Of a DNA stretch of 55,361 nt, positions 1 through 55,361 are shown piece after piece. The DNA is from an uncultured Candidatus Saccharibacteria bacterium (GTDB lineage Bacteria; Patescibacteriota; UBA1384; JACPKC01). How positions within the stretch are numbered: the stretch's first letter is position 1; every line of letters starts with the position of its first letter. The translations under genes were made by a program, and so were the position numbers. Below the pieces are notes generated by a model, which did not search any database, was not told the origin of the DNA, and saw only the letters and a list, made by a program, of their open reading frames with translations. The stretch lies in NCBI GenBank assembly GCA_964423885.1, contig CAYRGD010000001.1:237474-292834 (forward strand). Direction: 5' to 3'.

Positions 1-189
1 TTTAAATATTAGCATTTTGTTGCTCTTTTCTCCACCCTCACGGCGACCGAGGCGCTTCCTCTCCGCGGTCTGTGGTAGCTCTAAACTTTGTGCCTCCGAC
101 CGAGTTCGGTGGTAACTCATAAAGCGGATTGTGCTAGGCACAAACAAATCTGTATGTGCTTGCCCCACCCACCCAGTGCGCGCACAACA

Positions 190-230
190 ATCCCCGCCGT
201 TTTGAAGAAACATTATAAAACGGCGGGGAT
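190..230. terminator. Hairpin terminator downstream of the erm-like gene, possibly bidirectional
   Basis: 14-bp inverted repeat ATCCCCGCCGTTTT (190-203) / AAAACGGCGGGGAT (217-230) with a 13-nt loop, 18 nt past the erm-like stop. The core is GC-rich with A/T flanks, and the trailing U-tract is only moderate. Confidence 0.55.
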
Positions 231-247
231 TGCTCCCTCAACACAAC

Positions 248-1141
248 TTATCTATTCTCCCGCCAATTTTTCGCTGTTCGCGTTCGATGAATCTTTTGTA
301 GAGATTTTTGTTGTGTGCCCAGTTTTGCATACGCACCTTTAGTTTTCGCTTGTCGAAAACCCTCAACATTTTTTGAGAAGTAGTCGAAAATACCGAGCCA
401 TTGTTTAAAAGTTAGGTCTGTAGGTTTTGCCGAAGCGTCAAATCCATAATCGGTAGCTAAGCGTAAGAATTGCACATGACCGAAAACATTTGTATAACCC
501 TTTTTCAAATTTACTTTCATACTGGAAAAACCGAAAGCTACGAAATCCCGAAATGCTTCCGCATTTCGATTTTCAACAAGCGGTCGTTCCAGTTTTTCTA
601 TCCGCAACAAAACCGTATCTACGGCAGGACGAGGGGAAAATTCATTTTTCTGAAATTCATAAACTTTATTGAATGCAAACCAAGGTTTATGAAGAACAGA
701 AAAAAGTGTTTCTGATTTGAAACCACTATATTTTTCAGCTGCTTCTTTTTGCATAATCAAATAACTATCAGCGGGACTGTGCTCACCATCGAATAATTTT
801 CTAACAATATCAGCGGTTATGTTAAACGGAATGTTAGAAAAAACCTTATACTCATATTTTGGCAAAGAAAATTCGAGAAAATTTTGATGATAAATTTCTA
901 TATTAGGGAAAGAAAAAAATTTGTCTTTCAACTCCAAATACAAATTTTTATCAGCTTCTACTGCCAAAACTCGCTTGCAGTGCTTTGCAAGCACGCTAGT
1001 GATTATTCCCTTACCTGGTCCAATTTCAAGAACAATATCATTTTCTAATGACGAATTTTGTACTAGCTTTTCTACTAACTTTGGGTCGCGGAGGAAGTTT
1101 TGGGAATGAGATAATTTTGTTTGTATGTCGTGAGTGTTCAT
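248..1141 (-). CDS. erm: Erm-type 23S rRNA (adenine-N6)-methyltransferase (macrolide-lincosamide-streptogramin B resistance family)
   Basis: 297-aa ORF with HSQNFL, EIGPGKG (SAM site) and YKVFSNIPFNITADIVRKL. It is colinear with ErmC as I recall it (SQNF, EIGSGKG, YKIFGNIPYNISTDIIRKI), not with KsgA. It has an extra ~45-aa basic C-terminal tail. Confidence 0.85.
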   Translation of the reverse strand: MNTHDIQTKLSHSQNFLRDPKLVEKLVQNSSLENDIVLEIGPGKGIITSVLAKHCKRVLAVEADKNLYLELKDKFFSFPNIEIYHQNFLEFSLPKYEYKVFSNIPFNITADIVRKLFDGEHSPADSYLIMQKEAAEKYSGFKSETLFSVLHKPWFAFNKVYEFQKNEFSPRPAVDTVLLRIEKLERPLVENRNAEAFRDFVAFGFSSMKVNLKKGYTNVFGHVQFLRLATDYGFDASAKPTDLTFKQWLGIFDYFSKNVEGFRQAKTKGAYAKLGTQQKSLQKIHRTRTAKNWRENR

Positions 1142-1145
1142 AAAA

Positions 1146-2168
1146 TTAAGAAGATTTTACCAAGTCCTTAATTCTCTTTGTTGTCGCTTCAAGCTCCTTC
1201 CAATTTTTAGTGTGAGCGTTCCACGCCATACCAGCAAGTCCTATGTGGAGTTCACAAGCGCGAAGCCGCTCATCAAAATTTGTGATTTCAACCCCCTTTT
1301 CCCCAAAATATTGCTTTGCTGTGGTTATCCAATTTATTTTCTCTATTGTAGGGTGCAAGGGAGCCCAAAAAGTAAAATTCGCAAGATCATAGAGAAAATC
1401 GCCATACATCGAGTTGCCCCAATCAATAACTGCCGATATTTTTCCGTCCGCCGATAACACGTTGAAGTGCAACAAATCGGTATGGACGAGATGCCGAGAT
1501 TCGTAACTTTTTTCAGCTAAAATTTTCAATCTATCGGCTATTTGGTCAAAGAATTCAATTCCTTGCGGGGACGCTTCCAAAGACGCTCGCCAACCATGAA
1601 TTTTGCTCGCTGGATGGTCGGCTCCAACGGCAAGCAGAAAGTCTCGCCAACTTGAATATTGACCTATCTCATTCTTGTTCCAATGTCCGTAGCCTATTGT
1701 TGTAGAAATGTCTGCTTGCCGAAGTGCGTCTAGCATATCCATAATTGAAGGAACTATTTTTTCCATTTCGTTTTGCCCCAGTTCGTCAATCATGATTCCG
1801 GCAGAGCGTTTGGAAATAGCAAAATGGTGTTCAAGGGCAATACCGGCTTCGGTTATAGTCGGAATTAATAGTTTTTCAGAAGAATACTTTGAGGCAATCC
1901 GGTCTTTTTCATACGATTCGTCTTCGTTTCCGAAACGAATAACATAATCGTTATCGGCATGTCGGAAGAAAAAAGCTTGCGACCACAAACCTCTACCCAC
2001 AGGTTCAGCATTTATGACTTCGTCACTAAAATGTGTTGAGAGAAATTCTTTAGCTTGGTCAAATCGAATTGCTACCGGATGATTATATGCGGTTGATTGT
2101 CGCTCTACGGGTGAAGTAGTTTTACTTTTTTCAGGAGTTGAATTCATAGTATTATTGCAATAGTTCAT
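1146..2168 (-). CDS. Aminoglycoside phosphotransferase, APH(4)/hygromycin B phosphotransferase-like
   Basis: 340-aa ORF. The catalytic block SRHLVHTDLLHFNVLSADGKISAVIDWGNSMYGDFLYDLANF and GQYSSWRDF are colinear with my recollection of Hph/APH(4)-Ia (VRHLVHADFGSNNVLTDNGRITAVIDWSEAMFGDSQYEVANI; GQYTTWRDF). An alternative start is Met8 at 2147. Substrate cannot be proven from sequence. Confidence 0.8.
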   Translation of the reverse strand: MNYCNNTMNSTPEKSKTTSPVERQSTAYNHPVAIRFDQAKEFLSTHFSDEVINAEPVGRGLWSQAFFFRHADNDYVIRFGNEDESYEKDRIASKYSSEKLLIPTITEAGIALEHHFAISKRSAGIMIDELGQNEMEKIVPSIMDMLDALRQADISTTIGYGHWNKNEIGQYSSWRDFLLAVGADHPASKIHGWRASLEASPQGIEFFDQIADRLKILAEKSYESRHLVHTDLLHFNVLSADGKISAVIDWGNSMYGDFLYDLANFTFWAPLHPTIEKINWITTAKQYFGEKGVEITNFDERLRACELHIGLAGMAWNAHTKNWKELEATTKRIKDLVKSS

Positions 2169-2358
2169 TGACCTTTACACCAAGTGCCTCAGCGATTTTT
2201 TCAATCGTCGCAAGTGTTGGGTTTTGTTTTCCGGATTCTATGTTGCTTATGTATGCACGATCAACACCAAGCGCTCGGCAAATGTCGCCTTGCGACATTT
2301 TCTTGCGTGTTCTTATTTTTCGCATATTTTCAGCTAGTTTTTTGGATGATTCGGACAT
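2152..2358 (-). CDS. XRE/Cro-CI family helix-turn-helix transcriptional regulator
   Basis: 68-aa ORF with a canonical HTH_3 core (MSQGDICRALGVDRAYISNIESGKQNPTLATIEKIAEAL). Its stop abuts or overlaps the aph start, so XRE-aph-erm look like one operon. Confidence 0.85.
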   Translation of the reverse strand: MSESSKKLAENMRKIRTRKKMSQGDICRALGVDRAYISNIESGKQNPTLATIEKIAEALGVKVNELLQ

Positions 2359-2372
2359 ATTGGTTATTTTGA

Positions 2373-2420
2373 AGTATAACTAATGTTGTGTCTTGACACA
2401 ATGGTGTGATAAAATACAAT
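2373..2420. promoter_or_regulatory. Divergent sigma70-like promoters sharing a 16-bp palindromic operator
   Basis: Palindrome TTGTGTC-TT-GACACAA at 2386-2401. Plus strand reads TTGACA (2393-2398), 16 nt, TACAAT (2415-2420). Minus strand reads TTGTGT (2401-2396), 17 nt, TATACT (2378-2373), about 15 nt before the XRE ATG (near-leaderless). Both -35 boxes lie inside the palindrome. Confidence 0.55.
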
Positions 2421-2690
2421 ATAGTTATGAAAGCGGCGAAGCAAAACCAAAAATTTCCTTTCCATTTCTTTTTCCGCTTCGCGGCGGAGGGGTGGGGGGA
2501 GGAGGCGCGAGAAAAATGCAAGGAAATTTTTTGGTTTTTGCACACGCGAGTCCGCGAGCGTGTCCGAGGCGCATTGGTACGCATCACCGCGGAATCGGAG
2601 CGTACAATGCAGTTTCAAGCCACCACGCGCTCCGCGCGTGCGAAGTTACGGATTTTGCTCGAAATGGGTTCTAACTTTTTCAAACAAACA

Positions 2691-2823
2691 CCACCAAATT
2701 TGATTTGCATCAGAATTGACCGCGCCCGCGCCAAAGGCGCGGGCTTGGGCTGGCATTTCCGCCAAGAAATTCCAAGGGGTTTTGAATTCCGCCAAAAGCA
2801 TTCCCGCCGAAAGGCGGCGGTTC
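2691..2823 (+). repeat. Left copy (IR-L) of a perfect 133-bp inverted repeat
   Basis: Checked base by base: 2691-2823 is the exact reverse complement of 4303-4435 (133/133). It starts with CCACCA and contains GC hairpins GCCCGCGCC-AAA-GGCGCGGGC (2724-2744) and CCGCC-GAAA-GGCGG. Confidence 0.97.
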
Positions 2824-2926
2824 CACAAGCTAACGCTTGTTCTGTGCTTCGCACAGGAGCCGATGCAGAGAGATTGCAAATTGTCGATGTAAGTGTAATG
2901 CCTTTATCAATTTAATTCCCGAAGCT

Positions 2927-4459
2927 ATGACAAAATATTTTATCTATTGTAGAAAATCGAGCGAGGACGAGGAACGCCAAATATTGAGCATTGAGGCGCA
3001 ATTGACGGAGCTTCGGGAATACGCCAAGCAACAAGGTTTATTTATTGTTCGTGAGTATTATGAAAGTAAAACGGCAAAAGAGCCTGGTCGTGAGGTATTT
3101 AACGAAATGCTTGGCGAAATTGAAAAAGGCACTGCACAGGGAATTTTAGCGTGGAATCCCGACAGATTGGCGCGCAACTCGATAGATGGCGGTCGTGTGA
3201 TATATCTCGTTGATACTGGCAAAATCACCACGCTAAAATTCCCTACATTTTGGTTTGAGCCAACGCCACAAGGTAAATTCATGTTGTCTGTGGCGTTTGG
3301 TCAAGCAAAATATTACACCGACAATTTGCGAGAAAACATTTTGCGCGGTATTCGCCAAAAGATACGCCGTGGTGAACTATCGGCAAAAGCCCCTCTCGGT
3401 TATTTCAACGAACCGCGACTTCGGACGATTGAACCTGATAGAAAAACCTTTGCGAAAGTAAAGGAGTGTTTAGGGGCTTTTGCTACGGGACAATTTACGC
3501 TCACTGGTATTCAGCGCAAAATGTTTTCTGTCGGCTTGGTTGGCAAGACCGGCAAGCACCTCGCCCTTGCCTCGGTTGAACATATTTTGACTAATCCCTT
3601 TTACTACGGACATTTTCAATATCGTGGCGAAGTGCATGCCGGATCGCATAAGCCAATGATTTCAAAGAAACTTTTTGACCAAATTCAAGAGGCGCGTATT
3701 ACGAATGGTAAACCCCGTAAAAAGCGAGGACCAAAGAATTTTCAGTTTTTAGGTTTTGCTACTTGTGGGGTATGTGGATATGCGATAACCGCCGAACGGC
3801 ACATAAAGAAAAGTGGTTTGAAATTTATTTACTATCGTTGCACCCACAAGAGCAAAACTATTTCGTGTACTGAAAATCGCTTTTTGCGGGAAGAAGTGCT
3901 AACCGAGCAAGTGAAAAATCTTTGTCAAAAAGTTTCTTTGCCTGACGAGTGGCGGGAAAAATATATTGCTCGCCTTGATAGCGAGCAATCGGAATCCCGC
4001 CACTCGTCAGACCTTTTCGCTCAAAATCTCCGCGATAGTATTTCCGCCATTAAAATGCGACTGGAGCGACTTACAGACGCATATTTAGGCGAGGCGTTGG
4101 AACTTACCGAGTATCAAGAGAAAAAGAATATTTTAATGGCGGAAAAGAAAACGATTGAGGAGAAATTGAGTGATTTTGAACGAAAAGGCAATCATTGGCT
4201 CGAACTCATGCGAAACTGGATTATTGAAGCCAACCAAGCCGAAAATCTCTCTAAACAAGAAAATCTTTCGGGGATGAAAGATTTTCTTGTGGACATCGGC
4301 TCGAACCGCCGCCTTTCGGCGGGAATGCTTTTGGCGGAATTCAAAACCCCTTGGAATTTCTTGGCGGAAATGCCAGCCCAAGCCCGCGCCTTTGGCGCGG
4401 GCGCGGTCAATTCTGATGCAAATCAAATTTGGTGGACCGTACCGGATTCGAACCGGTGA
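2927..4459 (+). CDS. Large serine recombinase (resolvase-type catalytic domain, recombinase domain, zinc ribbon and coiled coil)
   Basis: Motifs are YCRKSSEDEERQILSIEAQ (catalytic Ser), WNPDRLARN, a Cys cluster CGVCGY...YYRCTHK...SC, and a long coiled-coil. ATG 2927 (Met31 of the TTG-initiated 2837 ORF) was chosen because it lies just upstream of the YxRxS motif; the SD is weak. There is no stop before IR-R, so about the last 51 codons are encoded by IR-R plus the tRNA-Ala gene. Confidence 0.9.
   Translation: MTKYFIYCRKSSEDEERQILSIEAQLTELREYAKQQGLFIVREYYESKTAKEPGREVFNEMLGEIEKGTAQGILAWNPDRLARNSIDGGRVIYLVDTGKITTLKFPTFWFEPTPQGKFMLSVAFGQAKYYTDNLRENILRGIRQKIRRGELSAKAPLGYFNEPRLRTIEPDRKTFAKVKECLGAFATGQFTLTGIQRKMFSVGLVGKTGKHLALASVEHILTNPFYYGHFQYRGEVHAGSHKPMISKKLFDQIQEARITNGKPRKKRGPKNFQFLGFATCGVCGYAITAERHIKKSGLKFIYYRCTHKSKTISCTENRFLREEVLTEQVKNLCQKVSLPDEWREKYIARLDSEQSESRHSSDLFAQNLRDSISAIKMRLERLTDAYLGEALELTEYQEKKNILMAEKKTIEEKLSDFERKGNHWLELMRNWIIEANQAENLSKQENLSGMKDFLVDIGSNRRLSAGMLLAEFKTPWNFLAEMPAQARAFGAGAVNSDANQIWWTVPDSNR
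4303..4435 (-). repeat. Right copy (IR-R) of the perfect 133-bp inverted repeat, fused to the tRNA-Ala 3' end
   Basis: Exact reverse complement of 2691-2823. Its outer 6 nt (TGGTGG, 4430-4435) are the last two acceptor-stem bases, the discriminator and the CCA of tRNA-Ala. Confidence 0.97.
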
Positions 4460-4505
4460 CCTCTTCCATGCCATGGAAGCGCTCTACCAACTGAGCTAAC
4501 GGCCC
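4430..4505 (-). tRNA. tRNA-Ala (anticodon GGC), CCA encoded
   Basis: The reverse complement GGGCCGTTAGCTCAGTTGGTAGAGCGCTTCCATGGCATGGAAGAGGTCACCGGTTCGAATCCGGTACGGTCCACCA folds as a cloverleaf. It has the G3:U70 Ala identity pair, anticodon loop AT-GGC-AT and T-loop TTCGAAT. Confidence 0.92.
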
Positions 4506-4554
4506 AAGTGGCGATATAGTACTTGGTACGGGGCCATTTTGCTAGAGTGGATCC

Positions 4555-5544
4555 ATGCAACGCACGCCCAGGATCGTGGTGATCGGCGGAGGAACGGGCA
4601 GCTTCGTAGTCTTGAGCGGGCTCAAGGCGCACCCGGTCGACCTGACGGCCGTCGTCACGATGGCCGATGACGGCGGCTCGACCGGCGTATTGCGCGACGA
4701 GCTAGGCGTCCTGCCGCCGGGCGACGTCCGGCAGTGCCTGGTGGCGCTGTCGGAATCCGACGAACTCATGCGCGAGCTCATGAACTACCGGTTCGCCGCC
4801 GGGTCGCTGGCCGGGCACAGCTTCGGCAACCTGCTCCTGTCCGCGCTCGAAAAAGTGACCGGCAGCTTCGACACGGCGGTCGAGAAGGCAGCCGAGATCC
4901 TGCGCATCCGAGGCCAGGTCGTACCGGCCACGCTCGATACGACCGAGCTTGTCGTGACGCTCGACGACGGCCGCGAGATCCGCGGGCAGAGCACGATCCA
5001 CAAAACCGACCTATCCGGCATGCGTTCGATCACGCTGTCGCCAGCAGCCACCGCAAATCCGAAGGCACTCCGAGCGATCGAGCGCGCCGACCTTGTCGTA
5101 GTCGGTCCGGGCGACTTCTACTCGAGCCTGGTTCCTAACCTGTTGGTACATGGCATACCCGAGGCGCTGCAACGCACGCAGGGCACGGTCGCGTACGTGG
5201 CGAACCTTATGGCGAAAACCGGCCATACCGAGCGGTTCCATGTCGACGACTTCGTGGCTGTGATCGAGCAATACATGGGGCGTGCGGTCGACGCCGTACT
5301 CTACAACACCTACGTGCCCGCACGAACGCTCCTTGCGCGTTACGCCCGCGAGGGCGAGGCCATGGTCGACCCGACGCCGCAGCGCGGCGATCCGCGCTTC
5401 CACGGCCGCGACTTGATCAGTCGCACACTCCCCGAACCCCGCACCGGCGACCCGATCGAACGGACCCTCATCCGCCACGATCCTGAACGATTGGCGGAGG
5501 CGATCCTGCAGCTAACTACGCACGCAACTACCGCGGCTTATTGA
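4555..5544 (+). CDS. yvcK: YvcK/CofD-family protein (UPF0052, gluconeogenesis factor-like)
   Basis: The N-terminus IVVIGGGTGSFVVLSGLK...VVTMADDGGSTGVLRDELGVLPPGDVRQCLVALS is typical of the YvcK/CofD family. High-GC host composition begins here. Confidence 0.8.
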   Translation: MQRTPRIVVIGGGTGSFVVLSGLKAHPVDLTAVVTMADDGGSTGVLRDELGVLPPGDVRQCLVALSESDELMRELMNYRFAAGSLAGHSFGNLLLSALEKVTGSFDTAVEKAAEILRIRGQVVPATLDTTELVVTLDDGREIRGQSTIHKTDLSGMRSITLSPAATANPKALRAIERADLVVVGPGDFYSSLVPNLLVHGIPEALQRTQGTVAYVANLMAKTGHTERFHVDDFVAVIEQYMGRAVDAVLYNTYVPARTLLARYAREGEAMVDPTPQRGDPRFHGRDLISRTLPEPRTGDPIERTLIRHDPERLAEAILQLTTHATTAAY

Positions 5545-6337
5545 AAAACATCGGACTGACCGGCTCCAGTCCATGCGGCAGCGCACCAACCTCAACCCTG
5601 GTCGCAGCATTCTCACCTTGCTTTCCAGCGCTCAAGGCGTAGAAATGGAATCCGTCCGGATGACGTTCCGACACGAGAAACCGGCCATCGTCCATGTCGA
5701 CAAGCCGCCGGGCCGGATCCCTGAACCGGTCCGGCAAGTCATGCTGATCTTCCGGCGGACGGAGGTTTCCAGGGAAATTATGATTCGATGTCATGACAAG
5801 GTATTCCGTGTACGGCGCGTATTCTTCCGAATGCTCGATTCGATGACGGTACACCGTATACCAATTCTTATCCTTGTTCTTGTCATAGCTTAACTGGATC
5901 CCGAACACATCCGCCCGACGCATATCGGGACGCGACGTGACCGACACGCCGATATCGAAACTCATTCTGACTTCACTTGTCCGCAACTCGTCTATGTCGT
6001 TACCCTTCACGGTCGGGTCATCCGGAAGCAGTTCCGCCAACTTAACCATGCGTGCCGGAGCTTCCTGCGCGATCGGCGCAGTATAGAGTACCCAATCCTT
6101 CTCGACCGCTGGCGTCGACGGGTCGTCGTAGATACCGAACCCGCTGACCTCACCACGGCGATACGCCGGCTTTTCCCGTTCAAGGTTCGGTTGCGCCATC
6201 GCTTCGCGAGGGGCAAGGCCGGTACCAGCCAGCAGTCCGGTCAACGCGATCCCTTTCACTGCCCGAGCAAACGAGCTCCGGATGTCTTCGGGCCGCTGCT
6301 CTACCGGGCTGTAGCCGCCGGGTTCTCTCATTGCCAA
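5528..6337 (-). CDS. Hypothetical secreted protein
   Basis: 269-aa ORF with an N-terminal hydrophobic signal-like segment (AVKGIALTGLLAGTGLAPREAMA). Its start overlaps the stop of the giant gene upstream by 10 nt (same strand, probable operon). I recognise no family. Confidence 0.55.
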   Translation of the reverse strand: MAMREPGGYSPVEQRPEDIRSSFARAVKGIALTGLLAGTGLAPREAMAQPNLEREKPAYRRGEVSGFGIYDDPSTPAVEKDWVLYTAPIAQEAPARMVKLAELLPDDPTVKGNDIDELRTSEVRMSFDIGVSVTSRPDMRRADVFGIQLSYDKNKDKNWYTVYRHRIEHSEEYAPYTEYLVMTSNHNFPGNLRPPEDQHDLPDRFRDPARRLVDMDDGRFLVSERHPDGFHFYALSAGKQGENAATRVEVGALPHGLEPVSPMFFNKPR

Positions 6338-9300
6338 TCCTCACGCTCAGTATCAATTGTCACTGCTTGGGATACCGTAGGATCCGGAAGCACCGGCGTC
6401 AACCGTCGGCGACGGACGATAAGCCAGACAAGGACTACGGCAACCAGGATCGAGACCAATCCGATGAGGAGCCATTGTGTAAACTGGTGGCGGGCAGAGG
6501 CAACGACGATTGGCACCTCGAGCGACGTACCCGCCTCGTCGGTAATCGTGATCGTGTGGCTTCCTAGCGTCTCGGGTACCGGTACTGCCAGCTGCTGCGC
6601 ATCGCCGACAACCGGGTTGGTGCTCACCACCGTACCGTCGATCGAAACCGTTGCCGTTTTGCCGTGCAAGCCTTCGACGGCGACCGTAACAGCCGTACCC
6701 GCCTCGACGACATTGCTTGGCGCAGGCTCGGTTTCCCGCTCACCGGATTCCGACATGGTCACCGTCACCAGCGTGGCAGCGGGCTCTTCGATGGTCGACG
6801 GCGGTTCCGGGGCCGGGCTTTCGTCTACTGCCACGACAGGCGTGTCGGTCGGGCCGTTGGTCGTAACTTGCGGCTCGTCGGGCGGTAAGCGGCGTCCGTC
6901 TTTGGCATAGCCTTGCGCAGCCAACACGGCGTCGACCGACGGCATCGCGCCGCCGAGCGTCACCACTTTCTCGGCCATGATCTCGGCCGGTGCGTCGGCA
7001 TCGAGCAGCTGCCAGTACTGGTCGCTGTCGATCGTCAGCCAGTCGGCACTCCCCTCGAAGCGGATCACTGCGGTCGAGCCGTAGGTCTGGTATGGCAGCT
7101 GGAGGGTGATCGGCTGTCCCGGCGTAATCGTCTGTTGGTAGTTGAACGAGAATTCATTCGCCGGGTCGTTGATCAGTACGTTGACCAGCATCGTGAGCGC
7201 AGGCTCCGTCGACCGGACCAAGAGCTGCGACCCCACCTCTTCTTCCGGCTCGTTCCGCGGCACGTCAGTAGGCAGGTAACCCAGGAAATCCACTGCCGAT
7301 CCGCGATTCAGTACCGACACCGTTCCGGCCTTGCTGCTCGTTGTTCCTCGAAGAATCTTCGTCGGTACAGGCCGATAAGGAGCATAGGAAGCCTGCGTTT
7401 TCTTGGGGTCGGAGTAGCTGTACGCCCGAACCGCTACCGTCTTGCCGTTCTCCCGGCTCGACGTACCGAGCTTTCCGTTCGACCCGAAGTCTTCGGCGTC
7501 GAGCTGCCAGTAAGCGGCCTTGTTCGTATCGACCGTTTTCACGTTCGGGAAGAAGCCGTACAGTCCGAGCACCAGATCGAGTTGCGTCGTCGCGATCGTA
7601 CCGCCGGCAGTCTTCGTAAGCTCGACCGGGGATCCGGCCGGAAGCTTGTCCCGGAGCTGGGCAATGGTCTTGCTTCCACCGAGATTCGCGAGTACCGACG
7701 GGAGCGAGACAGGAGTCCAGGTCACCGCCCGCTGATTCAACGTCGGGCTCTTCAGCCACGCTCTGTTGTAGGGCACCGACATCCCGCCGATCGCATTGGC
7801 CTCGGACGGCAGCCCGTTAACCAAACTGCGGAACAACGAGGCTACCACCCAGCTCTCGCCGTTCATGGTGTTGCCGGTCGCACCGCGGTTATCGAATGTC
7901 ACGAAGCTCGGATTGATCAAGTTGAAGTTATTGAGGAAGTCGTTCCGCTCGTTCCGGTAGCACCACTCGCACCCCGCCTGATTCATAAGTCCAAGCCGAT
8001 GATCCAATTCAAGCGCCAGGAAATTGGCGAAGCCTTCGACGAACGAGCTTTCGGTGCTCTGGTTAAGATACCCCGCGTTCAAGGCGTTGAGCCCCTGGAA
8101 CGAGATCGTCTGCGCGGCCGACTTCTTGGACGTTCCAGGAACCTGCGGACCGTCGTAGTACCCATACCCGGCATATTCCCCGCTCGGATGAGCGATGCTC
8201 TTCAGGTACGAGGGCGTCAGGGCCTTGTCGGGCGTGTACATGTACCCGACGCCCTTGTCACCGTTGCCCGGATTGTTGATGAGGTATACCTGTTTTTCTT
8301 TATCGAAGCCCGTGATCACGACGGTATGGTTCCCTGCCGCGCTCGACGAGACAGTCGTGTTGAAAATAACGGGCGCACCGAGCGCAAGCGACCGGTCGAT
8401 GTGTTCGAGGAATCCCGGTTCATCCGGACCAGCCTCGAATTCCTTGTACTTCGCGTTCGCCGGATTCACGGCCCCGACATAGTTGTTGATTTTGCCGACA
8501 CGCCCACCGATGCCAAACTCGCAGACGTTATTCGCTTCCGAGAAATCCGCGGACCTACCGTTTTTCAGGTTGAAGTAGTCCTGGATCATGATCCGTGAGA
8601 CATCGACGCAGTTATTGGTAAGCCCCTGTGTGTATCCGGGAACATCGAGCCGCACGCCCGGATCAGGCACGCCGATTGTCCGGAAATCGCTCCCTGGCGT
8701 GTCGATGCCCATCCGTGCGAGTACCCAGTGGCCGAACTCATGGAGCTCGGTATGCGGGCTATAGGCTCCCTCCGCCCGGAGCTGCCAGACAGACTGCCCT
8801 AGCTGTATACTGCCGTCAGCGAACCGGGATGAAACATTGAACCCCTTCGGCAGCAACCTGACGTCAAGTTTGTCCGACAACGCCGGTCCACCGAACTCAT
8901 CCGTCGCCACCTCTCTCTTCGCAAGGTACAGATCGCGCCACAGCACCGAACTCATCACGAACTGCTCACGCCAATCCCGCTCGTTCGTCGATCCGGTGGG
9001 AAACGCCCAGGCATTCAGCGCGGCGAACGTACTCCCGGCAAAGTCGATCGGCAGTACGTACCGGTCATTTTGCTTCTTGAACGGTACGGTCGTCGTGCCG
9101 TCGGCATTCTGTTTCACGACCGTCATCTCGTCGAGGACGCCGTGCACGATGTCGGCTTCCTGGTGGCCGGCCGTCAGGAACGTCAGGTTCGCATCCGAGT
9201 TCTTGTATGCCAGCACGAGCCGAACCTTGTCGGCTACCTTCATGCAGGCATCGTCCAGCTTGCCATCGTCGTTCAGCCGATGGCCCGCTTCGGTTGCGAT

Positions 9301-12300
9301 CGCGTCGTGCGTACCCGAGCAGCTCACAAGGAGCGAAACTGGCTCCACGCCGGACACGGTATACGTCGAGGCATCGATAATATCGACGAACGCTCCCGGC
9401 ACCGGTTTGCCATGATAGCCGGTCGCAACGATCGAGACTGGCATGATCTGATCAAGCTGGTGGTCGCTGGTTGCTTCGAGCTTCGTGTCCTTCGGCTCGA
9501 TTGTCTTGGTGTTGACGACCAGGTCAGCGACCGGTTCCTTGGATTGCACGGTCGCAAGCGGGATCGCTTGGTCGGGCTCCAGGGTGTAGCCCGCTTCGTC
9601 GTCGGTCCCGCCGTTCGCCTCGCGGACTAACTCCCCAAGATCGCACGCAAGGACAAATCGCTTGGTCGGATCCGCTTCCTTCGCTTCCTTGGCGCAGTCC
9701 GTCTGCGTAATCTGCGCTTCCAGTGCCTTGGGCAGCTCGACATGCAATGTTTCATGCTTCACGTAGTGCGGTTCGTTGTCTTCGGACTGCGCCACGAGCT
9801 TGTTGTCCGCACCGACAACCAGGATGCCTGTGGCCGCCGTACTTACCCCTTGGCCGGCAGACTGCATCGTCGAGGGCATCGTCAGAACGATCTTCGGCGT
9901 ATCGGCAAGACGCATAGTCAACGACTTCTTTGCCATTTTCTCGACCAGATCGTCCTTCGATACCTGGACATCGATCGTCGCGGTGATCGGCTTGGTGAGC
10001 ATCGCCGCTATCCGGTCCGGCGCACGCGTTTCGATCGCAACGGTCTTCGTGCCGATGTCCGCTTCGGACGGAATGAACGTCAGTACCGCGTCGCCGTTTT
10101 CGATGACGGTCGTTTTAAACCCGAACAATCCGAGTTTCACGTACCATTTCTCTTTATCACCGAACTCCTTGGTCAGCTCGAGCTGTTTCGTTCCGACCTG
10201 ACTGTGTAGCGTGATCTTGAATTGCTTGCCGACGTCATTGGCGCCGATGGGGAACGAAAGGACTAATGACGTGCCATAGCCGGCTCCATTGTTCATGTAC
10301 AGGTCAAGCGGATCACAACCGGCCTGTGCCTGCGCCCGGCCGATGAGCGACCACATGGGATTCGCGCGTGTCTCGAACACCGACGAGCAGTTATACGCCT
10401 TGGCATCCAATGTCAGCTCTTGATCGGCCTCAACGGTCAACGGGAAATCCTGAAAGACACCGGCTGCTTGGGGCAGCATAACGCGCAGCTTCTCGTCGGC
10501 CACCACGGCTGCACCCAGGTTACGCGCGTAGATAGCCTGGCTGGCCTTGGTCTCGCTCCATTGCCCGGTGGCCACCTTGCCGAGCGACGCGAACTGCGCG
10601 CCGGACGTCTTCTTCCAATTCTGCTGATCGAGCGAAAACTCGTAGCCGGGGATGAGTTTGCCGCTGCCGTCGACGATGCCCACGGCCAGGTCTTGGCCGG
10701 CGAAGTAGTCCTTGAACCGTTGCCGGTACGGGAACGCCGCGACATTGCCTTCCACGTACAGCGGCTTCGTATCCGTGGGATATCCTTGCTCCGTGCGCGT
10801 CAGCGTCTGGTCGGCGTTCTGTGCCTTGTCCCAACCGTCGACCACGAACTCGAGCTTGGTGCCCGCTTCGTCGCCGGCCGTGATTTTCGGCGGCAGTGCG
10901 GAATCGTCGACGTTCTTCGTGGGTACACTGAACTTGTACGTATTGAAGCTCGCCGTCGACCATGACCGCTGGCAATTATCGATCTGGCCGCTACCGCCCG
11001 GCGACTTATAGCCGTAGTATCCGTTGACGCTGAGCGAGATCGAGCCAACGATAGTACCGAAACCGCTAAAGGTCAGCGGCGACGACCCGGTGACCGACTC
11101 GGGGGTCATGGTTCCCGCATACAGGCTGACGCCAGGAGCGAACCGAGAGATGCTTGTCGACTTGATCGTCCGGTTCTGCGCCGTGAACTGGAGCGCGATC
11201 GGCTTGACCTCGCTGCCGCCGACGAACACCGGTTCCTGGGGCACACCGGTCAATGCCACCTTCAAGATCGCGCTGTCCGGCGGCGTACTGCGCAAGTAGA
11301 TCGTGTCGGACGTAGCCGCGTTCCCAGCCTGGTTGGTATATCTGACAGCGACTTGAAAATCCCGAACCGTCAACGGCGAGCTCTTGGCCAACGTAAACCG
11401 CTTTTTCTTGGACAAGACACTGATAACCTTGTCGTCGGCGTCCCGCTGCACGTCGAACAATTCGTGCTCAAAGGCATCCGGAGTCATTGTCCACCGGAAC
11501 CCGCGCGCCGAACTGGTCGTGTAGTAACCGACGAAATCCGACGATTCGGCACTGCTCGCGCCGTCCGCCGACACAACAAGATCCTCTCGGTTACAGAACG
11601 AGTTGGCAAAGACGCCCAGAATACCGTTCTGGAAATACGCCTTGAGCCGGTTGTAGTTCTTGGGCGTAAGGCCGTCGATGCGGGCGTCGACGGTGGTGAT
11701 GATCGCACCATTGCCGTCCGGCTGAGCCTGCTGCTTCGCGGCGATCGTCGCTGCCGAATCATACGTCGTGAGCCGGGTGCCGGTATCGGATGTCAGGCTG
11801 ATATGGAAAAAATCGAGCGTCAGACTAGCCTTGAACGGCTTACCGTCGGTATCGACCGGCCGGTCGCACGATACGGCGATCGTATACGAACCCGGACGAG
11901 GCACGTGGCGGAGCGAGACCGAAGCCTGCGTCGCCGAACCGTTTTTGCCCGCCCGGACATTCGGCGCCTTGTCGCCGGGTTTCAACACGAACTGCTTCGG
12001 ATCGGGAACATTGAATTCCTGGATCACCAGTTCCAAGTCGCTGTCCTTGTAGTCCGTGAGTTCGGGTATGTCGATGGCCGGCGCGTCGATGTCGATCGAA
12101 TCCAGCGTGACGGTCGCCGTCTCGTTCAAGTTGAGCCACATCGACGCGGAGGGATTTTGTCCGGCATGTTCGAATTGCTGACGGCCGTCTTGCGTCGTGA
12201 AGCTTGCGCAACCTGCGATCGTATCCGCGGTCGGTCGGCGCTGCGTGAGCACGAATGCCGTGGCGCCGATCAGCGACAACGTGGCGAGTACGACCGATAT

Positions 12301-12318
12301 CCTGGCACGTTTCGACAT
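6328..12318 (-). CDS. Giant (~1996 aa) membrane-anchored surface protein with HExxH metallopeptidase-like and C39-like cysteine peptidase-like segments
   Basis: A single uninterrupted ORF. The start was trimmed to ATG 12318 (MSKRARISVVLATLSLIGATAF, signal/TM) because GGGGAGGG lies 5-6 nt upstream. HEFGH is at 8728-8742, and the NNCVDVS...GNHTVVITGFD...YLINNPG pattern at about 8300-8616 resembles papain/C39-like peptidases. The C-terminus has a TM helix plus RRRR stop-transfer (WLLIGLVSILVAVVLVWLIVRRRR). Confidence 0.75.
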   Translation of the reverse strand: MSKRARISVVLATLSLIGATAFVLTQRRPTADTIAGCASFTTQDGRQQFEHAGQNPSASMWLNLNETATVTLDSIDIDAPAIDIPELTDYKDSDLELVIQEFNVPDPKQFVLKPGDKAPNVRAGKNGSATQASVSLRHVPRPGSYTIAVSCDRPVDTDGKPFKASLTLDFFHISLTSDTGTRLTTYDSAATIAAKQQAQPDGNGAIITTVDARIDGLTPKNYNRLKAYFQNGILGVFANSFCNREDLVVSADGASSAESSDFVGYYTTSSARGFRWTMTPDAFEHELFDVQRDADDKVISVLSKKKRFTLAKSSPLTVRDFQVAVRYTNQAGNAATSDTIYLRSTPPDSAILKVALTGVPQEPVFVGGSEVKPIALQFTAQNRTIKSTSISRFAPGVSLYAGTMTPESVTGSSPLTFSGFGTIVGSISLSVNGYYGYKSPGGSGQIDNCQRSWSTASFNTYKFSVPTKNVDDSALPPKITAGDEAGTKLEFVVDGWDKAQNADQTLTRTEQGYPTDTKPLYVEGNVAAFPYRQRFKDYFAGQDLAVGIVDGSGKLIPGYEFSLDQQNWKKTSGAQFASLGKVATGQWSETKASQAIYARNLGAAVVADEKLRVMLPQAAGVFQDFPLTVEADQELTLDAKAYNCSSVFETRANPMWSLIGRAQAQAGCDPLDLYMNNGAGYGTSLVLSFPIGANDVGKQFKITLHSQVGTKQLELTKEFGDKEKWYVKLGLFGFKTTVIENGDAVLTFIPSEADIGTKTVAIETRAPDRIAAMLTKPITATIDVQVSKDDLVEKMAKKSLTMRLADTPKIVLTMPSTMQSAGQGVSTAATGILVVGADNKLVAQSEDNEPHYVKHETLHVELPKALEAQITQTDCAKEAKEADPTKRFVLACDLGELVREANGGTDDEAGYTLEPDQAIPLATVQSKEPVADLVVNTKTIEPKDTKLEATSDHQLDQIMPVSIVATGYHGKPVPGAFVDIIDASTYTVSGVEPVSLLVSCSGTHDAIATEAGHRLNDDGKLDDACMKVADKVRLVLAYKNSDANLTFLTAGHQEADIVHGVLDEMTVVKQNADGTTTVPFKKQNDRYVLPIDFAGSTFAALNAWAFPTGSTNERDWREQFVMSSVLWRDLYLAKREVATDEFGGPALSDKLDVRLLPKGFNVSSRFADGSIQLGQSVWQLRAEGAYSPHTELHEFGHWVLARMGIDTPGSDFRTIGVPDPGVRLDVPGYTQGLTNNCVDVSRIMIQDYFNLKNGRSADFSEANNVCEFGIGGRVGKINNYVGAVNPANAKYKEFEAGPDEPGFLEHIDRSLALGAPVIFNTTVSSSAAGNHTVVITGFDKEKQVYLINNPGNGDKGVGYMYTPDKALTPSYLKSIAHPSGEYAGYGYYDGPQVPGTSKKSAAQTISFQGLNALNAGYLNQSTESSFVEGFANFLALELDHRLGLMNQAGCEWCYRNERNDFLNNFNLINPSFVTFDNRGATGNTMNGESWVVASLFRSLVNGLPSEANAIGGMSVPYNRAWLKSPTLNQRAVTWTPVSLPSVLANLGGSKTIAQLRDKLPAGSPVELTKTAGGTIATTQLDLVLGLYGFFPNVKTVDTNKAAYWQLDAEDFGSNGKLGTSSRENGKTVAVRAYSYSDPKKTQASYAPYRPVPTKILRGTTSSKAGTVSVLNRGSAVDFLGYLPTDVPRNEPEEEVGSQLLVRSTEPALTMLVNVLINDPANEFSFNYQQTITPGQPITLQLPYQTYGSTAVIRFEGSADWLTIDSDQYWQLLDADAPAEIMAEKVVTLGGAMPSVDAVLAAQGYAKDGRRLPPDEPQVTTNGPTDTPVVAVDESPAPEPPSTIEEPAATLVTVTMSESGERETEPAPSNVVEAGTAVTVAVEGLHGKTATVSIDGTVVSTNPVVGDAQQLAVPVPETLGSHTITITDEAGTSLEVPIVVASARHQFTQWLLIGLVSILVAVVLVWLIVRRRRLTPVLPDPTVSQAVTIDTEREDWQ

Positions 12319-12396
12319 ACTACCCTCCCCTGTTGTTTGTACTGTCACAGAAGGCGCCGGATCCCGCAAGGGACGCGCCGCGTTGCATCCGTACAC

Positions 12397-12427
12397 GCAA
12401 ACAGCAGCCGAATTGGCTGCTGTTTGC
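12397..12427 (-). terminator. Strong hairpin between rpsJ and the giant gene
   Basis: Perfect 13-bp stem GCAAACAGCAGCC / GGCTGCTGTTTGC with a 5-nt loop, 25 nt downstream of the rpsJ stop. There is no clear U-tract. Confidence 0.5.
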
Positions 12428-12451
12428 ACAGGGGTACCGAAGCTAGAGGTT

Positions 12452-12778
12452 TTAGGCTTTCACCTCGATACCGACGCCGGCTGGCAAATCGAGACTCATG
12501 AGGGCGTCGATCGTCTTCGAGGTGGGCTCAAGGACATCGATCAGGCGCTTGTGGATCCGGGTTTCGAACTGCTCGCGCGCATCCTTGTGCTTGAACGTGG
12601 AGCGGAGCACGGTGACCTTTTTAATCTCGGTCGGCAACGGGATCGGCCCGTAGACCGTGGCCCCGGTGCGTTTCGTGGTTTCAAGGATCTTCCGCGCGCT
12701 CTGGTCGATGACGCGGTAGTCGTACGCCTTCAGACGGATACGGATCTTCTGCTTGGGTGACTGGGTCTCGGTTGCCAT
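12452..12778 (-). CDS. rpsJ: 30S ribosomal protein S10
   Basis: 108-aa [42 protein letters not shown] is the canonical S10 pattern. Confidence 0.95.
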
Positions 12779-12807
12779 GGTGTCAACGTGCGCTGATCAG
12801 CCGGACG

Positions 12808-13989
<1,182 letters not shown>

Positions 13990-14045
13990 AGCACTCCTTC
14001 ACTTTACTACTACGGTACGGTTGCGCTTCGATATGAGTACCCGAA

Positions 14046-14074
14046 ATCCTACCTGGTAACAGGGTAACTGTCAA
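14046..14074 (-). promoter_or_regulatory. Putative internal promoter for tuf
   Basis: On the minus strand, TTGACA (14074-14069), 17 nt, TAGGAT (14051-14046), in the fusA-tuf spacer. Confidence 0.4.
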
Positions 14075-14082
14075 ACAGGGAC

Positions 14083-14105
14083 CTCGCCGAGGTACGTGCG
14101 GCGAG
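14083..14105 (-). terminator. Hairpin just after the fusA stop (attenuator/terminator candidate)
   Basis: 7-bp stem CTCGCCG / CGGCGAG with a 9-nt loop, 8 nt downstream of the fusA stop codon. Confidence 0.35.
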
Positions 14106-14112
14106 TATACGC

Positions 14113-16227
14113 TTACTTGGACCGGCCGGCAATCACCTCGTCGGCGACATTGCGCGGCACTTCTTCGTAACGGGCGAATTCCATGCTGTAGCTGGCGCGG
14201 CCCTGCGACATACTGCGCAGCTGGGTCGCGTACCCGAACATTGACGACAGCGGGACCTTGGCCGTGATCACTTTGGCGTTACCGCGCTCGGTATTCGCCT
14301 CGATCCGGCCGCGCTTGCTGTTCAAATCGCCCATCACGTCGCCCAGGAACTCTTCGGGGGTAGTAACCTCGACCGACATGATCGGCTCGAGCAATACCGG
14401 GTCGGCCTTCTTGGCAGCGTCCTGGAACGCCATCGAACCGGCGATCTGGAATGCCATTTCGGACGAGTCCACATCGTGGAACGAGCCGTCGTACAACCTA
14501 GCTTTGATGTCGACCAACGGGTAGCCGGCGACGATACCGCGGGTCAGCGCCTCCCTGATCCCCTTTTCGGTCGGGTTGATGAATTCCTTGGGAATCACGC
14601 CACCGACGATCGCGTTTTCGAACAGGAAGTGCTCGTCGGGGTGCTCGGTATGGTCCTCTTCAGTGAACGGCTCGATGTCGATCACCGCGTGGCCGTACTG
14701 GCCGCGGCCGCCGGTCTGACGGATGAACTTGCCTTCGCCGGTCGCTTTGCGCCGGATCGTTTCACGGTAGGCGACCTGCGGCCGCCCGACCACCGCTTCC
14801 ACCTTGAACTCACGCTTCATGCGGTCGACGATGATTTCGAGGTGCAGCTCGCCCATGCCCGCCAGGATGGTCTGGCCGGTTTCGGTGTTACTGCTGATCC
14901 GGAAGGTCGGGTCCTCTTCGGCAAGCCGATTCAGGGCGATGCCCATCTTTTCTTGGTCGGCCTTGGGTTTCGGCTCCACTGCGAGCGAGATGACCGGTTC
15001 GGGGAAAGTGATCGATTCGAGCACGATCGGCTTCGTGAGGTCGCAGAGCGTGTCGCCTGTCGTACCGTCGATGCCGACTGCGGCAGCGATGTCGCCCGCG
15101 TACAATTCCTTGACCTCTTCGCGCTGGTTGGCGTGCATCCGCAGGATCCGGCCGATCCGTTCTTTCTTGCCAGTACTGGAGTTCAATACATACGAACCGG
15201 ACTGCAGCGTGCCCGAGTAGACGCGGAAGAAGGTCAGTTTACCGACGAACGGGTCGGTCGCGATCTTGAAGAGCAGGGCCGAGAACGGTTCCTCGTCAGA
15301 GGCTTGGCGTTCGAGCGTGTCGCCGCTTTTCGGATCGGTTCCCTGCACCGGCGGGATGTCGGTCGGACTTGGCAGGAAATTGACGACGCCGTCGAGCAAG
15401 AGTTGGACACCCTTGTTCTTGAGCGCCGAGCCGGTGAAGACCGGGATGATCTTGCCCGCGATCGTGCCCTTGCGAAGCGTCGCGATCAGTTCGTCGATGC
15501 TCGGCGTTTCGCCGCCAAGGTACTTTTCGAGCAGCGCGTCGTCGAGCTCGGAGACTTTTTCGATGAGCTTCTGGCGCCACTCTTCGGCCTGGTCGGCGTA
15601 CTCGGCCGGGATCTCGCCTTCCTGGATTTCCGTGCCGAGGTCGTTCGTAAAGGTGTACGAACGCTGGCGGATAAGGTCGATCAGGCCGCGGAACTCGGAC
15701 TCGGCGCCCATCGGGAGCTGGACTGGTACGGCATTGGCGCCCAAACGGTCAAGGATCGAGTCGTAGGCACGGAAGAAGTCGGCACCGGTCCGGTCGAGCT
15801 TGTTCACGAAGCAGATGCGCGGCACATTGTACTTGTCGGCCTGGCGCCAGACCGTTTCGGATTGCGGCTCGACACCGGCGACGCAGTCGAATACGACCAC
15901 GGCGCCGTCAAGGACACGGAGCGACCGCTCAACCTCGACGGTGAAGTCGACGTGGCCGGGCGTGTCGATGATATTGATCCGGTGCTTGTCGTCCGGATTG
16001 GTCGTGGGCGCCCAAAACGCAGTCGTGGCGGCCGAGGTGATCGTGATGCCGCGCTCGCGTTCCTGTTCCATCCAATCCATCTCGGCCTCGCCCTCGTGGA
16101 CCTCGCCGATCTTGTGCTTTTTACCGGTGTAGAACAGGATCCGTTCCGTAACAGTGGTCTTGCCCGCGTCGATGTGCGCCGCGATGCCGATATTCCGAAC
16201 CTTCTCCAACGGATATTCTCGTGCCAT
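14113..16227 (-). CDS. fusA: Elongation factor G
   Basis: 704 aa from ATG 16227 ([25 protein letters not shown]), with a GAAGGA SD 8-9 nt upstream. DTPGHVDF and NKLD motifs are present. The 13 extra N-terminal codons in the ORF track are rejected. Confidence 0.96.
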
Positions 16228-16231
16228 AGGT

Positions 16232-16882
16232 TTATCCTTCGACGTCGTCGATCTCGGTAAGTTCAAGTAACGGTGTTATACCAGACTCGGATGCCGAGCT
16301 CAACGCCGGGAAGAGCCGTACAAGGAACTCGGGATCGTCCCACGGGCGGCGTGCAGGGTCGGCGCCGTACGGCCTTCCCAGGCCCTGCTTGTAGGCGTGG
16401 AACAGCTTGTATGCGAGCAGGTACCGGTGCTCGCGTAGGACGCCGGTACCGTCGAGTGCGGCGTCGGCAGCGCGGACGCCGGCCAGTTCGCCGGGATCCA
16501 GAACGGTTTCAAGCAGCCGGTACCGCTGCTCGCGTTCGGTACCGCCGTCGACAAGCAGTCCTTGTGCTGCGTATCCGAACTGCTGGGGACTCGCACCCAT
16601 CGGGAACATGAGTTTGAAGCAACGTGACTCGACGCTCTCGAAACTCCTGCGCAGCGCATCGTGCGGGGAGGTTGCCGCGAAGGTCGATACCGCCGGTTCC
16701 CGGGCATCGCGGGGCCTCATGCCTACCGTGCCCTCAATCGTCGCCGTGATCTGCCATACGTCGTCGAACAGCGCCTGCCGTGCCGCCGGGGCATGCTCAA
16801 GCTCCGGTAACTCCACAGCACGAACCGGCTCGCGTTCCGGAGCCGGTTCGTATTCGTATCCCCCCGAGAATCGCTCGGGCAT
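16232..16882 (-). CDS. Hypothetical protein (216 aa) inserted between rpsG and fusA
   Basis: Same-strand ORF filling the whole rpsG-fusA gap. The start is set at [13 protein letters not shown] (Met62 of the track ORF), 17 nt after the rpsG stop. Its TAA stop lies 4 nt before the fusA ATG, and the fusA SD is inside its last codons. Codon pattern looks host-like. There is no clear SD of its own and no family I recognise. Confidence 0.55.
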
Positions 16883-16899
16883 AGTAGCTGCGGTGACCG

Positions 16900-17370
16900 C
16901 TAGAAGCGGGCGTAGTGGGCGAACGCCTTGTTGGCTTCGGCCATGCGATGGACGTCGTCGCGCTTGCGGGCCGCTGCGCCTTCGTTCTTGTAGGCGGCCA
17001 TGAGTTCGGCAGCCAGCTTCTGGTCGATCTTGCCCCGGGCCGAGCGGGCCGCGTCGATGATCCACCGCATCGACAGCGCACGCTTGCGTTCGGCGCGGAC
17101 TTCGACCGGCACCTGGTAGGTCGCGCCGCCGACCCGCTTGGACCGGACCTCGACGAGCGGTGCGATATTCTTGAGCGCAGTCTCGAACACTTGGAGTGCC
17201 GGCTGTTCGAGTTCACGCTCGACCGTTTCGAGTGCAGCGTACACCGCCTGTTCGGCCGTGCGCTTCTGCCCACGGAGCATGACCGCGTTGATGAACCGGG
17301 TCACGGTTTCAGAGTGGTACTTGAGATCCGGCTCGACCGGACGCTGGGAAATCGTTTTTGCGCCACGCAT
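16900..17370 (-). CDS. rpsG: 30S ribosomal protein S7
   Basis: 156 aa. VEVRSKRVGGATYQVPVEVR and the C-terminal MAEANKAFAHYRF-type ending are canonical for S7. Confidence 0.96.
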   Translation of the reverse strand: MRGAKTISQRPVEPDLKYHSETVTRFINAVMLRGQKRTAEQAVYAALETVERELEQPALQVFETALKNIAPLVEVRSKRVGGATYQVPVEVRAERKRALSMRWIIDAARSARGKIDQKLAAELMAAYKNEGAAARKRDDVHRMAEANKAFAHYARF

Positions 17371-17371
17371 C

Positions 17372-17785
17372 TTAGCCTCGTTTCATGCCGTACTTCGACC
17401 GCGACTGCTTGCGGCCATCGACACCGGCGGTATCAAGAATACCGCGGACGATGTGGTACCGGACACCCGGCAGGTCTTTGACGCGGCCCCCACGGATGAG
17501 CACGACCGAGTGTTCCTGCAAGTTATGCCCTTCGCCAGGGATGTACGCGGTGACTTCGGTACCGGACGTCAAGCGGACACGGGCGATCTTGCGGAGCGCC
17601 GAGTTCGGCTTTTTCGGGGTCATGGTTTTGACCTGGACGCAGACGCCACGCTTCAACGGTGCGCCTTTCTGCGACAGCACAGGCTTGTTCTTGATGAAGT
17701 TGAAGCTGCGGTGGAGCGCCGGGGCTTTGGACTTGCGTGCCCGCTTAGTACGGCCGCTCCGGATGAGTTGGTTGATCGTTGGCAT
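17372..17785 (-). CDS. rpsL: 30S ribosomal protein S12
   Basis: 137 aa. MPTINQLIR...[11 protein letters not shown]...[17 protein letters not shown] is canonical for S12. AAGGAA SD upstream. Confidence 0.97.
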
Positions 17786-17821
17786 AGGTTCCTTGGATTC
17801 TATCTGGTTCGGCGCCCCTGG

Positions 17822-21586
<3,765 letters not shown>

Positions 21587-21594
21587 GGCCGCTC

Positions 21595-24500
21595 CTACTC
21601 CGCCGCTTGCTCTGGTGCCGGCTCGGACGCGAGGTCCGGTTCTTCTTCGGGCAGTTCCGTCAGGTCTTCGTCACGCTCCGACTCCTCGCCCTCTTCGTCG
21701 TCGGCGTCGAGCGCTGCCGAAGGCGGTGCAACCCGCTTGCCGCCGCTCGAGCTCGGGTCGATCCGTGTGCCGTCGGGGCTCACGAGCTCGATGTCGAGGC
21801 CCAAGCTCTGCAACTCGCGAATGAGGACGTAGAACGATGCCGGGATCGACGGCTTGTGAATTTCCTCGCCACGGATGATCGACTCGTACGCCTTGCTCCG
21901 GCCTACGACGTCGTCGGACTTGATCGTCAGCAGCTCCTGGAGCGTGTGCGCCGCGCCGTAGGCTTCGAGCGCCCAGACTTCCATTTCGCCGAAGCGCTGG
22001 CCGCCGAACTGAGCCTTACCGCCGAGCGGTTGCTGCGTGACCATCGAGTAGGGTCCGATCGAGCGGGCATGCATCTTGTCGTCGACAAGGTGGATGAGTT
22101 TCAAGATATAGTTGTAGCCGACCGTGGTCTGCTGGTCGAACGGCTCGCCCGTGCGGCCGTCGTACAGCTGGACCTTGCCGGTGCTCGGCAGGCCGGCGCG
22201 CGCAAGTTCCTCTTGGATTTTGGCTTCTTTGACGCCGTTGAACGCCGGCGACGCAATGCTGTAACCCAGCTCGTGCGCGGCCCAGCCCAGGTGCGTTTCC
22301 AGGATCTGGCCCAGGTTCATACGCGAGACGACGCCGAGCGGGTTCAAGATAAGGTCGACCGGCGTGCCGTCCGGCAAGTACGGCATTTCCGCCTCGGGCA
22401 GAATGATCGAGATGACGCCCTTGTTGCCGTGGCGTCCGGCGAGCTTGTCACCGACCGAGATCTTCCGCATCTGCGCGACCGATACCTCGACTACCTGGTA
22501 GACGCCCGACGACAACTCGTCGCCGCCGTCTTTCGAGAACAGTTTGATATCGACAACCTTGCCCCGCTCGCCGTGCGGCAACCGGAGCGACGTGTCCTTC
22601 ACGTCCTTGGCTTTTTCCCCGAAAATCGCCCGCAAGAGCTTTTCCTCGGCCGACAGCTCGGTCTCGCCCTTGGGCGAAATCTTACCGACCAGGATGTCTC
22701 CGGCACGGATTTCAGCACCGACGCGGACGATCCCCTGTTCATCGAGGTTGCCGAGCGCTTCCTCGCCGACGTTCGGGATGTCACGGGTGATAAGTTCCGG
22801 ACCCAGCTTGGTATCGCGGATCTCGATCGAGTACTTCTCGATGTGGATCGAGGTGAACCGGTCGTCTTTCACGAGCCGTTCCGAAATGATGATGGCGTCT
22901 TCGTAGTTCAAACCGTTGTACGACATGTAGGCTACGAGGACGTTCTGTCCGAGCGCCAGCTCGCCGCCCTCGGTCGACGGGCCATCAGCCAACACCTGGC
23001 CGGCCTTGACCGCCTGGCCGGGCACGACCAGCGGCCGCTGGTTAATACATGTGGCCTGGTTCGAACGGATGAACTTATTGAGCCGGTAGGTGTCATGCGA
23101 GACGCCGTCCTTGGCGCTCACCTCGACCTCGATTTCGCTGCCGCCGACGTAGCTGACAGTGCCGGAGCGACGGGCGACGATCACCGCGCCGGAACTCACC
23201 GCCGCATCGGCTTCGATGCCGGTGCCGACGAGCGGCGCTTGGGGCTTGACCAGCGGTACGGCTTGGCGCTGCATGTTCGAGCCCATGAGCGCGCGGTCCG
23301 GACGGTCGTGCTCGATGAACGGGATGAGCGCGGTCGCGATCGAGATAATCTGCTTCGGCGATACCGAAATGTAGTCGACCTTGTCGGCGCTTTCGAGCAT
23401 CGTCTTGCCGGCGTGGCGGACGATCAGGCGTTCGTCGAGCAGAGTGCCGTCTTTGCCGATAGCAGCAGAGGCCGGCGCAATGACGACGTCGTCCTCGCGG
23501 GACGCGTCAAGGTACTCGATCTGGTCAGTCACGGTGTGCTTCTTGCCGGCGTGGCTGATCTTGAGATACGGCGTCTCGATGAAGCCGTAGCCGTTCACCT
23601 TGCCGTAACTGGCCAGATAGCCGACCAGACCGATGTTCGGGCCTTCCGGCGTCTGGATCGGGCAGATGCGGCCGTAGTGCGAGGTGTGCACGTCGCGGAC
23701 TTCGAAGCCGGCGCGTTCGCGCGACAAACCGCCAGGACCCGTCGCGTTGAGCGTGCGCTTGTGCTCAAGTTCGGCGAGCGGGTTGGTTTGGTTCATGAAC
23801 TGCGACAGCTGCGAGCTCGCGAAGAATTCCTGCAGGATCGCGACGACCGGACGGCTGTTGACGAGCGACGCAGGGGTAACCGTTACGGGATCGGCCACGG
23901 ACATGCGGTCGCGGATAATCCGCTCGGTGCGGAGCAAGCCGACACGGAGCCGCCCTTGCAGCAGCTCGCCCACGGCGCGGACGCGGCGGTTCTTGAGGTG
24001 GTCGATGTCGTCCTGCTGGGCAGTGGGATCGTTGTTGAGGCGGATCATCTCGCGGATCACCTCGACCACGTCGTCGAGCCGCAGCACGCGGAACTCGGTC
24101 GTTTCGGGGTGGTCGAGCCCGAGCCGCTGGTTCATCTTGTATCGGCCGACCTTGCCCAGGTCGTACCGCTTCGGGTTCGAGAGCAGGGTTTCCAAAAACG
24201 TCTTGGCGGTTTCCGGCGTGACCAGATCGCCCGGACGGATCCGCTTGTAGACCTCGACGAGCGCCTCTTCGTAGGTCGAGGCGGGGTCGCGGGCCAGCGT
24301 CGACTCGATGAATTTGTGATCGTCGTTCGTGTCGACGTCCGCGAACAGCGCCTTGATCTTGGCTTCCGACAGGTTGCCGAGCGCGCGGAGCAGGGTCGTG
24401 ACCGGGATTTTGCGCTTGCGGTCGATCTTGACCGACAGGACGTCGCGGTTACTGGTCTCGAACTCGAGCCAGGCACCCCGTGACGGAATGATCTTGGCAC

Positions 24501-24942
24501 CGAAGAGTTGGCGGCCCACCACGTCGTCCGCCACGAACAGCACGCCGTACGACCGTACGATCTGCGACACGACGACGCGTTCGACGCCGTTAATGATGAA
24601 GGTGCCGCGGTCGGTCATGAGCGGGAAGTCGCCGAAGTAGACCTCGCCGCGTTTGGTCTTCTTGGTGACTTTGTTGGTGAGCGTCACCTTGCAGTGAAGG
24701 GACGCCTTATAGGTGAGGTTCCGGGCAAGCGCGGTGGCTTCGGTGATTTTGGGTTGGCCGAGCGTGTAGTCGTCGAACGACAGGGAATAGTTCTCGCCCG
24801 TGATATCCTCGACCGGCGAAATCTCGTCGAACAGTTCCCGCAGCGCCTCCTTAAAGAACCAATCGTACGACTGCGTTTGGATTTCCATCAGGTTCGGCAG
24901 CGGCACCGAGACCGAGGACTCATGAAACTGTGTTCGTGCCAT
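21595..24942 (-). CDS. rpoB: DNA-directed RNA polymerase subunit beta
   Basis: 1115 aa from ATG 24942 ([22 protein letters not shown]), with an AAGGAG SD upstream. [14 protein letters not shown] and other beta motifs are present. The acidic C-terminal tail is ~50 aa. The 84 extra N-terminal codons in the ORF track overlap obg and are rejected. Confidence 0.97.
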
Positions 24943-25087
24943 AACGCTCCTTTGTCGTGCGCGCTTGCTGCGACCAACAGCGAAACCACCCACGAGATAT
25001 GGGTACCTTCCAGACGTCAATTTCTGGATGTGTAGTGTTGTGCCACTCCGCTCTCTTCCAAAGAGCCGCCTGCTGTAGCTGGAACCA

Positions 25088-25115
25088 AGTATATACGCCG
25101 CGCGCGGCCTGTCAA
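25088..25115 (-). promoter_or_regulatory. Putative rpoBC promoter overlapping the obg stop
   Basis: On the minus strand, TTGACA (25115-25110), 16 nt, TATACT (25093-25088). This would give a ~140-nt leader to the rpoB ATG. Confidence 0.5.
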
Positions 25116-26119
25116 GCGGATGGGCGGGCGGCCAGGCTGCGCATGGAGGCGCCGATCCGTCGGAGCAATTCGTCGATCCCCTCGCCGCTCGCACTACTCA
25201 CCGCAATCGGATCGAGCCGATGGAGCGTCTGCAGCAGCATTCGCTTCCGGTCGTCGTCGATCGTATCGGCCCGAGACAGGACCACGATTTCCGGCAAGGC
25301 GGCGAGTTGCGGATCGAACGCGGCCAATTCCTCGCGGATCGTGCGGTAGGACGCGTCAGGGTCGTCGTGCTGGGCATCGACAAGATGGACGAGCACGGTG
25401 GTCCGCAACAGGTGCCGTAAGAACCGGTGGCCCAACCCCTTGCCTTGGGCGGCGCCCTCGATCAATCCCGGGATATCCGCCATGACGACGCGGTCGTCAC
25501 CCAGATCCACCATGCCAAGATGCGGCTCAAGCGTCGTGAACGGGTAATCGGCCACCTTCGGCTTGGCAGCGCTCAGGCGGCCGAGCAGCGTCGACTTGCC
25601 GGCATTCGGCATGCCGACCAGACCGACGTCGGCCAGGTGCTGCACCACCAGGTGGAGTGTTTTTTCTTCGCCTGGAACACCGGGCGTCGCGTACCGGGGC
25701 GTCTGGTCGACGCTGTTGGCGAAGTGGACATTGCCACGTCCGCCACGGCCGCCGCGCGCGGCCAGGAACCGCGGCTCCTGGACCGTACCCAGGTCGACAA
25801 GCAGCTTCTCGCCGCCGCCAGCAGTCACCTCGGATACGACCGTGCCGGGCGGCACCTCGATCTCGATGCTCCCGCCCGACTTGCCATGTTCACGACGGCC
25901 GCGGCCAGCCTCACCGGATTCCGCCGAGAACTCCTTGTGGGCCTGCGCACGGGCCAACCCGTGCATACTTTCTTTGACCGTGAGGTACACATGGCCGCCG
26001 TCGCCGCCGTCGCCGCCGTCCGGGCCGCCTTTCGGGATGAATTTTTCACGACGGAACGAGACGGACCCGTTGCCGCCTTTGCCCGCCCGGACCCGAATGA
26101 TCGCTTCGTCGACAAACAT
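25112..26119 (-). CDS. obg: GTPase Obg/CgtA
   Basis: 335 aa with the Gly-rich Obg fold [42 protein letters not shown] and the G domain GMPNAGKST. Confidence 0.95.
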
Positions 26120-26152
26120 GCCATACAGGATAGCGGCAGTGACGCGGAAATG

Positions 26153-27157
26153 CTAGAGGAACGGGTCGACCGCCTTGCCGTTCACCCGTGTTTCGAAGTG
26201 CAAGTGCGGACCTGTCGAGAATCCGGTATTGCCCGACCAGCCGATTAGTGCACCTTGGTCCACGGTCTCCCCGACGCTGACACCGATCTTGGACAGGTGC
26301 GCGTAGCGGGTGGTCACGCCGCCCCCGTGGTCGACTAGGATCGAGTTGCCGAAGCCGCCCGCCCAGCCTCCGGTGATCTGGATGACCTTGCCGTCTTGCG
26401 CCGCCTTGACCGGCGTCCCGACCGGTGCGTCGTAGTCGATACCGAAATGGTCGCGCTGGAGCCGACGGGCAATAACGCGGTAGTTGATCGGCACGATAAA
26501 GTGCATGCCCGCCGCCCGGTCGAATCCGGTAGCTGCGTTCGTCTTCGTCGTTTTCTTGGCAGCGGCAAGCTGGGCGGCCTTCTGCAGTTCGGCTTCCTTT
26601 TCCTTCTGCGCATTGAGCGCGAGCAGCCATTCCTTGGAATCCGACGTATCTTCGGCCGGTATCGCGAGCGACGCGCCCGGATGCAAGGATTCCAGGCTTG
26701 CCGGCGTCAATTCGTTCCGCTCAGCAATGGTCGCGACGTGCAACCCGAACTTGTCGGCGATGCCGGTAATCGTGTCGCCTGCCTGCACGGTATAGGTCTG
26801 CTCAAGCTTCGTCGCTTCGGTCACAAACGGATGGTCATTTCCGCTCGGCGTCAGATAGCCGTCGCGCGCAGCCGTCAACGCCTTCCCGTCGAGTCTGGTA
26901 TCGCCTTCGGTACTGTCCGGATTCGCGGCGAGCACGTACTGCTGCGGATCGACCTGCACTGCGTTCCAGGCTACGACCGCCATGGCAAGAAACAAGAAAA
27001 ACCCTGCGGGCGATACCGCCAGGCGCTGATAACGTTTGACCGAGGCGGTCGTAGTGGTTTTGACGCGCTCGACGGAACAGAGAACGTTCGAAGAAAGAGT
27101 AGGAATATCCCCTCCTAACGACTCGTCATAGCCTAGCACGAACAGCTCGCGACGCAA
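26153..27157 (-). CDS. LysM domain-containing M23 family metallopeptidase
   Basis: N-terminal TM, a LysM domain (YTVQAGDTITGIADKFGLHVATIAERNEL), and M23 motifs HFGIDYDAPVGTPV and GNTGFSTGPHLHFE. Confidence 0.88.
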   Translation of the reverse strand: MRRELFVLGYDESLGGDIPTLSSNVLCSVERVKTTTTASVKRYQRLAVSPAGFFLFLAMAVVAWNAVQVDPQQYVLAANPDSTEGDTRLDGKALTAARDGYLTPSGNDHPFVTEATKLEQTYTVQAGDTITGIADKFGLHVATIAERNELTPASLESLHPGASLAIPAEDTSDSKEWLLALNAQKEKEAELQKAAQLAAAKKTTKTNAATGFDRAAGMHFIVPINYRVIARRLQRDHFGIDYDAPVGTPVKAAQDGKVIQITGGWAGGFGNSILVDHGGGVTTRYAHLSKIGVSVGETVDQGALIGWSGNTGFSTGPHLHFETRVNGKAVDPFL

Positions 27158-27175
27158 TGCCTGCGCCGTATATGG

Positions 27176-29041
27176 TCAATTCTCGGAATTATCCACATCC
27201 GCGACTGCGGACTGGCTTCGGACAACCGCCCGCTCTTCTTCGACGAGGAACCGTAGTACGTCGCCGATCTCGACCGGCGTAGCCGTCGTAAGAGCCAGAC
27301 CGCACTCTTCCCCCTGCGGCACTGCGGCCGCCGGCTGCTGGCCGCGCTGGACTGTCGTGACGGTTCCCTTCCCGACCGACTCTCCGGCCCGCTCGATCGT
27401 GACCGACGCGCCGCTACGTGCCTCGCCGGTTTTCACGACGCCGCCCAGGATCTTTACGGTCTTCGTGGTCCGGAAGAGCGCCTTGACCGCCAGCTGACCT
27501 ACCTCGACCTGGACACGCTCGCGATGAACCGCGCCTTCGGCAAGCGATCGGACAAAATCCGTCAGTTCGTAAATGACATCATAGGCGTTTACCATCACGC
27601 TGTGCTGTTCAGCTAACCGCTTCGCGGTCGATACCATACCTGTATGGAACGCCAGGATGCTCGCCTGTGAGGCTGCTGCCAAATGGATGTCGGATTCGGT
27701 CACCTGTCCGACGCCGGCGTGAAGGATTCTGACAGTAACGCCAGGCACTTCGATCGCCTCGATCGCGCTGCGGACCGCCTTGAGCGAACCGTCAACGTCG
27801 GTCTTGAGGACAAGCGCAAGCTCGCCCGCCTCGTCCGGCGCATCGGCAGCAGCCGTCCGTACCGTCCGGCGACCGGCAAGTGCGCGTTGCCGGGCAATGT
27901 CACGGGCTTGCTTTTCAGACGCATAGGCCTCGAACCGTTCGCCGAAGCCGGGTACATCGGCCAAGCCGGCTACTTGGATCGGGGTCGCCGGCCCGACTTG
28001 GCTAAATCGTTCACCCGACTCGTTACGTAGCAAGCGTACTTTGCCGTAGACCGGCCCGATCACGATATTGTCACCCACGGCGAGCGAGCCGCGCTGGACG
28101 AGCACGGTCGCGACCGGCCCGATGCCAGGCGCCTTGTGCGACTCGATCACGACCCCGCTCGCCAGTCCAGTATCCGGCGCCTTGAGATCTGCCAGGTCGG
28201 CGACCAACAGGACCGTGTCGAGCAGCGCATCGATGCCAGTCTTTTGCTTGGCCGACACCGGCACGACGGGGGTCTTGCCGCCCCAATCTTCCGGCTGCAG
28301 GCCGAGCTCGACAAGCTCTGCCTTCACGCGGTCGGGATTCGCTTCAGGTTTGTCGATCTTGTTGAGCGCAACGATGACCGGCACGTTCGCCGCCCGTGCG
28401 TGCGACAACGCCTCCGCGGTCTGCGGCTTAACGCCGTCGTCGGCCGCAACGACCAAGATAGCGATATCCGTCATAGTCGCGCCATGGGCTCGCAGGGCCG
28501 AGAATGCTTCGTGGCCAGGAGTATCCAAAAAGGTGATCGGCCGGTCGGCGCCGTCGTTCCCATGCCACCGCACTTGATATGCCCCGATGTGCTGCGTGAT
28601 CCCGCCCGACTCACCCGAAGCGACATTCGCCTCTCGGATGGAGTCGAGGAGCGTCGTTTTGCCATGGTCCACATGCCCAAGCACTGCCACGACCGGCGGA
28701 CGCGGGGCAGCATCGGCGTTGTCAGCACGCGCTTCGACGGGCTCAGCCCGGCCGGATACCGCCAACGACAAATCCTCTGCTAGGATCTCGACGGTTTCAC
28801 GGTCAATCGAGTCGTTGATGCTTGCGATGACGCCGTTCCGGAGCAAGGCGGCGATAATCTCACCGGCCGTCCGGCCGGATACCTTGGACAACTCGCCCAC
28901 CGCGATCGTACGTGGGACCTCGATCGCGACGGTCGGGCGCACGAATTCACGTTGCGGCTGGCTCTCGGCTGGTCGATCGCCGGCCTTCTTGAGCGCCTTC
29001 GTTTCCTTTTTGCTCAATTTCCGCTGTTTACGTCGTGCCAT
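27176..29041 (-). CDS. infB: Translation initiation factor IF-2
   Basis: 621 aa with the G domain [20 protein letters not shown] and NKID, and IF-2 C-terminal domains. Confidence 0.96.
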   Translation of the reverse strand: MARRKQRKLSKKETKALKKAGDRPAESQPQREFVRPTVAIEVPRTIAVGELSKVSGRTAGEIIAALLRNGVIASINDSIDRETVEILAEDLSLAVSGRAEPVEARADNADAAPRPPVVAVLGHVDHGKTTLLDSIREANVASGESGGITQHIGAYQVRWHGNDGADRPITFLDTPGHEAFSALRAHGATMTDIAILVVAADDGVKPQTAEALSHARAANVPVIVALNKIDKPEANPDRVKAELVELGLQPEDWGGKTPVVPVSAKQKTGIDALLDTVLLVADLADLKAPDTGLASGVVIESHKAPGIGPVATVLVQRGSLAVGDNIVIGPVYGKVRLLRNESGERFSQVGPATPIQVAGLADVPGFGERFEAYASEKQARDIARQRALAGRRTVRTAAADAPDEAGELALVLKTDVDGSLKAVRSAIEAIEVPGVTVRILHAGVGQVTESDIHLAAASQASILAFHTGMVSTAKRLAEQHSVMVNAYDVIYELTDFVRSLAEGAVHRERVQVEVGQLAVKALFRTTKTVKILGGVVKTGEARSGASVTIERAGESVGKGTVTTVQRGQQPAAAVPQGEECGLALTTATPVEIGDVLRFLVEEERAVVRSQSAVADVDNSEN

Positions 29042-29080
29042 GGTTTACGACTTCTTTCTTGCTACGTCTCGTACCGGAGC

Positions 29081-29091
29081 AGTATACCACC
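29081..29091 (-). promoter_or_regulatory. Extended -10 element GGTGGTATACT upstream of infB
   Basis: The minus strand reads CGGTGGTATACT about 35-40 nt upstream of the infB ATG. The identical 12-mer recurs upstream of gyrB. Confidence 0.45.
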
Positions 29092-29116
29092 GATACATAA
29101 TATATACGACCGTGAT

Positions 29117-31633
<2,517 letters not shown>

Positions 31634-31639
31634 ATGTCC

Positions 31640-33691
<2,052 letters not shown>

Positions 33692-33713
33692 CTACAACGA
33701 ACGTACTAGGCGT

Positions 33714-33724
33714 AGTATACCACC
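33714..33724 (-). promoter_or_regulatory. Extended -10 element GGTGGTATACT upstream of gyrB
   Basis: The minus strand reads CGGTGGTATACT about 55 nt upstream of the gyrB ATG. Same 12-mer as upstream of infB. Confidence 0.45.
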
Positions 33725-33739
33725 GCATGCAAGCCGTCA

Positions 33740-35077
33740 CTAGCGCGACCCCGGCCCTATGACGATGTCGTGCACGATGTCCCCAGCGAACAACGTGCTC
33801 CCATCGAGCGCCACGGAAACCCGTTCACTCATGACGCCGGATTGCTTCTGAACGCGCAACGAGTACGGCGCCGGCAACGACGGCACCACATAGGTGAGCT
33901 TGAGCGTACTCGTGTAACCGGGATCGGTCGTCACTCGGGTACCGAATACCGTCTTCCCGGCTTCGACCGTCTCGTCGACGCCGGCGAGCGGCTGGCCGTT
34001 CAATTCGGCTGCCACAAACAAGCTTCCCTTGGGGACAGCCGCCCGAAGGTAGCTGGCATTGGCTGCGTCGGTTGCCACACCGGTATGAGTCCGCTCGACC
34101 GACAGTACATGGCGGTACGAACCGTCGGCCTGTCTATCGACGGCAAGCCGGACCATTTCGCTCATGAAGCGGTTGCTCTTGGTCGGCGCGACCAGCTCAT
34201 TATTGATAAGCAGGTAGTCGCTAGCGGTATCCGCCACCGCGCCGCCCCAGCCATACCCAAGGATGCGGGATTCGACCAGCGGATCGACATGGAAGACCTG
34301 CACGTGCCGCTCGGCAAACTCCTGGCCGAGCAACCGGGGCAGGCGTAGCGCGGCCAGCGGAAACGCTGCGCGCCGAACGAGCGCATGCGCGAGATCGGCA
34401 AGAATCGCCTTCGGTTCGTTGACCGCCTGCTGCGCAGGATCAAGGAAGTAGTCGTGCTCAATCTGGGCCGACAGGACGCTGAAGAAGGTATCGGCGGTGA
34501 GCGGCTCGGCAAGTCCGGGAACGGCCACCGGGCCAGTTAGCCGGAGCACATCCTGGACGACGCTCGCATTCACCGCGACGACGCCGTCGACCGGTCCGCC
34601 GCCTTCCTGCTCGTAGAACCAGGCAACGCGCCTGGCCGCGTCGCGGAAGTCGAGGTCGTAGTTGGCATCGCGCATCGCGAGCTTGTCCGACAGCGGCATG
34701 AGTGGCGGCGGCATGGCGATCGCGTACCGCTGCGTGAACGCCGCGTCCCGCTTGTAAATATTCGTGTCGATCATGTAGCGGTCGACGCCGAACCGGCCGA
34801 TATCGACAACGGCGAAGCTGCCAAGGAACCCGCCGCTCGACCGGAGCTCGGCGTTGTTCTGGAAGAGCACCAGGTAATGGCCGGGTGGCAGCATCGACCG
34901 GACGCGGAACAGAAGGCGGAGATCGGACCCGACCATCACCGCAAGGACGACGCCAGCTACCACGCCGACTCCAGCCAGACCTGCGACGACGCGAGAAAAC
35001 CGGACGCGGCCCGTCGGGAACCGCCAAGGACGCGGCGGCGGCGTTGCCGGTCGGATGCCGTCGACCGGTCCGCTCAT
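33740..35077 (-). CDS. DUF4012-like membrane-anchored envelope protein
   Basis: 445 aa from ATG 35077 (MSGPVDGIRP..., then TM VVAGLAGVGVVAGVVLAVMV). Its ATG overlaps the upstream GT stop as ATGA. The block LFQNNAELRSSGGFLGSFAVVD resembles the DUF4012 family as I recall it. The 160 extra N-terminal codons in the track are rejected. Confidence 0.6.
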   Translation of the reverse strand: MSGPVDGIRPATPPPRPWRFPTGRVRFSRVVAGLAGVGVVAGVVLAVMVGSDLRLLFRVRSMLPPGHYLVLFQNNAELRSSGGFLGSFAVVDIGRFGVDRYMIDTNIYKRDAAFTQRYAIAMPPPLMPLSDKLAMRDANYDLDFRDAARRVAWFYEQEGGGPVDGVVAVNASVVQDVLRLTGPVAVPGLAEPLTADTFFSVLSAQIEHDYFLDPAQQAVNEPKAILADLAHALVRRAAFPLAALRLPRLLGQEFAERHVQVFHVDPLVESRILGYGWGGAVADTASDYLLINNELVAPTKSNRFMSEMVRLAVDRQADGSYRHVLSVERTHTGVATDAANASYLRAAVPKGSLFVAAELNGQPLAGVDETVEAGKTVFGTRVTTDPGYTSTLKLTYVVPSLPAPYSLRVQKQSGVMSERVSVALDGSTLFAGDIVHDIVIGPGSR

Positions 35078-36237
35078 CGCGCGCCTGAAGTCGTACGGTC
35101 GGACAGGTGCTGGAAACGCCAGGTGTCGAACACGTCGTCGATCACCGTCTCGACCTTGGCACGGAACCGGGCCACGTCGAACGCGGCGACATGGGCGCGG
35201 ATAGCAGCCGCCCGATACCGCTGCCAGTCGTACCGCATAAGCGCGGCAGAGAGCGCTTCCGGTGTCTGTTCGTCGAAGAACTCGCCTGATACGCCGGATT
35301 TGACCGATTCGAGCGCGCCCCCCTTGCCGTAGGCAAGTACCGGCCGACCGGCGGCCATCGCTTCGAGCGGGGTGATCCCAGCATCCTCTTCTTGCGAAAA
35401 GACGAACACGCGGGCCTCGCCGTAGAGCTTCGGGAGCGCGTCGTCGGGGACACGGCCGAGAAATTCTATCGTGGGATACCGCTTGTACCGCTCCCGGAGC
35501 TCCGCGAGCCTTGTGCCCGACCCGGCCACCTTGAGCGGCAACTTGGCGGCCAGACATGCATCGGCGACAAGGTCGAGCCGCTTGTACGGCTCGATCCGCG
35601 ACAGGGCAAAGACGTAGTCCTTCGGTGTGAACGTTCCCGAAAACCGGTCCGTATCCACAAATGGAAAGATTACAGCATCCGGTTCACGGTCGTAGTAGCG
35701 CTTCGTCTGTTCGGCGACGTTCCGTGAGTTGGCGATATAGGCGTGCGGACGCTGGGCCGCGGCATAGTCCCAACGCTTGAGGCGACGCAGTACCGGACCG
35801 ACGAACGGCCGCACCACGGCCGGGATCGGCGCGTCACGGACGTAGCTGTCTTGCACGGACCACAGGTAGCGGGTCGGGGTGTGCAGGTAGCACAGGTGCG
35901 GCACGCCCGGCGGCGCCAGGACGCCCTTTGCGAACGCCGATGCGTCCGACAACACAAGGTCGAGGTCGCCCGGCAAGACCAAGCGCTCTGTCGCCCAGTC
36001 CATGACTGGGAGATACCACTTGAACCGCGTCCGCGCGAACGGCATTCCCTGCAACGGCGAGGTGACGATCCGATCAGGCTCGAACAGGTCGGGACCGATC
36101 TTGGCGGGATCATGGATAAGCGTGTAGATCCGTGCGTCCGGGAACATCCGGGCGAATTCGGCCAAGACCCGTTCCGCACCGCCGAACTGCGTCAGGAACT
36201 CGTGGACCAATGCAACGCGCAACCCACGGCGCGACAC
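35074..36237 (-). CDS. Glycosyltransferase family 4-like
   Basis: 387 aa. The N-terminus RVALVHEFLTQFGGAERV and the C-terminal EEDAGITPLEAMAAGRPVLAYGKGGALE (E-x7-E-type region) are typical of GT4/GT-B enzymes. Confidence 0.8.
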   Translation of the reverse strand: MSRRGLRVALVHEFLTQFGGAERVLAEFARMFPDARIYTLIHDPAKIGPDLFEPDRIVTSPLQGMPFARTRFKWYLPVMDWATERLVLPGDLDLVLSDASAFAKGVLAPPGVPHLCYLHTPTRYLWSVQDSYVRDAPIPAVVRPFVGPVLRRLKRWDYAAAQRPHAYIANSRNVAEQTKRYYDREPDAVIFPFVDTDRFSGTFTPKDYVFALSRIEPYKRLDLVADACLAAKLPLKVAGSGTRLAELRERYKRYPTIEFLGRVPDDALPKLYGEARVFVFSQEEDAGITPLEAMAAGRPVLAYGKGGALESVKSGVSGEFFDEQTPEALSAALMRYDWQRYRAAAIRAHVAAFDVARFRAKVETVIDDVFDTWRFQHLSDRTTSGAR

Positions 36238-36238
36238 G

Positions 36239-37675
36239 CTATGCCGCCTTCCGCTTCTGGAGCAGCACGAACGGCGTTTTCACGAAAATGCCGAAGTCGA
36301 ACCAGGGCGACCAGTTCTCGATGTAGCTCACGTCAAGCCGTGCCTCGTCGTCGAAATCAAGGTCGGACCGGCCCGAAATCTGCGCCAAGCCGGTAATGCC
36401 CGGCTTGATCGTGAACAGTTTTTCCTGCCAGGCCTTGTAGCGGGCCACTTCGCGCGGCTGGTGCGGGCGCGGCCCGACCAGGCTCATCGTGCCAAAGAGG
36501 ACGTTGAAGAACTGCGGCAGTTCGTCGAGGCTGGTCCGCCGGAGCAGATCGCCGATCGGGGTAAGCCTGGGGTCGTTGGCTATCTTATAGACTGCGCCTT
36601 TGCGCGTGTTCTGCTGCTTGATGATAGCGGCCTCACGCTGCAACGCTTCGGCCCCGCCGTACTCGCTGCCCGTGCAATACTCGATCCGCATCGTCCGGAA
36701 CTTGTACGTATGGAACAGGCGCTTGTCTTGGCCGACCCGTTCGTTCTTGTAGATCACAGGGCCGGGCGAGGTCAATCTGACCGCGAGGGCAGTAAGGAGC
36801 ATAACCGGCGACAGCACGGCGATCGCCAGCGCGGATCCGGCAACGTCGGCGACCCGTTTCAGGAGCTTCCCCCAACCAGACAGCGGCGTCCGTTCGATCG
36901 TGATGAGCGGGATGCCGGCGACAGGCTGATACCTTACATGGAGCGTCTGGACGCCGACAAGGTTCGGCGTCAGCCGGAGATCGATCCGTTGTTCATTGCT
37001 TACCGACAGGACAGCCAGCATCTTGGCGGTGGTCAGCGTGGAGTCGGCCAGGATGAGCTCGTGCGGCCCGTACGACGCCGCCACGGCCGGCAGCGTCTCG
37101 ATCGTACCGAGCCGCTTGCCAGGCATCGGCTCGCCCGCATGGGCCACGGTCGCGACGTATCCCAGATACCGGTAGCCGAGCGCCGTATTCGTCTTGAATT
37201 CCTCGGCCAGCTGCGCGCCGATACTGGTATCGCCGATCACGACCACCGGCCGCAGGCCGAACCCACTCGCAAACAACAGCTCCTGCAGTTGCCGCGCGGC
37301 CCACCGGCCGAGCCAGACGAACAGGAGTGAGCAGACGTAGGCATAGAGGAGGATGACTCGGGAATTGAGTTCGGTATTGGTCAGGAAGATCGTAGCCATC
37401 ACCAGCAGGACACCTAAGGACACGCCCACGAAGATGCCGGCGAACTCGTCGAGGCCGCGGCGAACCGACCCGACCCGGTACAAACCTTCGAGTCCGAAGG
37501 CGACCAACCAGAACGGCAGTACGGACAGGACGAAGTAGCTGTACTGCGAAAACGGCAGCAGGTAGATGACATCGGTCTGCAGACGCAGCCAGTACGCGAC
37601 CAAGAACGCCGCCACGATCATGGCAGCGTCGATCGGGATGAGCAGCAGGCTGGCCGCCAATTCATCGCGTTTCAT
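36239..37675 (-). CDS. Polyprenyl-phosphate hexose-1-phosphate transferase (bacterial sugar transferase, WbaP/EpsL-like)
   Basis: 478 aa with several N-terminal TM helices and the C-terminal Bac_transf block RLTSPGPVIYKNERVGQDKRLFHTYKFRTM...DELPQFFNVLFGTMSLVGPRP. Confidence 0.88.
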   Translation of the reverse strand: MKRDELAASLLLIPIDAAMIVAAFLVAYWLRLQTDVIYLLPFSQYSYFVLSVLPFWLVAFGLEGLYRVGSVRRGLDEFAGIFVGVSLGVLLVMATIFLTNTELNSRVILLYAYVCSLLFVWLGRWAARQLQELLFASGFGLRPVVVIGDTSIGAQLAEEFKTNTALGYRYLGYVATVAHAGEPMPGKRLGTIETLPAVAASYGPHELILADSTLTTAKMLAVLSVSNEQRIDLRLTPNLVGVQTLHVRYQPVAGIPLITIERTPLSGWGKLLKRVADVAGSALAIAVLSPVMLLTALAVRLTSPGPVIYKNERVGQDKRLFHTYKFRTMRIEYCTGSEYGGAEALQREAAIIKQQNTRKGAVYKIANDPRLTPIGDLLRRTSLDELPQFFNVLFGTMSLVGPRPHQPREVARYKAWQEKLFTIKPGITGLAQISGRSDLDFDDEARLDVSYIENWSPWFDFGIFVKTPFVLLQKRKAA

Positions 37676-37696
37676 GACGTAGTTATCTTACCAAAT

Positions 37697-37725
37697 CCAA
37701 AAAGCCCCGTCAGGAGGCTTTTTGG
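37697..37725 (-). terminator. Intrinsic terminator after the small 70-aa gene
   Basis: Stem CCAAAAAGCC / GGCTTTTTGG with a 9-nt loop. On the minus strand the 3' arm runs into GGCTTTTTGGATTTGG (U-rich). Confidence 0.65.
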
Positions 37726-37753
37726 AAGCTAGCGAAATGGCGATTGTGTTCCG

Positions 37754-37966
37754 TTACATGCTGCGCTTGAGCATCGGGAGTCCGGTCCGCGAGTTTTCCA
37801 TCGTTTCATACCCGTCGGGGAGTTCTTCGATCGGCGTACCTTTGGGGTTCTTCGGATCGCGCGAGAAGTAAAAAATCTTCTGCTGCCGCCCGCCCCGGAG
37901 CATCACCTCTTTGCTGAACAGGTAGTAGGTGTCGCCGGTCTTTTTCGATTGCACCGCGTATGGCAT
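37754..37966 (-). CDS. Small conserved-looking basic protein (70 aa), function unknown
   Basis: MPYAVQSKKTGDTYYLFSKEVMLRGGRQQKIFYFSRDPKNPKGTPIEELPDGYETMENSRTGLPMLKRSM. It is preceded by AAGGAGGTGAT 5 nt (about 9 nt from the GGAGG core) before the ATG and a near-consensus promoter, and followed by a terminator. The overlapping frame 37806-37988 is rejected. Confidence 0.65.
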   Translation of the reverse strand: MPYAVQSKKTGDTYYLFSKEVMLRGGRQQKIFYFSRDPKNPKGTPIEELPDGYETMENSRTGLPMLKRSM

Positions 37967-37999
37967 TGTGCATCACCTCCTTCCCCAATACCGCGATTC

Positions 38000-38027
38000 A
38001 CTATATCTGTTGGCCTCCTGGTGTCAA
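38000..38027 (-). promoter_or_regulatory. Near-consensus promoter for the 70-aa gene
   Basis: On the minus strand, TTGACA (38027-38022), 16 nt, TATAGT (38005-38000). Confidence 0.55.
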
Positions 38028-38100
38028 TTTTACGCATTGGACCCTGTATTCCAGGAGTGGCTCCTGGAAAATTGGCAACTCCAGGGAGCGTTTTCCACAC

Positions 38101-38514
38101 TTACGGAAGCGAGGTAACGATCACGGTCAGCACCGTCTGTCCGTCCGCCTCATACGCAACCGCCTGTAACGCGCCGTTGCCGTCCGAGGCTTGGAACTCG
38201 ACCGTACCTTCGCCGTCTTGCAACGCCTCTGCTGTCCAGCCGGACCGGCCGCAGGCGTCACGGTACTGCGCCGCTACCGCCTGGACCGTGTCGGAGCTCG
38301 ACCACGTAAAGACCGACGGCAGCGGCTCGTCGGGCCCGGTGCCGTAGACCAGCGCGGCGTCAGCCGGCTGTGGCAGGAACGAAGGAACCGACGCATCGGT
38401 GGTACGTGCGGCTTCGGACCGATTCTGGGCGATACGGATACCGACAGCGCCGACTACGAGCGCGAAGACGCCGAGCCAAAGCAAACGGGCACGAGTTGTC
38501 CCTCGCAACATCAT
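38101..38514 (-). CDS. Hypothetical membrane-anchored/secreted protein
   Basis: 137-aa ORF with an N-terminal TM (LLWLGVFALVVGAVGI). Hairpin CCAGGAG-TGG-CTCCTGG (38051-38067) lies downstream. No family recognised. Confidence 0.5.
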   Translation of the reverse strand: MMLRGTTRARLLWLGVFALVVGAVGIRIAQNRSEAARTTDASVPSFLPQPADAALVYGTGPDEPLPSVFTWSSSDTVQAVAAQYRDACGRSGWTAEALQDGEGTVEFQASDGNGALQAVAYEADGQTVLTVIVTSLP

Positions 38515-38532
38515 ACCGGCAGTATACCAGCC

Positions 38533-40543
38533 TTAGGCGGACGCCGTGAACTGGCTATTATAGAGTTCCGCGTAAAACCCGTTGGCTGCCATAAGTTCCG
38601 CATGGGTACCGTGCTCGACGATGTTGCCGTCACGCATGACCAGAATGAGGTCGGCGTTCCGGATCGTCGACAGGCGGTGCGCGATCACGAAGCTGGTTTT
38701 CCCCTCCATCAGGCGGTCCATCGCCCGCTGGATACGGACCTCGGTCCGGGTATCCACCGAACTCGTCGCTTCATCAAGGATAAGCATCGGCGGATTGGCG
38801 AGCATGGCGCGAGCAATCGTGAGTAGCTGCTTTTCACCCTGGGACAGGTTCGCTGCCTCCTCATTGAGCACCATCCCGTACCCGTTCGGCAGTGCATGGA
38901 TGAAGTGCTCCGCGTGGGCGGCGGCCGCGGCGGACTCGATCGAGCGCTTGGTCGCGTCCGGCCGGCCGTAGGCGATGTTGTCCCTGATCGTCCCATTAAA
39001 GAGCCACGTATCCTGCAGCACCATCCCGAACAGGCGGCGCAGGTCGGCCCGCTTCATCTCGCGGATATCGACGCCGTCGATCCTGATCGCGCCACTGCCA
39101 ACGTCGTAGAACCGCATAAGCAGGTTGACCATCGTCGTCTTGCCCGCTCCGGTCGGCCCGACGATCGCGACCCGCTGGCCCGGCTCGATCGAGGCAGTGA
39201 ATCCTTTGATCACGGTCTTGTCCGGTTCGTAGCCGAAGACGACGCTGTCGAACTCGACCCGGCCAGCCACCTGCTTGAGCGCTACCGGCGAAACAGGATC
39301 AGGCAGCTCTTCCGGCTCAGCCAGGAACTCGAAGACGCGTTCGGCAGCGGCAGCGGTGGACTGGAGCACGTTCGCGATGTTCGCAGTCTGGATGATCGGC
39401 TGGTTGAACGAGTTCGTGTACTGGATGAACGCCTGGATATCCCCGATCTGGAGCCGTCCGTTCGCCGCCAGGTACCCGCCAAGCACCGAGACGCCGACGT
39501 ATCCCAGGTTCCCAAGGAAACTCATGATCGGGAACATGAGCCCGGACAAGAACTGGGCTTTCCAGGCGCTGTCGAACAAGGTGGCATTGATCGTGGAACT
39601 GTTCGACGGAACGGGCAGCGCCGCCGAAGACGCGCATCACCACGTGACCGCTGTACATCTCTTCGATGTGGCCGTTCAGCGTCCCGAGCACCGCCTGCTG
39701 CGACTTGAAGTAGCCCTGCGACCGGCCGATGATCAGGCCGACGACAAGGAAACTCAACGGTACGATGAGGAGCGCTACCAGCGTCATCTGCCAACTGATC
39801 GACAGCATCATAATGAGAATACCGACGATGGTCGTCACAGCGCTCACCATCTGTGTCAGGCTTTGGTTCAACGTCTGACTGACCGTGTCGACGTCGTTCG
39901 TGATCCGGCTCAAGACCTCGCCGTACGTCCGGGTGTCGAAATATCGGAACGGCAGGCGGTTGATCTTGTCGGCGATATCCTTGCGGAACCGGTACGTCAC
40001 CGCCTGCGACACGCCGGACATGATCCAGTTCTGGGCATAGTTGAACAGTGCGCTCACGACGTAGAGCGCGAGCAGGAGCGACACCATCCGTCCGATAGCG
40101 CCGAAGTCGATCGTCGGGCGATGTGACAGGTCAAGCTCCGCGATCGCGGTACGGGCGAGCGTCGGGATCTTGTCGGATACGGCAGCGGGAAGCCGGTCGA
40201 GGAGCTGGCCGCCGGTCATGCCTGCCGGGATCATGGCGCCGCTTGGCAACGACGCCACCAGCTGGTCGTATGTCTTCATGCTGACGTAATCGCTGACGAC
40301 GCGGTTCGTAATCCGGCCGAGCAGCCGCGGACCGACGATCGCGAAGACGTTACTCAGGATAGCAAGGAGAAAAACGCCGATGATCGCCGCCCGAAACGGC
40401 TTCAGGTACCCGGCCAACGACTTGAGCGTGCCGCCGAAGTTCTTCGGCTTCTCGACAAGGCCGAACGCGCCGCGGCCCGGGCCGCCCATGGGGCCATGAC
40501 CTGTGGTTTGCTGGGGCCGTTCCGTACGCCGTTCGCCGCTCAT
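38533..40543 (-). pseudogene. ABC exporter (fused TMD-NBD, MdlB/type I exporter-like) interrupted by a frameshift near 39580-39605
   Basis: The TMD half is in ORF 39317-40543, readable up to ...VFGGAARSVEQF. The continuation STINATLFDSAWKAQF... plus the NBD (GPTGAGKTT, LSQGEKQLLTIARAM, MLILDEATSSVD) is in the +1-shifted ORF 38533-39579. The two frames overlap, consistent with a 1-nt indel. Confidence 0.75.
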
Positions 40544-42321
40544 GCGGTTCCTTCCGCGACATCAAGCTGGCCAGCGTCGTCAGCGCCCAAATGCAGGCGC
40601 AGCTCGTCTTCGGACAGCTGGGACTCCGCGATCTGCCGGTAGACGCCGCACGTCCGCAACAAATCGCGGTGCGTGCCGATCCCGGCCACCTTGCCCTCGT
40701 CGAGCACGACGATCGTGTCGGCGTTCATGATCGTAGCGATCCGCTGGCCGACGATGAGCACCGTCTTGTCCTTGACGTCGGCTTCGAGCGCCTTGCGCAG
40801 GCTGGCATCGGTCCGGAAATCGAGCGCGGAAAAGCTGTCGTCGAAAATAAAGATCGATGCGTCCCGGGCCAGTGCGCGGGCGATCGACAACCGCTGCTTC
40901 TGTCCGCCCGAAACGTTGGAGCCGCCTTGGGCGATCGGCGCATCGTAGGTCCCGTCAAGCTTGGCAATGAATTCCTTGGCCTGGGCCGTACCGGCGGCGG
41001 CGCGGATCGAGGCGGGAGACGCATCAGGCGCACCGTAGGCGATATTGCTCGTCACAGTACCGGAAAACAACGTCGCCTTCTGGGGCACGTACCCGATCTT
41101 GGCGTACAGGTCTTCGAGCGCCATCTCGCGGACGTCGAACCCATCGATCAGTACTTGGCCGTCGGTCACGTCGTACAATCGCGGGATTAAATTCACGACC
41201 GTGGATTTTCCGCTGCCGGTACTGCCGATGAAGGCTGTGGTTTTACCCGGCTCGGCAATGAACGACACGTCTTTGAGTACCGGCTCGTCCGCGCCGGGAT
41301 ACTGGAACGTCACATGCTTGAATTCGACCACGCCAGGCCCCTTCCCAGGCACCACGGTCTGCTTCGGGTCCTGGATCGCCGGCTCGGTATCGAGCACCTC
41401 GGCGATCCGCTTGCCGGATACCGACGCGCGGGGCACCATAATGAACACGATCGAGAACATCAGGAACGCCATGATCGTCTGGATCGCATACTGCATGAAC
41501 GCCAGCATATCGCCGATCTGCAAGCTACCGGCATCGATAAGGTGTGCGCCCACCCAGACGATGGCGACCGAGGTCAGGTTGAAGAGCAGTAGGATCACCG
41601 GCTGCATGAGCGACATCAAACGGTTCACGAACGTGTTGGTTGCGGTCAACTCCTTATTGACCTCGTCGAACTTCCGTTCCTCGTACGCCTCGTTATTGAA
41701 CGCGCGGACAACCCGGAGGCCGGTGAGGTTTTCGCGGGCCACCAAGTTCAATTTGTCGACGAGCGTCTGGATGAACGTGAATTTCGGCAAGGCTACGGCG
41801 AACAGGTACGCGATGAGCGCCACCATGCCGCCCACGGCCAGCGCCATGATCCAACTCATCGACGGTGCCGTGTGGTAGGCCTTGATCACCGCGCCGACGC
41901 CGGTGATCGGTGCCGCCACGACCATCCGGAGCACCATCCCGAGCACGGTCTGGACCTGCTGGACGTCGTTGGTGGTGCGCGTGATCAGCGAAGCGGTCGA
42001 GAACGTATTGAACTCGGTGAGCGAGAACTGCTCGACCCGCCGGAACACCTCGTTGCGCAGATCTTTCGCGAATCCGGATGACACCATGGAGGCGAAGTAG
42101 CCGACCACGATCGTGGCCATCCCGCCGATAAGCGATACGAGCAACATGGTAAGACCGTTGTGCACGATGAGGCCGGTATTCTGCGCCACGACGCCGTCGT
42201 TAATGATCTTGGCCGTGTAGTCGGGCAGTTGCAGGTTCACCGCTACCTGGATGACCACGAAGAGCAGCAGCCCAAGCAACTGCCACGTGTACGGCGCCAA
42301 GAATCGCAGGAGTTTCGTCAT
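40540..42321 (-). CDS. ABC exporter, fused permease/ATP-binding protein (partner of the downstream gene)
   Basis: 593 aa with six-TM-type N-terminal half and an NBD with GSTGSGKST, VSGGQKQRLSIARAL and IFIFDDSFSALD. Its stop overlaps the next gene's start (ATGA). Confidence 0.9.
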   Translation of the reverse strand: MTKLLRFLAPYTWQLLGLLLFVVIQVAVNLQLPDYTAKIINDGVVAQNTGLIVHNGLTMLLVSLIGGMATIVVGYFASMVSSGFAKDLRNEVFRRVEQFSLTEFNTFSTASLITRTTNDVQQVQTVLGMVLRMVVAAPITGVGAVIKAYHTAPSMSWIMALAVGGMVALIAYLFAVALPKFTFIQTLVDKLNLVARENLTGLRVVRAFNNEAYEERKFDEVNKELTATNTFVNRLMSLMQPVILLLFNLTSVAIVWVGAHLIDAGSLQIGDMLAFMQYAIQTIMAFLMFSIVFIMVPRASVSGKRIAEVLDTEPAIQDPKQTVVPGKGPGVVEFKHVTFQYPGADEPVLKDVSFIAEPGKTTAFIGSTGSGKSTVVNLIPRLYDVTDGQVLIDGFDVREMALEDLYAKIGYVPQKATLFSGTVTSNIAYGAPDASPASIRAAAGTAQAKEFIAKLDGTYDAPIAQGGSNVSGGQKQRLSIARALARDASIFIFDDSFSALDFRTDASLRKALEADVKDKTVLIVGQRIATIMNADTIVVLDEGKVAGIGTHRDLLRTCGVYRQIAESQLSEDELRLHLGADDAGQLDVAEGTA

Positions 42322-42785
42322 GCCTTGGCCTTTCCCGGCTTGCAGTACAGTTCTTGGATCCGACCGACGATCTTGCGTTCGATCGCGTGGAGCTGCTGCA
42401 GCTCGTCGTCACTCAGCACCTCGAGGAGCGTTTTGAGCTGTTTGACCCGTTCGAGTTTCGCTGCCGACAGCTGCTGCTTGCCTTCGTCGGTCAAAATAAC
42501 GTTCACCTTGCGACGGTCGTCGGTATCCGCCTGGCGTGCTACCAAGCCGACCGCTTCGAGTTCGTCGATAGTCTGGGTAGCGGCGCTCGAGGTCATGACA
42601 AACCGGTCCGCCAGTTCTTTGAGGCTCTGCGCACCATGATGGGCCAGCACGAAGAGAACACCGAGCTGAGTGCGCGATTGGATAAGACCGGTCCGTTCGC
42701 GGTCGGCTCGGTGCATGGCGAAACGGCCGACCGTACTCAGGTCTTTCAGCAGCGAGGCGATAATGGCGGAGCGGGCGGGTGTCAT
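42318..42785 (-). CDS. MarR family transcriptional regulator
   Basis: 155 aa with a winged-helix block LGVLFVLAHHGAQSLKELADRFVMTSSAATQTIDELEAVGLVARQADTDDRRKV. It overlaps the start of the ABC exporter operon. Confidence 0.88.
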   Translation of the reverse strand: MTPARSAIIASLLKDLSTVGRFAMHRADRERTGLIQSRTQLGVLFVLAHHGAQSLKELADRFVMTSSAATQTIDELEAVGLVARQADTDDRRKVNVILTDEGKQQLSAAKLERVKQLKTLLEVLSDDELQQLHAIERKIVGRIQELYCKPGKAKA

Positions 42786-42910
42786 AGATATTTCGTAAGG
42801 TGCTTAGTATTTCAAACGCTTACGGAGTTGTCAACGTCTTGCAGCTCTCAGCCCCGCTTCAGGAATGCCCGGTAGGATCCGAGACGTCACCCATTGAACG
42901 AAAGGACGGT

Positions 42911-44272
42911 ATGGGCGTAGTCGTACGCGGTGCGAAAAACGCGTTCCGCAATCCAATCAGGACACTGGCCGTCGTAGTTATCTTGGGTTTGAGCATCGGG
43001 CTGTCGCTCGTGATGTTGCTCGCCGAGCGGGCCGTCACGGACAGAATCGCGGCCGTGCAGGCGTCGATCGGCAACATCGTCACGATTACGCCGGCCGGCT
43101 CGCAAGGCTTCGAGGGCGGCGGCGAGCCTCTGACCGGTACGCAACTTGCCGCCGTCGGCGCGCTGCCGCACGTCGTCAGCGTCCATGAAACGCTGCTCGA
43201 CCGGCTGACCGCGGGCACCGATACCTCGCTCGCCTCGTCGATCGACCCCGGTACGCTCGGCAACCGCCGTGCCGACCGCGGGTTCGGCGGGCCGACGGGC
43301 GGCGTGGGCATCCAGCGCGGCGGCGAGCAAGGCGGAGGAACGTTCACGATTCCGATCCAAGTGACGGGCGTCAGCGATCCTGCGACGCAGGTATCCGACA
43401 CCGCGACGATCGTGGCCGGCTCCCTGTTCGCACCGGACTCGTCGGACAACGTCGCGGTCGTGGGCCAGGCGTTGGCCGAGAAAAACAGCCTCGAGATCGG
43501 TTCAACATTCCAAGCCTACGGCAAGGATATTACTGTCACCGCGATCGTTGATCTGGGGAACGAGTTCGCGAACTCAAACCTTCTTATGCCGCTCACCACG
43601 CTCCAGACACTGTCCGACCAAGCCGACCAAGTGAGCGCCGCCACCGTCCAGGTCGACTCGATCACAAACTTGGACAGCACGGTCGAGGCGATCAAAACAC
43701 AGCTCGGCAGCGGCGCGGCCGACGTCGTAAGCAATCAGGACACCTCGAAACAAGCGCTCGAACCGCTCGAAAACATCCGGTCGGTCTCGACGACCAGCCT
43801 CATTGGGGCGCTCGTGGCCGGCGCAGTGATCACGCTGCTCGTGATGGTGATGATCGTCCGTGAACGCCGGAAGGAGATCGGCACCCTGAAAGCGATCGGT
43901 GCGAGCGACGGAGCGGTGATGGCCCAGTTCGTGACGGAATCACTTGTCCTGTCTCTACTCGGCAGTGTGGTCGGCATGGTTGCCGGCGTCGCTGCCGCGA
44001 ACCCGATCCTGCGTGCCCTCGTGTCCAACTCCGCCTCGAGTCCGCAACCGATGATGCGCATGGGCGGCGGGTTTGCAACCGGATTCCGTGGCGCCGTAGG
44101 CGGTCAGCTCGAGGCGATCGGCGCGACGGTGCGCGACATCCATGCGGTGATCCCTCCCATTTTGCTGCTCTACGGCCTGGGCGCCGCCGTACTGATCGCC
44201 CTCATCGGCAGCGCGTTCCCAGCCTGGCTTATCGCCCGCGTCCGCCCTGCCGAAGTCATGAGAGGAGAATAA
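42911..44272 (+). CDS. ABC transporter permease, FtsX/MacB-like
   Basis: 453 aa from ATG 42911, with an AAGGA SD upstream. It has an N-terminal TM, a large extracytoplasmic domain and a C-terminal FtsX-type three-TM bundle (RRKEIGTLKAIGASDGAVMAQF). Confidence 0.85.
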   Translation: MGVVVRGAKNAFRNPIRTLAVVVILGLSIGLSLVMLLAERAVTDRIAAVQASIGNIVTITPAGSQGFEGGGEPLTGTQLAAVGALPHVVSVHETLLDRLTAGTDTSLASSIDPGTLGNRRADRGFGGPTGGVGIQRGGEQGGGTFTIPIQVTGVSDPATQVSDTATIVAGSLFAPDSSDNVAVVGQALAEKNSLEIGSTFQAYGKDITVTAIVDLGNEFANSNLLMPLTTLQTLSDQADQVSAATVQVDSITNLDSTVEAIKTQLGSGAADVVSNQDTSKQALEPLENIRSVSTTSLIGALVAGAVITLLVMVMIVRERRKEIGTLKAIGASDGAVMAQFVTESLVLSLLGSVVGMVAGVAAANPILRALVSNSASSPQPMMRMGGGFATGFRGAVGGQLEAIGATVRDIHAVIPPILLLYGLGAAVLIALIGSAFPAWLIARVRPAEVMRGE

Positions 44273-44273
44273 G

Positions 44274-44984
44274 ATGCTTACCGTTACTAACCTGACGAAA
44301 ACCTTCGGTTCGGCCAGTGGCGACGTGTCCGCGGTGCGCGACGTGAGTTTCGCCGTTCCCGACGGCACCTTCGCTGCGATCGTGGGCAAGAGCGGCAGCG
44401 GCAAAACCACCTTGCTGTCGCTGCTCGGCGGCCTCGATACACCGTCAGGCGGCAGTATCGCCGTCGACGACCAACGTATCGACACGCTGTCGTCAGGCAA
44501 GCTCGTACGGTACCGCCGCAGCGCCGTCGGCTTCATTTTCCAACACTACAACTTGGTGCCAAACCTGACGGCGCTCGAAAACGTAATGCTGCCAATGGAA
44601 TTTGCCGGCGTCTCCGGAAGGAATCGGCGATCCCGTGCCGCCGAATTACTGGAACAGGTCGGGTTGGATGCCGGCAAGCAGTCGCGCAGGCCAGGTCGGC
44701 TGTCGGGCGGCGAGCAACAGCGGGTCTCCATCGCACGGGCGCTCGCGAACGAACCCAGGCTTATTCTGGCCGACGAACCGACCGGCAACCTGGATTCGGC
44801 CACTGGCAAACTGATCGACGACCTCTTGAAATCCCTCGCGAAAACCCGCAACACGACCATCATCGTGGTGACGCACGACCTGGCACTCGCCGAGCGCGCC
44901 GATACGACGTTCCATCTGAAGGACGGGCAGCTGGTCGCCAAGGATGGCGAGGCATTGGGCCGGTCGGTCGCGCCGGAGCGGTGA
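44274..44984 (+). CDS. ABC transporter ATP-binding protein (MacB/LolD-type)
   Basis: 236 aa with GKSGSGKTTLL, LSGGEQQRVSIARAL and LILADEPTGNLD. Confidence 0.93.
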   Translation: MLTVTNLTKTFGSASGDVSAVRDVSFAVPDGTFAAIVGKSGSGKTTLLSLLGGLDTPSGGSIAVDDQRIDTLSSGKLVRYRRSAVGFIFQHYNLVPNLTALENVMLPMEFAGVSGRNRRSRAAELLEQVGLDAGKQSRRPGRLSGGEQQRVSIARALANEPRLILADEPTGNLDSATGKLIDDLLKSLAKTRNTTIIVVTHDLALAERADTTFHLKDGQLVAKDGEALGRSVAPER

Positions 44985-44991
44985 CCGACCG

Positions 44992-45345
44992 CTACGCGAC
45001 GTGTTTCCCGCGCAGGAACTCCGCGAGCACTACCGCCTGGTTCATATCCGGGTCCTTGGCGCCGTAGAGCAGTGTCACCTGCGGATGCGCGGCTATGATA
45101 TCGCGGAGCTCGGCAACGGCAGGATTATCGGCCAGCTCCTTGACGTAGCGACGCTTGAACTCGGCGAACCGTTCGGGCTTGTGGCCGAACCAAGTCCGCA
45201 GCGCGTCCGACGGCGCGATGTCTTTCAGCCAAACCGTCAGCGCCGCGTTCTCTTTACTCACACCCCGCGGCCAAAGCCTGTCGACCAGTATCCGCGCGCC
45301 GTCGGACCGGGCCGGTTCGTCGTAGACACGTTTTACCTGCACCAT
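44992..45345 (-). CDS. DUF488 family protein
   Basis: 117 aa from ATG 45345, with an AGGAGA SD upstream. VKRVYDEPARSDGARILVDRLWPRGVSKENA...WLKDIAPSDALRTWFGH matches the DUF488 pattern. Confidence 0.8.
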   Translation of the reverse strand: MVQVKRVYDEPARSDGARILVDRLWPRGVSKENAALTVWLKDIAPSDALRTWFGHKPERFAEFKRRYVKELADNPAVAELRDIIAAHPQVTLLYGAKDPDMNQAVVLAEFLRGKHVA

Positions 45346-45356
45346 GCGCTCTCCTG

Positions 45357-45875
45357 TTACGCCTCGGTCAGTGTGCACTCCGTACGATTGAAGCAGCACG
45401 GGCGGCGCTTGCCGGCACGAAGCTTCGATCGCCCTACCTCGACGCGCCGTTCACGGGTCGCAGGATTCCTGGTCGCGCCGATCCAGCGGATCCAGTCCCA
45501 GCGCGCCATCGGCGTGATATCGTTCCACGTCGCAGCCGCCTTCGGATCCGCCGCGAGCGCGTTCCTGAAATCAGCCGGCACTTTGGGTTCCGGCCACTCC
45601 TTGGTCGATCCGATCACCAACTCAACCGTATCGCCAGCAGCGGTGCCGGTAGCTTTCAGGATCGCATTCCGTACCCGAAACCAGTGGCTTCCCTTGCCGT
45701 CGGGTTCGACTGCCACCTGGAACTCGTACCCTTCGAGCGTCCCCTTGATCATCGTCATGCCCTTGGACGGCAGCTGCTCGCTGGCTGTTTTCGGTAACCG
45801 CAACATCGTGCCCGCACCGATCTTGTCCGACGCATCGGGCGTAAACAGTGCCGCGCGGAATTGGATCGGTACCAT
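45357..45875 (-). CDS. DUF1905 plus YdeI/OmpD-associated family protein
   Basis: The N-terminal DUF1905-like part is FRAALFTP...LPSKGMTMIKGTLEGYEFQVAVEPDGKGSHWF. The C-terminal YdeI-like part is PADFRNALAADPKAAATWNDITPMARWDWIRWI. The start is uncertain (45875 preferred, 45806 possible). Confidence 0.7.
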   Translation of the reverse strand: MVPIQFRAALFTPDASDKIGAGTMLRLPKTASEQLPSKGMTMIKGTLEGYEFQVAVEPDGKGSHWFRVRNAILKATGTAAGDTVELVIGSTKEWPEPKVPADFRNALAADPKAAATWNDITPMARWDWIRWIGATRNPATRERRVEVGRSKLRAGKRRPCCFNRTECTLTEA

Positions 45876-45882
45876 GGGAAGC

Positions 45883-46086
45883 CTACTTATCGCTAAGATA
45901 TTTCCCTGCAACGCTCAACGCGAACGACGGCAAAATAATGAAGACAGTGCCGAAGAACAGCCTGCTCAATAGGGAGTTATCGTCGCTGTCGTCGAAACCA
46001 ACGATGACCCTCAATAACCCAAAAATTCCGAACGCAACTGAGGCGTAGATAAAGACTTTCGTAGCGACGTGCTGCATGTGTTTCAT
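45883..46086 (-). CDS. Small two-TM membrane protein (67 aa), unknown function
   Basis: ORF with two hydrophobic helices (VFIYASVAFGIFGLLRVIV; LFFGTVFIILPSFALSVA). It lies in the GC-depressed patch next to tRNA-Gln. Confidence 0.4.
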   Translation of the reverse strand: MKHMQHVATKVFIYASVAFGIFGLLRVIVGFDDSDDNSLLSRLFFGTVFIILPSFALSVAGKYLSDK

Positions 46087-46098
46087 ACGGCAAACGTC

Positions 46099-46290
46099 TT
46101 AGCTTTTCGCCTTGTACTTTTTAGATGCCAGGCGGTACGCCGACAGTAACGGCACAAATATAGCTGCTGCCACAAGCGCAGTAATGAGCAGGTTCGTTCC
46201 CTCGGGATCATTAGGACTGATAAGCGTCAATAGAAGCTTGGAGGCAACAAAAGATACTAATACAAGGATGAGCAAGTCAGCGTATTTCAT
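46099..46290 (-). CDS. Small two-TM membrane protein (63 aa), unknown function
   Basis: Internal Met of ORF 46099-46422 (MKYADLLILVLVSFVASKLLL...). The upstream part of the track ORF overlaps tRNA-Gln and is rejected. No SD was seen. Confidence 0.35.
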   Translation of the reverse strand: MKYADLLILVLVSFVASKLLLTLISPNDPEGTNLLITALVAAAIFVPLLSAYRLASKKYKAKS

Positions 46291-46319
46291 AGAAATAGAG
46301 TATAGCAAAGGCTCAACAT

Positions 46320-46393
46320 TGGCTCCGGGACTTGGATTCGAACCAAGATTGATGGCTTCAAAGGCCACTGTCCTGCCATTAGACGATCCCGGA
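46320..46393 (-). tRNA. tRNA-Gln (anticodon UUG), CCA encoded
   Basis: The reverse complement TCCGGGATCGTCTAATGGCAGGACAGTGGCCTTTGAAGCCATCAATCTTGGTTCGAATCCAAGTCCCGGAGCCA folds as a cloverleaf. It has the U1:A72 pair typical of bacterial tRNA-Gln, anticodon loop CT-TTG-AA and T-loop TTCGAAT. Confidence 0.9.
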
Positions 46394-46455
46394 ATACGTA
46401 GGCAAGTATACCCGCCCGGCACGGCAAAAAGCGAGGTATAGCTGCAATAGTACTG

Positions 46456-47784
46456 TTACGACCGTGAGCGGTGCCGCTCGATCCAGCCTGCAGGCGAGTT
46501 GCTTTTATGTCCTTTGCCGCGGTCGTCTTGGCTGGATTTCGTCATGTAGATTTTGTGCGGGAAGAACAGCACCTGTCCAGCCCTGGTCTTTGCCACCGTA
46601 AGCATGACGCGCACGCCGTCGCCATAAATCTGCTGATGGCCCAAGCCGCGCAGTTCAAACGTGGCGTAATCGGATACAAACTCTTTGGGGCGGGGATAAT
46701 TCACAAACCCATCGACATCGTGAAGGAGCTTAATACCTCCAACAATCTTCCCTCCGGCCTGCCCGCTGTTTGCAAGAATGATCGCCATGCCCTTATCGTC
46801 CTGCTCTTTGATCTTTGCAATGAGCGGCGAAAGCTTGTCGTGTAACGCATCGATCAAGCCTTGCTGCTGATCGGGATCCCGGCTGATAGCCCCGGCCTGC
46901 CCTGCACTTATTCCCTTTAATACCCGTTTCCAGTCGACCTGGTTCGTGAGCGCATTATTGATCGGGTCAAGATCGACAAAGTCGAACTCGCCAACCCTCG
47001 GCTGTGTTTCGACACGCGTCGGTTCGGCGTAGCGGCGGGTAAAAAATTCAAGGTTCGCGTACGGCTCGGTGATCTCCTGGTCCGGGGACATTCCCAAGAT
47101 CTTCGCCAGGTTGTCGGCTGTCACGATCGACTTGTTTTCTTTGATTTCAAGGAAGCTACCGACACCGAGCACACCCCGCTCTCCGGACACGTCAGTGAAT
47201 TGGACGCCTTGATCGACATTGACGACAAGACCGCCATATCGGAAGGACGTACGCTCCTTCCTTACTGTACGTTCGGGCAAGTCCTTTTCGGCAACCGCTT
47301 CAAGCACCTTGATAGCCGACTCAATATCCATGGCGGTCGAATGAACGATCCGTTCCTCTCCGACACCCGCCGCCTTCTGCGCGGCACTCTTATGAACAAG
47401 GCGAACAACGGGCTCATCGGGAACCGGAGTATCGGCCTTGGTTTCCTGAAAACTCTCTTCTCGCAGGCGCACATATTCCGAATGGAACGTAGGCTGCGTG
47501 CCGGCCGGTATGACATAGCAGTCGGTCTGGTACGAGCGCGACACAAGCTTCGCACCGTCAAGCGCCGCCAGCTTGGCGTGCACGTCGGCCGCATTCTCAA
47601 GGTGAAACTTGACCTGTCTCTCGGTTACTGGCTCGTGCTCGGTCGAGTACTCCGTTTCTATCGATGAGCTGCGTAAGTCGTTATAGAGCTCAAGCAAGGA
47701 ATCCGGCTTCGAGACTTCTGCCTGCTCGCCAGATGGTTCGTCATGACGCAGTTCCGGACTTGGACTAAAGGCTCCGATAGGCAT
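46456..47784 (-). CDS. CYTH (CyaB/ThTPase)-like domain fused to an uncharacterised C-terminal domain
   Basis: 442 aa. Residues ~55-235 follow the CYTH pattern: RQVKFHL in place of ExExK, SYQTDCYVIP, YVRLRE, and VRKERTSFRYGGLVVNVDQGV...LGSFLEIKE. The C-terminal ~190 aa (AIILANSGQAGGKIVGG...) is unrecognised. GC is lower than in neighbouring genes. Confidence 0.55.
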   Translation of the reverse strand: MPIGAFSPSPELRHDEPSGEQAEVSKPDSLLELYNDLRSSSIETEYSTEHEPVTERQVKFHLENAADVHAKLAALDGAKLVSRSYQTDCYVIPAGTQPTFHSEYVRLREESFQETKADTPVPDEPVVRLVHKSAAQKAAGVGEERIVHSTAMDIESAIKVLEAVAEKDLPERTVRKERTSFRYGGLVVNVDQGVQFTDVSGERGVLGVGSFLEIKENKSIVTADNLAKILGMSPDQEITEPYANLEFFTRRYAEPTRVETQPRVGEFDFVDLDPINNALTNQVDWKRVLKGISAGQAGAISRDPDQQQGLIDALHDKLSPLIAKIKEQDDKGMAIILANSGQAGGKIVGGIKLLHDVDGFVNYPRPKEFVSDYATFELRGLGHQQIYGDGVRVMLTVAKTRAGQVLFFPHKIYMTKSSQDDRGKGHKSNSPAGWIERHRSRS

Positions 47785-47820
47785 GGATATACCTTACCAC
47801 ATCGACGCCCCGAAGCCCGA

Positions 47821-48726
47821 TCATCCCCACTCCCCTACTAACGAGATTTCCAACTGCAAATCGTGGCCGGTTTTTTGCAAGACCTGGTCGTGCACGAAAT
47901 CGATGAGCCGCTTGACGTCCGTCGCGGTAGCAGCGCCCAGGTTGACGATGTAGTTGGCGTGCTGCTGCGACACCTCGGCGTCGCCCATGCGGGTACCCTT
48001 TAGGCCGCATTCCGCATCGATCAGGCGCCCGGCGCCCACGCCGTCGATCTTCTTGAACACCGACCCGCACGACGGATATTCGGCAAGCTGCGGCTGTTTA
48101 GCGTAACGCCAGGCCAGGTTATCCTCGATCTGCGCGCGGATCTCAGCTTCCAGCTTCGGCTGGAGCCGGAAGGTCGCCGACAATACGATCGTTTCTTCAT
48201 GATGCAGTCGGCTGTCATCGTAGCCGAAGGCGAAAAAGTCGCGGTCGACCTGGTGGACCTGGCCGTCGGGCAACAGCACCTCGGCCCGGTCGAGGATGTC
48301 ACCGATGTAGAGCGTGTCGGTGCGATCGGGCGTCAGGAAATGCAGGTTCTGCCAGAGTGCACCGCCGACGGTGCTCGGGATACCCGCGAAATGCTCGAGG
48401 CCCGACAAGCTATTGGTGGCGGTGTACTCAATGAGATCGGCGATCGTAGCGCCGCTTGCCGCCGTGAGTTCGGTGCTATGAAGCGCGTAGTGCGCCGCCC
48501 GGTTACGGATCACCAAGCCGCGGACGCCATGGTCGCTCACCAAAATATTGGCACCGGTACCGAGCACGAAATACGGCATACGCTCGGCGCGGGCTGCAGT
48601 AATCGCGCGGACAAGCTGGTCGGTACTTGCCGTCTCAAAAAACCAGTCGGCCGGCCCGCCGATCTTGTAGGTGGTGTACGGCGCTACAGCCACACCGCGT
48701 CGGATACCGGGCAAATCTCGTACCAT
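47821..48726 (-). CDS. murB: UDP-N-acetylenolpyruvoylglucosamine reductase
   Basis: 301 aa from ATG 48726 (MVRDLPGIRRGVAVAPYTTYKIGGPADWFFE, LGTGANILV, ...GSVFKK). The longer track ORF would overlap RNase P RNA and is rejected. Confidence 0.9.
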   Translation of the reverse strand: MVRDLPGIRRGVAVAPYTTYKIGGPADWFFETASTDQLVRAITAARAERMPYFVLGTGANILVSDHGVRGLVIRNRAAHYALHSTELTAASGATIADLIEYTATNSLSGLEHFAGIPSTVGGALWQNLHFLTPDRTDTLYIGDILDRAEVLLPDGQVHQVDRDFFAFGYDDSRLHHEETIVLSATFRLQPKLEAEIRAQIEDNLAWRYAKQPQLAEYPSCGSVFKKIDGVGAGRLIDAECGLKGTRMGDAEVSQQHANYIVNLGAATATDVKRLIDFVHDQVLQKTGHDLQLEISLVGEWG

Positions 48727-48745
48727 ACGGAATGAGTGTACCAAA

Positions 48746-48776
48746 CAACATACTCCTCGGATGGAGGAGTATGTTG
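48746..48776 (-). terminator. Hairpin immediately 3' of RNase P RNA
   Basis: Perfect 13-bp stem CAACATACTCCTC / GAGGAGTATGTTG with a 5-nt loop between rnpB and murB. The U-tract is weak. Confidence 0.45.
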
Positions 48777-49141
48777 GCGCAAACGTGCTCATAAGCCGGG
48801 TTCTGTCTTGGTTGCCCAAGGACAGGCATCTATCTCAAGCGTCCGGACCTGGGGACGTCGCTGCGAGCCGCAGCATGTGACGACGGTCAGGCCCACCGGA
48901 CTTGCACCACGGAAGCGTTTTGCACTGCGCAGCCTTCCGACTGCGCACTGTGAGCTCTTACCTCACCGCTTTTCACCCTTGCCTGTGCGTGACTTGCGCC
49001 ACGCCATCGGCGGTATGGTCTCTGTGCCACTGTCTCTGGCCTCACGGCCGCCCCGCGTAAACGGGGTGCGCTGCTCTACGGTGCCCGGACTTTCCTCTCA
49101 ACCTGTAAGGATCAAGCGCCTGTCACGGCACGTTTGCGGCT
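48777..49141 (-). ncRNA. rnpB: RNase P RNA (bacterial type A)
   Basis: Minus-strand motifs are GAGGAAAGTCCGGGC (49097-49083), GGCAAGGGTGAAAAGCGGTGAGGTAAGAGC (48983-48954) and ACAGAACCCGGCTTAT (48806-48791). P1 pairs GCAAACGTGC (about 49137-49128) with GCACGTTTGC (48788-48779). Ends are approximate to within about 5 nt. Confidence 0.9.
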
Positions 49142-49169
49142 GGGATCATAGCACGATCCGCCGGGCGGA

Positions 49170-49694
49170 TCAACAGATACCGGTGATACCGCAGGGTTCG
49201 ATGCCGGGTACCGTGTCGTCTGATCCGCCAGATTCGCTGCCGGAGCCGCCGGTACTCCCGCCACCAACCCCTTGCTCCGGCGTACCGGGAACGTTCGTAT
49301 CGGGTGCCTGCGTACCAGTACTCGTCGAGCCACTTGTCGAGCTGGTCCCTTGCGAACAGTTCGGGTCGACCCCGCCGGGCAGGTTCGGGATCGCGCAGAG
49401 CGTATTAATAATGACCGGCACGAGCAGGATGAGCGCCACACCGGTCACCGCCGCGATGATCCAGGCCTTGGCCTCGTTGATCCGCCCCGGGTCGCCGAGT
49501 GAGGTGATATAGATGTACCCGGCATAGATGACGGCCAAGAAGGCCAGTATGGCGATGATCGGGACTGCGATCTTGTATAGCTCAGACAGATTCTCGGCAA
49601 GCGTCAATTTGGGATTGATAAGCGACTGGGCATGGGCTGCGGATGCAAAGAACATCGTCAGCATACCCGCCATAATTGTCGCCCGTCGGATCAT
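49170..49694 (-). CDS. TrbC/VirB2-like pilin with a long Ser/Thr/Gly-rich, Cys-terminated tail
   Basis: 174 aa with a signal peptide (MLTMFFASAAHA). The two-helix core IAVPIIAILAFLAVIYAGYIYITSLGDPGRINEAKAWIIAAVTGVALILLVPVII resembles VirB2/TrbC-type pilins. It is followed by a ~70-aa low-complexity tail ending CGITGIC. Confidence 0.55.
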   Translation of the reverse strand: MIRRATIMAGMLTMFFASAAHAQSLINPKLTLAENLSELYKIAVPIIAILAFLAVIYAGYIYITSLGDPGRINEAKAWIIAAVTGVALILLVPVIINTLCAIPNLPGGVDPNCSQGTSSTSGSTSTGTQAPDTNVPGTPEQGVGGGSTGGSGSESGGSDDTVPGIEPCGITGIC

Positions 49695-49712
49695 GCATCC
49701 CTCCTGCGGTAC

Positions 49713-52209
49713 TTACAGCTTCGCCGAGACGCTTGGGCTCGTCAAGCGCATGGCTGCCGACGACTGTGCGCCGTGCTGGCGTAATGCGTCGGCAAGGTAG
49801 TGTCCGGTAAGCGAACCGTCGACTGCCGCCACCTGCTCCGGTGTACCTGCTGCCACCAACTTGCCGCCGGCAACACCGCCGCCCGGCCCCATGTCGATCA
49901 CCCAGTCGGCCGATTTGATCATGTCGAGGTTGTGTTCGATCACCAGCACCGAGTTGCCCCGGTCGACCAACGCCTGCAACAGATGCAGCAAGTTACGGAC
50001 GTCTTCGCGCCAAATCGGTCGCGAGCTTGATCCGCTGCGCCTCGCCGCCCGACAGCGTGGTGGCCGATTGGCCAAGGCCCAAGTACCCCAATCCGACCGA
50101 TACCAGCACCTCAAGCTTACTAGCCACGGCCGGCACGTCGGCGAAGAACTCGTGCGCCTCGCGGATCGTCATAGCCAGTACGTCTGCGATAGTCTGTTCC
50201 TTATAGAGGACGTCGAGGATGTCGGCTTTGTACCGGCTGCCGCCGCAGTCCTCGCAGGTGACGTAGACGTCGGGCAGGAAGTGCATTTCGTACTGGATCA
50301 TGCCGTCGCCCTTGCAGGTTTCGCAGCGGCCGCCGCGGACATTGAAGCTGAAGTGGCCCGCGTCGTACTTCCGTTCGACGGCCAGCGGGGTGGCTGCGAA
50401 CAGGTCGCGGATCGGGCCGAAGACGTTCGTGTATGTGGCCGGGTTGGAACGGGGGGTGCGTCCGATCGGGGTCTGGTCGACGCTGATCACCTTGTCGATG
50501 TACTCAAGCCCGTGGATCGCGTCATGGTCGCCGGCCGGCTGCTTCGCCCGATGGAACCGCCGCGCTAACGCCTTCGACAGCACATCGAGCACGAGCGTGG
50601 ATTTGCCCGATCCCGACACGCCGGTCACGCAGACGAACGATTCGAGCGGAATGTCCACCGACAAGCCGTCGATGTTGTTGCTGCGGACGCCGGTGAGCGA
50701 CAAGCGCTTCCCGCTTTGGCGGCGGGCGGCTGGAATGCCGACCGAGCGCTGGCCCGACAAGTATTGTGCGGTCAACGAATCCTGGCGCAGCAGCTCGTCG
50801 AGCGTCCCTTGCGCCACGATCCGGCCGCCGTCGGTGCCCGCACCCGGACCGATATCGACGACGTAGTCCGCGGCGGCGATGATCTGCGCGTCGTGCTCAA
50901 CCACGATCATGGTGTTGCCCAGGTCGCGGAGCGACAGCATGGTCGCGGTCAGCTGTTCAAGATTGTGCGGGTGCAAGCCGATCGACGGCTCGTCAAGCAC
51001 GTAGAGGATACCGGTCAGTCCGGATCCGAGCTGGGTTGCCAGCCGGATCCGCTGCGCCTCGCCGCCAGCAAGCGTGTCGGCGCTCCGTCCGAGCGTCAGG
51101 TAGCCGAGACCGACCTGCTGCAAAAACCCGAGCCGCAGCTGGATATCGCGCACGATCGGCTCGACGATCGCTTGGAGCGCCGGTTCGGCGGCAATCGGCG
51201 TATCAAGGAAGAGCAGCGCCGCCTCGTCGACCGAACGGCCGGTGATATCGGCGATCGAGACGCCGGCAACCGTCACGGCGAGCGACTCGGCCTTGAGACG
51301 TTTGCCCCGGCAGGTCGAACACTGTTCGTCGCGCATGTAGCGCTCAAGTTCACCACGGACGTAGGATGAGTCGGTATCCCGGTAGCGTTGTTCGAGATGC
51401 GGGATAATTCCTTCGAACACGCCGTCGATGCCGTACAGGAGCTGTTCCCGTTCGGTATCCGAAAAATTTCCGACCGGCACATGAATATTGAGCTCCGTCC
51501 GGCGGTCGATGTGGTCGAGCACGCGCTGGATACTCTGGCCCTGGTTGCCCAAGCGGGACCACGGCCGGATCGCGCCCTCGGCCAGCGTCAGGCGCGGATT
51601 CGGCAGCAGGAGCGACGGATCCATGACCCGGCGGATGCCCAGTCCCTGGCAGGCATCACACGCGCCTTGCGGGCTGTTGAAGGAAAATGTGCCGAGTGTG
51701 ATATCGGGATACGTGCGATCGCAGGCGTCGCAGTACAGCTGTTTATTCGGTTTACGGCCGGACGTTTTACGTTTTTTCTGCTTCGCAGGTAGGTCTGCCC
51801 GGACAGCCAGCACCTGGCCGCACGCCGTGCAGTGGGGCGTGCCTGCGCGGGCGTAGAGCAGGCGGAGATAATCGTAGATCTCGCTCATGGTACCGACCGT
51901 CGACCGCGGACTTTGGGTCGCACTGCGCTGGTCGATCGAGATCGCCGGCGTCAGGCCTTGGATCTGGTCGACGTCGGGTTTCTGGAGCGTCCCCAGGAAT
52001 TGGCGCGCGTACGACGACAGCGACTCGACGTAGCGCCGCTGACCTTCGGCGAAGATCGTGTCGAACGCGAGCGACGACTTGCCCGAACCCGACAAGCCGG
52101 TAAAGACGGTGAGTTTACCGCGCGGCACCGTGAGCGAGACGTTCTGCAGGTTATGGACCCGCGCGCCCTCGACGACGATGCCGTCCTGATTCGGTTGGTG
52201 CTTCGCCAT
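49713..52209 (-). pseudogene. uvrA: Excinuclease ABC subunit A with an internal out-of-frame deletion in the second ATPase domain
   Basis: ORF 49993-52275 (true start probably ATG 52209, [21 protein letters not shown]) carries [14 protein letters not shown], zinc fingers, [11 protein letters not shown] and ...[18 protein letters not shown], then stops. The +1 frame continues as [44 protein letters not shown] (ORF 49713-50114). The expected ~18 aa containing the Walker B (..TLYILDEPTTGLHF) are missing at about 50003-50013. Confidence 0.8.
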
Positions 52210-52360
52210 ACGTTCCCCGCTCGTCGGATACCGAATGAATTGGGAGAGTATAGCCTCGGTTCGCGCGACTTGCAAGCGTGGTACGGGCTCTGCTACGCTC
52301 GCGGCAAGTACTTAGCTCTCAAATGCGCGTGCGGGAGGGGCCGGCGCATCAGGAGGTGAT

Positions 52361-52873
52361 ATGTTTGAAGGCGTTGGACAAGACGGCGTAGCCGGCCCCG
52401 GAACCGTTGTCGGAGCGAACGTAAAACTGACCGGTACGATCAGCGACGTGAATGATATCACTGTCCACGGCACGGTCGAGGGCGAGGTGATTTCGGACAA
52501 GACGGTAGTCATCGCCGAAACCGCGGCGGTCAAAGGACCGGTCACGGCGCAGGTGGTGAGTATTTCGGGCCGGGTGAACGGCTCGATCACCGCGCACCAG
52601 AAGCTGGAACTGTTGCCGACCGGCCAGATCAACGGCTCGATCACGACCAAGGATCTCAATATCAAGTCGGGTGCGGTCTTCAACGGCAAGTGCACCATGA
52701 CCGACCACGCGGAACCGGCCGCCCAAGCGCAGCCGGCTCTAAAGAAAGAGAAGCCCAAGGCCGAGACGGAGTCCGATAAAGCGCCGCAACCCGCGCCGAT
52801 CGAGGCAGCCGAGGAGCCGGCCAAGCAGCCCGAAACTGTTCCCGCCGCCCCGACCTTCGAGCTCGAAGACTAA
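52361..52873 (+). CDS. Bactofilin (polymer-forming cytoskeletal protein) with Pro/Ala/Glu-rich tail
   Basis: 170 aa. The repetitive beta-helix pattern VKLTGTISDVNDITVHGTVEGEVISDKTVVIAETAAVKGPVTAQVVSISGRVNGSITAHQKLELLPTGQINGSITTKDLNIKSGAVFNG is typical of DUF583/bactofilin. Confidence 0.85.
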   Translation: MFEGVGQDGVAGPGTVVGANVKLTGTISDVNDITVHGTVEGEVISDKTVVIAETAAVKGPVTAQVVSISGRVNGSITAHQKLELLPTGQINGSITTKDLNIKSGAVFNGKCTMTDHAEPAAQAQPALKKEKPKAETESDKAPQPAPIEAAEEPAKQPETVPAAPTFELED

Positions 52874-52891
52874 GGCGGTACCCGTCCCGCG

Positions 52892-53680
52892 ATGTACTAT
52901 TACATCACCGAACCGGCACGGTCTCGGGAGGATGAACAGGCCGAAGAACGGATCCGCGAACTTCTGATCCGCATGAGCATCGCCGGCGAGTTCGTCACGA
53001 CGTCGCCGACACGCGGCGTCGAGGAGCTGGCCGAGATGGGCGTGGCCAAGAAGTACACCACCTTGGTAGCGATCGGCAGCGAAACGCTCATCAACCACCT
53101 GGGCACACTGCTCGCGGGCACACCGTACGTGTTCGGCGCCATTCCCTTACGCCGGCCCGACGCGCTCGCAGCCGTGAGCGGGATCCGGACCCACGAAGAA
53201 GCGGCCGAGGCCCTGAAGCTGCGCCGTGTCCGGGCCGTATCGATCGCCCGGCTCGAACCGAACAAGTTCTTCGTGACCGAGCTGCGGATGAGCAGCCCGA
53301 CGGACGTCGGCGTGCGGATCAGGATCGACGACGCGCTCGTGGAATCGAACTGCCGCGACCTGACGCTCACTGGCGGCGGCGACCTGACGCTCCGCCATGT
53401 CCGCCTCGACGGCCCGTCCGGGGGGATCTTTCGCCGGCTGTTCGGCGCCAAGCCGACCGAGGTAACCGACTCGTCGTCGTTCCACGGCCGGACGATCGCG
53501 ATCGAAACGGATCAGCCGCAGCCGTTCTATTTAGGATCCGAGCTGTTCGCCCGGACGCCGGTCGCCGTCACGACTATCCCCAACAGCTTGAAAATGGTCA
53601 CCCGCCGTGATACAGTGTCCCCATTATCTGACATCCCCCACGACGGGGCGGAGGCAGTATCGCCGACAAACAACTGGTAA
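52892..53680 (+). CDS. Diacylglycerol kinase/NAD kinase-fold-like protein (degenerate)
   Basis: 262 aa. The layout is reminiscent of the DAGK catalytic domain, but the usual GGDGT is replaced by AIGSETL. The assignment is tentative. Confidence 0.4.
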   Translation: MYYYITEPARSREDEQAEERIRELLIRMSIAGEFVTTSPTRGVEELAEMGVAKKYTTLVAIGSETLINHLGTLLAGTPYVFGAIPLRRPDALAAVSGIRTHEEAAEALKLRRVRAVSIARLEPNKFFVTELRMSSPTDVGVRIRIDDALVESNCRDLTLTGGGDLTLRHVRLDGPSGGIFRRLFGAKPTEVTDSSSFHGRTIAIETDQPQPFYLGSELFARTPVAVTTIPNSLKMVTRRDTVSPLSDIPHDGAEAVSPTNNW

Positions 53681-54150
53681 ATGAAGCGATCCGGCACCCC
53701 GATGTCATCCTGATTGACGAACGCGGGACGAACCACGGGGTCATGAGCCGGGAGCAGGCGTTCTTCATCGCCAGCGACGCCGGACTCGACGTCGTCCTTG
53801 TCAGCAGCCGTCCGCCTACGCCGGTCGTCCGATTGAAAGACGTCGGCAAGGAACGGTACGAAGTAGAAAAGCGGGCACGGAAACACAAAGCGCAGCAGCG
53901 CTCCGGCGGCATGAAGGAAATCCAGCTGTCATTCCGCATCGACGAGCACGACTTCCAGACCAAATTGCGGAAAGCCAAGGGATTCCTGGAAGACGGCGAC
54001 CGGATCAAACTCTTTATGCGCCTCATCGGACGCGAAAACGCCTTCCCTGAACAAGCCAAGGAAAAACTCCATCGCTTCGCCGCCGAACTCGGCCGGCCGG
54101 TGGACACGCTCGACAAGCAGGGCAGCCGGATCACCGCGATCCTGAAATAA
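53659..54150 (+). CDS. infC: Translation initiation factor IF-3, predicted non-AUG (AUC) start
   Basis: The conserved IF-3 N-domain (VNEAIRHPDVILIDERGTNHGVMSREQA) lies upstream of the first ATG (53743). The frame is open only from 53632 and contains no ATG/GTG/TTG. ATC at 53659 sits 4 nt after GGAGG (53650-53654). The C-domain IQLSFRIDEHDFQTKLRKAKGFLEDGDRIKLFMRLIGRE is canonical. Confidence 0.8.
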   Translation: MADKQLVNEAIRHPDVILIDERGTNHGVMSREQAFFIASDAGLDVVLVSSRPPTPVVRLKDVGKERYEVEKRARKHKAQQRSGGMKEIQLSFRIDEHDFQTKLRKAKGFLEDGDRIKLFMRLIGRENAFPEQAKEKLHRFAAELGRPVDTLDKQGSRITAILK

Positions 54151-54161
54151 CCGGAGACATC

Positions 54162-54362
54162 ATGAGCAAACTCAAAACCCACAAGTCGGCCGCCAAACGG
54201 ATCCGCCGCAAGACGAAAGCCGGATTGTATGCCGGACTCGCGATGAGCGCCCAACACCGCACGACCGGCAAATCGTCGCGCGTCCAGCAGGCTGCCGGCA
54301 AAGCACGCACGTTGAGCGATGCGAACCGCCGACGCCTTGCCAAACTCCTTCCGTACCTCTAA
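54162..54362 (+). CDS. rpmI: 50S ribosomal protein L35
   Basis: 66 aa. MSKLKTHKSAAKRIRRKTKAG is canonical for L35, in infC-rpmI-rplT order. Confidence 0.93.
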   Translation: MSKLKTHKSAAKRIRRKTKAGLYAGLAMSAQHRTTGKSSRVQQAAGKARTLSDANRRRLAKLLPYL

Positions 54363-54373
54363 GCTAGCCAATC

Positions 54374-54727
54374 ATGTCCCGAGTCAAACGCGGCACCCAA
54401 ACCCGGAAACGGCATAAGAACCTTCTCAAGCGGACGAAGGGCTTCCTGCATGGGCGTAAGAACCTGGTCAAGGTCGCCCGGCAAGCCAGCCTTCGCGCCA
54501 TGCACAACGCGTTCCGCGACCGGCGGACCAAGAAGCGCGTGTTCCGCAGTTTGTGGATCGTCCGCCTGAACGCGGCGCTCCGGACGCACGACCTGACCTA
54601 CTCGACGTTTATCCCGCTCCTCAAGAAATCGAACCTCGGACTCAACCGCAAGGTACTGTCCGAGCTTGCGGTCGAAAACCCGGCAGCCTTCGACGCTGTG
54701 GTCGCCAAGGCCAAAGCCGCCGCCTAA
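54374..54727 (+). CDS. rplT: 50S ribosomal protein L20
   Basis: 117 aa. MSRVKRGTQTRKRHKNLLKRTKGF...AFRDRRTKKRVFRSLWIVRLNAA is canonical for L20. Confidence 0.95.
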   Translation: MSRVKRGTQTRKRHKNLLKRTKGFLHGRKNLVKVARQASLRAMHNAFRDRRTKKRVFRSLWIVRLNAALRTHDLTYSTFIPLLKKSNLGLNRKVLSELAVENPAAFDAVVAKAKAAA

Positions 54728-55104
54728 CGCTTACGGGCGAGCGACAACACGATAAGCCCTGCGATGCCGCCCGTAATGGCGGCATCTGCTATGTTCCAGT
54801 GCAACGGGATATGCGGCAGCACGAATGGGTCGATGACGGCCCCGACACGGAACCGGTCGGCAAGATTGCCTGCGATGCCACCGAGTACGACGCCCCAGAG
54901 GCAGCGTTCCGCCAGACGCGCCGTACTGGACCCGTATAGCCAGGCAACGGCGCCGAGGGCGGCCAGGACAGCCACGGCCACGGCGACCGGATGCTCTCCA
55001 GCGAACCCGTAGGCGACGCCCGGATTCCGCACCGAGGCGGCTACGAACAGCCGTTTGGATACCTGGTCAGCCAGAAATACGGCAAGGGCGGCAAGTAGTG
55101 GCAT
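54724..55104 (-). CDS. lspA: Lipoprotein signal peptidase (signal peptidase II), short form
   Basis: 126 aa with LADQVSK, NPGVAYGF, GGIAGNLADR and WNIADAAI, matching the LspA conserved boxes. It converges on rplT with a 4-nt overlap. Confidence 0.8.
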   Translation of the reverse strand: MPLLAALAVFLADQVSKRLFVAASVRNPGVAYGFAGEHPVAVAVAVLAALGAVAWLYGSSTARLAERCLWGVVLGGIAGNLADRFRVGAVIDPFVLPHIPLHWNIADAAITGGIAGLIVLSLARKR

Positions 55105-55124
55105 ACCAGTAGTCTACGCTGCAC

Positions 55125-55153
55125 TTGAGCGTCCGCACAGCCACTGGTACGAT
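55125..55153 (+). promoter_or_regulatory. Putative tRNA-Val promoter
   Basis: TTGAGC (55125-55130), 17 nt, TACGAT (55148-55153), 14 nt before the tRNA 5' end. Confidence 0.35.
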
Positions 55154-55167
55154 ACGCGTGTCGGTCC

Positions 55168-55242
55168 GGACCCGTAGCTCAGTGGTAGAGCGTTCGGTTC
55201 ACATCCGAAAGGCCGCTGGTCCGATCCCAGCCGGGTCCACCA
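55168..55242 (+). tRNA. tRNA-Val (anticodon CAC), CCA encoded, atypical T-loop
   Basis: GGACCCGTAGCTCAGTGGTAGAGCGTTCGGTTCACATCCGAAAGGCCGCTGGTCCGATCCCAGCCGGGTCCACCA. The acceptor is GGACCCG/CGGGTCC and the anticodon loop is TT-CAC-AT. The T-loop reads TCCGATC (C where the near-universal U55 is expected). Confidence 0.8.
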
Positions 55243-55361
55243 TAATGAATTTGCAGAGGAATTGACCTCGCCGCGCGCAAAGCGCGCGGCGCGGGCAGAT
55301 GTTTGCGCCCAGTCCCGCCAAGGCATTTTTAATTACGCCAAGAACACTTTAGCCGCTACGC
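55237..55361 (+). repeat. Diverged copy of the tRNA-proximal module of the 133-bp repeat (probable end of a second related element)
   Basis: After CCACCA, the first 25 nt match the IR 18/25 without gaps (shared ATTTGCA and GAATTGACC). The next element is a GC hairpin with the same AAA loop but different stem bases (CGCCGCGCGC-AAA-GCGCGCGGCG at 55269-55291, versus GCCCGCGCC-AAA-GGCGCGGGC). CCGCCAAG is shared further on. The sequence turns AT-rich and the window ends. Confidence 0.6.

Follow-up and report, generated by a model that had tools for sequence, protein, structure and literature searches.

The window, as we call the whole stretch of 55,361 nt analysed here, ends shortly behind a tRNA-Val gene, and the locus raises the question of what the DNA between this gene and the end of the sequence represents. 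A preliminary description had taken it for a second, diverged copy of a module that also follows tRNA-Ala, and had attributed both copies to a family of elements which dock on the ends of tRNA genes. We consider it likely that the tRNA-Val module is the attL-type junction of a second integrated large serine recombinase (LSR) element. The coordinates of the relevant features are collected in Table 1.

Table 1. Features of the complete and of the probable second tRNA-linked element in the window (negative coordinates lie to the left of position 1)
Feature	Coordinates	Strand	Remarks
Cargo of Ala element	248..2358	-	XRE-type HTH 2152-2358, APH-family kinase 1146-2168, Erm-type 23S rRNA methyltransferase 248-1141; Pfam, NCBIfam
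F-ext arm	2428..2690	+	inverted repeat of 284 nt (98%); partner copy at window -508..-225
Internal inverted copy of arm R	2691..2823	+	hairpin 2724-2744; 133-nt inverted repeat and blastn
Large serine recombinase gene	2927..4459	+	510 aa; Pfam Resolvase, Recombinase, Zn_ribbon_recom
Arm R' of Ala element	4303..4435	-	adjoins tRNA-Ala; hairpin 4382-4402; 133-nt inverted repeat, 100%
tRNA-Ala(ggc)	4430..4505	-	target of the complete element; ARAGORN
tRNA-Val(cac)	55168..55242	+	intact, encoded CCA; host (B-type) half of the probable left junction of the second element; ARAGORN; Rfam tRNA 69.2 bits
Common core CCACCA	55237..55242	+	tRNA positions 71-76; junction identity begins exactly here
Arm R of tRNA-Val element	55237..55361	+	cut 8 nt short by contig end; blastn versus Ala arm
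GC hairpin CGCCGCGCGC-AAA-GCGCGCGGCG	55269..55291	.	stems 55269-55278 and 55282-55291; no T-run after
In-frame stop in recombinase frame of Val arm	55333..55335	-	32 codons before WW encoded by CCACCA

The modules behind tRNA-Ala and tRNA-Val

The two tRNA genes share the 3' end GGTCCACCA, as had been claimed. The reported ungapped match of 18/25 in the first 25 nt past each tRNA was confirmed by a hand count on the two sequences. Further on, both trailers carry a GC stem with an AAA loop at the same offset, its centre being located 38 nt past ...GGT in either case, and the stems differ (GCCCGCGCC/GGCGCGGGC behind tRNA-Ala; see Table 1 for tRNA-Val). The downstream motif CCGCCAAG is also present after both stems. 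When the whole 816-kb genome was searched by gapped blastn, the Val trailer (125 nt) matched the Ala trailer with 70.7% identity over 123 nt (E about 1e-13), which settles the doubt as to whether this similarity is significant. There are only three copies of the module in the genome, the two tRNA-linked ones and an inverted internal one at 2691-2823. The module is found 3' of 2/45 tRNAs only; it is thus not a generic terminator, which would be expected behind most of them.

The hairpin had been proposed to be a selected secondary structure. In an alignment of 44 arms, 86% of the cells pair compared to 69.1 +/- 1.7 in shuffled controls, a value reached by 0/500 shuffles, and the hairpin pairs are changed on both sides in 9/9 cases. 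These data support the view that the hairpin of arm R is conserved for its structure. It is followed by TTGGGCTGGC (Ala) and CGGGCAGATG (Val), and thus not directly by the T-run of an intrinsic terminator. The count of terminator-like hairpins at the inner end of arm R (4306-4322) is no higher than in shuffles. No Rfam match beyond the tRNAs was detected, other matches at E <= 1 being at chance level and far below gathering scores.

A complete element at tRNA-Ala and a probable second one at tRNA-Val

The element at tRNA-Ala is complete and has a length of about 4.9 kb. Starting from the tRNA, its order is R', LSR, R, then F-ext, cargo (XRE, APH-like, Erm), F-ext', and finally host DNA. Two nested pairs of inverted repeats (133 nt at 100%; 284 nt at 98%) are thereby arranged around the LSR gene and the cargo. 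The recombinase gene itself runs into the tRNA: arm R' encodes LSR residues about 460-505 on the plus strand, and the last 24 nt of the gene lie antisense inside tRNA-Ala. The prediction that a serine recombinase is encoded here holds, as the protein shows the three expected domains, all above their cut-offs (PF00239, 2e-19; PF07508, 2e-9; PF13408, 8e-8). The catalytic serine of serine recombinases is part of an N-terminal R-x-S-S/T type motif, with which the start of the protein, MTKYFIYCRKSSEDE, is compatible by eye. Among the cargo proteins, Erm reaches 233.4 bits (cut-off 212), and the match to APH(4)-Ia stays below its cut-off. No second recombinase accompanies the four genes (LSR, XRE, APH, Erm).

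On the other side of the internal arm R, the last 45 nt of F-ext (2646-2690, minus strand) encode a conserved alternative LSR tail, CLFEKVRTHFEQNP followed by a stop (ORF 2646..2879, minus strand). Judged by its arrangement, F-ext together with 2691-2823 would form an intact attP-like site, which we denote F/R. The far end of the island is found at window position -494, where TGGTGG is followed by the reverse complement of F and where the GC content jumps to host level. Apart from CCACCA, the direct repeat of the element consists of a weak partial match only. An empty site for the Ala element was not found among 12 relatives, the host-flank DNA matching 0/12, and the DUF1697-like protein of this flank has matches in 3 distant genomes only.

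The preliminary description had noted that the window stops 119 nt past tRNA-Val, which is correct, and this point is the real end of contig C1. An assembly break at multi-copy elements had been suspected, and C1 indeed ends 8 nt before the expected inner end of the arm. As stated, island DNA is present at the left edge of the window; this edge is not a contig break, C1 continuing for 237 kb leftward. On the side beyond the break, the end of an element was found instead of plain host DNA. The start of contig C7 falls within the corresponding arm of the far end: C7:1-348 represents an F-ext arm, belongs to the subfamily of the Val arm, and encodes an intact tail ORF, WWSLYQKVRTYFQQNPE followed by a stop. 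It is followed by CCACCA (C7:349-354) and then by the signal-peptidase gene lepB. In 10/12 of the relatives' loci examined, including 3/3 genomes of the same genus, a lepB orthologue comes directly after tRNA-Val(cac). The occupied site with both of its junctions can thus be compared to the empty site. Because the far end (F-ext, CCACCA, lepB) is located at the start of C7, the contigs as assembled place the Val element between tRNA-Val and lepB. Its interior was probably lost because the assembly broke at the inverted repeats of the element; it is not contained in the 10 contigs of the assembly, and no second LSR gene was found there.

Within the Val arm, about 25 nt of element-side site DNA (55243-55267) and the hairpin are followed by a remnant of LSR 3' coding sequence on the minus strand, to which the LSR C-terminus shows 44-45% identity over 42 aa (tblastn). 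The arm is closer to another subfamily, with 76% identity to the arm of the full element at locus L114 (99/130 positions identical) compared to 64% to the Ala arm. Among 161 other genomes of the class, an arm of the Val type was found in G020 only; loci L114 and L118, reached through their LSR genes, also have it. At the position of the in-frame stop, relatives have a sense codon. Since this stop lies 32 codons before the core, the Val copy may be decaying.

In 6/6 elements the arm boundaries begin at CCACCA, and 22/23 distinct far-arm flanks begin with CCAC(C). The attP and attB sites of large serine integrases have a central dinucleotide in common, the zinc-ribbon motif being displaced outward by 5 bp in attP relative to attB. 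As identity begins with the CC of CCACCA in all junctions, the crossover probably takes place within CCAC. The tail peptide is kept in 22/23 distinct F flanks, with synonymous Arg codons (AGA/CGG/CGA). In 6/6 elements, the distance between a GTTC motif and the core is 5 nt greater in F than in the tRNA, and the position of this motif is also fixed by Val-Arg-Thr codons. For the LI integrase, attP and attB are described to differ in spacing, with a motif 5 bp further out in attP (PMC3783163). Instead of reflecting recognition of the DNA by the protein, the 5-nt offset of GTTC may be due to these Val-Arg-Thr codons in the tail.

Distribution in CPR bacteria and alternative readings

At least 545 relatives of the LSR occur in species-representative genomes. 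Among the best 80, for which titles were inspected, most are from MAGs titled Patescibacteria/CPR and a few carry other labels, which are likely due to mis-binning. The homologues are 64-94% identical over their full length. In 61/69 loci, the 3' end of the LSR gene overlaps a tRNA gene in antisense by 22-27 nt (55 Ala, 2 Val, 2 Ser, 1 Ile, 1 Glu), and another 4/69 loci are at tmRNA. These 61 loci bear out the idea of an element family which docks on different tRNAs at their common ...TCCACCA end. The inverted R repeat, with near-perfect arms of 124-136 nt, was detected in 42/48 informative loci. When 22 long loci were analysed, 21 had the R repeat and 17 had the F-ext repeat around a cargo of 1.3-5.2 kb. 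That the inverted repeat might be an assembly artefact was considered and rejected, the same layout being present in 42/48 independent loci.

The cargo of the family comprises Erm, APH-like proteins, DNA methylases, OLD-family nucleases, NUDIX/Ham1 enzymes, and NAD-salvage genes. Cargo and LSR of the Erm/APH element were encountered at about 100% identity, without the flanks of the present host, in contigs of three other studies (wastewater, aquatic), and one foreign contig departs from the reference at the attR core. Many contigs of the family end inside arms. A free form was not seen in viral contigs (2 partial N-terminal matches at 69%) or in plasmid collections (all matches below 60%, best 27.6%), and no terminal overlap pointing to circularity was found among 51 metagenome contigs. 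Assembled Logan contigs of runs X1, X3, X4, and X5, in which rare forms are invisible, yielded no joints for a circle, an empty site, excision, or inversion. Short-sided "skip" joints in Logan contigs (sides of 20-30 nt, one of 79 nt) were not trusted. The literature searched contained no account of this family in CPR bacteria and none of twin attP sites in inverted orientation, and the supplementary island tables (PMC3146451, Islander/TIGER papers) could hold members. The family is widespread in the ultra-small (CPR) bacteria, apparently undescribed, and unusual in its build with twin inverted repeats.

The LSR segment occurs in both orientations. It points away from the tRNA in loci L075, with an LSR 98% identical to that of the window, and L051; it reads into F in loci L050 and L065. 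With arms of 133 nt at 100% identity, it has the properties of an invertible segment. Inversion could be brought about by the LSR or by homologous recombination. Among 69 genome loci, the LSR is directed into the tRNA or tmRNA in 65 and into the F flank in 0; the other 4 gave no assignment, 2 of them being truncated where the contig stops and 2 having a tRNA- or tmRNA-like sequence uncalled by ARAGORN. Due to this strong bias (0/69 into F), inversion may be rare.

Other readings of the Val module have to be weighed against that of an attL-type junction. It might be the solo scar of a decayed element without a working recombinase, or an LSR-less miniature which uses the enzyme of the Ala element. 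The in-frame stop in the LSR frame and the lack of a second LSR gene in the assembly are in line with this, as are LSR-less solo arms and palindromic forms of about 100 nt in other contigs (L054, L062, L063, L064, L074, L076, L077, L079, L081). One such solo arm, that of L054, lies beside tRNA-Val(gac) and is followed by ordinary genes. However, a simple scar should assemble through, as it did at L054, whereas C1 and C7 both break at arm boundaries, suggesting that a second inverted copy of each arm exists in the sample. As the tail ORF at the far end is also intact, we regard a scar or miniature as unlikely. An IS-like transposon, consisting of arm, recombinase, and arm and moving apart from the cargo, was considered because near-perfect arms enclose the LSR gene alone in the 42/48 loci mentioned above. 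Serine recombinases, however, invert rather than excise the DNA between inverted sites. Three observations, namely the low GC content of the island, the outer pair of repeats, and the point at which foreign contigs diverge, place the end of the mobile unit at the far F-ext, past the cargo. None of the loci examined had an arm-LSR-arm unit without a tRNA or F junction beside it. We consider this reading very improbable.

Two further readings start from the position of the hairpin directly behind a tRNA. A hairpin which covaries and keeps a constant spacing to the end of the tRNA would suit a small RNA or a cis-regulatory RNA co-transcribed with the tRNA, but the Rfam search argues against it, the inner part of the module is constrained as coding sequence for the LSR C-terminus, and the module has an inverted duplicate away from any tRNA; there is hardly any room left for this reading. 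A generic tRNA trailer or intrinsic terminator is suggested by the GC hairpin of the module and by its location directly after two tRNAs, but these are two among 45. The native tRNA terminators of the genome combine a hairpin with a T-run at 15-28 nt downstream, whereas the hairpins of the elements are found at 38 nt and lack a T-run. In 51 metagenome contigs this arm is found behind many different tRNAs, and in relatives tRNA-Val adjoins lepB without the module. We therefore reject a generic trailer, to which we assign next to no probability.

Proposed mechanism, related systems, and implications

We thus return to an integrated LSR element as the most likely source of the tRNA-Val module. 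The large serine recombinase would insert elements of the family at the extreme 3' end of a tRNA gene, where the core CCACCA of arm R would rebuild the tRNA end. Arm R then continues with about 25 nt of element-side DNA of the site, the structure-conserved GC hairpin, and the last ~46 LSR codons, antisense toward the tRNA. The excised form is envisaged as a circle in which about 400 nt are present twice in inverted orientation, each copy containing an attP-like F/R site, and the LSR gene would span attP. Because attP would lie inside the 3' end of the gene and be duplicated in inverted orientation, integration there, or inversion between the R arms, is expected to swap the conserved C-terminal tail (...WW-CLFEKVRTHFEQNP) for a short antisense-tRNA tail, and this may tune recombinase activity. 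The part concerning the tail swap and the inversion switch is much less certain than the assignment of the junction. Only tentatively, and with considerable doubt, do we suggest that the LSR gene is a self-regulating invertible cassette, in which integration trades the conserved tail of 14-20 residues for a few antisense-tRNA residues, a flip between the R arms restores the tail, and the isoforms differ in activity or direction.

Islands at ssrA of Dehalococcoides are comparable. As described in the article text (PMC3146451), they carry DsiB, a CcrB-like LSR of roughly 540 aa encoded beside attL on the reverse strand, have the tmRNA 3'-end repeat embedded in the integrase gene, and contain variable cargo; they also show a 20-bp direct repeat, a second small serine recombinase (DsiA), and other module genes. 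In this text, "inverted repeat" is not used as a term (0 occurrences). The CPR elements resemble these islands in the LSR, the tRNA-like 3'-end target (tmRNA itself in the four loci noted above), and the variable cargo. They differ from the islands so described in their repeat, which is CCACCA plus a weak match, and the Ala element has no DsiA-like second recombinase and is thus not of the DsiB type. Two nested pairs of inverted repeats are the rule in the CPR family.

Large serine integrases catalyze integration between attP and attB and need a directionality factor for excision; those of phages mostly target protein-coding genes. The attP and attB sites of phage-type enzymes (LI/A118, Bxb1, phiC31) are reported to span 40-50 bp (PMC3783163). 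With these described enzymes the CPR family shares the three-domain protein and the short common core, and the 5-nt outward offset of GTTC on its element side may be comparable. In contrast, its target is the tip of a tRNA, the gene would span attP, attP would be duplicated in inverted orientation, and dyad symmetry of the F/R site is not evident (7-10/36 matches at shift 0). Islander-type islands, as far as covered by PMC4383910, depend on tyrosine integrases, and a displaced piece of the tRNA remains as direct repeat. Common to both are the insertion at the tRNA 3' end, which is restored, and an integrase gene adjoining the tRNA; the CPR family is distinguished by its serine recombinase and its 6-nt repeat.

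In the G segment of phage Mu with Gin, as well as in shufflons, inverted repeats flank a segment whose flip changes the C-terminus of a protein. The flipping segment of the CPR elements, however, would be the constant body of the recombinase, with the flanks supplying alternative tails. Inverted repeats are also known from the yeast 2-micron circle, and a circle split by two such repeats would have two isomers. Mycobacteriophage BPs and its relatives are described to carry attP within a gene, so that integration alters the C-terminus of the protein (PMC4557955, PMC3694055). According to these accounts, the BPs switch involves a repressor gene, a tyrosine recombinase, and a lost tail which is a degradation tag. 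In the CPR family it is the serine recombinase itself whose gene would be affected.

CPR bacteria have tiny genomes, and to our knowledge few mobile elements have been described for them. Because LSRs which are 66-94% identical are found in very different CPR lineages, the family points to active horizontal spread and thus to gene flow between these lineages. Resistance-type cargo (Erm, APH-like) is carried by CPR elements, the same element being present in wastewater and aquatic data sets. As many contigs end inside the arms, the elements explain a recurrent break point in CPR genome assemblies. A target at the tip of tRNA-Ala or tmRNA, together with a gene that would span attP and a putative inverted attP duplicate, is unusual for a serine integrase. 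If the switch is true, these would be minimal elements with a built-in control of directionality and no separate directionality factor, an idea which is directly testable and which may be of interest when integrases are mined for genome engineering.

Module copies and the element at tRNA-Ala

The tRNA-Ala and tRNA-Val genes of the window have the 3' end GGTCCACCA in common. Downstream of both, the preliminary description had listed similar trailers, a GC stem with an AAA loop at the same offset, and AT-rich DNA; all of the listed features are present in the sequence. When the whole genome (816 kb, 10 contigs) was searched by gapped blastn, the Val trailer showed 70.7% identity to the Ala trailer over 123 nt (E ~1e-13), and only three copies of the module were detected. 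CCA is encoded in all 45 tRNAs of the genome and the module follows two of them, which is not the pattern of a generic terminator found after most tRNAs. An Rfam search returned no family that accounts for the module. At G000:C1:90860-90938, ARAGORN also called a tRNA whose anticodon has four bases (cacc; Val or Gly); a canonical terminator of hairpin and T-run follows it.

Features on contig C1 (window coordinates) and on contig C7
Feature	Position	Strand	Remarks
LSR gene, 510-aa ORF	2927-4459		between both arm copies; Resolvase, Recombinase, Zn_ribbon_recom domains
tRNA-Ala(ggc)	4430-4505	-	ARAGORN
tRNA-Gln	46320-46393	-	ARAGORN
tRNA-Val(cac)	55168-55242	+	ARAGORN
Signal peptidase I-like gene (lepB)	C7:367-996		in GC-rich host DNA after the C7 CCACCA

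The third module copy (2691-2823) repeats the tRNA-side copy (4303-4435) perfectly over 133 nt in inverted orientation, and the ORF between these two arms is a predicted large serine recombinase (LSR). The boundary of the arm, designated R, coincides exactly with the onset of CCACCA, the terminal six tRNA bases; R encodes the last ~46 LSR codons, the final 24 nt of the LSR gene being antisense within tRNA-Ala. A conserved flank, F, adjoins the internal arm on its outer side. A second inverted-repeat pair (284 nt, 98%) links window positions 2428-2711 with -508 to -225 (negative coordinates lie left of the window on C1), where TGGTGG and the reverse complement of F abut GC-rich host DNA. The Ala element of ~4.9 kb has the order host / F-ext' - cargo - F-ext / R - LSR - R' / tRNA-Ala, F-ext and F-ext' being the arms of this second repeat pair. 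Its cargo comprises an XRE regulator, an APH-family kinase, and an Erm-type methyltransferase (Erm is above the NCBIfam cut-off; the APH(4)-Ia match is below its cut-off).

On the cargo side, a tandem direct repeat of ~206 nt (84-91% identical; window -190 to 200, or 7279-7669 of the Ala-element locus L001) spans a scaffold gap (10 N, window -9 to 0) and immediately precedes the Erm-type gene. A role as leader or attenuator, or else duplication during assembly, could account for it. Next to the tRNA-Ala locus lies a 2033-aa ORF (6328-12429, minus strand), in which a signal or anchor at the N-terminus and a membrane segment at the C-terminus appear by eye to be present; its product resembles a giant surface protein.

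Far end of the element copy at tRNA-Val

The Val arm (55237-55361) is identical to the Ala arm at only 86 of 134 positions. It matches the arms of two full elements from other loci (L114 and L118) at 99 of 130 and has the same hairpin stem. The window end is a genuine end of contig C1, 8 nt short of the expected inner end of this arm. The first part of contig C7 is an F-ext arm of the subfamily to which the Val, L114, and L118 arms belong; this arm ends in ATAATGA directly before CCACCA (C7:349-354), encodes WWSLYQKVRTYFQQNPE followed by a stop in the LSR frame, and is followed by lepB. Among 12 lepB loci examined in relatives, 10 have the orthologue directly downstream of tRNA-Val(cac), one has tRNA-Val(gac) at this place, and one has no tRNA. 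The adjacency is found in all three same-genus genomes, with spacers of ~15-50 nt by eye. Taken together with the C1 and C7 junctions, this amounts to a comparison of occupied and empty sites, which places a predicted element between tRNA-Val and lepB in this genome, with C1(+) and C7(+) as neighbours.

The far side, on C7, carries an element end in place of plain host DNA, and the Val module forms one terminus of a second integrated element, in line with the earlier proposal of an element family at shared tRNA ends. The initial observation is confirmed, and its interpretation is supported and extended. The interior of the Val element is absent from the assembly, and no second LSR gene occurs in the 10 contigs. 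In the Val arm, the reading frame contains a stop (55333-55335, minus strand) at a position that is a sense codon in relatives, and the Val copy may therefore be impaired.

In one relative, the interval from tRNA-Val(cac) to lepB consists of ~400 nt of AT-rich DNA (L174, G006:C7, 1105-1500), far more than the same-genus spacers, and may have been left by another insertion. A near-identical stretch with a few differences is shared by the start of C1 and the end of C8, and the last ~50 nt of C7 are repeated exactly at the C10 start; these overlaps are further repeat-driven assembly breaks. The beginning of C8 resembles a 16S rRNA 3' end.

The hairpin within the arms

A perfect-stem search placed the best hairpin 29-41 nt after the core (centre position) in most of 59 arms, with at least 12 different stem sequences. 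In a MAFFT alignment of 44 arms, 86% of the cells are paired, compared to 69.1 +/- 1.7 in shuffles (0 of 500 reach 86%) and 28-61% in slid controls, and all nine hairpin pairs have changes on both sides. This covariation bears out the initial view of a selected structure. The peptide encoded across the hairpin varies between elements (ARAFGAG, AEGRSPE, RAEGEGE, and others), which argues for selection on the nucleic acid. A canonical terminator was rejected: the native tRNA terminators of this genome have a hairpin plus T-run at 15-28 nt, and the element hairpins are devoid of T-runs. Our best guesses are that it may insulate tRNA transcription from antisense LSR transcription at the border, or may bind a dimeric factor.

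The hairpin stems are short direct repeats between the arms. Metagenome contigs L062, L063, L064, L074, L076, L077, L079, and L081 carry LSR-less palindromes of ~100 nt, each made of two outer arm halves around the hairpin and bordered by an F flank on one side and by a tRNA end or other sequence on the other. These miniatures are probably products of deletion between hairpin stems, which the direct repeats could explain. Otherwise identical metagenome arms have the loop AAA or TTT, also AGA or TCT (e.g., L038, L052, L063, L068 versus L053, L057), an apparent inversion of the hairpin itself. Each arm has, at its inner end and inside the LSR coding frame, another small hairpin (CCGCCG...CGGCGG; 4306-4322, plus strand, and 2804-2820, minus strand), whose tail is T-rich. 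Relatives keep it but differ in the loop; terminator-like sites around it are no more numerous than in shuffles.

Family distribution and proposed recombination mechanism

Matches to the Ala arm occur in 13 of 60 other genomes of the same class, spread over families. A pattern of its first 31 nt matched 51 metagenome contigs, in which the neighbour of the arm is an F-type flank or the 3' end of a tRNA (Ala cgc/tgc/ggc, Val cac/gac, Thr ggt). LSR relatives number at least 545 in species-representative genomes. The best 80 of these are 66-94% identical and stem mostly from MAGs with Patescibacteria/CPR titles (Nomura-, Sacchari-, Lipton-, Kaiser-, Woese-, Berkelbacteria, and others); a few short contigs among them have other labels, probably from mis-binning. 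No close relative was found in the plasmid and phage-contig collections searched.

Targets were counted in 69 loci containing the LSR 3' end. It overlaps an antisense tRNA by 22-27 nt in 61 (55 Ala, 2 Val, 2 Ser, 1 Ile, 1 Glu) and tmRNA in four; of the remainder, two are cut by contig ends and two are tRNA- or tmRNA-like without an ARAGORN call. The R repeat is present in 42 of 48 informative loci. Among 22 long loci, 21 have it and 17 have an F-ext repeat around 1.3-5.2 kb of cargo. Sampled cargo includes NUDIX/Ham1, C5 and N6/N4 DNA methylases, OLD-family ATPase-TOPRIM, GrpB/DUF218, a histidine kinase with an LssY/PAP2 protein, and NAPRTase.

Part of the stretch is present in 20 public runs from 11 studies (wastewater, sludge, aquatic). 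Logan contigs, the depth of which does not equal copy number, were compared for four runs. X1 has both host flanks and element. X3, X4, and X5, from three other studies (wastewater and aquatic), have Erm/APH cargo and LSR pieces at ~100% identity with zero to few differences (L001 7626-11800), on contigs without host flanks. One X5 record departs from the reference at L001 6982, within the attR core (6979-6984), and run contigs show several different continuations past the tRNA 5' end.

At all sites, identity between junctions begins at the CC of the core. In six of six elements, the GTTC motif in F is 5 nt farther from the core than the T-loop motif of the tRNA, a spacing like that reported for attP versus attB of the LI integrase (PMC3783163); the offset may instead stem from the Val-Arg-Thr codons of the tail that F encodes. 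F encodes a conserved tail in the LSR frame in 22 of 23 distinct flanks, with the consensus (W/M/L)W(C/S)(L/I)(F/L/Y)x(K/E)(V/I)RT(H/F/Y)(F/Y)(E/Q)(Q/E)NP; its Arg codons vary (AGA, CGG, or CGA), which indicates a coding constraint. The LSR segment is found in both orientations: directed away from the tRNA in L075 (LSR 98% identical to that of the window) and L051, and reading into F in L050 and L065.

The excised form would be a circle with two inverted copies of F-ext/R, in which the full-length LSR would read over attP into F. Integration at the attP spanned by the LSR would yield the short tRNA-encoded tail seen in the window, and a flip between the R arms would bring the long tail back. 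Against this flip and tail swap stands the strong orientation bias: the LSR reads into an F flank in 0 of 69 genome loci, compared to 65 into tRNA or tmRNA and four unresolved. Also counting against the mechanism, no clear dyad symmetry of F/R was seen, and the assembled contigs of the four runs contain no circle, empty-site, or inversion joint.

As a mosaic, L065 (oriented copy, 4960-5075) combines the innermost 44 nt of one arm with an F flank of another subfamily, after which comes CCACCA; at the start of its contig is a second LSR paralogue (54% identical). This suggests recombination between different elements or their tandem accretion.

In the literature searched, no description of this CPR family was found. 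The closest match is provided by the Dehalococcoides ssrA islands, where the CcrB-like serine integrase DsiB is encoded beside attL with the target repeat within its gene (PMC3146451). Unlike these islands, the Ala element has no companion small recombinase, and the CPR family shows a 6-nt core where the islands have a repeat of 20 bp, two nested pairs of inverted repeats, a putative tail swap, and tRNA-Ala as chief target. We judge the CPR family to be a variety of serine-integrase islands at tRNA-like genes, of unusual and testable build.
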